This document shows, piece by piece, positions 1 through 64,000 of a stretch of 64,000 nt of DNA. The first letter of the stretch is position 1. Every line of letters starts with the position of its first letter. Where the stretch lies: the NCBI GenBank assembly GCA_018652265.1, contig JABICL010000039.1, forward strand, positions 7,287-71,286, given 5' to 3'. Both the position numbers and the translations under genes were made by a program. Origin of the DNA: Candidatus Peribacteria bacterium (GTDB taxonomy: Bacteria > Patescibacteriota > Gracilibacteria > Peribacterales > Peribacteraceae). The notes below the pieces were generated by a model, which saw nothing but the letters and a program-made list of their open reading frames with translations, searched no databases and was not told the origin of the DNA.

Positions 1-70
1 CCTATGGCAACCATTATCAGCATTTTTCTTAAGGATTACAGAAGTAGCAAAGGAGCCAGAGAGCATGAAT

Positions 71-97
71 AAAAAAAGCGAGCCTTGAGGCCCGCTT
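71..97 (-). terminator. Rho-independent-type terminator downstream of the PUR-like gene
   Basis: Plus strand reads AAAAAAAGCGAGCCTTGAGGCCCGC. On the minus strand this is a GC-rich 7-bp stem (one mismatch), a TCAA/TTGA loop and a U7 run, about 24 nt after the stop at 121. Confidence 0.6.
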
Positions 98-120
98 TCT
101 ATCTTTAAATTCAGATGTTT

Positions 121-420
121 TTATAGTTTTCCTTTCATTTCTGAAAATGCATCTATGAATGCTTGTAGGTCTTCTGAATCAAACATAATAGTAGTTTTTC
201 TGCCTCCGCGTGACTTTTCTGAGACTTTGAAGAATTTACCATTTGCAGATTTCTTTAGGTCTATATAAAAAGTTCTCTGCTTAGCTCTAATAGTGATTGA
301 GTGAATCTCATCTCCATATTGCTTGGAGTCACCACCAGAAGCTGCTGGCTTAGGAGCAGATGTATCGTCATCGCCCTGTCCCTGACCTCCTCCTGAGAGA
401 TCATTCATTGGATCAAACAT
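121..420 (-). CDS. PUR-alpha-like (DUF3276-type) single-stranded nucleic-acid-binding protein
   Basis: 99 aa. Gly/Asp-rich N-terminus, then a PUR-repeat-like core: IRAKQRTFYIDLKKSANGKFFKVSEKSRGGRKTTIMFDSEDLQAFIDAF. Confidence 0.55.
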   Translation of the reverse strand: MFDPMNDLSGGGQGQGDDDTSAPKPAASGGDSKQYGDEIHSITIRAKQRTFYIDLKKSANGKFFKVSEKSRGGRKTTIMFDSEDLQAFIDAFSEMKGKL

Positions 421-512
421 AAATATTGGGGGAAATATAATATCTCGTCCCTCCTCCGCTTCACCTAAACTCCTCGGTCTGGTTTGCGTTTTGGAACATG
501 CAAAGGATAGTA

Positions 513-2027
513 TTATTTCTCCAAGTCCTCAAACAAAATCTCTGGCTTGCCTGCAGCACACCAAGACTTATCAGATCCCCATAAATTGATGCCTTCCAGA
601 GAAAATCCTTTATTCTGAAGTTTATCTGCATATGAAACTCCAAGTTGAATACTTATTATTTCTGCTGTATCTGGCACAAACGGAAGAAGCATGAGCCCAA
701 TATGTCTAAGGCATTCTGAAAGTACGCCCAAAACTTTTTCTCTATCTTCAATTTCTAGTCCCCATGGCTTTTTCTTGTCTATGTAAGCATTGCAATCAGA
801 TACAAGTGAACAAACTATCTGCAAAGCTTCTGAAAGTTCAAAGCTATTCATTTTTTCTGCATATTTTTTCCAAGTGTCTCCGATTATTTCTGTTTCCTCA
901 GGAACATTTATTTTTCCTCCATCTTTACCCACTAGAACGAGTACTCGATTAAGTAAGTTTCCTATGTCATTCCTGAGCTTAGAATCATACATTTTCTGCA
1001 TTCTATCCCACGAGAAATCACCGTCTCTTCCTACTGGAACTTCATGACTCAAATAAAATCTAAGTGGATCTATTCCGTACTTATCTATTACCTCAGAAGG
1101 AACTACTACATTTCCTAGAGACTTACTCATCTTCTGTCCTTCGCTAGTTAGAAATCCATGTACCAATAACTTATCTGGTGTTTTTACGCCTGCATTCTTA
1201 AGCATAGAAGGCCAATAGAGAGCATGAAAACGCGCAATATCTTTTCCTATTACATGTGTCACCTCAGCATCATCCCAGTAAGTCTTATCTTCTTTGTCTG
1301 TAAGGTATCCAAGAGGGGATATGTAATTGGTAAGAGCATCACACCATACATACATTGTTTGATTATCATCATCCGGTACTGGCACACCCCAATCCAAGCT
1401 CGACTTTGGACGAGAGAAAGAAATATCTTCTAAGCCTTGTTCTATAAGTGACAATGTTTCTTGCTGTCTAAATTTTGGGACTATCGTGTATCCATTTTTA
1501 TCCGTAAGAAGTTTTTTGAGCCATTTACTATCTTTGCTTAATAAAAAGAACCAGTTCTCTTCTGTTACTTCTTCTGGAGCTTTTTGATGGTCTGGACATT
1601 TGCCATCTACTAGATCTTTGTTTGTCATAAATCTTTCACACCCACTACAGTAGAGCGCAGTATAATTTCGTTTCTCAAGCATTCCTGAATCTTTCAATTT
1701 TTTCCATAATTCAATAACAGTTGGAAAATGTACATCTTGATCTGTTGTTCTTACAAAATAGTCATAAGAGATATTCAATTTGTCATATAAATCTTTAAAC
1801 AACGGCACATTTCTGTCTACTAACTCTTTTGGGGATATTCCTTCTTTTGCAGCAGTCCTTTGATTTTTTACTCCATGCTCATCTGTTCCTATCTGAAATC
1901 TAGTGTCATGTCCGCTTAATCTAAACCATCTAGCACAAACATCAGCAAGAACCTTCTCTAGCACATGTCCCATATGAGGTGCTGCATTTGGATAGTCTAT
2001 TGCCGTTGTTATGTATTTTTTGGACAT
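513..2027 (-). CDS. metG: Methionyl-tRNA synthetase
   Basis: 504 aa. Class-I aaRS motifs HMGH (HIGH type) and KMSKS, MetRS-like N-terminus YITTAIDYPNAAPHMGH, and a Cys knuckle CSGCERF...CPDH. Confidence 0.95.
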   Translation of the reverse strand: MSKKYITTAIDYPNAAPHMGHVLEKVLADVCARWFRLSGHDTRFQIGTDEHGVKNQRTAAKEGISPKELVDRNVPLFKDLYDKLNISYDYFVRTTDQDVHFPTVIELWKKLKDSGMLEKRNYTALYCSGCERFMTNKDLVDGKCPDHQKAPEEVTEENWFFLLSKDSKWLKKLLTDKNGYTIVPKFRQQETLSLIEQGLEDISFSRPKSSLDWGVPVPDDDNQTMYVWCDALTNYISPLGYLTDKEDKTYWDDAEVTHVIGKDIARFHALYWPSMLKNAGVKTPDKLLVHGFLTSEGQKMSKSLGNVVVPSEVIDKYGIDPLRFYLSHEVPVGRDGDFSWDRMQKMYDSKLRNDIGNLLNRVLVLVGKDGGKINVPEETEIIGDTWKKYAEKMNSFELSEALQIVCSLVSDCNAYIDKKKPWGLEIEDREKVLGVLSECLRHIGLMLLPFVPDTAEIISIQLGVSYADKLQNKGFSLEGINLWGSDKSWCAAGKPEILFEDLEK

Positions 2028-2077
2028 GCAATAATAATAGCAGTATTGGCTCTTTAAGGTTACTGCGAAGCAAGTTC

Positions 2078-2154
2078 TGGTCGGGGTAGCAGGACTCGAA
2101 CCTGCGGCCTCCTGCTCCCAAAGCAGGCACTCTAGCCAACTGAGCTATACCCCG
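2078..2154 (-). tRNA. tRNA-Pro (anticodon TGG), CCA encoded
   Basis: Reverse complement is CGGGGTATAGCTCAGTTGGCTAGAGTGCCTGCTTTGGGAGCAGGAGGCCGCAGGTTCGAGTCCTGCTACCCCGACCA. It folds as a cloverleaf with anticodon loop TTTGGGA. Confidence 0.9.
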
Positions 2155-2185
2155 GACTTGCGACAGTATACAGTATGTCAACGAA

Positions 2186-2764
2186 ATGCACCTTCTCTAT
2201 TCAGACACAATTGGCACAGAAATAATAGATGATATCGATCATCAAATTCAGGGGAAAGTAGCAGATATTCTTATAGAACCAGACAGAGGCAAGATAATTG
2301 CACTGCTTGTAGTTATTCCTGGAACATCAGAAATATATGCTCTTCAGACACAAGATATTTCCAGCTGGGGCAATCGTGTGCACATATGTGATTCAGATGT
2401 ACTGGGACCTGCAACTGATTTCGTAAGATTACAAGACATACTAAATGATCCAAGAACTGTAATAGGACAGAAAATAAAAACTGAGAGTGGTTTCCTAGTA
2501 GGAAAATGTATAGATCTACAATTTGAAGTAACAACTTTCATGATCGAATGGATTTTCCCTAGAAAATTTTTCTTTAGAAAACTGTCACTTCCAGCCAGTG
2601 ATATATTGGAAATCACAGAAAATGAGATCTTGGTTAAAGATCAAACTCCAGAAGTAGAGGAGATAGTAGAAGATGAGATAACAGATAGCGGAAATGTCCA
2701 AAATGTCACAGAACCGGCTGTAGGACGCTCGCTAAGGGGAAATCTAGACTCAAATAGAGATTGA
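2186..2764 (+). CDS. PRC-barrel-like domain protein
   Basis: 192 aa. N-terminal G.EI.D.....GKV.DILIEPDRGKIIALLV pattern typical of PRC barrels, repeated in the second half; acidic tail. Confidence 0.45.
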   Translation: MHLLYSDTIGTEIIDDIDHQIQGKVADILIEPDRGKIIALLVVIPGTSEIYALQTQDISSWGNRVHICDSDVLGPATDFVRLQDILNDPRTVIGQKIKTESGFLVGKCIDLQFEVTTFMIEWIFPRKFFFRKLSLPASDILEITENEILVKDQTPEVEEIVEDEITDSGNVQNVTEPAVGRSLRGNLDSNRD

Positions 2765-2961
2765 CATCTTATTAAGAATGTGTCAAATTATATACCTTCT
2801 GATCATTACAAATATTGATTTTCCTCATGAACAAGCTGCATAAGTAAATTAATTTTCAGCTTGATGCAAAGAGTTTGATAGAGAAAGTAATCTTTCCTAT
2901 TTGTCAAAAATCTGGTAAAAAGGAGGTTGTTCTTTCCTCTTTTTGACCCAACTAAAAAAAT

Positions 2962-4047
2962 ATGGCTACAACCACTTCAACTACCGCAGGCGATACAACA
3001 CTACAATTCAATCTACAGGACATGATTTCTGACCTATTTCTTGTTCTCACAGAGAAAGAGCAAGAAGTAATAAAGAGACGTTTTTCTATTACAGGAAGCT
3101 CTAGACAAACTCTCGAGAAGATAGGTAAGCATTTCAATGTTACTCGTGAGAGGATTAGACAGATAGAAAGTATTGCTCTTAATAAGCTTAGAAGAACTGT
3201 AGGAACTACGAAGTTGGATGACATAAACCAAATGGCCAAGGGAATCCTCCGAGCAAATGGCGGACTTATGCTCGAAGAAAGTCTAATTGCTAGCATTCTA
3301 AAAAGAATGGAGAATCCTACACCTACAGATGCATCTGTTTTGAAACTGTCTCTCTCGATAGACGGAGAGCTTTCTCATATAGGTCGTACTGGTTCTCTCA
3401 AGCCAAGCTGGAGATTCAATAGCCTTGCTCAAAAAGACATAAATGTTATTACAAATGGCGCAGTAAAAATACTAAAGAGAAGAGAAGAATGTATGAACGA
3501 AACAGAATTAGTCTCTGCTATACAGAACTTAGAATTATTCGGAGAGAAGAAGCCAAGTGATGAATTAATAGCATCAGCTCTTACTGTAGATAGTAGACTG
3601 AAAAATGTAGAGGCAGGATGGGGAATTACAGATTGGAGATTCGTTCGTCCAAGATCCATAAGAGACAAAGTAGAAATAATCCTGAAGAAAGAAGGCAGAC
3701 CACTTCACTTTGTAGAAATCGCTAATCGAATACGTGAAGCTAATTTTGATCACAAGAATGTAACAGTACAAGCTGTCCATAATGAATTGATCAGATACCC
3801 ACAGTTCGTTTTAGTTGGCCGTGGACTTTATGGTCTTAGCGAGTGGGGATTTGAACCTGGAACAGTTGCTGATGTAATAGAGAAGATTCTTGACGAAAAA
3901 GGTCCTCTCACAAAGAAAGAAATAATCGCAGAAGTTGCAAAACAGAGAAAAGTAAAAGTAGGAACCATTTCTCTGAATTTGCAGAAAATGCCTTACTTCG
4001 TTCGAGTTGGTCGTGCAGTTTACGATTTCGATAAGAGTAAGAAATAA
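2962..4047 (+). CDS. Sigma-70 region-4 domain fused to two HARE-HTH (RNAP delta-like) domains
   Basis: 361 aa. LTEKEQEVIKRRF...QTLEKIGKHFNVTRERIRQIESIALNKLRR matches sigma70_r4. GRPLHFVEIANRI...FVLVGRGLYGLSEWG and GPLTKKEIIAEV...FVRVGRAVYDF match HARE-HTH. No region 2 is recognisable. Confidence 0.6.
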   Translation: MATTTSTTAGDTTLQFNLQDMISDLFLVLTEKEQEVIKRRFSITGSSRQTLEKIGKHFNVTRERIRQIESIALNKLRRTVGTTKLDDINQMAKGILRANGGLMLEESLIASILKRMENPTPTDASVLKLSLSIDGELSHIGRTGSLKPSWRFNSLAQKDINVITNGAVKILKRREECMNETELVSAIQNLELFGEKKPSDELIASALTVDSRLKNVEAGWGITDWRFVRPRSIRDKVEIILKKEGRPLHFVEIANRIREANFDHKNVTVQAVHNELIRYPQFVLVGRGLYGLSEWGFEPGTVADVIEKILDEKGPLTKKEIIAEVAKQRKVKVGTISLNLQKMPYFVRVGRAVYDFDKSKK

Positions 4048-4058
4048 GTGGTGTCTTG

Positions 4059-4079
4059 CAGGCGTTCCGCCTGTTAATT
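4059..4079 (+). terminator. Possible terminator hairpin after the sigma-r4/HARE-HTH gene
   Basis: CAGGCG-TTC-CGCCTG is a perfect 6-bp stem, followed by TTAATT. Confidence 0.4.
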
Positions 4080-4149
4080 GTGACTAGAGGCCACAGAAAA
4101 CTCCTCATGTGCAAGATACACATGCCACGAGTTTTTAGAAGAATAATGT

Positions 4150-4226
4150 TGGTTGCGGGGACAGGATTTGAACCTGTGACCTCCAGGTTATGAGCCTGGC
4201 GAGCTACCGGACTGCTCCACCCCGCG
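4150..4226 (-). tRNA. Initiator tRNA-fMet (anticodon CAT), CCA encoded
   Basis: Reverse complement is CGCGGGGTGGAGCAGTCCGGTAGCTCGCCAGGCTCATAACCTGGAGGTCACAGGTTCAAATCCTGTCCCCGCAACCA. The C1:A72 mismatch and the CGCGGGG 5' end are typical of bacterial initiators. Confidence 0.85.
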
Positions 4227-4254
4227 TCATTCTTACGCATGTTACAATGTACTC

Positions 4255-4728
4255 ATGAAGGTGTCTATTATTCGTGTAGATAAAAATCTACCACTTCCGG
4301 GGTATGAAACTAGAGGATCATTAGGATTTGATCTGATTACAAGAGAAGATACTGTTATAGAACCAGGAAAAATAGCACTAGTGCCTGGAAATGCGATTGT
4401 TAAGATCCCAGAGGGGTATGCACTACTTCTTATTCCTAGGTCTTCGCTACCGCGCAAGAAATCGCTAATTTGCCCTCATAGTATCGGACTTATAGATCAA
4501 GATTATTGTGGTCCAAAAGATGAACTTATGGTCCAAGTTCAAAATATTTCTGATGAAAAAGTAACTGTTGAGCGTGGAGAAAAAATTGCTCAAGGACTTT
4601 TTGTAAAAGTAGAAAAAGCAGATTGGACAGAAGTATCAGGCCACAATGAAGAAACAAGAGGTGGATTTGGTTCTACTGACACCACTCCGTCCCTCGACAA
4701 GCTCGGGACTACGGCGGCGATATCATAA
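4255..4728 (+). CDS. dut: dUTP diphosphatase
   Basis: 157 aa. GSLGFDL, LIPRSS, GLIDQDY and C-terminal RGGFGSTD motifs. The last ~15 codons are encoded by repeat D1. Confidence 0.9.
   Translation: MKVSIIRVDKNLPLPGYETRGSLGFDLITREDTVIEPGKIALVPGNAIVKIPEGYALLLIPRSSLPRKKSLICPHSIGLIDQDYCGPKDELMVQVQNISDEKVTVERGEKIAQGLFVKVEKADWTEVSGHNEETRGGFGSTDTTPSLDKLGTTAAIS
4681..4726 (+). repeat. GC-rich repeat family D, copy 1
   Basis: ACCACTCCGTCCCTCGACAAGCTCGGGACTACGGCGGC is near-identical in pattern to 25451-25492 (ACCACTTCGTCCCTCGGCTAGCTCGGGACTTCGCGGC). Confidence 0.75.
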
Positions 4729-4733
4729 AATAT

Positions 4734-5177
4734 TCAAAAAGATCTCTTAAGCCTTTCAAGGCCATCATAATCCATTAAATATAGCCTCCAGTGCTCTATT
4801 GTGGGTATGTTTTGTAAATATTGCTTATAAGCTGCTTCTCTTTGTTTAAATCTGTCTGGATTATCATTTATCAGATAAGAGATAGGAGACTTTTCTGTAA
4901 GAATAAGAACTTTTTCTCCAGGATTTATACGTCCAAGGTTTTCTTTTGCATATTTATCTCTGTATTGCAGAGATCTGTAATATTCAAGCTCATTTAGTCC
5001 ATAGTCTATCTGAGCTCTGAGATCCTGGTTTCTTTTGGATAGATTTTCTAGCGTCTCTTCGAAAATAAGATTCCTGTAGAATGATATAGATAGACCAAAC
5101 GCCATTGCTCCCACAACTCCTAATCCGATTAGAATAGTAAGCCGTTTGGAAAAAGTTGATATCTCCTGTCTATGCAT
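4734..5177 (-). CDS. FtsB/DivIC-like septum formation initiator
   Basis: 147 aa. Single N-terminal TM, then a coiled coil, then the YAKENLGRINPGEKVLIL motif typical of the family. Confidence 0.55.
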   Translation of the reverse strand: MHRQEISTFSKRLTILIGLGVVGAMAFGLSISFYRNLIFEETLENLSKRNQDLRAQIDYGLNELEYYRSLQYRDKYAKENLGRINPGEKVLILTEKSPISYLINDNPDRFKQREAAYKQYLQNIPTIEHWRLYLMDYDGLERLKRSF

Positions 5178-5194
5178 ACTGTAATATTACAATA

Positions 5195-6508
5195 ATGAAA
5201 ATATTTTGTTCAGGTATAGGTGGCATAGGATTAAGTGCTTACGCAGCTTATCAGAAAGCGGCGGGTCACACAGTATGTGGATCTGATTCAGTGGACAGTG
5301 AAATTATTTTTGATCTTAGATCACAAGATGTAGAAATATCACTAAATCAAGACGGAAACGCTGTATCAGAACGTTTCGAATTATTTGTGCATACTTTGGC
5401 AATACCAGAGGATCATCCAGAATTATGCAAAGCAAAACAATTAGGAATTGAATGCATTACATATTTTGAAGCACTTGGAAGACTTACAGATACTTGGAAA
5501 TCAGTAAATAGAGAAGGGAAACTGATTGCTGTTTGTGGCACACATGGAAAATCTTCTACAACTGCAATGTGCACCAAGATGTTTTTAGATGCAGGCTTAA
5601 ATCCTTCTGTAATACTTGGAACTAAGATGAAGGAATTAAATGAAAGAAATTGGAGAAAGGCTGTGCCACGTGGCTCCGAAGGAGCTTTACGTGGGGATGG
5701 AAATATTTTTCTGGTAGAAGCGTGTGAGTATAGAAGATCATTTTTAAATTTAAATCCTGACATCATATTGGTTACAAATATAAATGGAGATCATTTTGAT
5801 GTTTTTAGGGACATGACAGATTATGAAAATGCATTTAAAGAATTTTTCGCAAAGCTAACTAAAAACGGCTCACTAATCACACATAACGATATAACGTTAT
5901 ATAGTAATAATTCTAAATTTAATATTATTGATACAGATAAATTTGACTCTCCAGAACTACAAGTACCAGGAAAGCATATGCAGGAAAATGCGAAGCTAGT
6001 AATGGCACTTGCAGATCACTTAGGAATCAAAGACATAGAAAAATCCCTATCTGAGTATTCAGGATGTTGGAGAAGGTCGGAAATAAAAGGTGAATTTAGC
6101 GACGCACTTCTAATAGATGATTACGCACATCATCCTAGAGAAATAAAAACTACTCTAGAGGGCATAAAAAAATCATATCCAGATAGAAGGCTAGTATGTG
6201 TATTTCAACCACATACTCACGATAGAACTATCAAATTATACGATGAATTTTTGGTCTCTTTTGAATCTGCAGATGTAGTAATAATTCCAAATATTTACGA
6301 TGCAAGAGGGGAGTGTGATAGCGGGAAAGTAGATATAGAGAAATTTATCGCAGATATTCAAGAAGGTTCAAACGCACAAGTAATACATGGAAAGTCTCTA
6401 GAAGAAACTGCTCTAGTTTTGAAAGATGAAATTATAAAACCTGGAGACGTTGTGATAACAATGGGAGCGGGTGATGTTTGGAAAATATGCGACATGCTAA
6501 ATCCCTAG
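5195..6508 (+). CDS. murC: UDP-N-acetylmuramate--L-alanine ligase
   Basis: The start is moved to [17 protein letters not shown]. Mur ligase P-loop GTHGKSSTT and DDYAHHP motif. The upstream in-frame ATG at 5156 would overlap the divergent gene. Confidence 0.9.
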
Positions 6509-6777
6509 CCCACACTTACAACCGTACATTTCCTTTTACTTCCATCAAACTTAGTTACTTGCTTTTTAGAAAATCTAACAACTCCTGCAATCAATGCATG
6601 TAAGGAGTGATCTTTACCGCAGTATGTGTTTTTTCCTGGTCTGAATTTGGTTCCTCTCTGTCTTATTATAATTCCGCCTGAATTTACTTTTTGTCCACCA
6701 AACAACTTAACGCCTAAGCGCCTTCCTTCACTATCCCGGACATTGGAGGTAGATCCTCCTGCTTTCTTGTGTGCCAT
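6505..6777 (-). CDS. rpmA: Ribosomal protein L27
   Basis: [24 protein letters not shown]...[10 protein letters not shown] is canonical L27. Confidence 0.95.
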
Positions 6778-6850
6778 ATCCCCAGAGTACGTTGATAGCC
6801 GCTGTAATGCAAGAATTCAAAAAGGAAAATCTTTCAAGATAACTTGCACT

Positions 6851-6966
6851 CCGCTCGCGTGCTTAAGACGGTATATGCGACGAAATCGACGTAACCCATC
6901 ACCGTTTATTACTTATCAGAGGTTTCGGATCGATTTCTTACGCAAAATACCGCCTGCACGCTTGCT
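6851..6966 (-). repeat. Family A long-hairpin repeat, copy A1 (centre type 1)
   Basis: Reverse complement of the consensus GCAAGCGTGCAGGCGGTATTTTGCGTAAGAAATC...GATTTCGTCGCATATACCGCCTTAAGCACGCGAGCGG. Lies between the divergent rpmA and rplK. Confidence 0.9.
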
Positions 6967-7071
6967 ACTTGGAATTTATAATTTGCTTGATTTTTGGTCC
7001 TCAAACCTTGAATTTCTCCATATATCCGTTTGACTTAATTATTTAGCCAAAGTACCCTTTCTGCACTTATT

Positions 7072-7497
7072 ATGGCAAAAAAGATAGCAAAAGTTATAAA
7101 GGTTCAGGCAATGGGAGGAAATGCAACACCAGCACCTCCACTTGGTCCAGCGCTCGGACAAGCGGGTGTAGATATAGGTGCTTTTGTAAATCAGTTTAAT
7201 TCCCAGACACAAGATAAGAAGGGACAGACTTTGCCTGTGCAGATAACTGTTTATGATGACAGAAGTTTTACATTTAAGATCAAATCTCCTCCAGCAGCAG
7301 TTCTTATAAGAGAGAAGATTAATTTGAAAAAAGGAAGTGGAGAACCAAATAAGAATAAGGTTGGAAAGATTTCACAAAAGCAATTAGAAGAGATTGCTGA
7401 GATAAAGAAGGCAGATTTAAATGCAAGAGACATAAAAGCAGGAGCAAAGATAATCGAAGGAACTGCCAGAAACATGGGAGTAGAAACCATTAAATAA
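7072..7497 (+). CDS. rplK: Ribosomal protein L11
   Basis: KVQAMGGNATPAPPLGPALGQAGVDIGAFVNQFN is canonical L11. Confidence 0.95.
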   Translation: MAKKIAKVIKVQAMGGNATPAPPLGPALGQAGVDIGAFVNQFNSQTQDKKGQTLPVQITVYDDRSFTFKIKSPPAAVLIREKINLKKGSGEPNKNKVGKISQKQLEEIAEIKKADLNARDIKAGAKIIEGTARNMGVETIK

Positions 7498-7514
7498 AAT
7501 TCCTAACTTTAACT

Positions 7515-8195
7515 ATGAATAAGAAACACAAAGAAAAGGCTGCTCTAATTACCAAGCCAGATTATCCTCTGGAAGAAGCGGTAGGAATGCTTACAGAGCT
7601 AAGCACATCTTCTTTTGATGGAACAGCAGAAGTACACATTGTACTTGGAATAGATACAAAAGCAGGTGATCAACAAGTTCGCTCTACAGTTGCCCTTCCA
7701 AATGGAACAGGTAAAGATGTAAGAATTGCCGCAATTGTTCCAGAAGATAAGGCAAAGGAAATGAAAGATGCAGGAGCAGTAGCTGCAGGAGAGGAAAGTC
7801 TCATAAAAGAAATAGAAAAAGGAAACTTAGACTTCGATGTCTTGATCGCTATGCCAACTGTTATGAAGAATCTTGGAAAAGTAGCTAAGACTTTGGGTCA
7901 GAAAGGCCTTATGCCAAATCCAAAAGCAGGAACAGTATCAGATGATCCTGTAAAAACTATTGGTGAATTAAAAAAGGGGAGAGTTGAGCTTCGTGCAGAC
8001 AAGCAGGGGATTGTACATACAATTTTTGGAAAGATTTCTTTCGGAAAAGAAAAGCTCGTAGAAAATCTAAACACTCTTCTACATGCACTAAATGAGGTAA
8101 AACCTTCTTCTCTTAAAGCCGAATATATCAAATCAATTACTTTATGTCCTAGTATGGGACCTGGAGTTAAGGTTGATCTAAGCAGCTTAAGCTAA
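7515..8195 (+). CDS. rplA: Ribosomal protein L1
   Basis: 226 aa, directly after rplK. FDGTAEVHIVLGID...LPNGTGK and GLMPNPKAGTV motifs. Confidence 0.95.
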   Translation: MNKKHKEKAALITKPDYPLEEAVGMLTELSTSSFDGTAEVHIVLGIDTKAGDQQVRSTVALPNGTGKDVRIAAIVPEDKAKEMKDAGAVAAGEESLIKEIEKGNLDFDVLIAMPTVMKNLGKVAKTLGQKGLMPNPKAGTVSDDPVKTIGELKKGRVELRADKQGIVHTIFGKISFGKEKLVENLNTLLHALNEVKPSSLKAEYIKSITLCPSMGPGVKVDLSSLS

Positions 8196-8200
8196 AAAAT

Positions 8201-8297
8201 ATGTCATGCTGAGCCGTACTGAGCGAGTGAGCACTTGAAGCAGAGCGACGAAGTCGCGATGCTTAAGTCTCGCGAGTCGAAGTGCGTGTCGAAGCAT
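8201..8297 (+). repeat. Family B repeat, copy B1
   Basis: ATGTCATGCTGAGCCGTACTGAGCGAGTGAGCACTTGAAGCAGAGCGACGAAGTCGCGATGCTTAAGTCTCGCGAGTCGAAGTGCGTGTCGAAGCAT. A long imperfect palindrome centred on GCGAC-GAA-GTCGC. Fills the gap between convergent stops. Confidence 0.9.
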
Positions 8298-8299
8298 AA

Positions 8300-9451
8300 T
8301 TAAACTAATTTTTCCTTTCTAAGACATTCTCCAGCTTCTTTGTAGAACATAATAAGTGTTCCGAAGCTAATTAGAGATATGGCCATTCCGATTAGAAAAC
8401 CAACTACAGGGATAATTCCTAATCCAAACAATACAAATGTGCCAAGTGTGAATCTTCCAAAAGTCTTAAATTGAGATTCTGTTTTCTTTGGTGGAAATAT
8501 CATTTGCATGAGAATAAATCCAGATAGTGCATTACCTACGTATAGAAGTGTTCCCCAAAGAACAAAAGTAATTATTGCGATAGGAATCGTTATTACTGGC
8601 ATCAGAAGAACCATTCCAACTATAGGCAAGACAATTACAGACACTAGTCCTATGAGGAGCATCTTAGAATAATGCCTCTTAGTAGCGCCTTTTGCTGTTT
8701 TTGAAGGTCGTGATCCATATCTAAGTGCAAATCTATGAGCTAGAGCAATTATAAGTCCTCCAATAATTAATCTAGAAAAGAAAGAGAAAAACTTAAATCC
8801 AGCAAAGAATGCTACGGCTCCTACTTCTTTTTCTGGCAAAGAATGAAATGCTCTATTTATTTCGCCACGTACAACATTTTCAGGAACTACTACATTCATG
8901 TCTTCTGGAATAGACATATGTAAATTCCCATATATTTTTGCATCTTCACTAATTTCTAGAGAGTCATATACATTAACTTTTACATCATCAAAATATGTTC
9001 CATTTAGCACTACATGTTTTCCCATAAATCTAACTGGATCATTGAACTTGCCACTTGCAGTTAAATCTTGTCCTCCAATTATAGATTCACCTTTTATATG
9101 AACATCTGGAGAAAGCATGATGCTTTGGCCAAACATAATCACATCACCAATAACACTATTATTGATAATTATCTTAGATCCTACCGCATGTAAATCATCA
9201 CCTATTTTCCCATTTATAGTTATATTCTCTCCTGCTATAAATACATCTTCACTTATATCTGCATTTATTTGAACAGCTTCTCCTGCAAGAAATGCATCAC
9301 CTCGAATTTCTTTTGCAATCTGCACCAAGCTACCTGCAGCATAGGAATTGCCATCAGGCTCTACTTCTACAACATCACCAACCTGAAAAGATGCTGCGGA
9401 TACTAGAGAAGGGGATAAAAATAAAACTAGAGAAAAAAGAAGTTTATGCAT
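8300..9451 (-). CDS. Secreted/membrane protein with bactofilin-like beta-helix repeats and a C-terminal multi-TM region
   Basis: Start set at MHKLLFSLVLFLSPSLVSAAS (signal peptide). Repeated D(V/A)F(I/L)AGE..(I/T)IN..I.(D)D motifs. Four to five hydrophobic helices at the C-terminus. Confidence 0.45.
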   Translation of the reverse strand: MHKLLFSLVLFLSPSLVSAASFQVGDVVEVEPDGNSYAAGSLVQIAKEIRGDAFLAGEAVQINADISEDVFIAGENITINGKIGDDLHAVGSKIIINNSVIGDVIMFGQSIMLSPDVHIKGESIIGGQDLTASGKFNDPVRFMGKHVVLNGTYFDDVKVNVYDSLEISEDAKIYGNLHMSIPEDMNVVVPENVVRGEINRAFHSLPEKEVGAVAFFAGFKFFSFFSRLIIGGLIIALAHRFALRYGSRPSKTAKGATKRHYSKMLLIGLVSVIVLPIVGMVLLMPVITIPIAIITFVLWGTLLYVGNALSGFILMQMIFPPKKTESQFKTFGRFTLGTFVLFGLGIIPVVGFLIGMAISLISFGTLIMFYKEAGECLRKEKLV

Positions 9452-9523
9452 AATGGATACAATTTTAGTAGATAATTGAAATATAGCCAACCTATGTTTT
9501 TTATAAAGCTCAACTAGATAGTA

Positions 9524-9591
9524 CCCCTTCGTCCGCCTGCGGCGAACTTCGGAACACGCCCGCCTACGCCAAGGCTTCGGTGGGCAGGCAG
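9524..9591. repeat. GC-rich CTTCG-type intergenic element (D-like)
   Basis: CCCCTTCGTCCGCCTGCGGCGAACTTCGGAACACGCCCGCCTACGCCAAGGCTTCGGTGGGCAGGCAG. GCCTGC/GCAGGC form an outer stem. It shares the CTTCGTCC start with D1 and D2. Confidence 0.5.
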
Positions 9592-9609
9592 TATCTTGCG
9601 ACTCAACTG

Positions 9610-9685
9610 TGGTGGCCCAGGTCGGGTTCGAACCGACGACACCTCGCTCTTCAAGCGAGTGCTCTACCAGCTGAGCTACCGGGCC
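9610..9685 (-). tRNA. tRNA-Phe (anticodon GAA), CCA encoded
   Basis: Reverse complement is GGCCCGGTAGCTCAGCTGGTAGAGCACTCGCTTGAAGAGCGAGGTGTCGTCGGTTCGAACCCGACCTGGGCCACCA. Confidence 0.9.
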
Positions 9686-9713
9686 TTGCTAATAGTATAA
9701 TGGAGGAAAATGT

Positions 9714-9741
9714 TTGCCACAAACAATGCAATGACTATAAT
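9714..9741 (+). promoter_or_regulatory. Sigma-70-type promoter giving a leaderless or near-leaderless mRNA for 9750..10079
   Basis: TTGCCA (9714-9719), 16-nt spacer, TATAAT (9736-9741), then only 8 nt before the ATG at 9750. Confidence 0.55.
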
Positions 9742-9749
9742 CGAGTACT

Positions 9750-10079
9750 ATGTCTGATGTCGATTCAAATCTTGAGGCTGATCTCTTGGCAGATGCTATG
9801 CAAAATCTAGAGTCATTTGAGAGAATGTACGGTGAATCGGATATTTGGGAAAGGTTTATACGCCTAATAGTATATCTTTCAATTAAAAATTACAGAGATG
9901 AGATAAATGATACCATCAGAAATATGACAGATCGTCGGTATGGGGATGGTCCTGATTCAGAAGCACAAACAAGGATTGTCGATAGAAATCCAAAAATATA
10001 TTATAAGCGCTATATTGGTATACGTATGAGAGAACTATTTGATCGTGTTGCAGAAAGATATGAACGTATTGATAGATAG
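9750..10079 (+). CDS. Hypothetical protein
   Basis: 109-aa ORF with a good promoter immediately upstream. No family recognised. Confidence 0.4.
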   Translation: MSDVDSNLEADLLADAMQNLESFERMYGESDIWERFIRLIVYLSIKNYRDEINDTIRNMTDRRYGDGPDSEAQTRIVDRNPKIYYKRYIGIRMRELFDRVAERYERIDR

Positions 10080-10134
10080 AAGTATCAATTCCTGCACAAA
10101 TTAGCTCCATTTTTTAAAAAACCCACACAAATAA

Positions 10135-10162
10135 TTGACTAGAATTTAATCAGTCGTAGAAT
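10135..10162 (+). promoter_or_regulatory. Sigma-70-type promoter, near-leaderless, for 10170..10358
   Basis: TTGACT (10135-10140), 16-nt spacer, TAGAAT (10157-10162), then 7 nt before the ATG at 10170. Confidence 0.55.
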
Positions 10163-10169
10163 CTTCGCA

Positions 10170-10358
10170 ATGTGTAATAACCCACCAGAACAGCCAATAA
10201 CTGAAGAGCTAGTATCATGCGAAGGACCAGAAGTAAAAGAAGGTTCCGATGATGCAAAGCCAGAAGTAAAAGAAAATTCCGATGATGGAAAAGTTGAGAA
10301 AAATACTCAGCCAGATCCAGCAGTTCTTTCATTCCTCGCAAGATCAAGCAGATGGTAA
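10170..10358 (+). CDS. Small acidic hypothetical protein with a 33-bp tandem duplication (PEVKEGSDDAK/PEVKENSDDGK)
   Basis: 62-aa ORF behind a consensus promoter. It ends 5 nt before the permease gene fragment. Coding status is uncertain. Confidence 0.25.
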   Translation: MCNNPPEQPITEELVSCEGPEVKEGSDDAKPEVKENSDDGKVEKNTQPDPAVLSFLARSSRW

Positions 10359-10362
10359 TAAT

Positions 10363-10487
10363 CTAACTAGACCTACTCTCACGAAAAGCTCGATCTACCT
10401 CTTCCATTTCTTCATCATCCATCTCATCCTCTGCATCAAGCAGGAGATTTCAAATGAACTTCTTTTGTATCTCTGCTTTGAATATTA
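10363..10487 (-). pseudogene. Duplicated 3' fragment of the low-affinity iron permease gene (13507..13899)
   Basis: 10363-10450 matches 13507-13594 at 86/88 positions. After a ~38-nt deletion, homology continues to ~10487. There is no start codon and the frame is broken. Confidence 0.85.
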
Positions 10488-10535
10488 AGGTCCAATTGGT
10501 TTACAATTGGTCTGTTTCTGATAAATTGCCATTTA

Positions 10536-13502
10536 ATGTTCAGATTCCCCAAAAATAGCATGAAATACTACATGACATATTTTTTTGCATTTGCAATTTT
10601 ATTTATTCCTCTAGCTAGCGAAGCAGTTACTGGCACTGCAACATTTATTCCTTGTGAAGGAGATGATTGTATTGGAGAGCTTTTTCTTACAGTTGAGCCA
10701 CGAGAAAACCATGTAAGTATCGAACCAGGAGCAACTGATGTAGAAGTATTTCGCATGAAAGCCAAATCAACGAAGGTTGAGCTTCTTCTTGGGGATTTAA
10801 ATCTACGCACAAGTCGTGGAGACATAGAAATGGCAGATAGCTATGACCTTTGGGTAGATACAGATAATAATGGAACTGTTGATCAAATTATTGATCGTGA
10901 TGGATTTATCAATACATCCAGAAATGCTGTGTCATTCGCAAGCCCAGAAGCTGGATGGTATACAGTTCCTTTCACAGATGTTTGGATAGTGGTACTTGCA
11001 GATATTGCAGATGATGTCCAAGGAGATGAGCTTCAATTAGAACTTGATACCAGTTTAAACAAATTCGTTTTATCTGAACATGCTCATGATGGCTTTGATA
11101 TTAATGGAATTGAACTTGATGGTAATTGTTCAGAGAATAAGTGTTTTCTACATGTAGAAACGGCTGATTCTGTTGTCTTACAATTTGCATCCTCTTGTAC
11201 AGAAACAGATAACGGAGCAGATAAAAATGTGAAAGGATCTGTAACTGCTAATGGACAAACCAAAACAGATTATTGCGAAGATAACCGAACTATTGTGGAA
11301 TATTCCTGTTTATTGAATGGAGCAATTATGGAAAGTGGAACACATTGCGATGGTGAGTGTGATGATGGAAGATGTGTAGAAGCAACACAGGTTTTCTCTG
11401 CTGTAGAACTCAATGTTACTTCACCAGCAGATCAAAGAATTGATGCTGTTATGGGACAGAAGAATATTGCAGCTCTAACATTTACAATTGAAAGTCGTAG
11501 CGATAAAACTTCATTCGACGGCCTTCGAATAAAAACAAAGCAAGGATGGGCTGATGATGCAAAATTTACTCTATTTGTAGATACAAATCGTGATGGCATT
11601 GGGGATCTTCCTCTTTCAACTGGTAAATCAAATGGCTCAAGAGAAGTGACATTTGATTTTGTCAGATCTCCATATGTTATACAAATAAATAGAACTGATA
11701 CATTTACTGTAAAGGCAAATTTAGATCCAAAGGTTCCTGTCGACATTCTACAAGTCATAATTGATGCAGTAGTAATGAGTAGTCCAGATTCTGGAATACA
11801 ACTTAATTCGGATAATCTATCAGTCAATAATACCAATGGACCGGTGATTTACATCGCAACGGTTCCTGGAAACGAAGGCAGTGTTGCCGTAAAACTTTTT
11901 CCACCATCAAGATTATATGTTGGAGATAAGGATGAACGAATACTACTTATGCGTTTTAATATAGATGATAAAGAAGATCAGACTTTTTACAGCATCACAT
12001 TATTTAATCAAGGAAATGCTCGAGATGGATCTCTTAGTAATATGACAATATATAGAGAAGGAAATGATGGGAAGCTTACGAACACGGTATCTGCATTTCA
12101 AAATGGAAAAGCAATTTTTACCTTCGATATACCCTTCACAGTTCTTGCAGGAGATTTGATCAGATTCGAGATTCGAGGTGACATTAGTGATGGAGGAGGA
12201 AAGACATTTGTTCCTTTATTTAGAAGTACCGATGGAGTTATTGCTGCAGGATCCATATATGGTTATACAAGTGGTAGCAGCCAAATAAATCCTTCTGAAA
12301 TAATTTACGAAAACAATTCTATTTCTACCCCTATTATTGGAGACAGCGAAGAAGAGGAATCTGATGAAACACAATCAGGAGGCACTCAAGAATCATCATC
12401 TCCATCATCTTCTGAATCTACTTCAGATAATAATAATTTACCTCTTATAACTCAAAATTATATAAAAGGCTATGAGCTTGATGTTGTAACGCCATCTGAC
12501 CAAGTAAATTGGTTTACAGATACAGACACTTTAAATAGCGAAGGAGAATCTGCAAATGTACTAGCACGTCTTGGTATAATAGGCGGATATCCTGACGGAG
12601 AATTTAAAGGATGGAAAGCGGTTAATAGAGCAGAAGCTGCAAAATTTATCCTTTATTCTAGATATGACAGAATTAGTAATATGAAAAATAATGATCGCTT
12701 TCCTGATGTCGTATCTGGAGAATGGTATGAAAAATTTGTAATGTTTGCCGAAAGACAGGGGATTATAAAAGGACATGATGATGGCTATTTCCGACCTGCA
12801 GACGGAGTAAATACAGCAGAATTTCTAGCAATGCTGCAGCGCGCATTTGGCCTTTCTTTTGATTTACCACAACAATATGAGGATGTCCCATCAAGTGCCT
12901 GGTATAACAATCTTGCCGGCATAGCAATTGAGTACAATCTATTTCCCGATAGAGCAACTCACCTAAATCCTGGCGCGCCTTTAACCAGAAAAGAAGTAGC
13001 TATTGCCATAAACAATCTTTTAACTGAATTGAATGAAATAAATCAATCAATGATTCGCTCAGTGGACCTTGGTCTTAGGGTAAATATGCCAGGATCTGTT
13101 CAGCGTTTTAGCAGCTTAGTTTTACAAGAAGCAATAAGCGGAGATGCTATGTACTACACACAATTGGATATTTTTCTTAGTACAGATAATTATGCTTTAT
13201 CTACCGGAAGCTTACCTGATCAAATTATTTACACTGGATCAGAAGAAGAACTTACGAGGATGTTAAATATGTCGATAGCTGGAATATCAGGCGGTAGCTT
13301 GATTTCACATTCTTTTGAGGAACATCAAGGATATCCTTCAATAAAATATTCGTTTAGTGGATTAGAAAATGGCATCCGAAAAGAGCACAGAGGATTTATA
13401 GTAGTTTCCAAGAGTCGTGTATATACACTTATTACAACTCCAGACCAAAGCGATGATTATTTCTCATCATTCGTAATACTTCCTGGAATTTTAAAGCCAT
13501 AA
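10536..13502 (+). CDS. Large secreted surface protein with three C-terminal-half SLH domains
   Basis: 988 aa. Signal-peptide-like MKYYMTYFFAFAILFIPLASEA. SLH motifs: LARLGIIGGYPDGEFKGWKAVNRAEAAKF, FPDVVSGEWYEKFVMFAERQGIIKGHDDGYFRPADGVNTAEFLAML and YEDVPSSAWYNNLAGIAIEYNLF...LTRKEVAIAI. Confidence 0.8.
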   Translation: MFRFPKNSMKYYMTYFFAFAILFIPLASEAVTGTATFIPCEGDDCIGELFLTVEPRENHVSIEPGATDVEVFRMKAKSTKVELLLGDLNLRTSRGDIEMADSYDLWVDTDNNGTVDQIIDRDGFINTSRNAVSFASPEAGWYTVPFTDVWIVVLADIADDVQGDELQLELDTSLNKFVLSEHAHDGFDINGIELDGNCSENKCFLHVETADSVVLQFASSCTETDNGADKNVKGSVTANGQTKTDYCEDNRTIVEYSCLLNGAIMESGTHCDGECDDGRCVEATQVFSAVELNVTSPADQRIDAVMGQKNIAALTFTIESRSDKTSFDGLRIKTKQGWADDAKFTLFVDTNRDGIGDLPLSTGKSNGSREVTFDFVRSPYVIQINRTDTFTVKANLDPKVPVDILQVIIDAVVMSSPDSGIQLNSDNLSVNNTNGPVIYIATVPGNEGSVAVKLFPPSRLYVGDKDERILLMRFNIDDKEDQTFYSITLFNQGNARDGSLSNMTIYREGNDGKLTNTVSAFQNGKAIFTFDIPFTVLAGDLIRFEIRGDISDGGGKTFVPLFRSTDGVIAAGSIYGYTSGSSQINPSEIIYENNSISTPIIGDSEEEESDETQSGGTQESSSPSSSESTSDNNNLPLITQNYIKGYELDVVTPSDQVNWFTDTDTLNSEGESANVLARLGIIGGYPDGEFKGWKAVNRAEAAKFILYSRYDRISNMKNNDRFPDVVSGEWYEKFVMFAERQGIIKGHDDGYFRPADGVNTAEFLAMLQRAFGLSFDLPQQYEDVPSSAWYNNLAGIAIEYNLFPDRATHLNPGAPLTRKEVAIAINNLLTELNEINQSMIRSVDLGLRVNMPGSVQRFSSLVLQEAISGDAMYYTQLDIFLSTDNYALSTGSLPDQIIYTGSEEELTRMLNMSIAGISGGSLISHSFEEHQGYPSIKYSFSGLENGIRKEHRGFIVVSKSRVYTLITTPDQSDDYFSSFVILPGILKP

Positions 13503-13506
13503 GTTA

Positions 13507-13899
13507 CTAACTAGACCTACTCTCACGAAAAGCTCGATCTACCTCTTCCATTTCTTCATCATCCATCTCATCCTCTGCATCCAGCAGAAGATTTCTTGCG
13601 TCTTCGTTTACAGCGATTAATTCATCTAATTTAAGATGAACTGCTTTTGTGTCTCTGTTCTGAGTATTCTGAAGTAGGAACACCATCAGAAAAGTAACTA
13701 TCGTGGTACTTGTATTTATCACAAGCTGCCAAGTATTGCTGTAATCAAATAATGGTCCAGAAATGAACCATACAAAAACAAAAAGACATGCACCCATAAA
13801 GGTCCACGAGGATCCAACTACTTTTCCAATCTTCTGAGAGACCTTACGAAAAAGCTTTGTAATAGGATTCACGCCCTTTTTTGTTCCATTTGTTTCCAT
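13507..13899 (-). CDS. Low-affinity iron permease family (Fet4-like, PF04120-type) membrane protein
   Basis: 130 aa. SSWTFMGACLFVFVWFISGPLFDYSNTWQLVINTSTTIVTFLMVFLLQNTQNRDTKAVHLKLDELI is the family signature. Confidence 0.75.
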   Translation of the reverse strand: METNGTKKGVNPITKLFRKVSQKIGKVVGSSWTFMGACLFVFVWFISGPLFDYSNTWQLVINTSTTIVTFLMVFLLQNTQNRDTKAVHLKLDELIAVNEDARNLLLDAEDEMDDEEMEEVDRAFRESRSS

Positions 13900-13971
13900 A
13901 TGAGTTTTATTTTTTATTTCACGTACATTATAACATTTTTTAGGCCATATGTGAATATCTATTGTAGCCCG

Positions 13972-14086
13972 CCGCTCACGTGCTTAAGGTGGTATATGCG
14001 ACGAAATCGACGTAACCCATCACCGTTTATTACTTATCAGAGGTTTCGGATCGATTTCTTACGCAAAATACCACCTGCACGCTTGC
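13972..14086 (-). repeat. Family A repeat, copy A2 (centre type 1)
   Basis: Same as A1, but with the paired arm change GGTGGTAT / ATACCACC instead of GGCGGTAT / ATACCGCC. Confidence 0.9.
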
Positions 14087-14176
14087 TGCCCGGCATGTTC
14101 ATGCTGCTTGCCGACCGAAGCATATTGTTCCCAAAAACCGCTATTTCTGGTAAAATAGACAGATTTATACAACTTT

Positions 14177-16387
14177 ATGAACCTAAATAGATTTACTTCC
14201 ATATCGGCAAAGGGAATCGCATCAATCATGTTTATATTGATTGGACTGATGGTGGGAATAAGTATGCCAGCAAATACTGCTATTTCTCCAGCTTATGGAC
14301 AAAGCAGTGAATCATCTGAGTACTATGAAGAAGAGGAATATGATGAGGAAGAGGAATACTCAGAAGAAGAAAGTTACGAAGAAGAATATGATTCATCTGA
14401 AACATCAGAAGAATATTCTGAAGAGGAGGAATATGAGGAAGAATATGATGAGGAAGAGGAATACTCAGAAGAAGAAAGTTACGAAGAAGAATATGATTCA
14501 TCTGAAGAATCTTACGAAGAAGAGTGCTACGATTCAGATGAATACTACGATGACGAGTGCTACGATTCAGATGAATACTACGACGAAGACTCAGACATAA
14601 TTTGTGGAGATGACTATTGTGATTCTATGTCTGGAGAGAGCTGCTCAAACTGTGGACAAGACTGCGGTGCTTGCCCTTCGATTTGTGGAGATGGCGCATG
14701 TAATTCAAACGAAAGCTGTAGTACATGCTCAGCAGATTGCGGCGCTTGCCGCGAACCATGTGGAAACAATGTATGTAATGAACTTTCTGGAGAAAAATGT
14801 AGTAACTGTCCACAGGATTGTGGAGAATGCAAAGATATAGCTCCTCCGACCATAAACATATGTGGAGACAATGTATGTCAGCAAACAGAAACAAAAACTA
14901 GCTGCCCAATTGATTGTGCTCCAGTAGCAACAGTCGCTTGTGGAGATAATGTGTGTACTGGGCAAGAAACATGTGGAAACTGCATGCAAGATTGCGGATT
15001 TTGTACTCCTGCTAGACCAGCTGATCTCACACAAGTAAATACATGTGGAGATAATGTATGTCACATACTTTCAGAAGATTGTAATTCTTGTTCAGAAGAT
15101 TGTGGATCATGCGGTTCATCTCTAGGTAATGTAGGAGGCATTGCTATAAGCGTAAAAGATGCGAGGCAACAAGCAGAGCGCATTGGAAATCTTATGCAGA
15201 TAGATCAAAGCCTTGCAGAAAGAATTAGCGAAAAATATGCAGAACAAATACAGGAGCTAAAAACTAGAGAAGATGATCAAGTGGCACTTAGCACTAAGGA
15301 AAAAAGGCAATTAGTAAAATTGACATCGGAAATAGGAAAGGCAACTAGAGACGAAGCAGATGAAATGAGATTTTTGGTAGCAAAAGGAGTTTTAGATAAT
15401 CCTACAGTATTATCATTACTTTACACTTTGCCAGGAAGAGAGGACCTCATGGCAGCAGCAAATTCAGGAGATATAGAAACTGTTATACGACTTATGCCAG
15501 AGGGAAATGCAGATATTGCAGAAATAAGTAGAAAAATTACTGTGATAGAAGATGGATTCCCTGACATCGTAGAAGAAATAGAAACAAACGAAGAAATATC
15601 TTTGATATTAAAAGCATTTGCATCTCATGTAGGGGAAAGCGAGGAAGAAGATGTAAAAATTAAATTTAAAAGATCTGTATCTCTACTTGGCAAAATGCGT
15701 GCCAAGGCAGCAGATCCAAATGAAAAATTGCCAGATCTAGAAGAAAGGCTTAATTATTTGATAGATAGAAGAAATTCAATATCAGGAATAATTGGTATCG
15801 CAAGTGATAATGTCGAAAATGATTTAGGAAAAGTAAAAGGAGAAGTAAGAGGAACGTTGACATCTGGAAATCCCAACAAAACTGAAAAACTTCTTAATCT
15901 TTCTGGAATATTTGAATACATACGATCTACTGCAAATTTTGAAACTCTGGAAAAAAGATTTACAAATGCCAAAGGAAGCATGAGATCTGGTATGGGTAAA
16001 TTAATTGCAATATTTACATTTGGCGGTGCTCCAGAGGCAGAGGCAGCAGAAATTCTGTCGGAAGAAGGCAATACTGATATGTTGCAAGCAGTCAAAGAAG
16101 ATAATGTTGAAAAACAAAAGGAATCTATAAGATTACTACTTTCTTCTAACATAAAAAATCTGGAGCCAGTTCTTTCAAAAATAAGTGAAGCTGAAAAACA
16201 ATCATTTAATGAAAAGATAGAAGCATGGCAAACAAAACTAGATTCAGCTCAAACACCAAGTGATATGAGTGTTTTACTTGGTGAACTGCAAACATATCTA
16301 GATGAGACAGAAGCTATTGCACGCGAAAAGAATGGGTGTTTCAAAAGAACTATGTACTTTATTCATGATTTCTTCGGGAAAAACTAA
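14177..16387 (+). CDS. Secreted protein: acidic E/Y/S low-complexity region, six CGDxxC...C..C..DCGxC cysteine-rich repeats, long helical C-terminal region
   Basis: 736 aa. N-terminal TM/signal IASIMFILIGLMVGISMPANTA. Repeats such as ICGDDYCDSMSGESCSNCGQDCGAC and ACGDNVCTGQETCGNCMQDCGFC. Confidence 0.7.
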   Translation: MNLNRFTSISAKGIASIMFILIGLMVGISMPANTAISPAYGQSSESSEYYEEEEYDEEEEYSEEESYEEEYDSSETSEEYSEEEEYEEEYDEEEEYSEEESYEEEYDSSEESYEEECYDSDEYYDDECYDSDEYYDEDSDIICGDDYCDSMSGESCSNCGQDCGACPSICGDGACNSNESCSTCSADCGACREPCGNNVCNELSGEKCSNCPQDCGECKDIAPPTINICGDNVCQQTETKTSCPIDCAPVATVACGDNVCTGQETCGNCMQDCGFCTPARPADLTQVNTCGDNVCHILSEDCNSCSEDCGSCGSSLGNVGGIAISVKDARQQAERIGNLMQIDQSLAERISEKYAEQIQELKTREDDQVALSTKEKRQLVKLTSEIGKATRDEADEMRFLVAKGVLDNPTVLSLLYTLPGREDLMAAANSGDIETVIRLMPEGNADIAEISRKITVIEDGFPDIVEEIETNEEISLILKAFASHVGESEEEDVKIKFKRSVSLLGKMRAKAADPNEKLPDLEERLNYLIDRRNSISGIIGIASDNVENDLGKVKGEVRGTLTSGNPNKTEKLLNLSGIFEYIRSTANFETLEKRFTNAKGSMRSGMGKLIAIFTFGGAPEAEAAEILSEEGNTDMLQAVKEDNVEKQKESIRLLLSSNIKNLEPVLSKISEAEKQSFNEKIEAWQTKLDSAQTPSDMSVLLGELQTYLDETEAIAREKNGCFKRTMYFIHDFFGKN
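14336..14590 (+). repeat. In-frame coding tandem repeats
   Basis: A perfect 66-bp repeat at 14336-14401 and 14441-14506 (105-bp period), and a 33-bp tandem pair at 14525-14557 / 14558-14590 (TGCTACGATTCAGATGAATACTACGA...). Confidence 0.9.
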
Positions 16388-16414
16388 TAATTCATATGAA
16401 CAATATTAAGAACA

Positions 16415-16498
16415 ATGACGGCGTAGCGGAATCGATATTCAACTTTAGTGATATAACAAAAATAAATCAGTATTTTTTTAAACGCGAAGACGCATAAT
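16415..16498 (+). repeat. Family E intergenic element, copy E1
   Basis: ATGACGGCGTAGCGGAATCG, 40 nt, then TTTTTAAACGCGAAGACGCATAAT. The second copy is at 37704-37782. It ends at the start codon of 16497..17291. Confidence 0.75.
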
Positions 16499-17291
16499 GA
16501 GCACAAACCAAGCTCCAAATCCGGCAGTAGAAAGAGATGATCTGGAAGAATCTGAGGACATGCTGTTTGATTTCTTCGACTTCTTCGATAAAACTGTGGA
16601 TGATTTATATGCATATGTTATTAATCGAATAGAAGAAGAGCAGGTAGCAGAAGATACTGTAGCTGACCTTTATTTCTCTCTAATACAGAGACGTAGATTC
16701 TTCTGGTGGAGAAAAGTAGTACAAATTTCTACATTACTTCTTATCGCAGACAAAAAGATAAGATCTATGGACAAAACCAGAAAGTCTATGAAGAGCGAAG
16801 TATTTGATGAGGCAAGCCTGGAATCATTCTTGGGGAATATAAATCCTGTACAACTTTCTGAAGTCAAAAAGGCTCAGATGAGAACACAGCTATTACAAAG
16901 ATACAGAGAATCCCAAATGAGTAGCATAAAATTTGTACCAGCCCTAACTACTGCTAGTGCTGCTGTAGGATGTTTTATGATATTTAGTTCAGTACTTACA
17001 AACCCAGTATCTGTAGGCAGTACAAGCAAGCAAGTAGCTGCCGCACAGGTATTACTAATGGATCAGCAAATTGAATATCACGAGAAATTCATAGAAGCAG
17101 AAGACAGTCTAAAGGGAATAGCTGCACACTTTGCAGAAAAGGATTTAGCAAAAATAACTTTGGATCTTGCTCCACAAGCACTACAAATACAGATGAAACA
17201 AGAAAGAGAAATGGGGACTCTTCTTAGAGGCATGAGCAAGAAGGCGTTGCTATCTTCTATAGAAGAATCTGTAAAACTTGCGATGAGGTAA
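16497..17291 (+). CDS. Hypothetical membrane protein (weak sigma-70 region-2-like N-terminus, one TM)
   Basis: 264 aa. DDLYAYVINRIEEEQVAEDTVADLYFSL loosely resembles ECF sigma region 2. TM segment at ALTTASAAVGCFMIFSSVL. Confidence 0.4.
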   Translation: MSTNQAPNPAVERDDLEESEDMLFDFFDFFDKTVDDLYAYVINRIEEEQVAEDTVADLYFSLIQRRRFFWWRKVVQISTLLLIADKKIRSMDKTRKSMKSEVFDEASLESFLGNINPVQLSEVKKAQMRTQLLQRYRESQMSSIKFVPALTTASAAVGCFMIFSSVLTNPVSVGSTSKQVAAAQVLLMDQQIEYHEKFIEAEDSLKGIAAHFAEKDLAKITLDLAPQALQIQMKQEREMGTLLRGMSKKALLSSIEESVKLAMR

Positions 17292-17293
17292 AT

Positions 17294-18049
17294 TTATATT
17301 TCAAAGAAGGAAACTGCATTACGCGTAGTAATTTCATCTATTTCTTTTGGAGACATATTTTTTACATCCGCAACACACTTTGCAATTTCTACTGTATAAG
17401 ATGGTTCATTTCTTTTTCCTCTATACAGAGCAGGGGACAAATATGGAGAATCTGTCTCCAGCATGATTCTATCTATTGGAGTTTTTTCTACTGTGTCTCT
17501 TATATCTTTTGCGTTTGGAAAAGTAATCATTCCAGTGAAAGATAGTAAATATCCTTCATCTAAAAACATTTTTATGTCTCCAAATTTTTCTGTGCAGCAA
17601 TGTACTACTAATTTTTTTGGCTTTATGTTTTTCACTATATCCCAAGTATCATTTATTGCCTCTCTAGTATGCACAACCACTGGCATATCATGATCATCTG
17701 CTATTTGTAACTGACGCTCAAAAACGTTTCTTTGTATATCTCTTGGAGACCTATCGTAATGATAATCAAGTCCTATCTCTCCAACTGCTACAACATTAAA
17801 ATCATCTATATGTTTTTTTAGCCTTTCCTCATATTCATCAGTCCATAAAGATGCATGATGTGGATGCAAGCCAGACATACAAGATATATCTTCATGCTCT
17901 TTTGAGAGTTTTATTGCATTGTTCGCTTCATCCAAAGAATCTACTGCGATTATCAATGGAGATACATTTGCTTCCCTAGATCTTTCTAGAACTTCTAGAA
18001 GATCATTTTTGTAAGCTTTATCTGTTAGATGGCAGTGTGTATCGATCAT
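17294..18049 (-). CDS. tatD: TatD-family metal-dependent hydrolase
   Basis: Start set at MIDTHCHLTD. Motifs HCH, GEIGLDYH, VVVHTR, HC and ETDSPYL. Confidence 0.9.
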   Translation of the reverse strand: MIDTHCHLTDKAYKNDLLEVLERSREANVSPLIIAVDSLDEANNAIKLSKEHEDISCMSGLHPHHASLWTDEYEERLKKHIDDFNVVAVGEIGLDYHYDRSPRDIQRNVFERQLQIADDHDMPVVVHTREAINDTWDIVKNIKPKKLVVHCCTEKFGDIKMFLDEGYLLSFTGMITFPNAKDIRDTVEKTPIDRIMLETDSPYLSPALYRGKRNEPSYTVEIAKCVADVKNMSPKEIDEITTRNAVSFFEI

Positions 18050-18071
18050 TAGTGATGCTAGAATACATGCA

Positions 18072-19067
18072 ATGTCACTTATCTTCAGCATATTACTGAT
18101 CATCGTAGGATTTTTCTTACTTATAAAAGGAGCAAATTTTCTAGTAGAAGGAGCATCTGTACTTGCTCACAGAGTAGGGGTTTCTGATCTTATGATTGGA
18201 CTCACCATAGTTGCGTTTGGTACCTCTATGCCTGAGCTACTTGTAAATATAATCGCAAGCTTGCAGGGAAATACAGATATAGCTATCGGAAATGTTGTAG
18301 GTAGCAATATAGCAAATACTTTTTTGGTACTAGGAGCTGCCGCATGCATTGCTCCACTATATGTCAAAGAAAGCACTGTCTGGAAAGAGATACCACTAGT
18401 TCTTCTTTCTACTGTAATTCTATTTGTACTTGTAAATGATGTTCTCATAGATGGTGAGTTCGTAGCGCAGATATCTAGATCAGAAGGAATGACACTAATT
18501 GGATTCTTTCTAATTTTTATGTACTACACATTTGGAATGGAATCTGTAAAAGACGGACATAAAGGCAAAGACATGCCTGTTCCATCAGCACTATTCTTCA
18601 TACTACTCGGATGTATTATGCTCCCGCTAGGAGGTAAATTATCTGTAGATGCTTCCATAGACATCGCACTTGCCTTTGGAGTAAGCGAGGCCTTTGTAGG
18701 ATTATCTATAGTTGCATTGGGAACTTCACTTCCAGAATTAGTAACTGCATGTGTAGCAACTTATAGAGGCAATGTAGATATGGCAATGGGTAACGTAGTA
18801 GGTAGTAATATTTTTAATATCTTATGGATCCTCGGAGCTAGCGCAATAATTAGACCATTGGTATTTAATCCAATTCTGAATCCAGATATTCTAATAGCCT
18901 TATTTGCATCGTTACTACTTCTGTTATTTATATATAACGGACCTTTTTATAAGAGAATGTTTTTCTTGTGGAGAAAAAGAGAGAGCTATGTGCTCGTAAG
19001 ATACGAAGGAATTATTTTGCTTCTATGTTATTTCGTATATATTGCTTATATTTCTATTAGGGGATAG
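18072..19067 (+). CDS. Ca2+/Na+ antiporter (CaCA/YrbG family)
   Basis: 331 aa, about 10 TM. Duplicated alpha-repeats GTSMPELLVNI...GNVVGSNIAN and GTSLPELVTAC...GNVVGSNIFN. Confidence 0.85.
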   Translation: MSLIFSILLIIVGFFLLIKGANFLVEGASVLAHRVGVSDLMIGLTIVAFGTSMPELLVNIIASLQGNTDIAIGNVVGSNIANTFLVLGAAACIAPLYVKESTVWKEIPLVLLSTVILFVLVNDVLIDGEFVAQISRSEGMTLIGFFLIFMYYTFGMESVKDGHKGKDMPVPSALFFILLGCIMLPLGGKLSVDASIDIALAFGVSEAFVGLSIVALGTSLPELVTACVATYRGNVDMAMGNVVGSNIFNILWILGASAIIRPLVFNPILNPDILIALFASLLLLLFIYNGPFYKRMFFLWRKRESYVLVRYEGIILLLCYFVYIAYISIRG

Positions 19068-19273
19068 ACCTTAATTTCTACAATATTTTTTGGAATATAC
19101 TTGTTGGTGAGAAAGTGAAGGATAAAACATCAGTTTTTGGTGGTATATGCAAGTGTAGCGGCTAATATGACATATAGGGCAAACACACTATTGTTCTTTG
19201 AAATGAGAGGCGAAAGGGGAGGAGTATCCCCTTACAAAGTTTCAGACTTTTGACAATTCGAGGAGTAAGAACG

Positions 19274-20131
19274 ATGAAGTACGGAATGAACATGTTGCTG
19301 TGGACAACAGAAGTGACTGATGCAGATGCGACTTTGCTGAATGATCTGAAGGAAGCAGGATTCGATGGAATCGAGGTCCCACTCTTTGATACCAATGTTA
19401 CAAAGAGCACGAAACTCAGGCCTATACTTGACGACATTGGTCTTGAGCGGACAGCTGTCACGATTTGCAGTGCAGATAGCAATCCTGTCAGCAGCATCAC
19501 TGCGAAGGCCGCCATCGATCATCTGAAGAGAGCGATTGACTCTTGTCATGAACTCGGAGTGAAGGTGCTATGCGGACCATTTCATTCGGCTCTTGGCGTA
19601 TTCTCAGATGCAGGACCAACTGCAGAGGAGCTTGAGTGCTCACAGAATGTGATGCGCACGGTTGCAGAGTATGCAAAAGAGGCAGAAGTCATGCTGGCAC
19701 TTGAATACCTCAATCGATTCGAGTGCTACCTGCTCAACTGCGCTGAAGACACAGCGAAATTCGTGGATGCTGTCGATCATCCAAATCTGAGATCGATGTA
19801 CGACACATTCCACGCACACATCGAGGAAAAAAACATCATTGACGCCATCAAAAACCTCGGAAACCGCATTGTGCATGTGCATGCCTCTGCGAACGATCGT
19901 TCAACACCAGGTACAGGTGCTGTGGACTGGGAAAACACGTTCGACGGTCTATATAACACCAGTTACGACGGCTGGATCGTCATCGAAGCCTTTGGAAGGT
20001 CGATGCCTGATCTGATCGCAGCGACCAAGATCTGGAGGTCCATGTTCAATGGGACCGAGTTGGAATTGGCAATCGCAGGATTGAAATTCTTGCGCAGAGA
20101 AGTACGAGCAGCTTGGGGTCTGCCCTCCTAG
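19274..20131 (+). CDS. Sugar phosphate isomerase/epimerase (xylose-isomerase-like TIM barrel), GC-rich and probably foreign
   Basis: Start set at MKYGMNMLLWT behind the AGGAG Shine-Dalgarno (GAGGAGTAAGAACGATG). Pattern E...H.H...D...IEAF is typical of the fold. The line 19561-19620 is 52% GC against 27% in 18901-18960. Confidence 0.75.
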   Translation: MKYGMNMLLWTTEVTDADATLLNDLKEAGFDGIEVPLFDTNVTKSTKLRPILDDIGLERTAVTICSADSNPVSSITAKAAIDHLKRAIDSCHELGVKVLCGPFHSALGVFSDAGPTAEELECSQNVMRTVAEYAKEAEVMLALEYLNRFECYLLNCAEDTAKFVDAVDHPNLRSMYDTFHAHIEEKNIIDAIKNLGNRIVHVHASANDRSTPGTGAVDWENTFDGLYNTSYDGWIVIEAFGRSMPDLIAATKIWRSMFNGTELELAIAGLKFLRREVRAAWGLPS

Positions 20132-20212
20132 AAGAACACAATCGTTTGCCCACGATTACAGCTGCATCATCCACTTGGCGATGTAGCTGTTTTCTCATAC
20201 AATCTGTATTGT

Positions 20213-20289
20213 GCCACGGTAGCTCAGTTGGTTAGAGCACGGGACTCATAAGCCCGGGGTCGCAGGTTCAATTCCTGCCCGTGGCACCA
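20213..20289 (+). tRNA. tRNA with CAT anticodon (elongator Met, or Ile2 if lysidinylated), CCA encoded
   Basis: GCCACGGTAGCTCAGTTGGTTAGAGCACGGGACTCATAAGCCCGGGGTCGCAGGTTCAATTCCTGCCCGTGGCACCA. An A31.G39 mismatch closes the anticodon stem. Confidence 0.8.
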
Positions 20290-20306
20290 AAGTGTACAAT
20301 ACCTCC

Positions 20307-21410
20307 ATGCGCGTTGCACTAGTCCACGAATTACTTACTATGAGAGGCGGAGCAGAGAGGCTATTTAAAACAGTTTCTGATATGTTTCCAGAGGCTCCCA
20401 TATATACGTTGCTATACGATAAAAAGAAGCTCGGAGACTGGTTCTCGCAAGAACGCATAATTACATCCAAGCTTCAAAAGTTTGCCTTTAGTTACAATCA
20501 CCATTTGTATCTAAGAAGATTTCCAAAAGCTATAGAGTCTTTCGATTTTTCTGATTTCGATGTTGTCATAAGTTCTTCATCTGCTTTTGCGCACGGAATA
20601 ATTACAAAAGGCCGCACTAAACATATCTGCTATGTAAACAGTCCAGCGAGATATTTGTGGGATAGAACTCACGATGTGATAGATAAAGCAAATACTGGAA
20701 TTCTAGGTCCTATAAAAAAGAAATATCTGGAAAATACTTTCCATAAGCTCAGACAATGGGACTGTTATGCTGCGGATAGACCAGATGTGATTTTGTCTGC
20801 TTCGAAAGAAGTACAGAAACGAGTAGAGCTTTATTGGAGGAGAGAAAGTGAAGTGGTGTATCCATGTGTGGATGACTTCTGGCTTGCGCCAGAAATGAAT
20901 AATGAAAAATGTATAATGAACAATTTTGGAAAATATTTCTTAATAGTTTCTACTCTTGTCCCATACAAACGAATCGAGATCGCAATAGAAGCATGTGAAA
21001 AAGCAGGAGCAAGCTTAAAGATAGTAGGGGAGGGGCCAGATAAAAAAAGGCTCATGAAACTTGCAGGAAACCACACTGAATTTCTAGGATACAAAACACA
21101 TGAAGAAGTTCGAGATTTATATACAAATGCGAAGGCAACTCTATTTCCTGGAGAAGAAGACTTTGGACTTGTACCACTAGAATCTATGTCCTGTGGCACA
21201 CCTGTAATTGCATACGAAAAAGGCGGAGCACTGGAAACTATTTTAGAAAATCAGACTGGAGAATTTTTCCAAGACCCAGATCAGCTAGAGCTAATTATTA
21301 AAAACTTTGATAAAACAAAATTCGATCCACAGGCATGCAAAAATAGAGCTCAGGAATTTTCTAGAGATAGGTTTGAAGAAGGAATTCGCTCTGCAATAGC
21401 TAAAGCATAG
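20307..21410 (+). CDS. Glycosyltransferase family 4 (GT-B)
   Basis: MRVALVHELLTMRGGAERLF N-terminus and the C-terminal EX7E-type motif GEEDFGLVPLESMSCGTPVIA. A GTG at 20292 is an alternative start 3 nt after the tRNA. Confidence 0.8.
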   Translation: MRVALVHELLTMRGGAERLFKTVSDMFPEAPIYTLLYDKKKLGDWFSQERIITSKLQKFAFSYNHHLYLRRFPKAIESFDFSDFDVVISSSSAFAHGIITKGRTKHICYVNSPARYLWDRTHDVIDKANTGILGPIKKKYLENTFHKLRQWDCYAADRPDVILSASKEVQKRVELYWRRESEVVYPCVDDFWLAPEMNNEKCIMNNFGKYFLIVSTLVPYKRIEIAIEACEKAGASLKIVGEGPDKKRLMKLAGNHTEFLGYKTHEEVRDLYTNAKATLFPGEEDFGLVPLESMSCGTPVIAYEKGGALETILENQTGEFFQDPDQLELIIKNFDKTKFDPQACKNRAQEFSRDRFEEGIRSAIAKA

Positions 21411-22446
21411 CTTCCTGTACAACTCCTCCTGGTACTTCCAGGCCCATATGTGCATAAGCAAGAGGAGTAACCTCTCTTCCTTGCGTTGTCCTCTTCAAAA
21501 ATCCAAGCTGAAGTAAGTATGGCTCATATACATCTTCTAGAGTTTGTTCTTCTTCTGCAGTGGCAGCTGCCAAGGTAGAAAGTCCTACAGGGCCTCCTGC
21601 AAATTTCTCTATTATTGTAGACAGAATTTCACGATCAGTTGCATCCAATCCCTTACCATCTATATCCAAAGATTTCAGAGTATCTCGAGCGCGAGACTCA
21701 CAGATATTTTCTTCTTTATTCATCTGTGCAAAGTCACGCACAGATCGCAAGATTCTATTTGCAATTCTAGGTGTTGATCTACTAGAACATCCAATCATAT
21801 GTGCTGCACTTTCTTCTATAGATAGATTTAAAATATTTGCAGAACGATTCACTATGGATGTCATCTCTATATGATTATAAAAACTTAATTTAAAATTATG
21901 TACAAACCTATCTCTAAGAGGCGCACTTACTGAACCTACTTTTGTAGTCGCTCCAACCAAAGTAAACGGCTTTACATCTATTCTCATAGATCTCGCTGAT
22001 GGCCCTTTTCCGATCATTATATCCAGAACAAAGTCTTCCATAGCACTATATAAAACCTCTTCTATAGCAGGACGAAGTCTATGAATCTCATCTATAAATA
22101 AAACATCACCTGATTGTAAGTTTGTAAGTATAGAAGCTAAATCTCCAGGCTTTTCTATAGCAGGACCTGTAGTAAGTCTGATCTGGGAATTCATCTCTGA
22201 TGCTACGATGTGAGCCAAGGTTGTTTTACCAAGACCTGGAGGCCCATGAAGAATAGTGTGACCAAGAGGTTCTTTCCTTTGCTTCGCCGCTTGCATATAT
22301 ACAAGCATGTGTTCTTTTATTTTTGATTGTCCTATATATTCCTTAATCGATTTAGGACGTAACGTCTGTTCAAAAACCTCAGTGTCATTATTCTTAGACT
22401 TAGTATCTACTACTTTTTGCCTTCTAGCTGGACGCTTGATTGCCAC
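21400..22446 (-). CDS. ruvB: Holliday junction DNA helicase RuvB
   Basis: Walker A GPPGLGKTTLA, Walker B LFIDEIHRL, sensor RDRF, and a C-terminal winged helix. Confidence 0.95.
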   Translation of the reverse strand: MAIKRPARRQKVVDTKSKNNDTEVFEQTLRPKSIKEYIGQSKIKEHMLVYMQAAKQRKEPLGHTILHGPPGLGKTTLAHIVASEMNSQIRLTTGPAIEKPGDLASILTNLQSGDVLFIDEIHRLRPAIEEVLYSAMEDFVLDIMIGKGPSARSMRIDVKPFTLVGATTKVGSVSAPLRDRFVHNFKLSFYNHIEMTSIVNRSANILNLSIEESAAHMIGCSSRSTPRIANRILRSVRDFAQMNKEENICESRARDTLKSLDIDGKGLDATDREILSTIIEKFAGGPVGLSTLAAATAEEEQTLEDVYEPYLLQLGFLKRTTQGREVTPLAYAHMGLEVPGGVVQEAML

Positions 22447-22461
22447 GCGTAGATTGTACCA

Positions 22462-23334
22462 CTACTCGTGCTTATGAACCCCCCGATCTATCATCTTTTG
22501 AATTTCCTCGATTAGATCAAGTAGCTCCTCAAAATCCTTAAGTCTGTGATGCGGAGACTGCTTTCTCCAAAAATGCACAATTCCATTACAGGTCTCAAGT
22601 AGCTGGTGAAGCTCGGAAACACATTCTTTTTGAGCAATCCAATCTACATGTTTAGATCCAAGCATAGAAATCAATCTATCCACACGATACATAGTTCTAT
22701 GAACACCTTCTTGCAGAAGTTCTTCGCGTTTATCATCTATCGTATAAAGCCTGTTTTTCTCATCATAAAAATCAGGTATACGACGCAAATAACTCTGCGC
22801 TTGTCTGTATGCAGTTGTTAAATCAAACCATTCATCTTCACTTATTGCATGTTTTTCATTTGCCAGAATCATAATTCTATCTAGATCTTTTCTGACTATA
22901 TAAAATCCTTCACGGATATTATGGAACATATCTTCAAATGAAAGCTTATGTATTTGTTTGAGAGCAATGTCTTGCCTGTGTGAAACTAGCTTTGTTACAA
23001 ATACAGCAAATACAAATAACGCAGACATACTCTGAATTGCTGCCAAGAATTTAGAAAAACCATTCGGTGTCACATCACCATATCCTGTAGAAGTTGCAGT
23101 TATCACACTGAAATACAAAGTATTTGCGAGTCTCTGCATCGTATTCATTCCCTCTAGTGCTTCTGGTCCATGTCCAGGTAAATATTCAAGCAAGAAATAT
23201 ACAACACCAAATCCAAGAGCTAATCCTATCCATATGAGAAACAAAGTCTGATAAGAAAGGCTAGTTATGGAATCCATCGCTCGCATAAGGCGACCGTGGT
23301 TCCTTTGCCAGAAATTTTTCATTCCACTAAGCAT
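22462..23334 (-). CDS. Two-TM potassium channel family protein
   Basis: K+ selectivity filter TATSTGYGDVTP between two TM helices. The cytoplasmic C-terminal domain is of unknown type. Confidence 0.7.
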   Translation of the reverse strand: MLSGMKNFWQRNHGRLMRAMDSITSLSYQTLFLIWIGLALGFGVVYFLLEYLPGHGPEALEGMNTMQRLANTLYFSVITATSTGYGDVTPNGFSKFLAAIQSMSALFVFAVFVTKLVSHRQDIALKQIHKLSFEDMFHNIREGFYIVRKDLDRIMILANEKHAISEDEWFDLTTAYRQAQSYLRRIPDFYDEKNRLYTIDDKREELLQEGVHRTMYRVDRLISMLGSKHVDWIAQKECVSELHQLLETCNGIVHFWRKQSPHHRLKDFEELLDLIEEIQKMIDRGVHKHE

Positions 23335-23405
23335 TTCCTACTATTTTACCAGAAATAGCCGTTTTTTGGAATAATATGCTTCGACTCAGCCTGACATACA
23401 GAATA

Positions 23406-23520
23406 GCAAGCGAGCAGGCGGTATTTTGCGTAAGAAATCGATCCGAAACCTCTGATAAGTAATAAACGGTGATGGGTTACGTCGATTTCGTCGCATATAC
23501 CGCCTTAAGCGAGCGAGCGG
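23406..23520 (+). repeat. Family A repeat, copy A3 (centre type 1)
   Basis: GCAAGCGAGCAGGCGGTATTTTGCGTAAGAAATCGATCCGAAACCTCTGATAAGTAATAAACGGTGATGGGTTACGTCGATTTCGTCGCATATACCGCCTTAAGCGAGCGAGCGG. Confidence 0.9.
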
Positions 23521-23524
23521 AATG

Positions 23525-24079
23525 CTAAACAGAAATTAGCGACAATGCCTCATCGAAAGCACCATCTATCTTCCCTCTATCATTCTCAGTAGGCCTAGAA
23601 AGCACATAAGAAGATAGATCAACGCCTGCCTGCTGAAAGCTTCCAGATTCTGGAGCTGTTTCACCTCGTATTCCAATTCTGATTCTTGGAAAGATTTCTC
23701 CAATCTGTTCCACAATAGATTTAAGTCCATTATGAGATCCTGCACTACCAGAATCTTTCAGGCGAGTCATTCCAACTCCTAGGTCTATATCATCTGCAAG
23801 AACTAAAACATCTTTTGGTTCAAGCTTGTAAAAATCAATTATTTTTTTCACACATTCACCTGATCTATTCATATATGTAGCAGGCTTAACAAGTAGAGCA
23901 GGAGAGTCCTCAATATTTGCCTCCATTGTGTCTGCCATAAACTTCTGATTTGGCTGCCAATTAGATTCGCCAAATTTTTCTCCAATCTTATCTATCGCTG
24001 CAAACCCAACATTATGACGAGTTCCATCATAATCCTTTCCTGGATTACCTAGCCCAATGATTACTCTTTTTGGCTTCAT
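23525..24079 (-). CDS. pth: Peptidyl-tRNA hydrolase
   Basis: IIGLGNPGKDYDGTRHNVGF and SAGSHNGLKS motifs. Confidence 0.9.
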   Translation of the reverse strand: MKPKRVIIGLGNPGKDYDGTRHNVGFAAIDKIGEKFGESNWQPNQKFMADTMEANIEDSPALLVKPATYMNRSGECVKKIIDFYKLEPKDVLVLADDIDLGVGMTRLKDSGSAGSHNGLKSIVEQIGEIFPRIRIGIRGETAPESGSFQQAGVDLSSYVLSRPTENDRGKIDGAFDEALSLISV

Positions 24080-24093
24080 ATTAAATTAAAAAT

Positions 24094-24702
24094 TTATTCT
24101 ACTTCTACTTCTTCCTCCTCTCCTTCTCTCTCTTTTAAATACATTCTCTCTGAAACTATATCTGCGATTATATCTTTTATAGCTGAGCTATCCTTCATAT
24201 TCTTTGTACGTATACAAGATTCCTGACACGCAAGAATTGTAGATTCTACATCCCGCGGACGCTTAACATCTTCTATAGAGAAAACAGAGCCAGTACTTAT
24301 TTTTTCTATACTTACAGTTCCAAATCCAAAAATAGTTCCTAGTATTCCTTCTATCTCATAACTTACCCCCTCTATAGAACTATAATCTATTCTGGTGCTT
24401 TGCCTATGAAACCATCCATGCCATTCCACATCTATCACAGCAGTATTAGTAATAAGCCAAGCATCTAGATAATAATCCAAAAAATTTCTAAGCATCCACA
24501 CCAATATTCCTATATCCACTGCAATAATTAGTATTACCATTGGAGTAAATGGCAAATAATAAAGCACTCCCCAAGATGCAACTAAAGAAATAAAAGGTAA
24601 GACCAATTCCTTCACTCCATGTACCCAGTGCTTATGTATAGCGACATACAATTCCTCATCATCCTCCAGATGTTTATAAAAGAGGCGTTCAAACATGTTC
24701 AT
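24094..24702 (-). CDS. Membrane protein with bacterial PH (YdbT-like) domain
   Basis: 202 aa. E.LY.AIHKHW start, two TM helices, then a beta-rich domain and an acidic tail. Confidence 0.4.
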   Translation of the reverse strand: MNMFERLFYKHLEDDEELYVAIHKHWVHGVKELVLPFISLVASWGVLYYLPFTPMVILIIAVDIGILVWMLRNFLDYYLDAWLITNTAVIDVEWHGWFHRQSTRIDYSSIEGVSYEIEGILGTIFGFGTVSIEKISTGSVFSIEDVKRPRDVESTILACQESCIRTKNMKDSSAIKDIIADIVSERMYLKEREGEEEEVEVE

Positions 24703-24757
24703 ATTCTATAGCATCCGTTATTTTTGTAATAGGGGAACTCGTGTTATCCTGTACCCA

Positions 24758-25393
24758 ATGCCATTTAATAGATCTGTGAATAAGGCGCAAAAAAGTTTTC
24801 TATACAACGTATGCGACGTTCTTTTGAATGTTGTAATTATCGTAGCCACAGTGGCAGTTATACGTACTTTTATAGTTTCACCCTTCGAAGTAGAAGGTAA
24901 TTCTATGGTTCCAACTCTAGAAGATAATCAATACATCATAATAAATAAATTCAATTATATTTTTGGAGAACCATCTCGTGGAGATGTAGTCGTATTTCAC
25001 CCACCATCTGATTCACGAAAATATTACGTAAAAAGAATAATAGGAATGCCAGGCGATAAGATTGTTATTCGTGATGGAGACGTATTTATAGAAGACAATG
25101 GTGTTGAACGTGAACTAAAAGAAAATTACTTAGATGAAAAAAATACAGGTCGTACTTTTATAGCGCCTGTGGGAACAGGGGATAAGAGTGAGAAAAAATA
25201 TTTTGTACCAAACGGATCTTACTTTTTACTTGGCGACAACAGACAGGGGAGCTTAGATTCCAGAAGCTTTCGTAACGCTCAGGGAGAGGAGACTCCATAT
25301 GTAGAGACAGAAAATATTTCTGGAAGAGTTTGGCTTGTAGCACTTCCAATTACGAAGAGTCACGCACTGCAAACACCAAATTACGAGCAGTAG
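24758..25393 (+). CDS. lepB: Signal peptidase I
   Basis: Start set at MPFNRS. Motifs EGNSMVPTL (Ser), GDVVVF, YVKRIIGMPGD (Lys) and LGDNRQGSLDSR. Confidence 0.85.
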   Translation: MPFNRSVNKAQKSFLYNVCDVLLNVVIIVATVAVIRTFIVSPFEVEGNSMVPTLEDNQYIIINKFNYIFGEPSRGDVVVFHPPSDSRKYYVKRIIGMPGDKIVIRDGDVFIEDNGVERELKENYLDEKNTGRTFIAPVGTGDKSEKKYFVPNGSYFLLGDNRQGSLDSRSFRNAQGEETPYVETENISGRVWLVALPITKSHALQTPNYEQ

Positions 25394-25450
25394 AGGTAAT
25401 TTAGCATAGATGACTAATGTATAGATATATTGTATAATATAAGATGTGAT

Positions 25451-25492
25451 ACCACTTCGTCCCTCGGCTAGCTCGGGACTTCGCGGCATCAG
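25451..25492 (+). repeat. GC-rich repeat family D, copy 2
   Basis: ACCACTTCGTCCCTCGGCTAGCTCGGGACTTCGCGGCATCAG; compare 4681-4726. Confidence 0.75.
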
Positions 25493-25510
25493 ACTTAATT
25501 ACAACTTGAT

Positions 25511-26263
25511 ATGAGAAAGTATTTGCTACTGTTCACCCTAGCACTTTCCGCCTGTATCGGCGGAGACAAAGAATTCGATCCATCTAGCATACAAACTGGT
25601 AGAAGCTCTATGCGCGCAAGTGCAGAATTTGCCAAAAAGATAATACGAAAATCAAATAAAAAGGCTGCATTGGTAGGAACTTATGTTGGTACAGATTTAA
25701 GTATGGAAGCAAAAGCAGACGAAGAAATTCCAGATGAAATAAATCTGCCAAAAGGAAGAATCACAGAAGATACTGAACTTATAGATGCACTTGTAGAAGT
25801 ATTAGAAGTAGATGTTCAAAATTATCTAAACAGATCAAAAGATAGATCTATTGCACTTAGAGAATATATTTCATCTCTTTCATCTCATGTTAAACAAGCA
25901 GAAGTAAGAATAAGAACTTTGTCTGATAATAGAGATTCTTATTCAGATGATGTAAAAAGGCTTGGCAGGGGAGTAAAAGATCTAAGAAAAGAGATAGATG
26001 ATTCTATACTTGATAGTTCAGGAAGAAGTACTACGTTGCTACTGGATGATATAAAAAACAGACAAGACACTCTCTCTGAAGCAGAGACAGATTTAGTAAT
26101 TACAGAACGATTACTAGATGCATACGAAGATATAATAGAACCAGGACAAAAACGCTTAAGCGCAATACAAGAAAATATGGATGCTCTAGTAAAAGGTGTA
26201 AAAGTTGTAGATATTCCAGGAGCAGAGGAATTGGGAGTGTTAGAAAGTGGTGGTAGGAGATAG
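25511..26263 (+). CDS. Lipoprotein, coiled-coil rich, unknown function
   Basis: Lipobox in MRKYLLLFTLALSAC. The remainder is charged and helical. Confidence 0.5.
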   Translation: MRKYLLLFTLALSACIGGDKEFDPSSIQTGRSSMRASAEFAKKIIRKSNKKAALVGTYVGTDLSMEAKADEEIPDEINLPKGRITEDTELIDALVEVLEVDVQNYLNRSKDRSIALREYISSLSSHVKQAEVRIRTLSDNRDSYSDDVKRLGRGVKDLRKEIDDSILDSSGRSTTLLLDDIKNRQDTLSEAETDLVITERLLDAYEDIIEPGQKRLSAIQENMDALVKGVKVVDIPGAEELGVLESGGRR

Positions 26264-26280
26264 CAACTCTATTATTAAAC

Positions 26281-26424
26281 AGTGGTTAGTGACTATGCTT
26301 CGACTCGCACTTCGACTCGTAGAACTTAAGCATCGCGACTTCGTCGCTCCGCTTCAAGTTCAACTCGCTCAGTACGGCTCAGCATGACATATTCATCACA
26401 ACTACCCACTACTCACTAACCACT
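26281..26424 (-). repeat. Family B repeat copy B2 (26295-26390) enclosed by a perfect 12-bp inverted repeat
   Basis: AGTGGTTAGTGA (26281-26292) and TCACTAACCACT (26413-26424) bracket the reverse-oriented B copy ATGCTTCGACTCGCACTTCG...GCTCAGCATGACAT. Confidence 0.85.
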
Positions 26425-26486
26425 AACTACTTGTTATTAACTTCTTTTTATTATCTCAATCTTACCTCTCCTGCTACAATCTCCCT

Positions 26487-28259
26487 ATGTGTGGAATCTT
26501 TGGTTATGTAGGAAATAGAAAGGATGCAGGACGCATCGTAGTTCGTGGCATAAAGAGCCTAGAATACAGAGGATACGATTCTTGGGGAGTAGCTAGAATG
26601 ATTGATGGAGATATTTTTATAGAAAAAAATGTAGGAAAGATTGGAGGAGTAAATCCAGAATCATTTTCTGAACTTAGCAGTATAGCGATCGCTCATACGC
26701 GTTGGGCAACACACGGTGGAGTAACAAAAGAAAATGCTCACCCTCATATTTCTTGTGATAAGAAAATTTCAGTAGTTCACAATGGAATCATAGAAAATTA
26801 CCAAGAGCTTAGAGAGGAGCTAAAAAACAAAGGTCATACATTCACATCCGAAACAGACACAGAAATCATATGTCATATGATCGCAGAGAATCTAAAAACC
26901 AGTAAGGATCTTCCAGAGGCAGTTAGAATTACATGTCAGAGATTTGAAGGTCGTTACGGATTTCTTATTATAAACACTGAAACAAATGAGCTAATAGCAG
27001 CTCGAACAGGATCTCCACTTATTGTAGGAAGAGGAGAAGATGAAACCTTCATAGCTTCAGATATTCCTGCATTCATGGAGCACACAAAAACTGTAAATTA
27101 CATAGACGATGGAGAAATGGTAATAACAGACGGAAAAGAAACTCGTTTCTATGAAATAAATTCAGGCAAAGAAATAGATAAAAGAAATGTAGAAATCACT
27201 CTGGATATAGAGGAAGCAAAGAAGGGTGAATACGAGCACTTCATGTTAAAAGAAATAATGGATCAGAAAGATACTATTGCTAGAGCAGTGAACCAAGACG
27301 AAGAACAGATTCAAACAATTGCAAATGCTATTCGCGATGCCCAAGGAACATTCTTATCTGCCTGCGGAACTGCCGGAAAGGTTTGTATGGCATCTGAGTA
27401 CTTCTTCTCTGTAGTTGCAGAGAAACATGTAAATTTCACTCCAGCATCTGAGTTTCCTATATACCATCATTTCTTGGTGCCAGAGAGTTTGCTTATTGTG
27501 GTCTCACAAAGTGGAGAAACTGCAGACGTACTAGAAGCTATGAAAGTCGCAAAGTCTAAGAGGGCAAAGGTTCTCGCAGTAGTAAACTCAGAAGGATCTA
27601 CGATAGATAGAGAAGCAGATTACACATTGCTTATAAATGCAGGCCCAGAACGAGCTGTAGCCTCCACAAAAGCTGCTACAGGACAAATGGCAGTTATGCT
27701 TCTGGTTGCTTATGCACTTGCAGATAAACTAAACGAGGGAAGGGCAGTGCTGCTAGAAACTGCTTCTATGATTAATGACATGTTGAATCCTAGATATATG
27801 GAACACGTATCTGGAATCGCGGAAAATATAAAAGAAGAAGAGAACGTATACATAATAGGAAAAAGTTGGAATTATCCTATGGCACTAGAAAGTGCTATAA
27901 AAATTCAAGAAGTAAGTTATGTTCATGCAGAAGGATTTGCAGGCGGAGAACTTAAACATGGTCCTATAGCTTTGATCCAAAAAGGAACTCCTTGTATTGC
28001 ACTGATCGGTAATGATGAAACCAAAATGGACACTCTAAGTAATACCATAGAACTAAAAGCCAGAGGTGCTCACATAATAGGAGTAGCACCAGAAAATAAT
28101 GAAGTTTTCGATGAATGGATAAAAGTACCAGATGCAGAAACTGCTCAGGCAATAGTAAACATAATTCCTATCCAAGTCCTCGCATATTATCTCGCAATTA
28201 AACGAGGTAAAGATCCGGATATGCCAAGGAATTTGGCGAAGAGTGTGACGGTTAAATAG
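26487..28259 (+). CDS. glmS: Glutamine--fructose-6-phosphate aminotransferase
   Basis: MCGIFGYVG Ntn start, two SIS domains, and the C-terminal LAKSVTVK. A TACAAT -10 box sits 6 nt before the ATG. Confidence 0.95.
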   Translation: MCGIFGYVGNRKDAGRIVVRGIKSLEYRGYDSWGVARMIDGDIFIEKNVGKIGGVNPESFSELSSIAIAHTRWATHGGVTKENAHPHISCDKKISVVHNGIIENYQELREELKNKGHTFTSETDTEIICHMIAENLKTSKDLPEAVRITCQRFEGRYGFLIINTETNELIAARTGSPLIVGRGEDETFIASDIPAFMEHTKTVNYIDDGEMVITDGKETRFYEINSGKEIDKRNVEITLDIEEAKKGEYEHFMLKEIMDQKDTIARAVNQDEEQIQTIANAIRDAQGTFLSACGTAGKVCMASEYFFSVVAEKHVNFTPASEFPIYHHFLVPESLLIVVSQSGETADVLEAMKVAKSKRAKVLAVVNSEGSTIDREADYTLLINAGPERAVASTKAATGQMAVMLLVAYALADKLNEGRAVLLETASMINDMLNPRYMEHVSGIAENIKEEENVYIIGKSWNYPMALESAIKIQEVSYVHAEGFAGGELKHGPIALIQKGTPCIALIGNDETKMDTLSNTIELKARGAHIIGVAPENNEVFDEWIKVPDAETAQAIVNIIPIQVLAYYLAIKRGKDPDMPRNLAKSVTVK

Positions 28260-28367
28260 GTATTTTAGGTACATTAGGTATCGTAGGTAATGTAGGCAGA
28301 ATTTAATTCGTCGTATTAAATTTGTACCTAAATTACTTAAAGTACCTAAGATACATAAAATACCTAA
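28257..28367. repeat. T1: ~110-bp palindrome built from 5 x TAGGTAnnn and 5 x TACCTAnnn units at a 9-bp period
   Basis: TAGG(T/C)A starts at 28257, 28266, 28275, 28284 and 28293. TAC(C/T/A)TA starts at 28325, 28334, 28343, 28352 and 28361. The arms are about 75-80% complementary. The first unit contains the glmS stop codon. Confidence 0.9.
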
Positions 28368-28423
28368 CACGAGCAGGTCGAACCAGTCTGCCTTTCGGCA
28401 GACCGGCTCTTCGCGAATCTCAC
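28364..28423 (-). CDS. Candidate mini-ORF 1 inside the 3' element (19 aa, MRFAKSRSAERQTGSTCSC)
   Basis: GGAGG is 6 nt upstream of a GTG start. The equivalent SD+start+short ORF is present in all three element copies. Coding status is unproven. Confidence 0.25.
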   Translation of the reverse strand: MRFAKSRSAERQTGSTCSC

Positions 28424-28478
28424 GTTTAGCCTCCTTCCTTTGGCTAAGGATTCACGACAGTGTTCACATGTGTTTCGG
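28366..28478 (-). repeat. STAS-unit 3' structured element, copy 1
   Basis: Minus strand: CACATGTG, CGTGAATC, [TTAGCC-loop with GGAGG-GGCTAA], GAGATTCGCG, CCGGTCTGCC-GAAA-GGCAGACTGG, TTCGACCTG. About 90% identical to copy 2. Confidence 0.85.
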
Positions 28479-28844
28479 CTAGAATTCCAGCAACGCCACT
28501 TCGCGATTTTCGTGGATATCGAAAGTAAGATATAGCTTTGTAGCCTTGAAGAGACCTGCGTAGACATCTTCAGAAATTCCGCAAAGTTTGAGATTCTTTG
28601 CTGAGCTTGTTACCCTCTCCAGCTTTTTTTGCAGGGTCATCAGCTTGCCAATAAACACACTGCTTGTTTGCTGAATCACAGAGAAATCGATCAACACTTT
28701 CCTTTTGCCATCCTTCTCAACTAGGGCAAATAGTCTTTCTCCAGCATGGAGAATGAGCGTCTCGTTCGTGAGCTGCTCTGCAGCAGGAGTGACAACTGTC
28801 ACACCATCCACATCTTCAACTTGCAATTCCGCTGTTTCTTTCAT
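28479..28844 (-). CDS. STAS-domain protein (anti-sigma-factor-antagonist-like), paralog 1
   Basis: 121 aa from MKETAELQVEDVDGVTVV. KVLIDFSVIQQTSSVFIGKL resembles the SpoIIAA DxS...S motif. SD GGAGTGGAG upstream. The longer ORF start at 28886 lies in the conserved leader. Confidence 0.7.
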   Translation of the reverse strand: MKETAELQVEDVDGVTVVTPAAEQLTNETLILHAGERLFALVEKDGKRKVLIDFSVIQQTSSVFIGKLMTLQKKLERVTSSAKNLKLCGISEDVYAGLFKATKLYLTFDIHENREVALLEF

Positions 28845-29054
28845 CGCTCCACTCCGTTTACAAGGATCAAAAATGTCCCCCGACACATGTTCACTACAAG
28901 TAGTAAGTCACTATGAAAGCCAAAAATCAATCAGAATCGGGGTAATTTTACACAGGTCGAACCAGCCTGCCTTTCGGCAGACCGGCTCCTTGTGAATCTC
29001 ACGTTTAGCCTCCTTTCTTTGGCTAAGGATTCACGGATTGTCACATGTGTTTTA
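28845..29054 (-). repeat. Conserved inter-STAS scaffold (leader of paralog 1 plus 3' element copy 2)
   Basis: The 3' element is at 28945-29054. The leader core GTGACTTACTACTTGTAGTGAACATGTG and TTGATTTTTGG are shared with 29418-29636. Confidence 0.85.
28931..29002 (-). CDS. Candidate mini-ORF 2 (23 aa, MRFTRSRSAERQAGSTCVKLPRF)
   Basis: GGAGG, then CTAAAC, then a GTG start. Same position as mini-ORF 1. Confidence 0.25.
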   Translation of the reverse strand: MRFTRSRSAERQAGSTCVKLPRF

Positions 29055-29417
29055 CTAGAAGTCGACGAGAGCGTCTTCACGATTACCATCAAAGACGTCG
29101 AAAAACTGTACAAGATTGGTCATTGTGAAGACTTCAAAAACATCTCGCTTCATTCCACAGAACCTCATTTTTCGTGGCTGACCCCGAACCCATTTCTTAC
29201 TGATATTCATCAACATACCAAGGGCAGGGGAACTAGGAAATTCCATATTGCAGAAATCAACCAGAACCTTATTAGCCCCTTCTTCAAACACCGCAGTGAG
29301 CACCGTCCTGACTGACCCGGTCTGTTCGGATCCAAGGAATTGTGGATCCATTATGGTCAATACGGAAACTCCTCCTACCACTTCAACATTGGGTTCAGTA
29401 CTTTGTGTTGGATCCAT
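29055..29417 (-). CDS. STAS-domain protein, paralog 2
   Basis: 120 aa from MDPTQSTEPNVEVVGGVSVLTI. KVLVDFCNMEFPSSPALGML motif. SD AAGGAGTG upstream. Confidence 0.65.
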   Translation of the reverse strand: MDPTQSTEPNVEVVGGVSVLTIMDPQFLGSEQTGSVRTVLTAVFEEGANKVLVDFCNMEFPSSPALGMLMNISKKWVRGQPRKMRFCGMKRDVFEVFTMTNLVQFFDVFDGNREDALVDF

Positions 29418-29636
29418 CTCTCTACACTCCTTTGAAGGAACGATTCGAATATTTTGCACACATGTGCACTATCAAATAGTAAGTCACTCTGAAAGGCAAA
29501 AATCAATCATTATCATGATAATTTTACACAGGTCGAACCGGCCTCCCTGTAACAGGAAGCCGGTTTTTCGTGAATCTCATATGCCACCTCCTTTCGGGTT
29601 GGTTGGGATTCACGGATGTTCACATGTGTTTCGGAG
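29418..29636 (-). repeat. Conserved inter-STAS scaffold (leader of paralog 2 plus 3' element copy 3)
   Basis: The 3' element is at 29524-29636, with the hairpins kept but their sequence changed: CCGGCTTCCTG-TTAC-AGGGAGGCCGG, and CCAACC..GGTGG replacing TTAGCC..GGCTAA. Confidence 0.85.
29524..29580 (-). CDS. Candidate mini-ORF 3 (18 aa, MRFTKNRLPVTGRPVRPV)
   Basis: GGAGG, then TGGCAT, then an ATG start. Only the first ~7 residues are shared with mini-ORFs 1 and 2. Confidence 0.25.
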   Translation of the reverse strand: MRFTKNRLPVTGRPVRPV

Positions 29637-29981
29637 CTAGAAGCCCTCGAGGGCTTCTTCGAGCGTGTCGAAGATGTCGAAGAGCCTGTTTAGCAGGCTG
29701 ATAGTAAAGACTTCAAGTGGCTGGCCAGAAATGCAACAAAATCTTAGTCTACTTTTTGCGTTTTTCGCCCTCTTATTCATTGTAGTGAACTTGCTAAGCG
29801 CTGCAGTATGCAGATACTTGACATTCGAAAAATCTAATATTATTTTCTTTCTTCCATCCTCATCAACGAGACCAAACATTTGATTTCCCATGATTTGAAT
29901 GTTGCCCTCGTCCATAATCTTTTCATCCACAAATTTCACGACAGTCACGCCACCAATTTCCTCGATTTCTATTCTTCGCAT
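29637..29981 (-). CDS. STAS-domain protein, paralog 3
   Basis: 114 aa from MRRIEIEEIGGVTVVKFV. KIILDFSNVKYLHTAALSKF motif. SD ACGGAGTGG upstream. Confidence 0.7.
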   Translation of the reverse strand: MRRIEIEEIGGVTVVKFVDEKIMDEGNIQIMGNQMFGLVDEDGRKKIILDFSNVKYLHTAALSKFTTMNKRAKNAKSRLRFCCISGQPLEVFTISLLNRLFDIFDTLEEALEGF

Positions 29982-30070
29982 TTCAACCACTCCGTTTTGA
30001 AAGGACAATTCGAATATTTCGCACACATGTGCACTACAAGTAGTAAGTCACTACTTGGCAAGTATTACAA
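29982..30070 (-). repeat. Conserved leader of STAS paralog 3
   Basis: AGTGACTTACTACTTGTAGTGCACATGTGTGCGAAATATTCGAAT...ACGGAGTGG is near-identical to the paralog 2 leader. Confidence 0.8.
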
Positions 30071-30115
30071 GAAATATCTTTGGATTCTTATTTGAAAACA
30101 TGCAAAGTATTATTA

Positions 30116-30218
30116 TAGGTATGGTAGGTATTGTACGTAATGTAGGTACAGACTTAATCCTACAAATTAAATGCTACCTACATTACCTACGATACCTACT
30201 GTACTTACAATACCTAAG
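30116..30218. repeat. T2: second 9-bp-periodic TAGGTA/TACCTA palindrome
   Basis: TA(G/C)GTA starts at 30116, 30125, 30134 and 30143. TAC(C/T)TA starts at 30175, 30184, 30193, 30202 and 30211. 30177-30198 is the exact reverse complement of 28275-28296 (22/22). It ends 2 nt before the PBP stop. Confidence 0.9.
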
Positions 30219-30220
30219 CC

Positions 30221-32749
30221 CTATTTCTCATCCGGAGGTATTCCGTAATAGTCAAACAACACCTTAGAAACCTCCTTAAATACCGGTGCAGCGGACTGGG
30301 AGCCATATTCCACAGTTCTAGGACGATCAAATTTTACTATCATTACAAATCTAGGCTTATCTACAGGAGCATATCCAGCAAAAGAGGTAATAGAAGATCC
30401 ACTTCCAGTGCTTTCATATTTACCACCAGGACCAGCTATCTGACTGGTGCCAGTTTTTCCAGCCATACGATATCCATCTACTTTTGCAGCACGAGCAAAT
30501 CCTTCATTCATACCCTTTGTAAGCATTGCAGTTACTGTTGCTGCAGCTTCTTCTGTAATTACTTGTTCCAAGGTCTTTGAATAAACTTCTTCTATAGTTC
30601 CATCCGAATCAATCCAACTATCTATTATTGTAGGCTTCACAAGCTTGCCTCCATTTGCAAGTACAGAGAAAGCAGTAACAATTTGAAGTGGAGTAGCAGA
30701 AATTCCCTGACCATAAGAAGCAGTAGCGAGCAGAGCATCACTCCATCTTCTCCAATCCAAAACATTACCTGGCTTTTCATCTTCAAGCTGAATTCCAGTT
30801 ATACGACCAAAACCAAATCTCTTTATGTAGTTTGCAAAAAGTTTCTTACCAAGTTTTCTAGAGACATGCGTCATACATGTATTTACAGAATATGAAAGAC
30901 AATCCGTCATAGTTACCTCATCGAAAACTCTATTTTCTGCATTGGCAATAATATATTCGTCTATCTCTACAGTACCTTCATCTAAGTACATATCATCTGG
31001 AGTTATCTCCCCCTGATCTATTGCTATAGACATTGTAATAGGCTTAAAAACAGATCCAGGCTCATATATTTCTTGGCTAATACGATTTATATAAGCACCC
31101 ACTCCTATGCGATTTTTATATCTAAGCCAGTGATAATCTCCATCATTTCCACGCTCTAGGAATAGTTCGAAACGATTATTTTCACCTGTATATAAGAAAT
31201 ATCTCTTCAAATCATCTATGTCATAGTACTTCTCTAAATCTAGTAGCTCTTCCTGAAGCTCTCGACTCAAATGAACACGCCCCTCAGGAGTTGCATCATT
31301 CAAATATCCTCTCATTACCAGATCATTAGTTTCTGGATCTGCTATCTCTACTACTATGCTTGGGATCAAATCATCTGGAATATCGTAAGGCTCTTTTTTA
31401 AAAACCAAACTATAATTATTTGCATCCACAAGTGGAGCATTTGCAGCAACTATTATTCTGCCCGTAGAAGGATCCATTACAATTACTTGTCCACTATCTG
31501 CTTCGAACTCATCTACAGCTGCAGAAAGAATATTTTCTACTTTCTTTTGCAAAAATCTATCTATAGTTAGGATTACGCTTCTTCCATCCAAAGCATGGAT
31601 TATACTTTGATCATCTGAAACTATTTGTCCTCCAAAAGGATCAGTAAGCGCACTTATACGACCTTCTTGACCACGTAGATCATGATCGAAAGTTCTCTCT
31701 ATTCCATTTTGCGGTTGCTGATTAATATTTAAAAATCCTGCAATCTGAGATGCTACAGTTCCATCTGGATATATTCTCCAATGTTCAGGAATAAGTGCTA
31801 TTCCACGCAATGGATCATAAATATTATTTGCCGTTTCTTTATCTCCTCTTTTTATAAGCTCCTTTCTCTGCTGCGCAGTACGTTCTATTGATTCTTTCTT
31901 AAGCGATTTTATCCTCTTGGAAAACTCTGGCTTTATCCTTCTCATTATAGGTACATATCTAAGCCTTCTTTTTACTAATCTCTCTCGTATAAATTCAGGT
32001 TCAAGTGCAAGTGATGGAGAAATAATTTTTGCAATTCTGTGACGTTCATACTGAGGAATATGAACCGGATTCGCATACACAAGTTTACTGTTTTCTGATG
32101 CATAAATACCTGGTATACCAAACTCTTGAATTTTTCTTACCTGAACTTTGTTTGCTCCATACAAAAGCGGAATAAAAGATACAAACTCTTCATTTATTCT
32201 TTTAAAAATATCATTTGAAAATTGACCTCTTATTGTTTCTATAGGAAGTATAATTCTATTATTTGATTCACCTTCATCAGATTCGTTTATCTGATTATTT
32301 ATTTCTTTTAGAGGATCAAAGGCTGACTCATAGTACTCGCGAAGTTCGCGTGGACAATCTTTGTCTCCCTCTCTACACAGATTGTCATATTCTGTTATAA
32401 GTAATTCTTCTGCAAGAAGTCTCGAAACTGTACTCTTGTCATCCGTCACAAACGGATCTACATATAAAAGATCGAGAGTTGTATTTGTAGCCAAGATATT
32501 CAATTCATTTGTTTTGCTATTTCTACTAAGAATTTCACCTCTTTTAGCAGGAAGAACAATACCTCCGAAATGCTGTGCGCGAGCTATTTCCTCATATTCT
32601 GCTCCACGTATGATTTGTAGTTCTATAAGCCTTGCTACTATCACCAGAAGTATCACAAGCAAGATTCCATGAACTATCTCTATTCTACGCGAAAACATGC
32701 GCTTTCTATGCGTATCACTCACCTGGGAAGTAGTGCGATATCTCGCCAT
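30221..32749 (-). CDS. Class B penicillin-binding protein (PBP2/FtsI-type transpeptidase)
   Basis: Start set at MARYRTT, before the TM helix. SxxK (SVFK), SxN (SVN) and KTG (KTGTS) motifs. Long insertion-rich N-terminal module. Confidence 0.85.
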   Translation of the reverse strand: MARYRTTSQVSDTHRKRMFSRRIEIVHGILLVILLVIVARLIELQIIRGAEYEEIARAQHFGGIVLPAKRGEILSRNSKTNELNILATNTTLDLLYVDPFVTDDKSTVSRLLAEELLITEYDNLCREGDKDCPRELREYYESAFDPLKEINNQINESDEGESNNRIILPIETIRGQFSNDIFKRINEEFVSFIPLLYGANKVQVRKIQEFGIPGIYASENSKLVYANPVHIPQYERHRIAKIISPSLALEPEFIRERLVKRRLRYVPIMRRIKPEFSKRIKSLKKESIERTAQQRKELIKRGDKETANNIYDPLRGIALIPEHWRIYPDGTVASQIAGFLNINQQPQNGIERTFDHDLRGQEGRISALTDPFGGQIVSDDQSIIHALDGRSVILTIDRFLQKKVENILSAAVDEFEADSGQVIVMDPSTGRIIVAANAPLVDANNYSLVFKKEPYDIPDDLIPSIVVEIADPETNDLVMRGYLNDATPEGRVHLSRELQEELLDLEKYYDIDDLKRYFLYTGENNRFELFLERGNDGDYHWLRYKNRIGVGAYINRISQEIYEPGSVFKPITMSIAIDQGEITPDDMYLDEGTVEIDEYIIANAENRVFDEVTMTDCLSYSVNTCMTHVSRKLGKKLFANYIKRFGFGRITGIQLEDEKPGNVLDWRRWSDALLATASYGQGISATPLQIVTAFSVLANGGKLVKPTIIDSWIDSDGTIEEVYSKTLEQVITEEAAATVTAMLTKGMNEGFARAAKVDGYRMAGKTGTSQIAGPGGKYESTGSGSSITSFAGYAPVDKPRFVMIVKFDRPRTVEYGSQSAAPVFKEVSKVLFDYYGIPPDEK

Positions 32750-32771
32750 ATATGGTAGAATAGAGGGATAA

Positions 32772-33905
32772 ATGAAACAAATACAGACCAGACTCGAAAA
32801 CAAAAAAGGGGATGAATTCCTATCCACTCTTCATGACATAGCAGTCGAAGAGGGGATATCCGATCTCCACTTTTTCCCAAAGAAAGAAAATGTGGAACTT
32901 GGATGGCGTCAGGACGGAATCATGCAGTCGGTATTTACAATGACCCACGAACTATACACTGATGTAGTTAGGCGAATAAAGTTTGCTTCGAAACTAAGTT
33001 TGAATATTACAAATGTTCCACAAGATGGAGAATATGCTTTTGCTCATAACATAAAAGATAGTGATGAAAAACGTGAAGTAAAAGTTCGTGTATCTTCATT
33101 GCCATCTAAATTCGGTGAAGTGTTTACTCTTCGTTTACTTGATCCAAAGAAGGGGATAGTGCCACTTGAAAAACTTGGATTCCAAGCAGACATAGAAAAA
33201 GAAATGAGAGACTTAGTACAAAAGCCACATGGAATTATGCTTGTAACTGGTCCTACTGGATCTGGTAAAACTACTACTCTTTATTCACTTCTATCCACAC
33301 TTGTTGGAACTGGTAAAAATATAATTACACTAGAAGATCCAGTCGAATATCCACTAGAAGGAATAGTACAGAGTCAGATAGACCACAAACATGATTACAC
33401 TTTTGCAAAAGGGCTTCGTGCAATTCTCAGACAAGACCCAGATGTAATTCTGGTAGGTGAGATACGTGACGCAGAAACTGCAAAAACAGCGGCAGACGCT
33501 GCTCTTACTGGTCACATGGTTTTCGCCACTCTTCATACAAACTCAGCTATAGAAAGTATTCCACGACTTCTCTCTATGGGAGTAGATTCTTATATGCTCG
33601 CTCCAGCACTTAGAGGCATCTTGGCTCAGAGGCTTATAAGGAGAGTATGCAAAGATTGTGACGGCAAAAAAGAAAATAACTCCTGCGATACATGTATTGG
33701 CACAGGATATAAAGGAAGAATGACTCTTCCTGAACTTCTTATGATAGATGATGGTATGAGAAATTTAATTCTAGAAGGAGCATTACAAAAAGAACTAGAA
33801 GAATATGCTAAGAAGCACGGATTCAAAACCATGAAAGAGCGAGGAGAAGAAGTAGCAAATCAAGGCGATACGGATATGGCAGAGGTGTCTAGAGTTACTT
33901 CATAA
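32772..33905 (+). CDS. GspE/PilB-family secretion ATPase, short form lacking the N-terminal GSPII domains
   Basis: 377 aa. Walker A GPTGSGKTTT, Asp box, Walker B ILVGEIRD, His box TLHTNSA, and the tetracysteine CKDC...CDTC. Confidence 0.8.
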   Translation: MKQIQTRLENKKGDEFLSTLHDIAVEEGISDLHFFPKKENVELGWRQDGIMQSVFTMTHELYTDVVRRIKFASKLSLNITNVPQDGEYAFAHNIKDSDEKREVKVRVSSLPSKFGEVFTLRLLDPKKGIVPLEKLGFQADIEKEMRDLVQKPHGIMLVTGPTGSGKTTTLYSLLSTLVGTGKNIITLEDPVEYPLEGIVQSQIDHKHDYTFAKGLRAILRQDPDVILVGEIRDAETAKTAADAALTGHMVFATLHTNSAIESIPRLLSMGVDSYMLAPALRGILAQRLIRRVCKDCDGKKENNSCDTCIGTGYKGRMTLPELLMIDDGMRNLILEGALQKELEEYAKKHGFKTMKERGEEVANQGDTDMAEVSRVTS

Positions 33906-33911
33906 ACTTTA

Positions 33912-33934
33912 GTTAATTTTCAATTTTCATTCAA
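33912..33934. repeat. Left inverted repeat bracketing the four-helix-bundle gene
   Basis: GTTAATTTTCAATTTTCATTCAA. Its reverse complement is found at 34406-34442. Confidence 0.85.
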
Positions 33935-33959
33935 ATTTCAATATATAATTTCCAAACTT

Positions 33960-34346
33960 CTACTCAGATGGTTTTAAGGATGAAGTAATTTTTTGAAAAA
34001 TTAATGTTAGCTCTTGGCATTCTTGCCATAATTTACGAATTTCCTGTTTTTTCTCCGGAACTGCTGCTGCTAGCATACGAAGATGATGTTTTGTCTCTTG
34101 ACATTCTTTCTTTGCAATATGAATCTTATTACGAAAATCTTTTTTGGAACTTGCACCATTTGCCTCCATGTAATTAGCACCAATACTCGTCGCAGAACCA
34201 ACAATCTGATCAATTATACGACGTGTGATTACATCTTTTATAACAGATTTGCATAAATGTATTACATTTTCACCAAAAACTGCCGTTCTCTCCTCCAGAT
34301 CAAACTTTTTATCAGTTTGTGTACTCCTAGAAATCATAGGAAACAA
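33960..34346 (-). CDS. Four-helix-bundle protein (23S rRNA intervening-sequence protein family)
   Basis: 128 aa. GSATSIGANYMEANGASSKKDFRNKIHIAKKECQETKHHLRML is the family signature. Confidence 0.75.
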   Translation of the reverse strand: MFPMISRSTQTDKKFDLEERTAVFGENVIHLCKSVIKDVITRRIIDQIVGSATSIGANYMEANGASSKKDFRNKIHIAKKECQETKHHLRMLAAAVPEKKQEIRKLWQECQELTLIFQKITSSLKPSE

Positions 34347-34405
34347 TAATAGACCTTAATACTCCAAATGCAAATATTTGAACATTGCACATTGAATCTT
34401 TATCC

Positions 34406-34442
34406 TTGAATGAAAATTGAAAATTAGAAATTGAAAATTAAC
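34406..34442. repeat. Right inverted repeat bracketing the four-helix-bundle gene
   Basis: TTGAATGAAAATTGAAAATTAGAAATTGAAAATTAAC is the reverse complement of the left repeat with an internal 14-bp duplication. Confidence 0.85.
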
Positions 34443-34510
34443 ATCAGTCAACTGTCTCAGAATCTAACTGCCCCTTTCCTACAACGCAACAATGTTCTAC
34501 GATAAACACC

Positions 34511-36586
34511 ATGCCAGAAGGCGTGGATCCACTTTCACCAGTTGAGTCTCCAAATGAACCAGAGGAGAGCACAACAGAAGCTATTGAAGAAGCTCCTGCA
34601 AGCGATGCAGCGTTTGCTGCTAAGAAGAAAAAACTTCTTCTTATGATTCTCGGTGGAGCAGGAATATTTTTTATGTTCTATATATTCTTTGCATTTTATC
34701 TCATGGTATCTCTTCCATCTCCAGATGGAGGAGGACAGGGACTTAAAGCTTTTGGAAACTTGTTCTACGGTGCAGTAAGCGCTCTATCACTTTCCTTGCT
34801 TGCACTCATAGCACTCAGGATGATCAAATCTGGCGCTGAGCCTGCAGATCTTCAGCGCGCACTTATGAGACCAGGAATACTCACACTTATAATCATAATG
34901 GTTGCAGTTATGGTCTTTGGATCTATAAATAGATCTGTTCCAATTCCTGTAGACATTATAGAGCCAGAAGACACACAAGGTCTTACAGCTCCTGTAACAG
35001 TTACATTCGGAGTCCACTCTATGCAAGATATATTAAAAAAACAGGGACTCTCTGCCAAAAAATATAAATGGGATTTCAATGGTGATGGAAAAGCTGATGC
35101 AGACACAAAAGAAAAAGAAGTTACAACTGTATACGAAAGAAAGGGAACATTTTTCCCAAACGTAAAAGTGCTTTTAAGTAATGGTAAAACTCAAACAGCA
35201 AGAACACGAATTTCTATACCAAATATAATGATCAGCATATCTCCAGAAGATCCGATCATAAACGAAGATATAACCTTTGATGCTACTTACTTAGCACAAG
35301 ATCCACAGAATGTTGAAGTCTTGCTTTGGGATTTTAATGGTGATGGCACTGCAGAAATACAAAGTGCTGCCGCTGTCGATGGATTAACTTCTGTACATTC
35401 TTTTTCTGAGATTGGAACTCACCAATCTAGAGTAACTATAAAATATAAGGGTGGCTTACAAGAGGTATATACAAGGCCAATAAACGTAGAAGAGAGTAGA
35501 GAACAGCCATTTGAGATATCTATGGAAATAGAAGGAGAACTCACAGGTACCGCACCACTTGGAATAATCTTCAAAGCAAAAACTGAAGAAGCAATAGAAG
35601 CAAAAGATATTTCCTGGGAGTTTCTCGAAACTGGCTCATCCAATGCTAGAAAAGAAGAAGATTCAGGAGAAAGAATAAGTCATATCTTTTCGAAAAAAGG
35701 AGATTACCGAGTAACTCTAAAGGTAACAGATAAAATAGGAAGAATAGCCAGGACTTCTACAGAAGTGAATGTAATGGAACCACTGTCTTTGAATGATGTT
35801 GTAATTACAGGCTCACCAAAACCATCAAATAAAATTGTAGAAGGAAGGGAACCACTTGAAGTTGAGCTGGATGCTTCTACAAAAACTCCGCTTATTACTT
35901 TTAAATGGGAACAAGAAGGAGCCTCTCGAGTATTTTCATCAGAAGATACATATCATGCTAGATATCAAAAAGAAGGATCATATCCTGTAGTTTTAATTGC
36001 ATCTGATGCTGAAGGTAGAATCCAAAAATTCCCAATGGAAATAAAAGTTCTTCCTCCTAAATCTCGTGTTACTTTTTCTGCACTACCTTCTACTGGCATA
36101 GCTCCACTTTCTGTTAACTTCGATGCATCACAATCATTTATACCTGATGCAAGAATAACTGGTTTTGCATGGCTATTTGGAGATGAACAAAAATTACAAT
36201 CAGAGCCACAACTTCTTGGCGCCCGAGCTTCTCATAGATACGAAGAAGAGGGGACATACACAGTAGTAGTAAAAGCTCTCACAGAAGAAGGTGGTTCATA
36301 TGAGGCAAATAAAGTCATAGTAGTTAGATCTCCTATTTTAGATGCATGCTTCTTCCCAAGTAGATCTATAGGAGAAGCTCCACTCGAAGTAAGATTAAAC
36401 GCAGGATGTTCTACTGGAAATATTTCTACTTACTCTTGGACTTTCGGAGATGGAGAAAAGGAAAGTAGCTCTGGATCAATTCTCGATCACACATTCACTG
36501 TCCCTGGAACATACATGACAACCCTCGAAGTAAATGACGCACAAGGAAGCTTTAGTCAAACTACTTCGGAAATTATAGTTAAGTAA
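34511..36586 (+). CDS. Membrane-anchored surface protein with multiple PKD-like domains
   Basis: 691 aa. N-terminal TM helices, then repeated WDFNGDG(K/T)A..., FGDE and WTFGDGEKESS motifs. Confidence 0.75.
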   Translation: MPEGVDPLSPVESPNEPEESTTEAIEEAPASDAAFAAKKKKLLLMILGGAGIFFMFYIFFAFYLMVSLPSPDGGGQGLKAFGNLFYGAVSALSLSLLALIALRMIKSGAEPADLQRALMRPGILTLIIIMVAVMVFGSINRSVPIPVDIIEPEDTQGLTAPVTVTFGVHSMQDILKKQGLSAKKYKWDFNGDGKADADTKEKEVTTVYERKGTFFPNVKVLLSNGKTQTARTRISIPNIMISISPEDPIINEDITFDATYLAQDPQNVEVLLWDFNGDGTAEIQSAAAVDGLTSVHSFSEIGTHQSRVTIKYKGGLQEVYTRPINVEESREQPFEISMEIEGELTGTAPLGIIFKAKTEEAIEAKDISWEFLETGSSNARKEEDSGERISHIFSKKGDYRVTLKVTDKIGRIARTSTEVNVMEPLSLNDVVITGSPKPSNKIVEGREPLEVELDASTKTPLITFKWEQEGASRVFSSEDTYHARYQKEGSYPVVLIASDAEGRIQKFPMEIKVLPPKSRVTFSALPSTGIAPLSVNFDASQSFIPDARITGFAWLFGDEQKLQSEPQLLGARASHRYEEEGTYTVVVKALTEEGGSYEANKVIVVRSPILDACFFPSRSIGEAPLEVRLNAGCSTGNISTYSWTFGDGEKESSSGSILDHTFTVPGTYMTTLEVNDAQGSFSQTTSEIIVK

Positions 36587-36597
36587 CTCTTATTATT

Positions 36598-36687
36598 ATG
36601 AATAAAAAAGTCGTTCGTGTTATAGCATTTGTAGGATTAATCGCACTTGTTGGAGGATCGCTACTGCCTATGTTTGCAGGACTCTAA
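36598..36687 (+). CDS. Candidate 29-aa hydrophobic peptide (MNKKVVRVIAFVGLIALVGGSLLPMFAGL)
   Basis: ATG-initiated, with a basic N-terminus and one TM-like stretch. It overlaps the tsaD 3' end by 27 nt on the opposite strand. Not in the ORF track because it is too short. Confidence 0.2.
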   Translation: MNKKVVRVIAFVGLIALVGGSLLPMFAGL

Positions 36688-37665
36688 GAAGTAAGCAGCA
36701 CTCGCTATCATCGCTCCGTTATCCGTACAATACTTAGGCTCTGGAATTCTAAGTGTTTTATCTCCACAGGCTTTCTTCATCATATCTCGTAAATAAGAAT
36801 TGCAAGCAACTCCGCCTACTATATGCACCTCAGAAATATCTGAATGATTTTCTAATGCTTTTTTTACACGACTTACAAGCTGAGAACAGATCGCATGTTG
36901 ATAACTTGCTGCTATATCTTTTTTCTCTTCAGAAGAAAGTTCATCTAGCCCACCCTTATCTCTTAAATAATATTTAAGTGAAGTCTTCATCCCCGAAAAA
37001 CTAAAGTCAGTTGAGTGAACTGCAAAATTAGATCCTTTACTACAAAAATCTGCATAATAAGGATTACCTCCGAGTGCCAATTTAGAAATTTCTGGTCCGC
37101 CAGGATATGGAAGCCCAAGAAGAACAGCTCCTTTATCGAAAGCTTCTCCTGCAGCATCATCTAAAGTTCTACTTATTATTTCTCCATCTTTGTGACTTTG
37201 CCTCAGCCAAAGCTCGCTGTGACCCCCGCTTACACTTAGAGACAAAACTGGAAACTTAACTTCATCTTCACTAGTCGTAAGCCATGGAGAAGATAGATGC
37301 CCCATAGTGTGATGAACTTTCATGAGCTTCTTTTTCCATACAGAAGAAAGAGTCTCTGCAGTCATTATTCCAACCAAGAGAGATGTCTGAAGTCCTGGCT
37401 GATCTGTTACTGCAATTAAATCTATCTGATCTATAGATATTCCAGAATCACTCAAGGCTTTATCTATCACAGGAATCATATACTCAACCTGACGCCTAGC
37501 TGCTATTTCTGGAAATATACCTCCATACTTTGCATGATCCTCAATAGAACTTGTCACGGCGTTTGCAAGAATCTTTCTACCGTCCTTCACAACTGCCACA
37601 GAGGTCTCATCGCACGATGTTTCTATTCCTAGTACAATCACGCGAAATATGATACCGATTTGCAT
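36661..37665 (-). CDS. tsaD: tRNA N6-adenosine threonylcarbamoyltransferase TsaD
   Basis: LGIETSCDETSVAVV, HHTMGH and GGVACN motifs. A GTG at 37641 is an alternative start. Confidence 0.9.
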   Translation of the reverse strand: MQIGIIFRVIVLGIETSCDETSVAVVKDGRKILANAVTSSIEDHAKYGGIFPEIAARRQVEYMIPVIDKALSDSGISIDQIDLIAVTDQPGLQTSLLVGIMTAETLSSVWKKKLMKVHHTMGHLSSPWLTTSEDEVKFPVLSLSVSGGHSELWLRQSHKDGEIISRTLDDAAGEAFDKGAVLLGLPYPGGPEISKLALGGNPYYADFCSKGSNFAVHSTDFSFSGMKTSLKYYLRDKGGLDELSSEEKKDIAASYQHAICSQLVSRVKKALENHSDISEVHIVGGVACNSYLRDMMKKACGDKTLRIPEPKYCTDNGAMIASAAYFLESCKHRQ

Positions 37666-37703
37666 TTAAAACACCATAATTCACATGAGCAATACTGAGA
37701 ATA

Positions 37704-37782
37704 ATGGCGGCGTAGCGGAATCGTCGGTAAATTTTGGCAATATGACGAAAAGGTGACCTTTTTAAACGCGAAGCCGTATGAT
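37704..37782 (+). repeat. Family E intergenic element, copy E2
   Basis: ATGGCGGCGTAGCGGAATCG, 35 nt, then TTTTTAAACGCGAAGCCGTATGAT; compare 16415-16498. Confidence 0.75.
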
Positions 37783-37826
37783 ATAATAGTTACTTAAGAA
37801 AACACACACAAAACCCAACATTTAGA

Positions 37827-38600
37827 ATGCTTCATAAGCATCACTCACATCACCACGCGATTCTCTTTTTACTAAGTGTCATCTTCATAGGAGGCGCTCT
37901 GGGCGGCGTATCTGGAGCTTTGGATAAGGACATTATATTTGATGCAAATGCACTCAGAGCAGATGGAACTGCGCTCAGTAAATCTGCTCAAAAAAGACTA
38001 GAAAGAATAGAAAAAAGGAGACTCGCCAGAGAGAGAAAAGCACAAAGATCAGGACAAATTGCAAAAAAGGCAAAAATTACATATCCGATGCAAGCAAGCA
38101 CTCTACAAAAAGAAGCAGAAAAAAGATGGGACACAGAACTGGATGTCGGTCGACTTGTATATAGTAATTTAGGAATAGTTGCTCCACTTGGAAGACCATC
38201 TGACATTCATTGGAAAAATAAAAATTGGCGTGAGCTAGAAAATCAGATGCAGTACGCACTCAAGAACGGACTCGCTCTTTATCCTCATTCTCCAGCAGTC
38301 GGAAGTAGGGGGCAGGTAATAATTGCAGGTCATAGTAGCGCTCCTACTTTGGATGCAATAGGGGATCCATTCGAAGACATCTTTGCTGCACTTCCAAATT
38401 CAGAGGTAGGGGACATAGTGGAAGTAAAAGACAAATACGAAAATACTTATAAGTACGAGGTAACCAAATCCAAGGAGATTTCTGCCTCTCAGACTTCGCT
38501 ACTTTTGCAAAACAAGAGCAAGAGCGAGATTATAATGTTTACCTGCTATCCCGTAGGAACTACGAGAAACAGGTGGGCTGTTTGGGCAAGACTTCTTTAG
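37827..38600 (+). CDS. Sortase-family transpeptidase
   Basis: 257 aa. N-terminal TM, then IIAGHSS (His), MFTCYP (Cys) and TTRNRW (Arg). Confidence 0.7.
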   Translation: MLHKHHSHHHAILFLLSVIFIGGALGGVSGALDKDIIFDANALRADGTALSKSAQKRLERIEKRRLARERKAQRSGQIAKKAKITYPMQASTLQKEAEKRWDTELDVGRLVYSNLGIVAPLGRPSDIHWKNKNWRELENQMQYALKNGLALYPHSPAVGSRGQVIIAGHSSAPTLDAIGDPFEDIFAALPNSEVGDIVEVKDKYENTYKYEVTKSKEISASQTSLLLQNKSKSEIIMFTCYPVGTTRNRWAVWARLL

Positions 38601-38624
38601 TATATTTATATCGCCTCTCAACTC

Positions 38625-38695
38625 GTTGTGCTTTCCTCGAGCATTCGCCTTTGGCGAATGTCGAGAGGCAGCACAACTCACTCGAGGAAAGCAAC
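38625..38695. repeat. Family F element, short copy F1 (hairpin after the sortase gene)
   Basis: GCTTTCCTCGAG...CTCGAGGAAAGC is a perfect 12-bp outer stem enclosing CATTCGCC-TTTG-GCGAATG and TCGAGAGGC. Confidence 0.85.
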
Positions 38696-38754
38696 ATATA
38701 TTTAAGCCACTATTTAACTAGAAACTAACAGCTATAAACTAGTAAACTTCATAT

Positions 38755-39519
38755 ATGAGCATCTTCCCAACGAGACAAATTTTCCTAGAAATCGGACCGC
38801 TTACAATTCATTGGTACGGCATCATGTATATGATTGCTTTTCTTTTGGTTCTTTGGATTGTTCCACGAATAAAAAAATATCGTGACGTGCATCTATCATC
38901 TGAATATCTCTCCACATTACTTTTATATGGAATAGTGGGAACTATAGTCGGTGGAAGGCTTGGGTATGTAATCTTTTATGGCGCAGACTATTTCGGAGAT
39001 AATCCTTTAGAAATATTTATGGTGTGGAAAGGAGGGATGTCTTCTCATGGCGGGATAATAGGAGTAGCAATTGCTGCGTGGATTTTCTCTAAAAAGCATG
39101 CAATCGATATATGGCGTCTTGCAGATGTACTAGTAATTCCAGCAGCTATAGGACTTGCATTTGGAAGATTCGGCAATTTTATAAATCAGGAACTCTATGG
39201 CTCTGTCACAGATCTCCCATGGGCAATATCTATACCAGGAGAAATGGATCTCAGACATCCAACACAGATATATGCAATTATAAAAAATCTATTTATAACT
39301 TCTGTATGTTTTATGCATCTAAAGAAATATAAAAAGCCAGGAACAACTCTTGGGCTATTTATAATACTCTATGGAATTCTGAGATTTCTTATAGAGTTTA
39401 TAAGAGTAGAAACCTCGGAAGGATTCGACATTGCCTTTATGCATCTAACAAGAGGACAGATGCTTACTGTTCCTTTGATAGTTATTGGGGTTTGGATTAT
39501 GAGAACAAAAAGAAAATAG
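38755..39519 (+). CDS. lgt: Prolipoprotein diacylglyceryl transferase
   Basis: IHWYGIMY, GGRLG and FGRFGNFINQELYG motifs. Confidence 0.9.
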   Translation: MSIFPTRQIFLEIGPLTIHWYGIMYMIAFLLVLWIVPRIKKYRDVHLSSEYLSTLLLYGIVGTIVGGRLGYVIFYGADYFGDNPLEIFMVWKGGMSSHGGIIGVAIAAWIFSKKHAIDIWRLADVLVIPAAIGLAFGRFGNFINQELYGSVTDLPWAISIPGEMDLRHPTQIYAIIKNLFITSVCFMHLKKYKKPGTTLGLFIILYGILRFLIEFIRVETSEGFDIAFMHLTRGQMLTVPLIVIGVWIMRTKRK

Positions 39520-39532
39520 TATTTCTTTATTA

Positions 39533-40168
39533 TTATCTCTCCCATTCAGTCAAATCACCTTCTTCTGCATCAAGCTCTGCTAGCTTTGCTAGCTCTGCTA
39601 GAACTATTTCGTTTAAAACATTTGCATCTCTTTCTATATCATCATGATAAGTAGGATCTAAATCTGATACAACAGCTTCACAAGATTCTGAAACACCAAA
39701 TGCTCCTATAAGAACATTCATATCTTTTTCATCTACAGGCAAGCTTTGTTCCGCTCTACTAGACTCCCAATCAAATGATGTCAGACTTTCTCCATCACCA
39801 AGATATTGTGATAATGATTCGTTTGAAATTTGTACCATCTCACTAAGAGTTTTTCCTACATGATCAACTGGCACTGCTAAACCAGGACTATGATTTTCAA
39901 TATGTCTTAGTATTTTCAAAACACTATCTCTAAATAATGGGTGTGAAGCAACTAAAGAAGCTACTCCGACCAAAGGAATAATAGGCGCATCAGCTGTTAC
40001 ATTTACACTAGTATCAATTAATTCTTTTTGTTCTTTCATAGCTTCAAAAAGTAACCTATGTGCAATCTGCCGTTGTATTGCAATAAATTGTGATTGATTA
40101 ATATTTAACGCCCATGACGCTCCATCGATTTTTCTGGGCGTTTGCTCATGATTTCTTCTTAAATCCAT
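39533..40168 (-). CDS. Hypothetical acidic protein
   Basis: 211-aa ORF. No family recognised. Confidence 0.4.
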   Translation of the reverse strand: MDLRRNHEQTPRKIDGASWALNINQSQFIAIQRQIAHRLLFEAMKEQKELIDTSVNVTADAPIIPLVGVASLVASHPLFRDSVLKILRHIENHSPGLAVPVDHVGKTLSEMVQISNESLSQYLGDGESLTSFDWESSRAEQSLPVDEKDMNVLIGAFGVSESCEAVVSDLDPTYHDDIERDANVLNEIVLAELAKLAELDAEEGDLTEWER

Positions 40169-40314
40169 AATTATAATTTAAACATTATTTTAACATATGT
40201 CAATCCTTCAAAACTCCAAAATTCTTATGCTAGAGCCAAATTTCTAGTATATATTGACAATATAGCAACATATTAGACTAAAATCAGACATATTCTATAT
40301 CCAACTTAATAAAA

Positions 40315-40599
40315 ATGAATACCACAATAGACACTGAAATGAAGCTTATAACACCATATTTTGACTGCTCTGAAGAAGGAGTTGTAACTGCTGTGCCGCT
40401 TTCATGTGAAAATTTAGATTCAATACCAGATGAAATACTGGATTTATCAACTAGTGTACTACATGAATTATATGAAATTCATGTTGATTGCTCTCATGTT
40501 GCAAAAGAAGAATCTGAAGATGACATTCAGGCCTGCTTAAAAAAAACTCGCTCTAAATTACAAGAAAAAAGCATAAACATGTCTGTATCAGGCATTTAA
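40315..40599 (+). CDS. Hypothetical acidic protein
   Basis: 94-aa ORF, divergent from 39533..40168. No family recognised. Confidence 0.3.
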   Translation: MNTTIDTEMKLITPYFDCSEEGVVTAVPLSCENLDSIPDEILDLSTSVLHELYEIHVDCSHVAKEESEDDIQACLKKTRSKLQEKSINMSVSGI

Positions 40600-40681
40600 T
40601 AATTAAGAGTCTAAAATGAAAATATGATATTCTTATAACATAAAAGACACATTACCATTCTCGGCAGGAACAGATGAGGAA

Positions 40682-43018
40682 GTGCAAAAGTTACTCAAAG
40701 AATACTCAATAGGCCTCACAGTAGAAGAGGCACGTAAGATAGTAGATTTCCTAGGTAGAGATCCTACGCTCGTAGAAGCCGTTATATGGGGTATTCAGGG
40801 ATCTGAGCACTGTAGCTACAAATCTAGTAAGAAGTTCCTGAAATACTTCCCTACAAGCGGGAAAAAGGTGATTTTGGGGCCATGTGAGGATTCAGGAATA
40901 GTGGCGATTACAGATGGTCCAGAAGGTAAAAGATGGGGGATTGTAGTAAGTCACGAGAGCCATAATCATCCATCGCAAATAGTTCCATACGAAGGAGCAG
41001 CTACTGGAGTAGGAGGAATTGTTCGTGATGTTCTATGTATGGGAGCACGAGTTGTTGGATCACTCGATCCACTTAGATTGGGAGATTTAAAAACTGAAGA
41101 ATCAGTATCTATAGCAAAAGAAGTTATTCGTGGGATCGCCGGATATGGAAATCCACTTGGTATTCCAAATCTAGGTGGAGATGTTCAGTTTGATAGTGAC
41201 TATAATTTTAACTGCCTGGTGAATGTAGTGTGTCATGGAATAGTAAGAGAAGATGAAATAATTCATAGTTATGTTCCAGAAGAAGCAGGAGAAGTTGGTT
41301 ACGACATAATACTTATAGGAAAACCAACAGATAGAAGTGGATTCGGAGGAGCCTCATTTGCGAGTGTAATTTTGGAAGAAGATGAAAAAGAAAAAAACAC
41401 AGGAGCAGTACAAGAACCAAATCCATTCCTAGAAAGACATATCCTAGTCTCTACTTACGCACTATTTGACTGGTTAGTTGCAAATAACAAACTAGATAAA
41501 GTTAGCTTCAAAGATTTAGGAGCTGGAGGAGTGGTTTGTGCATCTGTAGAACAAGTATCGGAACAAGGATTTGGAGCAGAGGTAGATATAGACAAAGTTC
41601 ATACTGCAATTTCTGATCTTCCACCGGAAGTAATTGCATGCGCAGAGACGCAAGAGAGATTCTGTTGGATGTGTCATCCTGACCTCACAGAACATATTCT
41701 GCAGCACTACAATGAAGATTGGGATTTACCAGGCATTGCAGAAAATGCTCGTGCATCACTTATAGGAAAAGTAACCAAGGAACCTATATATAAACTTAAT
41801 TACAAAGACGAAAGAATATGCGAAGCTCGTGCAAAAGATATTACATGTGGGCTTGAATACGACAGAGAGATTTCTGAACCTACATTTAATCTCACTGAAC
41901 CAAACTTAAAGCCAGAGAACATCGAAACTATATTGAAGAATATAATCTCAAATCCAAACTACGCATCAAAAGCACCAATTTTCAGACACTACGATAAGAA
42001 TGTTATAGGAAATACTGTTATAGAATCTGGAGAAGCAGATGCTGGAGTAATTGCTCCGTTACAGGATTTACAAAGTTATGTTCATGAAGGAACTCATCCT
42101 GGATGGGATATAAGCGAAGAGGATAAACTTACAGGAGTGGCAGTATCTTGTGATGGGAATGGGAAATATGGGAAAATTTCTCCTTACTGGCAAGGAGTGA
42201 ATGCAACTCTAGAATCTATGAGAAATGTGGCAGCAGTCGGTGCAACAGCTTGCGCACTTACTGATTGCTTAAATTATGCAAATCCTGAAGTCCCAGAAAA
42301 ATTATGGGAACTAAAAGAAGGAATTCGTGGAATCGCAGAAACAGCTAAAGGAATAGATATAGACGGAGAACCTGTACCTATAGTTAGCGGAAATGTAAGT
42401 TTGTATAATTCCACACCTGACGGTAAATCTATTCCTCCTACAGCAGTAGTCAGTTGTGTTGGAGTTATCAAAGATCACAGAAAAGCAGTAACTAGTTCTA
42501 TAAAGAACACAGGGTCGAAAATATTACTTGTAGGAGAAAGAAAAGATGAATGCGGAGGATCCGCTTACTACGAAGTTAATGGAGAGCTTGGAGCAAATGT
42601 TCCTAAACCAGATTTTGCAGAATCAAAAAAACAAATCGAATTTGTGATAGATGCCATAGATCAGCGCCTTGTAGAAAGCTCACACGATATTGCAGAAGGA
42701 GGACTTATGCTTGCATTATTTGAGATGCTTACTGTTACTTCTCCTCTAGAGAAAGTGAAATTTGGGATAAGTGCAACTATGAAGAATTTGAGAAGTGATC
42801 TATCTGCAGAAAAAATGCTATTTAGTGAAACACCTGGATTTATTTTGGTCACAAGTGATGAAGACAAATTAAAAGATTTAGCCAAAAAACATGGATTGGA
42901 TATTTTTGAAATAGGGGAGACTACTTCGGATAAGATTTTGAAAGTAGATGATTTGATATCAGCTGATATGGAAGAATTGATTGAAGTTTGGAAGAAGCCG
43001 CTAGAGGAAATTATTTAG
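40682..43018 (+). CDS. purL: Phosphoribosylformylglycinamidine synthase subunit PurL
   Basis: 778 aa, GTG start. GSEHCSYKSS, ESHNHPSQIVPYEGAATGVGG, and two AIR-synthase-like repeats. Confidence 0.9.
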   Translation: MQKLLKEYSIGLTVEEARKIVDFLGRDPTLVEAVIWGIQGSEHCSYKSSKKFLKYFPTSGKKVILGPCEDSGIVAITDGPEGKRWGIVVSHESHNHPSQIVPYEGAATGVGGIVRDVLCMGARVVGSLDPLRLGDLKTEESVSIAKEVIRGIAGYGNPLGIPNLGGDVQFDSDYNFNCLVNVVCHGIVREDEIIHSYVPEEAGEVGYDIILIGKPTDRSGFGGASFASVILEEDEKEKNTGAVQEPNPFLERHILVSTYALFDWLVANNKLDKVSFKDLGAGGVVCASVEQVSEQGFGAEVDIDKVHTAISDLPPEVIACAETQERFCWMCHPDLTEHILQHYNEDWDLPGIAENARASLIGKVTKEPIYKLNYKDERICEARAKDITCGLEYDREISEPTFNLTEPNLKPENIETILKNIISNPNYASKAPIFRHYDKNVIGNTVIESGEADAGVIAPLQDLQSYVHEGTHPGWDISEEDKLTGVAVSCDGNGKYGKISPYWQGVNATLESMRNVAAVGATACALTDCLNYANPEVPEKLWELKEGIRGIAETAKGIDIDGEPVPIVSGNVSLYNSTPDGKSIPPTAVVSCVGVIKDHRKAVTSSIKNTGSKILLVGERKDECGGSAYYEVNGELGANVPKPDFAESKKQIEFVIDAIDQRLVESSHDIAEGGLMLALFEMLTVTSPLEKVKFGISATMKNLRSDLSAEKMLFSETPGFILVTSDEDKLKDLAKKHGLDIFEIGETTSDKILKVDDLISADMEELIEVWKKPLEEII

Positions 43019-43028
43019 AATTTAGTAG

Positions 43029-43078
43029 CCCTTCGACTTCGCCGCTCGCAAGGCTCGCAGCTTCGCTCAGGATGACAT
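43029..43078 (-). repeat. B-related short element (CCCTTCGAC...CTCAGGATGACAT type)
   Basis: CCCTTCGACTTCGCCGCTCGCAAGGCTCGCAGCTTCGCTCAGGATGACAT; compare 45824-45869. Confidence 0.7.
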
Positions 43079-43099
43079 TTTAATCCGTTACAACAAAAT

Positions 43100-43189
43100 A
43101 TGTCATGCTGAGCCGTACTGAGCGAACGAGCACTTGAAGCGGAGCTGGCGACGCTTAAGTCTCGTGAGACGAAGTACGTGTCGAAGCAT
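43100..43189 (+). repeat. Family B repeat, copy B3 (7-bp shorter centre)
   Basis: ATGTCATGCTGAGCCGTACTGAGCGAACGAGCACTTGAAGCGGAGCTGGCGACGCTTAAGTCTCGTGAGACGAAGTACGTGTCGAAGCAT. Confidence 0.9.
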
Positions 43190-43193
43190 TAAG

Positions 43194-43212
43194 CCTTAAG
43201 CACGCGAGCGGG
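43194..43212 (+). repeat. Solo right terminus of family A
   Basis: CCTTAAGCACGCGAGCGGGG abuts B3. No left arm is present. Confidence 0.7.
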
Positions 43213-43262
43213 GTGCTTAATCTAGGTATAACGAACATTTATATTGCTTATCGCGTAAATCT

Positions 43263-43931
43263 ATGTTTACATATCCTCCTTTTATTATGATTCTTCGATC
43301 TGCAATCTTAGGCATCTCAATAGCAGCAGCACTTGTCATTGTAATGATTGCAATCCCTCAGAGGACTACAGAACCTGAGCTATCTGATTTTCAAAGTGAA
43401 CTCACAGAGAGTGATCTACCTCCAAGGCTTTTTCCTATGTTTGCACATGAAGAAGAGGGAGAAGTAGCTTTAAGAATAAGCAAAACACCAGAAAACAGAG
43501 ACACTGCACCTGGAAGCAGATTCACATGGCAGGTAGAGCTAGAAAACTTGGGATCAAAGGATTTGAAAAATCTAAAAGTAGAAGAAAGATACGATGCATC
43601 TAGAATTTCTATACTTGATGCACACGAAGGAGAAATTGAAGAAAATAAAATCTCTTGGGAGATAGACGAAATAGATTCTGGAAACGTATGGTTTGCACGT
43701 ATCGAAGCAGAGGTCCCTAATGATGCTGAGAACAATTCATTCTCCGTAACTTCATATGTATCTGGAGATATGATAAAAGAAATACCTAGTAGCTCTAGAA
43801 TGGCAACTAGCTCTGTGACTGTTGTGGATTTACCAGAGACAGGAGCAGATATGAGTACGCTACTCGCTTTCTTGGTTGCATTGGCTATTGTTTCTCCAGC
43901 AGGAATAAAAACGTTTAGAAATCTATCTTAA
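43263..43931 (+). CDS. Cell-surface protein with C-terminal LPETG sorting signal
   Basis: 222 aa. N-terminal TM/signal, a DUF11/CARDB-like beta domain, then LPETG, a hydrophobic stretch and KTFRNLS. Confidence 0.7.
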   Translation: MFTYPPFIMILRSAILGISIAAALVIVMIAIPQRTTEPELSDFQSELTESDLPPRLFPMFAHEEEGEVALRISKTPENRDTAPGSRFTWQVELENLGSKDLKNLKVEERYDASRISILDAHEGEIEENKISWEIDEIDSGNVWFARIEAEVPNDAENNSFSVTSYVSGDMIKEIPSSSRMATSSVTVVDLPETGADMSTLLAFLVALAIVSPAGIKTFRNLS

Positions 43932-43966
43932 GTAGGATAAACATAGACTAAAGTACATCGGCTTGT

Positions 43967-44356
43967 TTATGCATGTCTTGAATCGTTTCTGGTAAGAAAA
44001 TCTGCAAAATCAAATGTTACAACTGCAATCCAGAAAAGAACTATTGCTAATCTAAATACCAATACATTTCCAATCATATAAATTAATAAAACATCCAAAG
44101 TAACAAAAAGCATGCCAATTACAAGTATCGAAAATAGTGTAGTTATATGCCCCCAAATAATCGCCTTACCCGATATAGCATCTTTGTATTTATAAACAAA
44201 ATTACTAGTAATTGGTGCAATTACAATCAAGCCAACAAAAAGCAAAAGAGTATCCAATTTATCATTTGGCATAAGAGCTACCTCCTTTGTAGCAAAGAAA
44301 TAAAATGGAACAAGTGCCGCATGTATTAGAATGTTTTTAATAATTAGAAGTTTCAT
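43967..44356 (-). CDS. Hypothetical integral membrane protein (4 TM)
   Basis: 129 aa, almost entirely hydrophobic helices. Confidence 0.45.
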   Translation of the reverse strand: MKLLIIKNILIHAALVPFYFFATKEVALMPNDKLDTLLLFVGLIVIAPITSNFVYKYKDAISGKAIIWGHITTLFSILVIGMLFVTLDVLLIYMIGNVLVFRLAIVLFWIAVVTFDFADFLTRNDSRHA

Positions 44357-44404
44357 GTTTCACAAGAAATATTAGTGTTTTCGCACTATTTATTCAATAG
44401 GGCC

Positions 44405-45163
44405 CTACTCATCGATGTAAACTCCAGCAGGATAGCCCGAAAGTCCTTCTGGAGGATTTCCAAGTTCTATATGCGCCCTTTTGCCATTACATTTATCAAC
44501 AAAATCTTCACCTTGCGTATTTCCAACATGATATACAAGAGGAACGAAGCCATCCCCATCTGGAACAGCTAATCTTTGGGTTGCTGAAAAACCTGTATCA
44601 TCATCCTGCAACTCAAAACTTATATTATCCACCATAATAGCACTAGGGCTTCTACTACTTAACTCAACGGCTCCATTTGCAGTAAGGCCAGGTCGATCTT
44701 TCTGTGTTTTAGAAAGCCGATTATAATCAGGTGTACCTGTATTATCTGTAATATTTAGAATGCTTGCCATCAGCTGTGTACGTAGCAATACAATTTTACC
44801 TACCAAGCTTTTGCAAGCTTTACATTCTTCGAGCAAATTTTTTATTTCTTCTCTTGTATATGCAACGCCTTTCTGCAAATTTAGAATTAAAAGATCACCA
44901 TGCAACCTAGGCCTATCCAAAGTATCTACATTTAAATGAGAAAGATTAGAATTGAATGCTGAAGGAGTCAGCAATGCAGTACCACTAAAAGTAAACATTC
45001 TAATCATTGCACTACGTTCAAAACTGCATTCTCCAGTATCAGGATTTATAAAAATAATTTTAGGCAAAACACTATCTTCGCCATTAAAGACTCGTTGATC
45101 CACTTCAGTTGGAATGCCATCGATTGAGAACCTATTTGGCGGAATGGTTAATTTCATTCGCAA
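44405..45163 (-). CDS. Hypothetical protein
   Basis: 252-aa ORF with only a faint cyclase/formamidase-like layout (GKIVLLRT...PGLT). Not assignable. Confidence 0.4.
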   Translation of the reverse strand: MRMKLTIPPNRFSIDGIPTEVDQRVFNGEDSVLPKIIFINPDTGECSFERSAMIRMFTFSGTALLTPSAFNSNLSHLNVDTLDRPRLHGDLLILNLQKGVAYTREEIKNLLEECKACKSLVGKIVLLRTQLMASILNITDNTGTPDYNRLSKTQKDRPGLTANGAVELSSRSPSAIMVDNISFELQDDDTGFSATQRLAVPDGDGFVPLVYHVGNTQGEDFVDKCNGKRAHIELGNPPEGLSGYPAGVYIDE

Positions 45164-45235
45164 AAATAGTATTTTGTAAAAGGAAAATATTATGTGACTT
45201 TTTATTATTTATGTCAAGCATAATGTACACCACAT

Positions 45236-45676
45236 TTAGGAACCATCCCCAACCTGCACCTTAGCAGGACGCACTACTTTGCCGTGTAGTTCGAATCCAT
45301 CCTGATGCACTTCTGTGACTATGTCCTTCTCGCCAGGTGCTGTATTTACTACTTCATGCTTAGATGGATCTATAGCACTCCCCATAGGAGTCATTTTTGT
45401 AAGTCCTGCATCTATAAATACTTTCTCTAGTTTTTCTAGAACCTGTTTAAATCCTTCATCGTGATCTACACCTCTAGACAAATCATCATACACAGGAAGC
45501 AAATTCAATATAAAAGGCACAGCTGCAAACTTTCTAAGCTCCTGCGCCTCTTTTTGCATTCTAGTCTTAAAGTTCTGCAAATCTGCCTGCGCACGCGCTG
45601 CTACTTCTTTGAAATTATCAGCTTCTTTCTCTTCTTCTTTGCCATCTTGTTTCTGATCTTTTGGGTCTGAAGTCAT
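45236..45676 (-). CDS. grpE: Nucleotide exchange factor GrpE (short)
   Basis: ARAQADLQNFKTRMQKE...LLPVYDDLSRG, then the C-terminal beta domain HEV...GF.LHGKVVRPAKV. Confidence 0.85.
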   Translation of the reverse strand: MTSDPKDQKQDGKEEEKEADNFKEVAARAQADLQNFKTRMQKEAQELRKFAAVPFILNLLPVYDDLSRGVDHDEGFKQVLEKLEKVFIDAGLTKMTPMGSAIDPSKHEVVNTAPGEKDIVTEVHQDGFELHGKVVRPAKVQVGDGS

Positions 45677-45767
45677 ATTTAATTACGGTTAAATTATGTC
45701 ACTATTCTAACCCGCAGTTTAGTAAACTCACTAATTTTCTTTGTTTTATATATACAAATCCAACGCA

Positions 45768-45823
45768 GCAAGCGTGCAGGCGGTATTTTGCGTAAGCTTT
45801 AAAGCTTAGCGAGCATGTGAGCG
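45768..45823 (+). repeat. Miniature family A derivative (two termini joined by a short loop)
   Basis: GCAAGCGTGCAGGCGGTATTTTGCGTAAG-CTTTAAAG-CTTAGCGAGCATGTGAGCG. Confidence 0.75.
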
Positions 45824-45869
45824 CCCTTCGACACGGCGATGCTGAAGCATCGCCTGCTCAGGATGACAT
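45824..45869 (-). repeat. B-related short element
   Basis: CCCTTCGACACGGCGATGC-TGAA-GCATCGCCTGCTCAGGATGACAT, with a perfect 8-bp hairpin. Confidence 0.75.
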
Positions 45870-45875
45870 ATACCC

Positions 45876-47162
45876 CTATTCACTAAGCCCCTTAACTATA
45901 TCTATGCTCCCATCTTCATTCTTTTTCTGATCCTTCTTCTTGGATCCAGAATCAGAAGGTTTTACGGTGAAATCTTCATTTACACCCTGCATTTTAGAAA
46001 TCACTTTCTTTACACAATCTAAAACCTCCAACTGGAAGTTTCCATATCCTTCGCGTCTAAATCCTGCAGCACGATTATGACCACCTCCTTCAAAGAGCTC
46101 AGAGGCTATAACACTCGCATCTTTTTCTTCGCTTGTCCTCATGCTGGCTTTTAATTTTCCTTCCTCAATCTCGGTAAACAGAATATATACATCGGCTCCA
46201 GGAATAGTAGTAAGAAGATCATCTATTATTCCATGAGTCTCTTTACTGGTTGCATCCATCTCGGCGAGGTCATCTCTACTTATAGTCGACCAAACTATGT
46301 GATCTTTTTTATTTACCTGAATGTTATTTAGAGCACGTCCCCAGATCTTCAGAGTGCTTAGTGGCTTTGTTTTATATATAAATTGAATGATCTCCTGCTG
46401 CCTTGCACCCATATCTAGAAGTTCTGCAGCAATTTCTAGAGATCTAGGCGTGGTATTTGGATTCTGGAAACTTCTGGTATCTGTTATAAGTCCTGTAAGT
46501 AAAAGTGTAGCTATATCTGATGTTATTTTTGCCTTCCATTCGCCTACAGACATAAACCATTCATACAAAACTTCTGTAGCACTGGCAGAAGAAGTAGATA
46601 GTAAATTACAAGTACCAAACTTAGAATTGCTAATATGATGATCTATGTTTAGGACAGGAACTTTATCGAACAAATCTTTATGTGTTTCATAAAAAGATCC
46701 AAGAAGTTTTACATCTGCAGTATCCACTACCACTACCAAATCATAGGGCAGGGGACCATCTTTTAGAGAAATATCGCTTTCTCTTAGATCTCCTTTCTTT
46801 GGAGTGATTATTATATTCACCCCATTTTCTTCTGGAACATATCTGAGCTTATCTACCTCAAATCCATTTGCACAATTTAATGTGATGATGAAATCTTTCT
46901 TGTAATCAATCTCTTGTTCTAGCTTATTAAATCCAGGTAAGAACGATAACGACTCAGGTAGTGTGTCTGGACATATCACAGTGCATTTTTTGTCCAAAGT
47001 AGTGAAAAGCATGTAGCAGGCAAGTGCAGAGCCAAGTCCATCAGGATCTACATTTGCATGAGGGACTATGAGTATATTTGTCGCCTCATCTATAGTTTTT
47101 TTGGCCTCTACTTGCGCTTTTTTAGTATTTAGCACGGGTTTTTTGATATCACTGGTTATCAT
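45876..47162 (-). CDS. DHH/DHHA1 phosphoesterase (NrnA-like), paralog 1
   Basis: 428 aa. HANVDPDGLGS, IDHHISN and GGGHNRAAGF motifs, plus a Lys-rich tail. Confidence 0.8.
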   Translation of the reverse strand: MITSDIKKPVLNTKKAQVEAKKTIDEATNILIVPHANVDPDGLGSALACYMLFTTLDKKCTVICPDTLPESLSFLPGFNKLEQEIDYKKDFIITLNCANGFEVDKLRYVPEENGVNIIITPKKGDLRESDISLKDGPLPYDLVVVVDTADVKLLGSFYETHKDLFDKVPVLNIDHHISNSKFGTCNLLSTSSASATEVLYEWFMSVGEWKAKITSDIATLLLTGLITDTRSFQNPNTTPRSLEIAAELLDMGARQQEIIQFIYKTKPLSTLKIWGRALNNIQVNKKDHIVWSTISRDDLAEMDATSKETHGIIDDLLTTIPGADVYILFTEIEEGKLKASMRTSEEKDASVIASELFEGGGHNRAAGFRREGYGNFQLEVLDCVKKVISKMQGVNEDFTVKPSDSGSKKKDQKKNEDGSIDIVKGLSE

Positions 47163-47268
47163 AGTATTATAACATATTTCTAGGATTCATGCAATTTAAG
47201 CCCAGGAAAGACCAGATTGTAGATATTTCAAGCAGAATTGCCAAGGGAATATGTGGTATAATTACTAG

Positions 47269-47631
47269 ATGCTGAAGACACTATTTATAGCAAAGGCACT
47301 GGTGCTAGATGCAATCCTGATTAAAAAGGCATTAGCTACATCTCCACCAAGTACCACACCTATGCAATTAGATGTTTGTTGGGGTGGAATACCTTGTATG
47401 ACTCTGAATGATATAACTATCACTTCTACCAATTCGATGTTCCTAGTAGCATTTTTTATAGGACTTGCGATCTTTATAGTTGGAGCATTTATGATGGTTA
47501 TTTCCGGTGGAAATGACACTCTTTTGCAATCTGCCAAAAGAGCAATGAAAGGCTCTCTTATAGGAGTTGCATTTGTAGCTGGAGCATATGGAATGTATAG
47601 AACAGTTGTGTACATATTCTATGTACTCTAA
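47269..47631 (+). CDS. Small two-TM protein, possibly T4SS-pilin-like (TrbC/VirB2-type)
   Basis: 120 aa. The pattern FLVAFFIGLAIFIVGAFMMVISGGNDTLLQSAKRAMKGSLIGVAFVAGAYGM resembles CPR 'T4SS pilin' ORFs. An extended -10 TGGTATAAT ends 6 nt before the ATG. The antisense ORF 47265..47615 is judged a shadow. Confidence 0.4.
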   Translation: MLKTLFIAKALVLDAILIKKALATSPPSTTPMQLDVCWGGIPCMTLNDITITSTNSMFLVAFFIGLAIFIVGAFMMVISGGNDTLLQSAKRAMKGSLIGVAFVAGAYGMYRTVVYIFYVL

Positions 47632-47711
47632 ACACTAACCAACAATCCGGATTACGCTGCAACACGTTACACGTTGTTAAACATACAAACAGAAAGTAAA
47701 ATTTCCCCCTT

Positions 47712-48728
47712 ATGTTGAATGTAAATCAAACATCACAATTACTTACGCAAATGGAAAATTCTAAGCGTATTGTGTGTGTTTGTCATGATAATCCAGATGG
47801 AGATGCAATTGGGTCTATGTTAGGCCTTTCATTGATACTAAAGGAAAATTTCAAAGATAAAGAAATAATTTCAGCATGCAAAGACCAAGCTCCTGCATCA
47901 TTTAAATTTATAAAGAGTGTTGAATCTATAAAAAACATAATAAATCCACAAAGCGGAGATCTATTCTTTTTCCTAGACTCTGCAGAACCAAAATTAATTA
48001 GCTTTCATGAAATTCATCCGTATCTATTCTCTCCTGAGACTACAAAAGAAAAAGGGATATCTACCATAAAAGCAGATCACCATCCTTCGGGTTCAGAATT
48101 TGGTCAGATTAATTTTCTAGATCCAGAGGCAGCATCTACATGTGAAATCGTTGTAGATATGATGGATGCAGTTGATTTCAAAATAAATACAGATGCAGCA
48201 ACCGCACTACTAACTGGAATATATACAGATACAGGAAGCATGATGCATAGTAATACTTCCCAGAGAGTATATAGAACATCTGCCAGACTTCTGCGCGCTG
48301 GAGCAGATCAAAAGAAGATAGTAGAAAATGTATACAGAACTACAAAGCCATCCTCTCTAAGATTATGGGGGAAAGTATTAGAAAAAATATCCATAACCCC
48401 AGAAGGAGGAGCTGTATCTGCTGTAACAATGTCTGATTTTAGAAGCACTGGATCTCATTTTTCGGAACTAAATGGAGCAATAGATTATCTAAATTCAATT
48501 CCTGGAATGAAGTTTTCTATGATCCTCTCCGAACGTGATGGAAAGGTAAAAGGATCACTCAGAACACTCAGAGAAGATGTCGATGTCTCTGCTATGGCAC
48601 AAAAATTCTCAGGAGGAGGACATAAAAAGGCTGCAGGATTTTCGCTAGATGGAACACTGGAAGAAGAGCGTAGGTGGAAAGTGGTGCCGGGCGATGCTTC
48701 AACACGCACTTCAACAAACTCAGGATAA
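47712..48728 (+). CDS. DHH/DHHA1 phosphoesterase (NrnA-like), paralog 2
   Basis: 338 aa. HDNPDGDAIGS, DHH and GGGHKKAAGF motifs. The last 11 codons are encoded by a B-like repeat. Confidence 0.8.
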   Translation: MLNVNQTSQLLTQMENSKRIVCVCHDNPDGDAIGSMLGLSLILKENFKDKEIISACKDQAPASFKFIKSVESIKNIINPQSGDLFFFLDSAEPKLISFHEIHPYLFSPETTKEKGISTIKADHHPSGSEFGQINFLDPEAASTCEIVVDMMDAVDFKINTDAATALLTGIYTDTGSMMHSNTSQRVYRTSARLLRAGADQKKIVENVYRTTKPSSLRLWGKVLEKISITPEGGAVSAVTMSDFRSTGSHFSELNGAIDYLNSIPGMKFSMILSERDGKVKGSLRTLREDVDVSAMAQKFSGGGHKKAAGFSLDGTLEEERRWKVVPGDASTRTSTNSG

Positions 48729-48742
48729 CAAAGTATGACATG
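48695..48742 (-). repeat. Degenerate B-like element overlapping the DHH paralog 2 stop
   Basis: ATGCTTCAACACGCACTTCAACAAACTCAGGATAACAAAGTATGACAT; compare ATGCTTCGACACGTACTTCG...CATGACAT. Confidence 0.6.
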
Positions 48743-48749
48743 ACAGGCA

Positions 48750-48855
48750 GCAAGCGTGCAGGCGGTATTTTGCGTAAGAAATCATTCTTGGGTACCAATA
48801 TATTATCAATCCCATGTTGATTTCGTCGCATATACCGCCTTAAGCACGCGAGCGG
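48750..48855 (+). repeat. Family A repeat, copy A5 (centre type 2)
   Basis: GCAAGCGTGCAGGCGGTATTTTGCGTAAGAAATCATTCTTGGGTACCAATATATTATCAATCCCATGTTGATTTCGTCGCATATACCGCCTTAAGCACGCGAGCGG. Confidence 0.9.
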
Positions 48856-48906
48856 GGTGCTTCTTGCTACTTTGGAGGTGATATCAAATAAGCTAATATA
48901 ATCAGG

Positions 48907-49779
48907 ATGTCTAAACACTCTGTCATCTTCTTCGGTACTCCAGAGTTTGCTTGCCCAACACTGCAGGCCCTAAATGATGATGGCAATTTCGAGGTATCAC
49001 TTGTAATTACTCAGCCAGATAAACCGGTGGGCAGAAAACAAGAAATCACTCCTCCTTCTGTAAAAGACTTAGCTATTGAACTCGGAATACCTGTATTTCA
49101 AACAGATGATATAAACAAAGACTTCGCAGAAATTCCAAGACATGTTTACAAGCCGCCAGATTTTCTAGTTGTAGTTGCATTTGGACAAATACTTTCGAAG
49201 GCAATTTTGAAAGTGCCAAAGGTTGCAGCTATAAACGTGCATGCATCTCTTCTTCCTAGATGGAGAGGGGCATCTCCTATACAAAACAGCATAATGAGTG
49301 GCGATGAAGAGACTGGGGCAACTGTACAAAGAATGGAAGAAGAATTTGATACTGGCCCTGTGCTTGCACAAAGCAAAACTAAAATTGAAAAATACGATAC
49401 AACTGCATCGCTTGGGAAAAGGCTTTCTGAAATTGGTGCAGATTTACTAACAAAAACAATCAAGAAGAATTTGCCAGAAAAGGAGCAAGATAAATCTGAA
49501 GCAACTTACTGCAAAAAACTTACACGAGAATCAGGAATAGTGAGCCCTTCAGAAATGACAGCAGAAGAAATAGATAGATATGTAAGAGCACTAGTCCCAT
49601 GGCCTGGAGTTACAATTTCTTCAAATGACAAAAAAATTAAACTTATAGAAACATCACTTTCGGATGCAACAGATTCTATTGAACTTAAATGTAAAGACGA
49701 CACAACATTAAACATAATTAAGCTACAAGCTCCAGGGAGGAATATTGTAAGCGGAAAAGAAGGAAAAAACTTAATCTGA
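48907..49779 (+). CDS. fmt: Methionyl-tRNA formyltransferase
   Basis: VIFFGTPEFA and HASLLPRWRGASPIQ motifs, short C-terminal domain. Confidence 0.9.
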   Translation: MSKHSVIFFGTPEFACPTLQALNDDGNFEVSLVITQPDKPVGRKQEITPPSVKDLAIELGIPVFQTDDINKDFAEIPRHVYKPPDFLVVVAFGQILSKAILKVPKVAAINVHASLLPRWRGASPIQNSIMSGDEETGATVQRMEEEFDTGPVLAQSKTKIEKYDTTASLGKRLSEIGADLLTKTIKKNLPEKEQDKSEATYCKKLTRESGIVSPSEMTAEEIDRYVRALVPWPGVTISSNDKKIKLIETSLSDATDSIELKCKDDTTLNIIKLQAPGRNIVSGKEGKNLI

Positions 49780-49849
49780 ACCATCTACTAAAAAAGTCAA
49801 ATCACGTTACGGGCTTAAACATGCGTAATATGGTAATATATTCAGACTA

Positions 49850-49885
49850 TTAGCACTTTTAGCAGTCTAAAACTGAGAGTGCTAA
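49850..49885 (+). promoter_or_regulatory. CIRCE (HrcA operator) upstream of clpC, with an extra upstream half-site
   Basis: TTAGCAGTC-N9-GAGTGCTAA at 49859-49885 matches the consensus TTAGCACTC-N9-GAGTGCTAA at 17/18. It is preceded directly by TTAGCACTT at 49850-49858. Confidence 0.7.
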
Positions 49886-49930
49886 AGTAAATATGAAACA
49901 CATAAGCATTTAATTCGTTTTAAACACATT

Positions 49931-52537
49931 ATGCACCCATTCGATCGATTCACTCCAAACGCAAAACTAGCTCTACAAATCGCAGAACAAGAAGCAAAAA
50001 ACATGAAGTCTGCATACATAGGTACAGAACATTTATTGCTTGGACTTCTTAGTATTCCAAAATCTCTAGGATTTTCTATCCTTACAGGAGCTGGAGTAAC
50101 TCAAGAAAATGTTCGCATACTTCTAAAGGCAAACAAGATAAAAGATATAGAAGGACAAAACACAAAGCATGGTCTTTCTGCATATTTACATGATGTAATA
50201 GAGCAGAGCGTACTTACTGCTCATAAGTTCAGACATCCAAATGTAGGAACTGAGCATTTGTTACATGCACTAGTAACCGGGGAAAAGAATGCAGCAACAC
50301 TGCTATTTGAAAGTATGCAGGTAGATCCTTCTGATCTTAAGCTTCATATAGAAGAGATGTTTGGTCAGATAAGTGAATTTAAGCAGCAAAATAAGAACCT
50401 CGAATACTCTCTGGAAAATTTCTTCCAAGGACTTCAGGGAGCCATTGCAGGAATGCAAGGACAAATGGTGGAACCTGATGCACTACAAAGAAAAAAACAA
50501 ACTGGAAAAAGTAAAACTCCAGTTCTGGATTACTTCACTACAGATCTAATAGAAAAAGCTGCTACTGGAGATCTAGATCCAATTATAGGAAGAGATACAG
50601 AAATAGAACGAATGATTCACATCCTGAATCGTAAGACCAAAAACAATCCTATCCTTATAGGAGAACCAGGAGTAGGTAAGACTGCAGTTGTAGAAGGTCT
50701 TGCTCAGAGAATTGCGAAGGAGAACGTTCCAGGATCTCTAATAGGAAAAAGAGTTCTTATGCTTAATCTAGGATCTGTAATCGCTGGGACAAAATACAGA
50801 GGAGAGTTTGAACAAAGATTCGATGACATCATAAAAGAAGCAGGGGAGAGCGAAGGAGAATTAATTCTATTTATAGATGAAATTCACACTATCGTAGGAG
50901 CTGGGTCTGCAGAAGGATCACTAGATGCTGCAAATATTCTTAAGCCCGCTCTAAGTCGTGGAACATTACAAGTAATAGGTGCAACTACTACAGACGAATA
51001 TAGAAAATCAGTAGAAAAAGATCGAGCACTAGAAAGAAGGTTCCAATCAATACTGCTTGAGGAGCCAAGCGTAGAAGACAGCATACAAATTCTGCAAGGA
51101 CTCAAAAAATCTTATGAAGAATTCCATCACCTTTCTATAAGCGATGAGGCTATTTCTTCTTCTGTTAAACTCAGCAAAAGATATCTAACCGAGAAATATC
51201 TGCCAGATAAAGCCATAGATCTTCTAGATGAAGCTTCTGCATGGAGAGGGATTGCATCATCAGATGGACAATCAAAGATCAAACAAATTAAGAAAGAGTT
51301 GGAAAAAATTGAATCTACAAAAATAGCTGCAGTAAAAGAGCAAAAATATCACAAAGCACTTGAGCTCAGACAAAAAGAAGAAGATTTACAAAAAAGAATG
51401 GTAGAACTGCGCGGCCAAGGAGATGGAGATATGAGAAGTCCTATAACAATTACCGAAGATGACATCACAGCCATAATTTCTAAGATGACAAACATTCCTG
51501 TTACAAAACTAATGAAGACAGAAACCAAGAGATTACAATCTTTGGAATCAGTTCTTCATAAGAAAGTAGTAGGACAAGAAGATGCAATTTCACATGTATC
51601 TAAGGCTATTCGAAGAAGTAGAGTAGGTATATCAAACGCCAAAAGACCTATAGGAACATTCCTGTTCCTAGGGCCTACCGGAGTAGGAAAAACAGAACTT
51701 GTAAAACAGATAGCTTCCGAGATTTTCAATCGTGAAGATGCACTTATAAAGATAGATATGTCTGAGTTTATGGAAAGACATAATGTCTCTCGTCTTACTG
51801 GAACTACAGCAGGTTATGTAGGCTATGAAGAAGGTGGACAGCTTACAGAATCAGTAAGGAGAAAACCTTATTCTGTGGTGCTATTTGATGAAATAGAAAA
51901 AGCTCATCCAGATTTCTTCAATATTCTTCTTCAGATAATGGAAGATGGATGCCTTACAGATGGACAAGGAAAGAAGGTTGATTTCACAAATACTATTATA
52001 ATTATGACCAGTAATATCGGAGCAGATAAGCTAACAAAGCAAGCTGCAAAGATAGGATTCAAAGTCGAAGATACTCAAGCAGAAGACAAAGAATATGAAG
52101 AAAAGAAAAAAGAAGTTTTGAAAGAACTAAAAGGACACATGCGACCTGAGTTCTTAAATCGTCTAGATCATATAATTGTCTTTAATGCGCTTAATCAGAA
52201 ACAGATAATGAAGATTGTAGATCTCCACATTGGAGAACTTGCCAATCGTCTAAAAGAGAAAGACTTAGGCATGGAAGTCGACAAAAAAGTTATTTCATTC
52301 CTAGCAAAGGAAGGATTTGATCCTGATTATGGAGCAAGGCCAGTTAGACGAGTCGTTCAAGAAAAAATAGAAGACGGTATAGCAGAAAATATGCTTAGTG
52401 GAGCTTTCAAGAAAGGAGATACCATAAAGGTAGTCATGCAAGGAAAAGATAAAATTGATTTCATGCATGCAGAAAAGAAGAAGACTCCTACTAGAAAACC
52501 TAGAAAGACTAGCAAGGCTGCTTCTACATCCGCATAG
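49931..52537 (+). CDS. clpC: Class I Clp/Hsp100 AAA+ chaperone, ClpC type
   Basis: 868 aa. Two Clp_N repeats, two AAA modules (GEPGVGKTA, GPTGVGKTE), a short UVR-like linker (KEQKYHKALELRQKEEDL), and an IGF ClpP-docking tripeptide (AAKIGFKV). Confidence 0.85.
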   Translation: MHPFDRFTPNAKLALQIAEQEAKNMKSAYIGTEHLLLGLLSIPKSLGFSILTGAGVTQENVRILLKANKIKDIEGQNTKHGLSAYLHDVIEQSVLTAHKFRHPNVGTEHLLHALVTGEKNAATLLFESMQVDPSDLKLHIEEMFGQISEFKQQNKNLEYSLENFFQGLQGAIAGMQGQMVEPDALQRKKQTGKSKTPVLDYFTTDLIEKAATGDLDPIIGRDTEIERMIHILNRKTKNNPILIGEPGVGKTAVVEGLAQRIAKENVPGSLIGKRVLMLNLGSVIAGTKYRGEFEQRFDDIIKEAGESEGELILFIDEIHTIVGAGSAEGSLDAANILKPALSRGTLQVIGATTTDEYRKSVEKDRALERRFQSILLEEPSVEDSIQILQGLKKSYEEFHHLSISDEAISSSVKLSKRYLTEKYLPDKAIDLLDEASAWRGIASSDGQSKIKQIKKELEKIESTKIAAVKEQKYHKALELRQKEEDLQKRMVELRGQGDGDMRSPITITEDDITAIISKMTNIPVTKLMKTETKRLQSLESVLHKKVVGQEDAISHVSKAIRRSRVGISNAKRPIGTFLFLGPTGVGKTELVKQIASEIFNREDALIKIDMSEFMERHNVSRLTGTTAGYVGYEEGGQLTESVRRKPYSVVLFDEIEKAHPDFFNILLQIMEDGCLTDGQGKKVDFTNTIIIMTSNIGADKLTKQAAKIGFKVEDTQAEDKEYEEKKKEVLKELKGHMRPEFLNRLDHIIVFNALNQKQIMKIVDLHIGELANRLKEKDLGMEVDKKVISFLAKEGFDPDYGARPVRRVVQEKIEDGIAENMLSGAFKKGDTIKVVMQGKDKIDFMHAEKKKTPTRKPRKTSKAASTSA

Positions 52538-52539
52538 GA

Positions 52540-52683
52540 CGCTCGCGTACGTACGATGGCATTATTGCGACGAAATCAGTGTAACTGAGTCAATTCCATC
52601 TGTATTCGAACTTGTATAGCTACATTTCTTGTTCTGTTGGTTACAATTGATTTCTTACGCAAAATGACCATCAGTACGCTCGC
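52540..52683 (-). repeat. Family A repeat, divergent copy A6
   Basis: CGCTCGCGTACGTACGATGGCATTATTGCGACGAAATCAG...CAATTGATTTCTTACGCAAAATGACCATCAGTACGCTCGC. The arms changed in a paired way (GATGGTCAT / ATGCCATC). Confidence 0.8.
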
Positions 52684-52692
52684 TAAAAATGT

Positions 52693-52725
52693 ATGTCATG
52701 CTTTTGTCATCCTGAGATTGTCGAA
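52693..52725 (+). repeat. Mini B-type element
   Basis: ATGTCATGCTTTTGTCATCCTGAGATTGTCGAA carries the B terminal motifs only. Confidence 0.6.
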
Positions 52726-53112
52726 TTAAAAATTCCGCTTTATAAACATTCTAAGAATTTCAGTAGCAGCTTGAGCATTTGGGTCTTTGCTTTTTTGTAG
52801 TTGCGGCATGTTACTAGTACCTCTTTCATCTATAAATTCTATAGCACTTTCCGGGCACTTTTCTTTTATAAGCTCTGCAACTATTTTTGTATATCTAGTC
52901 TGTTCACTTTCTTCGCCACTCATAAAAAGTGGCATTCCTATAACTAGGATAGATATTTCCCTTTCTTTTACCAGTACAGACACTGCCTCAACTAGCTCTT
53001 CCACTTCTTCGTGATCAATAGTATCTAAGGGCATTGCAAGCTTAATTTCGGTATCACAATAAGCAACACCTGTGTGTCTTTTGCCTACATCGAGAGATAG
53101 TATCTTTTGCAT
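52726..53112 (-). CDS. ruvX: Holliday junction resolvase-like RuvX (YqgF)
   Basis: ILSLDVGKRHTGVAYCD and GMPL.MSGEES motifs. Confidence 0.85.
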   Translation of the reverse strand: MQKILSLDVGKRHTGVAYCDTEIKLAMPLDTIDHEEVEELVEAVSVLVKEREISILVIGMPLFMSGEESEQTRYTKIVAELIKEKCPESAIEFIDERGTSNMPQLQKSKDPNAQAATEILRMFIKRNF

Positions 53113-53379
53113 CTACTTTCCGATTTTATTTACAGCCTTACTCATAGTAGATTTTCTTCTATCTGCTGTTTTACCATTTATTATATTTTTCTTTGCTGCT
53201 GTATCTACTGCTTTAAATGCTTCTGGAAGTATCTTCTCTGCCTCTTCTTTTTTACCCTCCTTTGCCAAAGCCATCACTTTCTTTACCATTGTCTTCATGT
53301 GACTACGGTATGGAAGCAGGCGCTCTGTGCGTCTCTTTGTTTGTTTTACCCTTTTTATGGCTGATTTGATAATTGGCAT
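53113..53379 (-). CDS. rpsT: Ribosomal protein S20
   Basis: Start set at MPIIKSAIKRVKQTKRRTERLLPYRS. Confidence 0.9.
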   Translation of the reverse strand: MPIIKSAIKRVKQTKRRTERLLPYRSHMKTMVKKVMALAKEGKKEEAEKILPEAFKAVDTAAKKNIINGKTADRRKSTMSKAVNKIGK

Positions 53380-53445
53380 ACCAGAGGATATTAGGGAAAT
53401 ATTGCGTAATTGCAAGAATAGAAACAGGTTTTTGGGAACTAGGTA

Positions 53446-53666
53446 GCAAGCGTGCAGGCGGTATTATCCTGTTCTAGCCATCAAACTTAGCAAGCATGCC
53501 GTTTCATATTGCGTAAGCGATCTTTCAGCAGTCACGTTCCTTATTCGAATAAAACCACAAATTTAACCGTACCAGATAAAGTTGAGCTGCGTTGATCGCG
53601 ACGCAATATGAAACATTCAGCATGCGAGCGGACCTTATTCAGAATAAAAATTAAGCACGCGAGCAG
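53446..53666 (+). repeat. Composite family A locus: A-type termini bracketing a complete divergent A copy (53490-53631)
   Basis: Outer termini are GCAAGCGTGCAGGCGGTATTA and TTAAGCACGCGAGC. The inner copy is GCAAGCATGCCGTTTCATATTGCGTAAGCGATC...GATCGCGACGCAATATGAAACATTCAGCATGCGAGCGG, with perfectly complementary new arms. Confidence 0.75.
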
Positions 53667-53668
53667 CT

Positions 53669-55603
53669 CTATATACAAGACACAGGATCCACATCGATCT
53701 TGCACCCAAATCTAGAGGCTCCTTTTATCATGCCTCTAGCATTTTTCCCTCGCACAATTACGTACCAAACTTTTCCACCCTGGAATATAGACTTCATACG
53801 CGAGATTTTGGATTCTCCCGATTTATTTTTTTTTATCAAACTTTTTACAAATTCACCACTTTTCAAGCTTGCATCATCACCAGAAAATATAAAACTTATC
53901 ATTTGTGAATCTGGCGGATAGTGTGATGATTTTCTATTTGCGATCTCTTTTTCTAAATACTCTTTAACTTGCATTTTGGATGACATTTCTATTTCAAATG
54001 ATTTTGGACTAAAAGATTGAATAACAACTTCTGCATTTTCTTTATTTACCAATTTGCTCACAATTTGCACAAGTAATTGAAACACCCTTTCTCCAGCACG
54101 AAAATGAGGAAGACTAAGGCCTATATCTGCAACTACAACAGAAGCTAAAGTTACATTCGGAATGCTAAGCATTCTTATAACAGATTGTGTACCTACAATT
54201 ATATCTATATCTTCATCATTTATTTTTTTATAAGCTTCTCTGAATTTCTTAGGAGAAGTAACAGTATCTGAATCTATTCGAAAAACTTTCGCTGATGGAA
54301 ATACTTCTTTTAGCAAGTTTTCTATTCGCTGTGTTCCAGCTCCTATTTCTTTCAAATCAACAGATCCACAATTTGTGCAACCTGCAGGAATTTCAATCTT
54401 TTCTCCAGTTTTATTGGATACCATATATGACTGATCAGAACTTTTGTGAACTGCATATGGAAGCCCTGTTTCACTGTCTTCGAATCTAAATCTGCAATCC
54501 TTACACATAAGTGAAGTTGCAAAACCTTTTTTATTTAGAAGCAGTACAGACTTCTCTTTTTTCTCTATTCTATTTTTTATTGCATGTATCAGAGTAGGGG
54601 ACAGTGGATAATATTTTCCAAAATCAACCTGCATCATATCTACAACTTTTACATTTTTTATATCACTTAAATTTGCATTATCTTTTATTTCTACAAGCTC
54701 ATATTTACCTTCTTGTATTTTATGCCAACTACCAACAGAAGGACTCGAGCTTCCTAACACTAATTTAATGTCTCCATTCACATCACACATATGTTCTGCA
54801 GCTTGAATTGCATTATATCTAGGCGTTTGTTCATTTTTATAAGTCCATTCGTGTTCATCATTTACTATGATAAGCCCTAGATTTTCTACAGGTGCAAATA
54901 GAGCAGACCTAGTTCCTAGAACCAATTTTGTCTGTCCAGAGATACATTTTTGCCACTGCTTTCTACGACAGGCAGGCGTAATTTTTCCATGAATTACTGA
55001 TATATAATTTTCATCTACAATTTTTTTAAATTCATTAAATGCATTTTCTACTCCTGATAATTCAGGTAGCAAAATAATTGCTGATTTTCCTTTTTTTACT
55101 ACGTCCAAAATAAGTGATTTATAAATTTTAAATTTATCTTCAGAAAAAAGTAATGATGGCTTTTGAGATATTAAAATAGATTCAAATGCAGCATTTTCTG
55201 AGGGAATTAAATCAACATAATCTTTTAAAGCAATACTATCCACTGACCACTGGCCACTAACCACTTGCACAAACTTGCTCCACTGTTTACCGGGCAAGAA
55301 AGGGGAAAGCGAGCTCCTTAAATTACATACATAGTAATCGGAAATCCACTTAGCAATTTCTATGTGACACTTATTTAAAACCACTTTGTCGCTAACCACC
55401 TCTACAACTTCTCTTATATCAAAATTTGCAGAAGGCTTTTCTTTCGTTATTTCTATAACAATTCCTTCTACTATATTTCCTCTAAGTGGAACTCTAACTA
55501 TGCATCCCACTTGTACATTTAATTCTTCACTATAAGAATAGGTAAGACCATTGCCGATACCATTCTGCTTAGATGTTGTTATTACAGTCAAATAATTCAT
55601 CAA
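53669..55603 (-). CDS. priA: Primosomal protein N' (PriA helicase)
   Basis: 644 aa. DEHE box (VNDEHEW), Cys-rich insertion CKDC...CTNCGS, and a C-terminal domain. Confidence 0.9.
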   Translation of the reverse strand: MMNYLTVITTSKQNGIGNGLTYSYSEELNVQVGCIVRVPLRGNIVEGIVIEITKEKPSANFDIREVVEVVSDKVVLNKCHIEIAKWISDYYVCNLRSSLSPFLPGKQWSKFVQVVSGQWSVDSIALKDYVDLIPSENAAFESILISQKPSLLFSEDKFKIYKSLILDVVKKGKSAIILLPELSGVENAFNEFKKIVDENYISVIHGKITPACRRKQWQKCISGQTKLVLGTRSALFAPVENLGLIIVNDEHEWTYKNEQTPRYNAIQAAEHMCDVNGDIKLVLGSSSPSVGSWHKIQEGKYELVEIKDNANLSDIKNVKVVDMMQVDFGKYYPLSPTLIHAIKNRIEKKEKSVLLLNKKGFATSLMCKDCRFRFEDSETGLPYAVHKSSDQSYMVSNKTGEKIEIPAGCTNCGSVDLKEIGAGTQRIENLLKEVFPSAKVFRIDSDTVTSPKKFREAYKKINDEDIDIIVGTQSVIRMLSIPNVTLASVVVADIGLSLPHFRAGERVFQLLVQIVSKLVNKENAEVVIQSFSPKSFEIEMSSKMQVKEYLEKEIANRKSSHYPPDSQMISFIFSGDDASLKSGEFVKSLIKKNKSGESKISRMKSIFQGGKVWYVIVRGKNARGMIKGASRFGCKIDVDPVSCI

Positions 55604-55757
55604 ATCTGATCGGAGAAAATTTAAAATTTTAAATGTTAAATTTTAAAACATCTCTAAGCGTACACAGTATATTTAAAATTTAAAATTTATAATTTAAAAT
55701 TATCTCTGAAATACTAAATCTACGCAGTATTTGCCAATAAATATTATTAGCAGTTAT

Positions 55758-55798
55758 TTGACACTCCGAAATTAGCACTCTAGAATATCGAGTGCTAA
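55758..55798 (+). promoter_or_regulatory. dnaK promoter with an overlapping perfect CIRCE operator
   Basis: TTGACA (55758-55763), 17-nt spacer, TAGAAT (55781-55786). CIRCE TTAGCACTC-TAGAATATC-GAGTGCTAA at 55772-55798 matches the consensus 18/18. Confidence 0.9.
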
Positions 55799-55802
55799 TT
55801 CC

Positions 55803-55892
55803 GCTTTCCTCGAGTGAGGCTTCTCGCAAGAAGCTGAATCGAGAGGCAGCCTCTCCACTCATCCGCCTCGGCGGACTCGGTCGAGGAGAGCA
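55803..55892 (+). repeat. Family F element, copy F2, inside the dnaK 5' leader
   Basis: GCTTTCCTCGAGTGAG, [GCTTC-TCGCAA-GAAGC], GAATCGAGAGG, [C-A-G]CCTCTCCACTC, [CCGCC-TC-GGCGG], CTCGGTCGAGGAGAGCA. Confidence 0.85.
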
Positions 55893-55914
55893 TATATCTT
55901 ACCAACGAATTACC

Positions 55915-57819
55915 ATGCCAAAAGCTATAGGAATCGACCTCGGAACCACAAATTCATGTATGGCCTTTATAGAAGGAGGTGAGCCTGCAGTAATCCCAAA
56001 TGCAGAGGGGAATCGTACTACGCCTTCTGTAGTCGCTATAAAAGACTCAGAAAGACTCGTAGGAGTGTCTGCAAAGCGTCAGGCTGTCACAAATCCAAAA
56101 GATACTGTCTTTTCTTCTAAGAGATTCATAGGTCACACCTATAAGGAAATAGAGAAAGACATAAAAAAAATTCCTTTCGAAATGGGAGAAGGCAAGGGCG
56201 GAAGAGCAACGATTAAATTAGATGGAACAGATAATCTGCCACAGGCAATTTCTGCAATGATCTTGGGCAAACTCAAAAAAGATGCAGAAGAATATATAGG
56301 AGATACAGTAGATAAAGCAGTTATAACAGTTCCTGCTTATTTCAATGACTCACAAAGACAAGCAACTAAAGAGGCTGGAGAAATTGCAGGACTAGAAGTC
56401 CTTAGAATAATAAACGAACCAACTGCAGCAGCCCTCGCATATGGGCTAGACAAAGGTCACGATGAAAAGATCATTGTATATGATCTAGGAGGAGGAACTT
56501 TTGATGTATCTGTACTAGAGCTTGGTGATGGAGTATTCGAAGTAATTGCAACAAATGGTGACACTCATCTTGGTGGTGATGATTTTGACAATGCAATAAT
56601 CGATTGGCTTGCAGAAGAATTCAAGAAAGATCAAGGAGTTGATCTACATGGAGATGCGGTAGCAATGCAACGATTAAAAGAAGGCGCAGAAAAAGCAAAG
56701 ATAGAACTTAGCTCAGCCACAGAAACAGAAATCAATTTGCCATTTATAACCGCAGACAGCTCTGGTCCAAAACATTTGAATATAAAACTCTCTAGATCAA
56801 AAATGGAAGCACTAATAGGTGATCTAATAGAAAGAACAGCAGGACCATGTGAACAAGCACTAAAAGATGCTGGAATAAGCAAGGATGAGATAGACGAAGT
56901 AGTACTAGTAGGTGGAATGACACGAATGCCAGCAGTTCATGCAAAAGTAAAAGAATTATTTGGCAAAGAACCACACAAAGGAGTAAATCCAGATGAAGTA
57001 GTAGCGATAGGCGCAGCAATACAAGCTGGAGTTCAATCTGGAGATATAGATAAAGATCTAGTTCTTGTAGATGTAACTCCACTTAGCCTAGGAATAGAAA
57101 CACTTGGAGGAGTTTGCACGAAACTTATAGAGAAAAATACAAAGATCCCTACAAGTAAATCTCAAGTCTTTTCTACAGCAGCAGACAATCAACCATCTGT
57201 AGAAGTACATGTAGCACAAGGAGAACGCGAAATGGCATCAGACAATAAATCTCTTGGTAGATTTATATTGGATGGGATACCTCCTGCTCCACGTGGAATT
57301 CCTCAGGTAGAAGTAACCTTCGACATAGATTCGAATGGGATTCTAAATGTAAAAGCAAAAGATAAAGGCACAGGAAAAGAACAAAATATAGTTATACAAG
57401 GATCAACAGGTCTTTCTGATGAAGAAGTAGAGAAGATGAAAAAAGATGCAGAGCTACACGCAGAAGAAGACAAGCAAAAGAAGGAAGGGGTAGATATAAG
57501 AAACCAAGCAGATGCACTTATATTTAATCTGGAAAAACAAATGCGAGAACATGATGCAAAGATTCCAGATGATGTGAAGAAGCAAGTAAATACTGATGTC
57601 ACTGCCTTGAAAGATCTTCTAAAAGATGAAAATGCGACCAATGAGCAGATAAAAAACGCTACCGAAATGTTGGGTCAACATGCTCAGAAGATTGGAGAAG
57701 TTATTTACAAAGAAGCAAACGAAGCAGAAGCAGCAAAAGGATCCGAAGAGAAGAAAGAAGATGTCGTAGATGCTGAAGTCGTTGAGGAGGATAAGAAAGA
57801 TGATGATAAGAAAAATTAA
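55915..57819 (+). CDS. dnaK: Chaperone DnaK (Hsp70)
   Basis: Start set at [22 protein letters not shown] and [10 protein letters not shown] motifs, acidic C-terminal tail. The upstream in-frame extension only translates the repeat and CIRCE. Confidence 0.97.
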
Positions 57820-57913
57820 GCTTTCCTCGAGTGAGTCAGTCGCGGCTGACGAATCGAGAGGTTTTCTTTACAATCTCTCCACTCGCTCTGAAGAGCTCGG
57901 TCGAGAAGAGCAC
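57820..57913 (+). repeat. Family F element, copy F3, immediately after the dnaK stop
   Basis: Same framework as F2, but the three internal hairpins have different sequences: GTCAG-TCGCGG-CTGAC, GAGAGG-N13-CTCTC and GCTCT-GAA-GAGC. Confidence 0.85.
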
Positions 57914-57919
57914 TAATTA

Positions 57920-58894
57920 CTATCCAACAATCTTAGCTAACTCTACAAGCCTACAGCTGTAACCCCACTCGTTGTCATACCAGCCAAGAACTTTAACGAG
58001 TGTTGAATTGCCTTCCGAGATCACCTTTGTAGACATTCCATCTACTATGCAGCTTCTGGAATCTCCTACAAAGTCCTTGAGGACTAGTGGCCTTGGCTCA
58101 TAGCCCAAAATTCCTTTCATAGGACCGTTTGCAGCAGCTTCGAAAGCTTTGTTTACCTCTTCTGCACTAGTGTCTTTACTTACCGTAACAGTTAGATCTG
58201 TAATACTTCCTGTAGGAGTAGGCACACGCACAGACATTCCATCTAATTTTCCTGCGAGCTCTGGCATTACAAGCCCTACTGCTTTTGCAGCTCCAGTAGT
58301 TGTAGGAATCATGTTTTCAGCTGCACTTCTTGCACGACGAAGATCTGAGTGAGGTAGATCAAGAAGTCGCTGATCATTTGTATAACTATGAATAGTTGTC
58401 ATGAATCCTTGTTCTACTGTGAAGTTTTCGTGTAACACCTTCACCATAGGAGCAAGACAATTCGTAGTACACGAAGCATTAGATAAAACCTCCATACTTG
58501 AATCATATTTATCATCATTTACTCCTATACAAAAAGTTCCATCCACATCTCCTTTAGCAGGAGCAGAGATTATTACTTTCTTAGCTCCAGCCTCCAGATG
58601 TTTTGCTGCCGCTTCTCTTGTCCGGAAAACTCCTGTGCACTCTAGAACCACATCTACTTTTAGCTCAGAGTGGGGGAGAGCTGTTGGATCTTTTTCTGCA
58701 GTCATTTTTACTCCGCTAAATGCACTCGAATTCTCATATTTCCCATATGTGGAATCGAATTCAAACAAATGCTTAAGAGTTTCATCATCTGTGAGGTCAT
58801 TTATGAGAACCACCTTCATATCTGGGTGCTCTTCTAGAATTATTCTGTATACCTGTCTTCCTATTCGGCCGAAGCCGTTGATTGCAATATTCAT
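57920..58894 (-). CDS. gap: Glyceraldehyde-3-phosphate dehydrogenase, type I
   Basis: INGFGRIGR and SCTTNCLAP motifs, 324 aa. Confidence 0.95.
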   Translation of the reverse strand: MNIAINGFGRIGRQVYRIILEEHPDMKVVLINDLTDDETLKHLFEFDSTYGKYENSSAFSGVKMTAEKDPTALPHSELKVDVVLECTGVFRTREAAAKHLEAGAKKVIISAPAKGDVDGTFCIGVNDDKYDSSMEVLSNASCTTNCLAPMVKVLHENFTVEQGFMTTIHSYTNDQRLLDLPHSDLRRARSAAENMIPTTTGAAKAVGLVMPELAGKLDGMSVRVPTPTGSITDLTVTVSKDTSAEEVNKAFEAAANGPMKGILGYEPRPLVLKDFVGDSRSCIVDGMSTKVISEGNSTLVKVLGWYDNEWGYSCRLVELAKIVG

Positions 58895-58932
58895 ACCTAT
58901 ACTTTATCACAAAATTTTGTATCTCAAATGTA

Positions 58933-59038
58933 GCAAGCGTGCAGGTGGTATTTTGCGTAAGAAATCATTCTTGGGTACCAATATATGATCAATCCCATGT
59001 TGATTTCATCGCATATACCACCTTAAGCACGCGAGCGG
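58933..59038 (+). repeat. Family A repeat, copy A8 (centre type 2; paired GGTGGTAT/ATACCACC variant)
   Basis: GCAAGCGTGCAGGTGGTATTTTGCGTAAGAAATCATTCTTGGGTACCAATATATGATCAATCCCATGTTGATTTCATCGCATATACCACCTTAAGCACGCGAGCGG. It overlaps the last 5 codons and the stop of 59023..59862. Confidence 0.9.
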
Positions 59039-59862
59039 GGCGCATCGTACTCTCCTTTAAGCACCAAAGTATCTTCTTCCAAACTAGGTGATTCACAAAT
59101 CAGCACTCCTCCTATATTTCTATCTTTAAGTACACCCACAAATTCTTTCCAGTTCGCATCACTTTCCTCAAACACAAGATGCTTTCTTTCTCCCTTTTCA
59201 CCATATTCAATGCCAGAATAATGCATATGCATATTAGACAAAGATTCCTCGCCTAAATATTTGGCATAAGTATCAAATAGCTGATTCCATTCTTCTTTTG
59301 AATTCCACATACCTTTGTATCTTGCGTGGATGTGAGCGAAATCAACACAAGGATACATATCAAATTCTTTGCCAAGTTCTAGAAGCTCTTCTAGAGTTCC
59401 AAACTGCGTTCCTTTTCCCATTGTTTCATATGCCAGATTCACATCTGGAAAATATTTATCTTTCTTATCTAGAATATCTTCAGTAGCATTTCTTACATTC
59501 TCGTACACATCAGTAGGATCCATGCCCAAGTAAAACGCTGAGTGAACACATACAGACTTAGCCCCACATATCTGCGCCATTGTGAGAGCTTGAAGTATTC
59601 GCTGCTTACTTTTTTCTAATTTCTCTTCTTCTTTTGCATTTAAGTTAACATAATACGGAGCATGAACAGTTAAAACTATATCTAGTTCCCGAGCTTTCCT
59701 TCCAACTTCTTCAATATGTTCAGTGTTCAGTGGAACTCTCTGTACCCATTCAAGTTCCATAGCATTTATTCCAAGCTCATGTGCTCTTTCAAGTCCTTTC
59801 AAAGTTCCACTAGGAGAAGGGGTTGAATGTGGCGAGCCTGCAACAGCAATACGTAGTGACAT
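59023..59862 (-). CDS. nfo: Endonuclease IV-like (AP endonuclease family 2 / xylose-isomerase-like TIM barrel)
   Basis: 279 aa. The pattern VHAPYYVNL ... VHSAF ... YETMGKG ... CVDFAHIHARY ... HMHYSG ... LICES is collinear with the Nfo metal ligands. Confidence 0.65.
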   Translation of the reverse strand: MSLRIAVAGSPHSTPSPSGTLKGLERAHELGINAMELEWVQRVPLNTEHIEEVGRKARELDIVLTVHAPYYVNLNAKEEEKLEKSKQRILQALTMAQICGAKSVCVHSAFYLGMDPTDVYENVRNATEDILDKKDKYFPDVNLAYETMGKGTQFGTLEELLELGKEFDMYPCVDFAHIHARYKGMWNSKEEWNQLFDTYAKYLGEESLSNMHMHYSGIEYGEKGERKHLVFEESDANWKEFVGVLKDRNIGGVLICESPSLEEDTLVLKGEYDAPRSRA

Positions 59863-59901
59863 CTAGTCTTATCATAGATCTCAAATTTCAAAACTCAAGT
59901 A

Positions 59902-60007
59902 GCAAGCGTGCAGGCGGTATTTTGCGTAAGAAATCATTCTTGGGTACCAATATATGATCAATCCCATGTTGATTTCGTCGCATATACCGCCTTAAGCACG
60001 CGAGCGG
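59902..60007 (+). repeat. Family A repeat, copy A9 (centre type 2)
   Basis: Nearly identical to A8, in the same orientation, on the other side of the nfo-like gene. Confidence 0.9.
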
Positions 60008-60056
60008 CGGCATTAGACTTTTGATTTCTCAAATTATCCAATATCATTAGATATGT

Positions 60057-61409
60057 ATGCCACTTTCACAAGAAATAATAGACAGAACTCTAGCAACGCC
60101 CCAGGGCACTGCTGCTTATCACATAGTAGAAAAGCTAACAGATGAAGGGCATGAGGCTTGGTGGGTAGGAGGATGTGTAAGAGATATGCTAATCGATGAA
60201 ATTCCAGAGGATATAGATATAGCTACTTCTGCTCTTCCAGATGAAATAAAAAAACTTTTCGAAAAACATGATGCAGCTTCAGAAAGTTACGGCAGCATAT
60301 TGGTAGCAAGCGGGGGAGATGTATTTGAACTAACTACATTTCGTGAAGATTCTGCAGCATCAGACGGACGACATCCTGAAAATGTAATCTTTACCAAAGA
60401 AAAAGAAAAAGATGCTGCAAGGCGCGATGTAACTATAAATGCTTTGTACTATCATCCGATATCCGGAGAATTATTTGATCCATTCGAAGGAGAAAAAGAC
60501 TTGAATGAAAGACTTATAAGAATAATAGGAGATGCAGAAAAAAGAATAGAAGAAGATAATCTAAGATTACTTCGAGTAATAAGATTCAAAGCTTATATAG
60601 AAGGTCAGTATCATCCAGATACTTTCAAGGCACTTCACAAGAAATCTAAATCTATTGAAAAGCTGTCAGGCACTAGAAGATTTAAAGAAATAGAAAAAAT
60701 ACTACTTGGACCACATCCAGAAATTGCATTAGAAGATTTATGGGAGACAGACATACTTGAATACTTACTTCCTGAGGTTCACGCATGCAAAGGAGTAGCT
60801 CAGCCTGCTCATTTACATCCAGAAGGGGACGTTTGGAATCATGTAATGAGAATTTTATCTTCATTCACAGAAGACCATGAAAAAGACGTAAGATGGGCAG
60901 CTCTTTTTCATGACACAGGTAAGCCAAAAACATTTTCTATAGACGCCGATCGCATTCACTTCAATGATCATGCATCTGTAGGAGCAGATGTTACAAAAGA
61001 AGCACTGGATAGATTGCAATTCACATCAAGCCGAAGAGATAAAATTGCATGGCTCGTAAAACATCACATGATGATGGCTGCATTTTCGGAAATGGATGAC
61101 AAAAGAAAAGCTCATTGGTACTACCACCCGTGGTTCCTGGAGCTTCTACAGCTTTTTTGGCTAGATATGATAGGAACACAGGATTACAAAACAGATTTGT
61201 ACGATAAGATAATAGAAGACTACAACAAGTTTCTAGATGCTCATCCCAGACCAAAGAAGCCACTAATTTCTGGAGATGAAATTATGGATCTAATGGATAT
61301 AGAGCCAGGTGAAAAAGTAGGAGAGATACTTGAGATGCTTCACGAAAAACAAATCAAAAAAGAGATTACTTCGAAAAAAGAGGCGATGGAATTTATAAAG
61401 CAGCTTTGA
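60057..61409 (+). CDS. cca: CCA-adding tRNA nucleotidyltransferase with HD domain
   Basis: GGCVRD, DIDIAT, RRDVTINA and the HD motif (LFHDTGK). Confidence 0.85.
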   Translation: MPLSQEIIDRTLATPQGTAAYHIVEKLTDEGHEAWWVGGCVRDMLIDEIPEDIDIATSALPDEIKKLFEKHDAASESYGSILVASGGDVFELTTFREDSAASDGRHPENVIFTKEKEKDAARRDVTINALYYHPISGELFDPFEGEKDLNERLIRIIGDAEKRIEEDNLRLLRVIRFKAYIEGQYHPDTFKALHKKSKSIEKLSGTRRFKEIEKILLGPHPEIALEDLWETDILEYLLPEVHACKGVAQPAHLHPEGDVWNHVMRILSSFTEDHEKDVRWAALFHDTGKPKTFSIDADRIHFNDHASVGADVTKEALDRLQFTSSRRDKIAWLVKHHMMMAAFSEMDDKRKAHWYYHPWFLELLQLFWLDMIGTQDYKTDLYDKIIEDYNKFLDAHPRPKKPLISGDEIMDLMDIEPGEKVGEILEMLHEKQIKKEITSKKEAMEFIKQL

Positions 61410-61411
61410 GC

Positions 61412-61507
61412 ATGCTTCGACACGTACTTCGCCTTACAGAACTTAAGCATCGCGACTTCGTCGCTCTGCTTCAAGTTCAGCTCGCTCAGTACGGCTCAGC
61501 ATGACAT
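61412..61507 (-). repeat. Family B repeat, copy B4
   Basis: ATGCTTCGACACGTACTTCGCCTTACAGAACTTAAGCATCGCGACTTCGTCGCTCTGCTTCAAGTTCAGCTCGCTCAGTACGGCTCAGCATGACAT. It starts 3 nt after the cca stop. Confidence 0.9.
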
Positions 61508-61526
61508 AGTTAATAATGTTTTAATA

Positions 61527-61877
61527 TCAATCACTTCTTTCAGCCAAAGCCCCACCTTCTTCTATATATTTTGCCCTCTTCATTCTGGGCATAGCGAGTA
61601 TTGCAGGATCATTTTCGAATGTATCAAGTGCTTGAGCTTCTGCAATATGCATTTTTAGTATCTCTTCTGTAAGAAGTAGTTGTGATCTCTCTCTTTCCAA
61701 AGTTCTAAGCTTATATCCTTTAGTCGCATTGTAATTTTCATTAAAAAGAATAAGCAATGCAAGCACAACAATCAAAGCTCCAGTAGAAAACAAAAGAGTT
61801 ACAGTACTTGCGGTAACCATACGACCAAGCGTCTGACGTTTCTCAGGCAGGCCGGATTTTGTAGGTATTGTAGGCAA
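61527..61877 (-). CDS. FtsL-like cell-division membrane protein
   Basis: Directly downstream of rsmH. Basic N-tail, one TM, then a coiled coil. The start is uncertain: TTG at 61877 or ATG at 61820. Confidence 0.45.
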   Translation of the reverse strand: MPTIPTKSGLPEKRQTLGRMVTASTVTLLFSTGALIVVLALLILFNENYNATKGYKLRTLERERSQLLLTEEILKMHIAEAQALDTFENDPAILAMPRMKRAKYIEEGGALAERSD

Positions 61878-61888
61878 GGTATGTAATG
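61862..61888. repeat. Third, half-length T-type array (3 x 9-bp units)
   Basis: TAGGTATTG TAGGCAAGG TATGTAATG; compare the T2 left arm TAGGTATGG TAGGTATTG TACGTAATG. No TACCTA arm follows. Confidence 0.6.
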
Positions 61889-61939
61889 TTGATCGCGGCG
61901 TAATCCTGAGTTTATCGAAGGACGAAGCCGGATGGGCTA

Positions 61940-62833
61940 TTAGGTCTTTTTTATAATTCTCAAACGTGCACTTCTTGCACGTGGATTACTTTCTATCTCC
62001 TGTAGATTCGCTTGAACTGCCTTTTTAGTCAAGAGCTCATAGGATGGCGGACATATTGGCGCACCAGTTATAGCATCTTTCTGCGAAGTTGTGAGATTTT
62101 TGAATCTTTGCTTTACCTTGCGATCTTCTAGAGAGTGGTAGCTAATTATACCCATTCTTCCGCCTGGCCTTAAAAAATGTGGCCCCTGCTCAAGCAATTC
62201 ATCTAACGCTCCAATCTCATCATTTACTTCTATTCTGAGTGCTTGGAATATTTGTGGCAGAACTTTGTTTGCTTTCCACTTATAAACTTTTTCTACAATT
62301 TCTCTAAGGTCTGAAGTTGTTTCTATTTTTTTCGCCTCACTAATTTCCCTGGAAAGTGCATATATCTTTTCTACTTCTGCATATTCTTTGAAAATTCTTA
62401 TCAGATCATTTTCCGATGAATTATTTAGAAGAGTTGCAGCTGATATTCCTTTTGATTTATCAAATCTACAATCAAGTGAAGAGTCTCCCCGAAAACTAAA
62501 CCCTCTTTCTGGATCATCTATATGAGGAGAGCTAAGACCAAGATCTGCAAATAAAATATTACATTGTGGTAAATCCAAATCATTTATATCTCGAAAATTG
62601 GCATTAATAAATTCAATTTTTTCGCTGATCGCGGGTCGCTGATCGCGGGTCGCTGATAAGTTCTCCTCATCCGCATCCACCCCAATCAACTTTCCCTTAG
62701 CGCCTATCTTCTCCAAAAACTTCTCCGCATGCCCTCCAAGCCCAAGAGTTACATCTATTACAACCTCACCTGATTTGGGATCAAGTAGTTCTAGAGTGGG
62801 GGATAGGAGGACGGGAATATGAGTCACCGACAC
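61940..62833 (-). CDS. rsmH: 16S rRNA (cytosine1402-N4)-methyltransferase RsmH
   Basis: GTG start. HIPVLL, DVTLGLGGH and SYHSLEDR motifs. Confidence 0.9.
   Translation of the reverse strand: MSVTHIPVLLSPTLELLDPKSGEVVIDVTLGLGGHAEKFLEKIGAKGKLIGVDADEENLSATRDQRPAISEKIEFINANFRDINDLDLPQCNILFADLGLSSPHIDDPERGFSFRGDSSLDCRFDKSKGISAATLLNNSSENDLIRIFKEYAEVEKIYALSREISEAKKIETTSDLREIVEKVYKWKANKVLPQIFQALRIEVNDEIGALDELLEQGPHFLRPGGRMGIISYHSLEDRKVKQRFKNLTTSQKDAITGAPICPPSYELLTKKAVQANLQEIESNPRARSARLRIIKKT
62623..62657. repeat. GC-rich 14-bp tandem repeat (2.5 copies) inside rsmH
   Basis: CGCTGATCGCGGGT CGCTGATCGCGGGT CGCTGAT encodes LSATRDQRPAIS in the variable linker. Confidence 0.85.
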
Positions 62834-62853
62834 AGTTTAGCAGAGTGGCCAGC

Positions 62854-62930
62854 CATGAACCGGAGCGCGGATGTATTTTTGGTAATACCAAAAATACAAA
62901 TGCCGAAGGCATCCGCGTGACTGGTTCATG
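62854..62930 (-). other. Compound hairpin element abutting the 3' end of tRNA-Ser(TGA)
   Basis: The outer stem CATGAACC/GGTTCATG plus CGCGGATG/CATCCGCG encloses the perfect palindrome ATTTTTGGTA/TACCAAAAAT and GCC-GAA-GGC. Confidence 0.7.
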
Positions 62931-63018
62931 GCGGTGGGAGTGGGATTCGAACCCACGAGAGGCTTGCACCTCTAACAGTTTTCAAGACTGCCGCCATCGA
63001 CCACTCGGCCATCCCACC
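62929..63018 (-). tRNA. tRNA-Ser (anticodon TGA), long variable arm, CCA encoded
   Basis: Reverse complement is GGTGGGATGGCCGAGTGGTCGATGGCGGCAGTCTTGAAAACTGTTAGAGGTGCAAGCCTCTCGTGGGTTCGAATCCCACTCCCACCGCCA. Confidence 0.9.
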
Positions 63019-63072
63019 GCCGGATATGATACACTAGTCATCAGAAAATTTGACGACCAAAATAGACACCGT

Positions 63073-63165
<93 letters not shown>

Positions 63166-63244
63166 CATTTACCACTATTAGTACTTGTATCAAATTCTTC
63201 ACATAACTACACTGCATTAGTTAATTTAACTAATCCTATTTATT

Positions 63245-64000
63245 ATGAAAAAAATCACATTCGCTGCGTTTTTGATTTCCATTTTTGCCATCACTTCTGC
63301 ATCATCTGCTGAAAGCCCAAGAGATTTTCCAGAACATTTGAAATTGTGGGGCTCAGAAGGAAACACTGCTTTTTATATACTACTTGTAGGGGAGAGGATG
63401 GTGCTTACCGCAGGACCCCAACAAAACAATGATCGACTTATATTGGAAAATTACAAAACCGATCAACTAAATTGTTACGACGTTCCATCTTCATATCAAG
63501 AATCACAGAATGCGAACCAAAAATGGGAATGTGAAGCAATAGCAACCGGAGATTCAAACAGTGAAGTGTTTTTTCGTGTTGGATCTGAAAGATCCAACAC
63601 TATCGTCATACAAATAAATGAATCCGAACAGACTTCTATGGGTTATTGCTGTGCCCCAAACAATCCTGAATTTAACCAATGTCAAAATCTTGTAAGTAAG
63701 GATATGTGTGATGCAATGAGTGGAACGCTAAGTGAGTTTAGAAACACTGGAAATTGTGCAACTTGTCGCTCAGTCCCTAAACCAAAAGTAAGCTGCTGTT
63801 TCGAACCTACAGGCGGAGGATTAGCATGCGAACAATGGAGAACAGAAGATTGCCATAAAAAAGATGGCAGAATTCTTGATTCCTGTGAGCAATGTTGGGA
63901 ATCATACAATGATAATCCACCTCCCACTCCTTATCCTAATCCAAACATACCTCCTGCAGGCTACGAAGATGAAGTGCTTGTAAATATAGAAGATTACGAT
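63245..64000 (+). CDS. Secreted cysteine-rich protein, 5' partial (runs off the window)
   Basis: I translated this by hand: MKKITFAAFLISIFAITSASSAESPRDF... with no stop through 64000 (252 codons). It has a signal peptide, CC doublets (GYCCAPNN, VSCCFEP) and a Pro-rich PPPTPYPNPNIPP. It is absent from the ORF track because it is open-ended. Confidence 0.55.
   Translation, partial: MKKITFAAFLISIFAITSASSAESPRDFPEHLKLWGSEGNTAFYILLVGERMVLTAGPQQNNDRLILENYKTDQLNCYDVPSSYQESQNANQKWECEAIATGDSNSEVFFRVGSERSNTIVIQINESEQTSMGYCCAPNNPEFNQCQNLVSKDMCDAMSGTLSEFRNTGNCATCRSVPKPKVSCCFEPTGGGLACEQWRTEDCHKKDGRILDSCEQCWESYNDNPPPTPYPNPNIPPAGYEDEVLVNIEDYD

Follow-up and report, generated by a model that had tools for sequence, protein, structure and literature searches.

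The genomes of Candidate Phyla Radiation bacteria are compact, and to our knowledge conserved non-coding elements are almost undescribed in these bacteria. Intrinsic terminators without a U-tract (the 'I-shaped' type) have been described in Actinobacteria and other phyla, and small RNAs derived from the 3' untranslated region (UTR), of the CpxQ and SroC type, are known in enterobacteria. REP and BIME elements serve as 3' stabilisers of mRNA and occur with RAYT (Y1) transposases (PMC2817692, PMC8266576). A further report describes CapS as a DNA-binding repressor that is paired with a kinase (PMC13373217).

In the present study, we examined a non-coding module of about 110 bases with two hairpins, which lies 3' of each of three fast-diverging STAS genes in an uncultured marine Peregrinibacteria genome. 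The stretch of DNA analysed is 64 kb long (hereafter the window), and the positions of the features are given in Table 1. A fourth distinct copy of the element was found 3' of the sole STAS gene of a sister species, L025. The data support the element as a conserved, structured and selected feature linked to the 3' sides of STAS genes. From the sequence comparisons, we consider it functional and most likely an RNA 3' end element, for which a role is proposed below.

The element resembles I-shaped terminators in that a strong G+C-rich hairpin occurs soon after the stop codon in a host that has no excess of canonical terminators. However, unlike these terminators, it contains invariant sequence and a second stem-loop bearing a Shine-Dalgarno sequence, and it accompanies only one gene family. 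In comparison with canonical intrinsic terminators, the G+C-rich hairpin downstream of the gene is present, but the U-run after the stem is not. Like REP and BIME elements, the module consists of extragenic palindromes downstream of genes and between the genes of an array, and a Y1 transposase with inverted hairpins is found at the same glmS/PBP junction in a relative. In contrast to REPs, of which a genome has tens to hundreds of scattered copies, the element has three copies in the window and one in L025, all after STAS genes. The truly REP-like repeats at this locus are the TAGGTA hairpins and a 'repeat X', which flank the island.

Table 1. Positions of the elements, their parts and the neighbouring features in the 64-kb window (numbered from its first base)
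Feature	Position	Strand	Remarks
3' element, copy 1	28366..28478	-	3' of STAS g1, last gene of the array; covariance model R1, 123 bits
3' element, copy 2	28945..29054	-	3' of STAS g2; covariance model R1, 125.7 bits
3' element, copy 3	29524..29636	-	3' of STAS g3; R1, 119.5 bits; apical and hairpin-2 sequences differ
Domain 1, copy 1	28412..28456	-	Basal stem CGTGAATC/GAGATTCGCG and apical TTAGCC-N10-GGCTAA; -14.5 kcal/mol
Domain 1, copy 2	28991..29035	-	Predicted fold
Domain 1, copy 3	29569..29614	-	Apical CCA(A)CC...GGTGG weak, shifted by one base
Hairpin 2, copy 1	28380..28409	-	13 pairs, GAAA loop, 2 G.U; sense -24.5, antisense -15.3 kcal/mol
Hairpin 2, copy 2	28959..28988	-	13 pairs, GAAA loop, 3 G.U; sense -23.9, antisense -10.2 kcal/mol
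Hairpin 2, copy 3	29536..29565	-	Distinct sequence, 12 pairs (scan), 6-nt loop GUUACA; sense -21.7, antisense -16.3 kcal/mol
Micro-ORF, copy 1	28364..28423	-	AGGAGG, 6 nt, GTG; MRFAKSRSAERQTGSTCSC; passes through hairpin 2
Micro-ORF, copy 2	28931..29002	-	MRFTRSRSAERQAGSTCVKLPRF
Micro-ORF, copy 3	29524..29580	-	MRFTKNRLPVTGRPVRPV
CACATGTG palindrome	28465..28472		Directly 3' of the g1 stop codon; equivalents at 29042-29049 and 29621-29628
CACATGTG, g3 promoter/5' end region	30024..30031		Equivalent 5' of g2 at 29459-29466
Conserved 5' block, unit 3 (promoter-like)	30020..30081	-	Includes ACTAC-TT-GTAGT palindrome, 30033-30044
STAS gene g3	29637..29981	-	114 aa; Pfam STAS, E = 7.5e-13
STAS gene g2	29055..29417	-	120 aa; Pfam STAS, E = 1.2e-6
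STAS gene g1	28479..28844	-	121 aa; no Pfam match; paralog by alignment; gene covered by RNA contigs
TAGGTA hairpin, glmS side	28257..28366		Long, phased TAGGTA repeats; closes array
TAGGTA hairpin, PBP side	30111..30216		Homolog of the glmS-side hairpin; closes array

The STAS array is an insertion at the junction of glmS and PBP. The junction has no insert in four groups of relatives, and in another relative it holds the Y1 transposase with inverted hairpins mentioned above. The closest relatives of the STAS genes are Planctomycete genes that have an HATPase_c_2 kinase gene 107-192 nt downstream. The genes described here encode single-domain proteins of 114-121 aa and the window contains no kinase gene; thus, a kinase-paired, DNA-binding repressor like CapS (PMC13373217) was set aside as a model. 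No integrase, transposase or invertase was found among the 39 ORFs of the window.

In all three copies in the window, the order of parts is stop codon, 4-8 nt, CACATGTG, basal stem, apical hairpin, hairpin 2 and TTCGACCTG; this agrees with the order given in the initial annotation, and the sequence strings and minus-strand coordinates reported at that time were all correct. The gap between stop codon and element is 4-8 nt in all four distinct copies. The association with the 3' side of STAS genes, which had been said to extend to the last gene of the array, holds there and also at the single STAS gene of L025. In the three window copies, the strands of the basal stem are CGTGAATC and GA(G)ATTC(A/G)C(G/A). 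The folding of copies 1-3 is far stronger than that of shuffled sequences (z = -4.8, -6.2 and -4.6, respectively; none of 200 shuffles equalled it). An outer helix, ACACA/UGUGU, is missing from the L025 copy, which is a mosaic of a domain 1 (basal stem and apical hairpin) of the copy-3 type and a hairpin 2 of the copy-1 type.

Among the uninterrupted G+C-rich hairpins of the window, the three copies of hairpin 2 are the strongest, and the scan detected them on the minus strand only. With 12-13 pairs (7-8 of them G-C), they have folding energies of -21.7 to -24.5 kcal/mol on the coding strand, which is 5-14 kcal/mol stronger than on the opposite strand (-10.2 to -19.6 kcal/mol). This difference in favour of the coding strand favours a fold at the RNA level. 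The loop is GAAA in three of the four copies. Hairpin 2 had been recognised correctly but drawn too short; the real stem has 13 pairs (GAG-CCGG...CTGG-TTC), and the 'TTC' assigned to the conserved tail is a part of it.

It had also been claimed that the hairpins are kept through compensatory sequence change. For hairpin 2, pairing is indeed kept across two sequence types: it is 98% paired with no broken internal pair, and the changes consist of two strict double changes (U-A to C-G and G-C to C-G) and five one-sided changes of the G.U type. The apical helix does not compensate column by column. With the register fixed, only one of the six columns is paired in copy 3 and in L025, and overall pairing of the helix is 58%; to form CCA(A)CC/GGTGG, copy 3 requires a register shift of 1 nt and a bulge, and this pairing is not the minimum-energy fold. 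Strict covariation amounts to two pairs among four sequences with two types per hairpin, and the observed score was reached by 61 of 500 shuffles (not significant). All seven one-sided changes inside the stems yield G.U on the coding strand, which favours the RNA reading, and three changes at terminal pairs yield C.A on that strand. Template-switch mutation could be a source of whole-hairpin replacement without selection on RNA folding.

Between the window and L025, four-fold degenerate sites differ by 32% in glmS and 37% in PBP. The element differs at only 4 of 66 bases (P ~4e-7), and hairpin 2 with its tail at 0 of 32 (P ~4e-6); the 32-nt stretch CCGG...GGTTCGACCT (28375-28406) consists of the same letters in L025. 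In the 5' block of unit 3, 3 of 62 bases differ (P ~2e-7), against ~32% at neutral sites. The STAS genes themselves behave in the opposite way: the proteins are down to 25-44% identity and four-fold sites are saturated in every pair (for example, 13/17 between g3 and L025). Along unit 3, identity with L025 is ~95% up to ...GTGCACATGTGTGCG, ~50% over the coding sequence, and back to ~95% from about 25 nt upstream of the stop codon. Ordinary intergenic regions of the two species are alignable over short promoter motifs only, whereas the entire STAS intergenic region is conserved, and its homology from unit to unit has no abrupt cassette edges. As the flanks are more similar between orthologs than between paralogs, recent gene conversion is disfavoured. 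This comparison indicates that the element is under strong purifying selection.

The palindrome CACATGTG occurs at five sites in the window, against 0.62 expected, and all of the sites are within the STAS array. A degenerate form, AACATGTG, precedes g1 (28884-28891). Because CACATGTG is found also at promoter regions, a DNA-level role is possible for a part of the module. Shorter blocks homologous to the 5' block of unit 3 lie at ~29455-29488 and ~28881-28912, and the ACTAC..GTAGT palindrome of this block has a symmetric change in unit 2. Two mechanisms of gene variation were considered and rejected: gene flipping between inverted CACATGTG sites (DNA contigs from four runs contained no strand-changing joints) and a DGR-like mechanism (the differences extend across the whole coding sequence, and the window has no reverse transcriptase).

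In domain 1, the basal stem of eight pairs is invariant and never covaries, the apical stem varies, and the domain has no strand bias in folding energy. The loop in copy 1 contains AAGGAGG. The loop motif GAAAGGAGG, followed after 6 nt by GUG or AUG, is invariant in all four copies; the single change of start codon across the copies is GTG to ATG, each of which is valid as a start. The start codon is located at the basal stem, on its 3' strand, and the apical stem takes in part of the Shine-Dalgarno sequence. The micro-ORFs that would begin here have 18-35 codons and span hairpin 2 in every copy. A conserved peptide was ruled out, since changes occur at all codon positions, the frame of copy 3 is shifted by 2 nt, and conservation ends after MRF. 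An antisense ORF over the element was likewise ruled out by frames that are inconsistent among the copies. Shine-Dalgarno sequences are rarely used in the host (3 of 38 long ORFs, against a background of 12%), and most of the 44 occurrences of AGGAGG are not before genes; thus, docking of a ribosome at the loop is uncertain.

The absence of a U-run 3' of the hairpins, from which it had been argued that the element is not a plain intrinsic terminator, was borne out: the tail is GACCUG(U/C)..., and the scan found no terminator-like site in 28000-30400. In the genome, 13, 13 and 16 canonical terminators were found against 11-12 expected. As this is no excess, the missing U-run is no argument against termination in this host. 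The host genome is nearly without Shine-Dalgarno sequences and canonical terminators. RNA contigs from three metatranscriptome contig sets revealed that the STAS genes are transcribed; these contigs cover coding sequences and one 5' UTR only, at a depth of 2-11, which is too thin to weigh for the element. One of them stops exactly at the stop codon of g1, with adapter sequence, and another end, at 30022, is 2 nt downstream of the CACATGTG site in the g3 promoter region. Each downstream STAS gene has its own promoter-like block, and the promoter scan gave no site upstream of the element within the coding sequence.

Searches for other copies pointed to a narrow distribution. Neither the window nor 178 kb of sequence from related and Planctomycete loci contained a further copy. 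From GTDB species genomes, a one-pattern scan returned nothing but a chance match within a coding sequence of a Saccharibacteria contig, three pattern scans of IMG/VR gave chance matches only, and a one-pattern scan of JGI metagenomes gave seven loci, of which six were chance matches and one, L025, was real. A blastn search against plasmids and phages had no match, and 20 contigs of the two species contained no new allele. At the gathering thresholds of Rfam, only tRNAs were found in the window, and at E values up to 10 nothing usable appeared; the element matches no family. The best regional match was of microRNA precursor models to the TAGGTA hairpins (mir-4536, 32.7 bits against 76), and the best on the element was PtaRNA1, restricted to copy 1 (23.7 bits against a gathering score of 47; E = 0.078). 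A tRNA-like T-arm at GGTTCGA and a hammerhead-like core were also considered and dropped; neither has a complementary stem or an Rfam match.

We propose that the element is a cis-acting module that is specific to this lineage and belongs to the STAS transcription unit; its action is most likely at the RNA level, in the 3' UTR of each STAS mRNA. More specifically, and only tentatively, it may be a terminator or stabiliser module of the 3' UTR combined with a docking site for another factor. Hairpin 2 would set or protect the 3' end of the transcript, as a terminator without a U-tract, as a block to 3' exonuclease, or as both, and would thereby isolate the units of the tandem array from one another. 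The GAAAGGAGG loop of domain 1 would be presented to a ribosome or to an RNA-binding regulator with specificity for looped GGA; translation initiated at this point would proceed across hairpin 2 and so would be coupled to the formation of the 3' end. The invariant primary sequence (CGTGAATCC, GAAAGGAGG, TGAGATTC and GGTTCGACCT) would not be needed by a plain terminator or stabiliser and counts against so simple a form of the proposal. The lack of strand bias in domain 1, the basal stem that never covaries, the C.A changes at terminal pairs, the outer helix missing from L025, the non-significant covariation, the possible template-switch origin of hairpin replacement and the uncertain docking of a ribosome likewise speak against it. 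The CACATGTG copies after the stop codons and at the promoter/5' ends are probably a separate DNA operator or a site of 5'-3' pairing. We infer the transcription of the element, its 3' end function, the docking and the operator alike.

Several other explanations must be weighed against this 3' UTR module. It is unlikely, though not to be dismissed, that the module acts as DNA, the 5' block and the 3' element forming a constant frame within which the STAS coding sequence would be replaceable; CACATGTG and the hairpins would then be recombination or transposition sites that fold as single strands, like attC or IS200/IS605 ends, or else paired operators that loop the gene. The flanks of unit 3 and L025, which are nearly identical around a half-identical coding sequence with saturated silent sites, are suggestive of such a frame, as are the mosaic element of L025, the bracketing of every STAS gene by CACATGTG, the symmetric change in the palindrome of unit 2, and the glmS/PBP junction that is empty or occupied by a Y1 transposase in relatives. 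One-strand G.T mispairs are likewise tolerated at single-stranded DNA sites. As in integrons, a structured site lies 3' of every gene of the array, its structure is conserved more than its sequence, it folds on one strand, and diverged coding sequences lie between similar sites. However, no attC cores (RYYYAAC/GTTRRRY) are visible at the ends of the element (RYYYAAC is absent, and GTTRRRY matches once, as GTTAGGT flanking copy 1), and instead of one long, imperfect, bulged hairpin there are two separate hairpins in a branched fold, with a strand bias in hairpin 2 only. Unlike in integron arrays, the 5' leaders are also conserved, all the genes are of one family, and neither Phage_integrase nor any other recombinase is encoded among the 39 ORFs. 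In comparison with IS200/IS605 ends or PATE, the 5' and 3' blocks share CACATGTG only and their hairpins differ, and Y1_Tnp is present at the same site in the relative but not in the window. At these sites, DNA contigs of four runs have neither an inversion nor an alternative junction, the element is not scattered through the genome, and the homology of the intergenic regions without sharp boundaries fits tandem duplication followed by unequal crossing-over. An integron-like 'cassette frame' in a CPR bacterium, in which anciently diverged STAS coding sequences would be swapped, lost and gained at the one-strand-folding hairpins and CACATGTG by a recombinase whose gene is elsewhere in the genome, is improbable in our estimation; it would amount to gene shuffling with no recognisable integron.

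Among the explanations at the RNA level, a translational attenuator, in which a ribosome on the micro-ORF would melt hairpin 2 and control read-through into the next STAS unit, seems rather improbable. The invariant GAAAGGAGG-6 nt-GUG/AUG arrangement with its sole GTG to ATG change agrees with it, as do the passage of the ORF through hairpin 2 in every copy, the position of the start and Shine-Dalgarno sequence in the stems, which is that of regulated start sites, and the STAS gene that follows two of the three window copies; leader-peptide attenuators (ermC, cat and trp) similarly have a short unconserved ORF, with its Shine-Dalgarno sequence and start codon, that leads into a strong hairpin. 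However, the element is downstream of a gene, in two of the four cases (copy 1 and L025) no gene follows it, an anti-terminator helix that would compete is absent from the predicted folds, and the downstream genes have promoter-like blocks of their own; the peptide that is unconserved past MRF, the shifted frame of copy 3 and the rare use of Shine-Dalgarno sequences in the host also speak against it. We regard as improbable a small RNA of ~85-110 nt, independent or derived from the 3' UTR, whose conserved single-stranded motifs CACAUGUGA and GAAAGGAGG would target other RNAs or titrate a protein. Many small RNAs share the layout of a stem-loop at the 5' side and a strong hairpin at the end, the primary sequence of loop and linker is conserved, and conserved sequence between the stop codon and the terminal hairpin is a feature of the CpxQ/SroC type; yet the host is of another phylum, for which no chaperone is known, the RNA contigs (depth 2-11) reach no copy of the element, no promoter was predicted upstream of it in the coding sequence, and three slightly differing copies per genome, all tied to STAS, would be unusual for an RNA that acts elsewhere. 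The PtaRNA1 match, which might be taken as a weak hint, is far under the threshold and absent from the other copies. It is very improbable that the element is a functionless relic, such as a STAS-kinase spacer from a Planctomycete donor that included the kinase start and was homogenised by gene conversion. The closest STAS relatives have just such a kinase gene downstream and gene conversion is common in tandem repeats, but the conservation of the element between species is far above that of neutral sites, and ortholog copies are closer than paralog copies. The specific idea of a relic of the kinase start was dropped: the element is absent from Planctomycete STAS-kinase loci both by eye and by covariance model R1, which had no match in seven of their spacers, and the N-termini of the kinases (M..SEEFEVTIPSD) are unlike MRF.

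The narrow distribution of the element, with four copies in two sister species, limits both the generality of these conclusions and what can be proved from sequence. Even so, the usual pattern is reversed at this locus, in that about 110-220 non-coding bases are near-constant and the proteins between them are diverged and saturated at silent sites. Should the element prove to act at RNA 3' ends or in docking, it would offer a first entry point to post-transcriptional control in this group. If it is instead a DNA frame for the exchange of coding sequences, it would represent a new means of diversifying a signalling protein.

Each of the three tandem STAS genes (g3, g2 and g1) is followed by a non-coding element of about 110 bases. 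The coordinates and strings given for this module in the initial annotation held in all three copies (copies 1, 2 and 3 follow g1, g2 and g3), and the position 3' of STAS extends to the single STAS gene of a sister species (metagenome locus L025, the same locus as L033-L038; GlmS identity 95%). That fourth element was the one genuine extra copy; there, the junction between glmS and the penicillin-binding protein (PBP) gene contains one STAS gene, which shares the 5' block and 3' element of the window units and is flanked by a different repeat family. No further copies were found in GTDB genomes (one pattern scanned), in IMG/VR, in plasmids and phages, or, by a covariance model built from the element (R1), across 178 kb of related loci. 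Relatives of its GlmS assign the window to Candidatus Peregrinibacteria/Peribacteria, a CPR lineage. The STAS locus recurred unchanged in marine metagenome contigs, and contigs of both populations contained no sequence variants of the element; thus, four distinct element sequences were found in total.

Features of the STAS array and related loci (window positions unless a locus is named)
Feature	Position	Strand	Remark
STAS gene g3	29981-29637	minus	Pfam STAS domain
STAS gene g2	29417-29055	minus	Pfam STAS domain
STAS gene g1	28844-28479	minus	Diverged paralog by alignment
Element copy 3	29524-29636	minus	
Element copy 2	28945-29054	minus	
Element copy 1	28366-28478	minus	
TAGGTA hairpins (two, homologous, ~110 nt)	28257-28366; 30111-30216		Phased TAGGTA repeats, every 9-10 nt
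Small 5'-block palindrome	30033-30044; 29468-29480; 28893-28904; L025 ~1153-1164		ACTAC-TT-GTAGT (units 3 and 1); ACTAT-TTG-ATAGT (unit 2); ACTAC-AT-GTAGT (L025)
UCCUU(U)C in 5' UTRs	30001-30012; 29431-29440; 28861-28868		Immediately 5' of the STAS Shine-Dalgarno sequence
Dispersed structured repeat ATGTCATGCTGAGCCGTACTGAGC...GTCGAAGCAT	26295-26393; L025 ~955-1083, 1749-1848		Window: between hypothetical gene and glmS; L025: both sides of the STAS unit
Third repeat ACTTCGTCCCTCG..CTCGGGAC	~25454-25484; L025 ~1699-1729		
ORF with Sigma70 region 4 and HARE-HTH domains	2962-4044		The one sigma-related protein found in the window
Loci of the glmS/PBP junction comparison	L039 5333-5938; L040 3270-3935; L042-L047; L050-L052		

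Four-fold degenerate sites, which differ by 32% (glmS) and 37% (PBP) between the window species and the L025 species, served as the neutral yardstick, and P values were computed at 32% divergence. Between the stop codon and GAGAUUCA, copy 3 and the L025 element differ at 4 of 66 non-coding bases (P ~4e-7), hairpin 2 and the tail of L025 are identical to those of copy 1 over 32 bases (P ~4e-6), and the 5' blocks of unit 3 (g3 with its 5' block and element) and L025 differ at 3 of 62 nt (P ~2e-7). Ordinary intergenic regions of the two species could be aligned only across short promoter motifs. Judged from these comparisons, the element is under strong selection.

In every pair of STAS coding sequences, the four-fold sites are saturated, even between the positional 'orthologs' g3 and L025-STAS (13 of 17 differ). 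The alignment of unit 3 with L025 changes in sharp steps, from ~95% identity as far as ...GTGCACATGTGTGCG to ~50% across the 5' UTR and coding sequence, and to ~95% again from ~25 nt before the stop codon. Among the window units, intergenic identity is ~80-90%, versus 25-35% for the proteins (trimmed family alignment). As the intergenic space is alike while the proteins have diverged, the 3' element is one component of the conserved non-coding sequence that frames every gene. Flanks are more similar between orthologs than between paralogs, so recent gene conversion is not the cause of this conservation. In L025, the element joins a domain 1 (basal stem plus apical hairpin) of the copy-3 type to a hairpin 2 of the copy-1 type, a mosaic of the kind that unequal crossing-over in a longer ancestral array would leave.

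The predicted fold (z-scores against shuffled sequence of -4.8, -6.2 and -4.6 for copies 1 to 3) has four parts: an outer helix (ACACA/UGUGU, confined to the copies of the window), a basal stem (CGUGAAUC/GA(G)AUUCACG) that bears the apical hairpin and is invariant except for two wobble changes, hairpin 2, and a short conserved tail. Hairpin 2 reaches 13 pairs (GAG-CCGG...CUGG-UUC), and no other uninterrupted G+C-rich hairpin of the 64 kb is as strong as its copies; because of their G.U pairs, these were detected solely on the minus strand.

The initial annotation had proposed that pairing is kept through compensatory change. This held in part. In hairpin 2, 98% of cells are paired: of the 13 pairs, six are invariant, four vary in one partner, two vary in both partners, and copy 3 has lost one terminal pair. 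By our rough estimate, the chance that all seven variable pairs would stay pairable if free is about 0.375^7 = 0.001; the variation comprises two sequence types only, essentially one replacement event. In the apical hairpin of copy 3 and L025, only one of six columns is paired in fixed register; pairing there needs a one-base register shift and a bulge and is not the minimum-energy fold. Covariation was not significant with four sequences (61 of 500 shuffles scored as high as observed).

Hairpin 2 is more stable on the coding strand than on the opposite strand in copy 1 (-24.5 versus -15.3 kcal/mol), copy 2 (-23.9 versus -10.2), copy 3 (-21.7 versus -16.3) and L025 (-24.5 versus -19.6). All seven one-sided internal changes yield G.U on the coding strand (three terminal-pair changes go in the opposite direction), and three of the four hairpin loops are GAAA tetraloops. 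Together, these features favour folding in the sense transcript, or in a single DNA strand. Domain 1 has no strand bias.

The apical loop is invariably (G/A)AAGGAGG, with GUG or AUG 6 nt further on opening a very short reading frame that spans hairpin 2 and has 18-23 codons, or 35 in the sister species. Only Met-Arg-Phe is kept in its peptide. Changes at all codon positions and a 2-nt shift in copy 3 rule out a conserved peptide gene. The UCCUU(U)C of the 5' UTRs is complementary to 5-7 nt of GAAAGGA in these loops; 5'-3' or inter-unit pairing is conceivable and could be chance. Shine-Dalgarno-like motifs are nearly absent from this genome, preceding 3 of the 38 window ORFs of 200 aa or more (background 12%), and TAnAAT lies within 6-10 nt before many start codons, which suggests mostly leaderless mRNAs. 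Two motifs do not belong to this start-site style: the GGAGUG of the STAS genes, 7-9 nt ahead of AUG, and the element's perfect AAGGAGG.

The window has five copies of the palindrome CACATGTG (0.62 expected), all of them in the STAS array: behind each stop codon and in the promoter-like blocks of g3 and g2, that of g1 having the degenerate form AACATGTG. An RNA contig (run X25) stops at position 30022, 2 nt downstream of the g3 5' CACATGTG; this single low-depth contig, only a hint, fits a transcription start at this palindrome with a conserved promoter block upstream. The symmetry of a small 5'-block palindrome, which overlaps a possible -10 box (TGTAGT/GATAGT), is preserved through two-sided change. 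Another RNA contig (run X20; likewise single, low-depth and only a hint) stops exactly on the final base of the g1 stop codon, 28479, with adapter beyond. Counts of canonical terminators (13, 13 and 16) show no enrichment over the 11-12 expected, so the missing U-run after the element is uninformative.

We conclude that the element is a genuine non-coding module, specific to STAS genes, under selection and without a described family. Its best-supported mechanism, which we favour tentatively, is that of an RNA 3' UTR module: hairpin 2 would set or shield the transcript 3' end, the sequence-invariant stem-loop would dock a ribosome or regulator, and CACATGTG may be a DNA operator common to the 3' side and the promoter. 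That the module acts as DNA, framing the genes for recombination or looping, is rather unlikely. A single-strand DNA fold would share the strand preference of hairpin 2; DNA contigs contained no inversion between palindromes.

An attenuator based on the micro-ORF is quite improbable. We give still less credence to a small RNA. In the sparse RNA data, metatranscriptome contigs span coding sequences of g1, g3 and L025-STAS, and none includes any copy of the 3' element. That so conserved a module is a functionless relic is very hard to believe.

The glmS/PBP junction is vacant in most relatives: in four groups of them (GlmS identity 77-78%), the two genes either abut or are separated by 47 nt. 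In another relative lineage, the junction contains a Y1 (IS200-like/RAYT-like) transposase flanked by inverted G+C hairpins GGCGCGGGTCTCCGACCCGCGC. The STAS array is thus an insertion at a repeatedly used junction, and the glmS 3' end serves as an insertion hot spot in the clade, recalling attTn7. The TAGGTA hairpins (~75% alike) bracket the array precisely, one reaching to the stop codon of glmS and the other to that of the PBP gene; partial matches in other contigs of equal depth in DNA runs place them in a dispersed REP- or MITE-like family. The G+C content of the array is 43%, versus 37-39% in its surroundings.

The four CPR STAS proteins (window 28479-29981; L025 1216-1581) have their closest relatives among Planctomycete STAS proteins (37-65% identity) and are 25-44% identical to one another. 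In Planctomycetes, an anti-sigma kinase gene comes next, and the STAS-kinase spacers bear no resemblance to the element. No kinase, phosphatase, integrase or transposase was found among the 39 ORFs of the window. The closer match to Planctomycetes, the silent-site saturation and the lack of a partner kinase or phosphatase in the window point to a lateral origin of STAS, with the coding sequences then diverging extremely or being replaced inside conserved flanks. The four-copy distribution tempers the significance of the module; more worth following than the hairpins is this inverted conservation, in which near-constant flanks surround hypervariable STAS genes.
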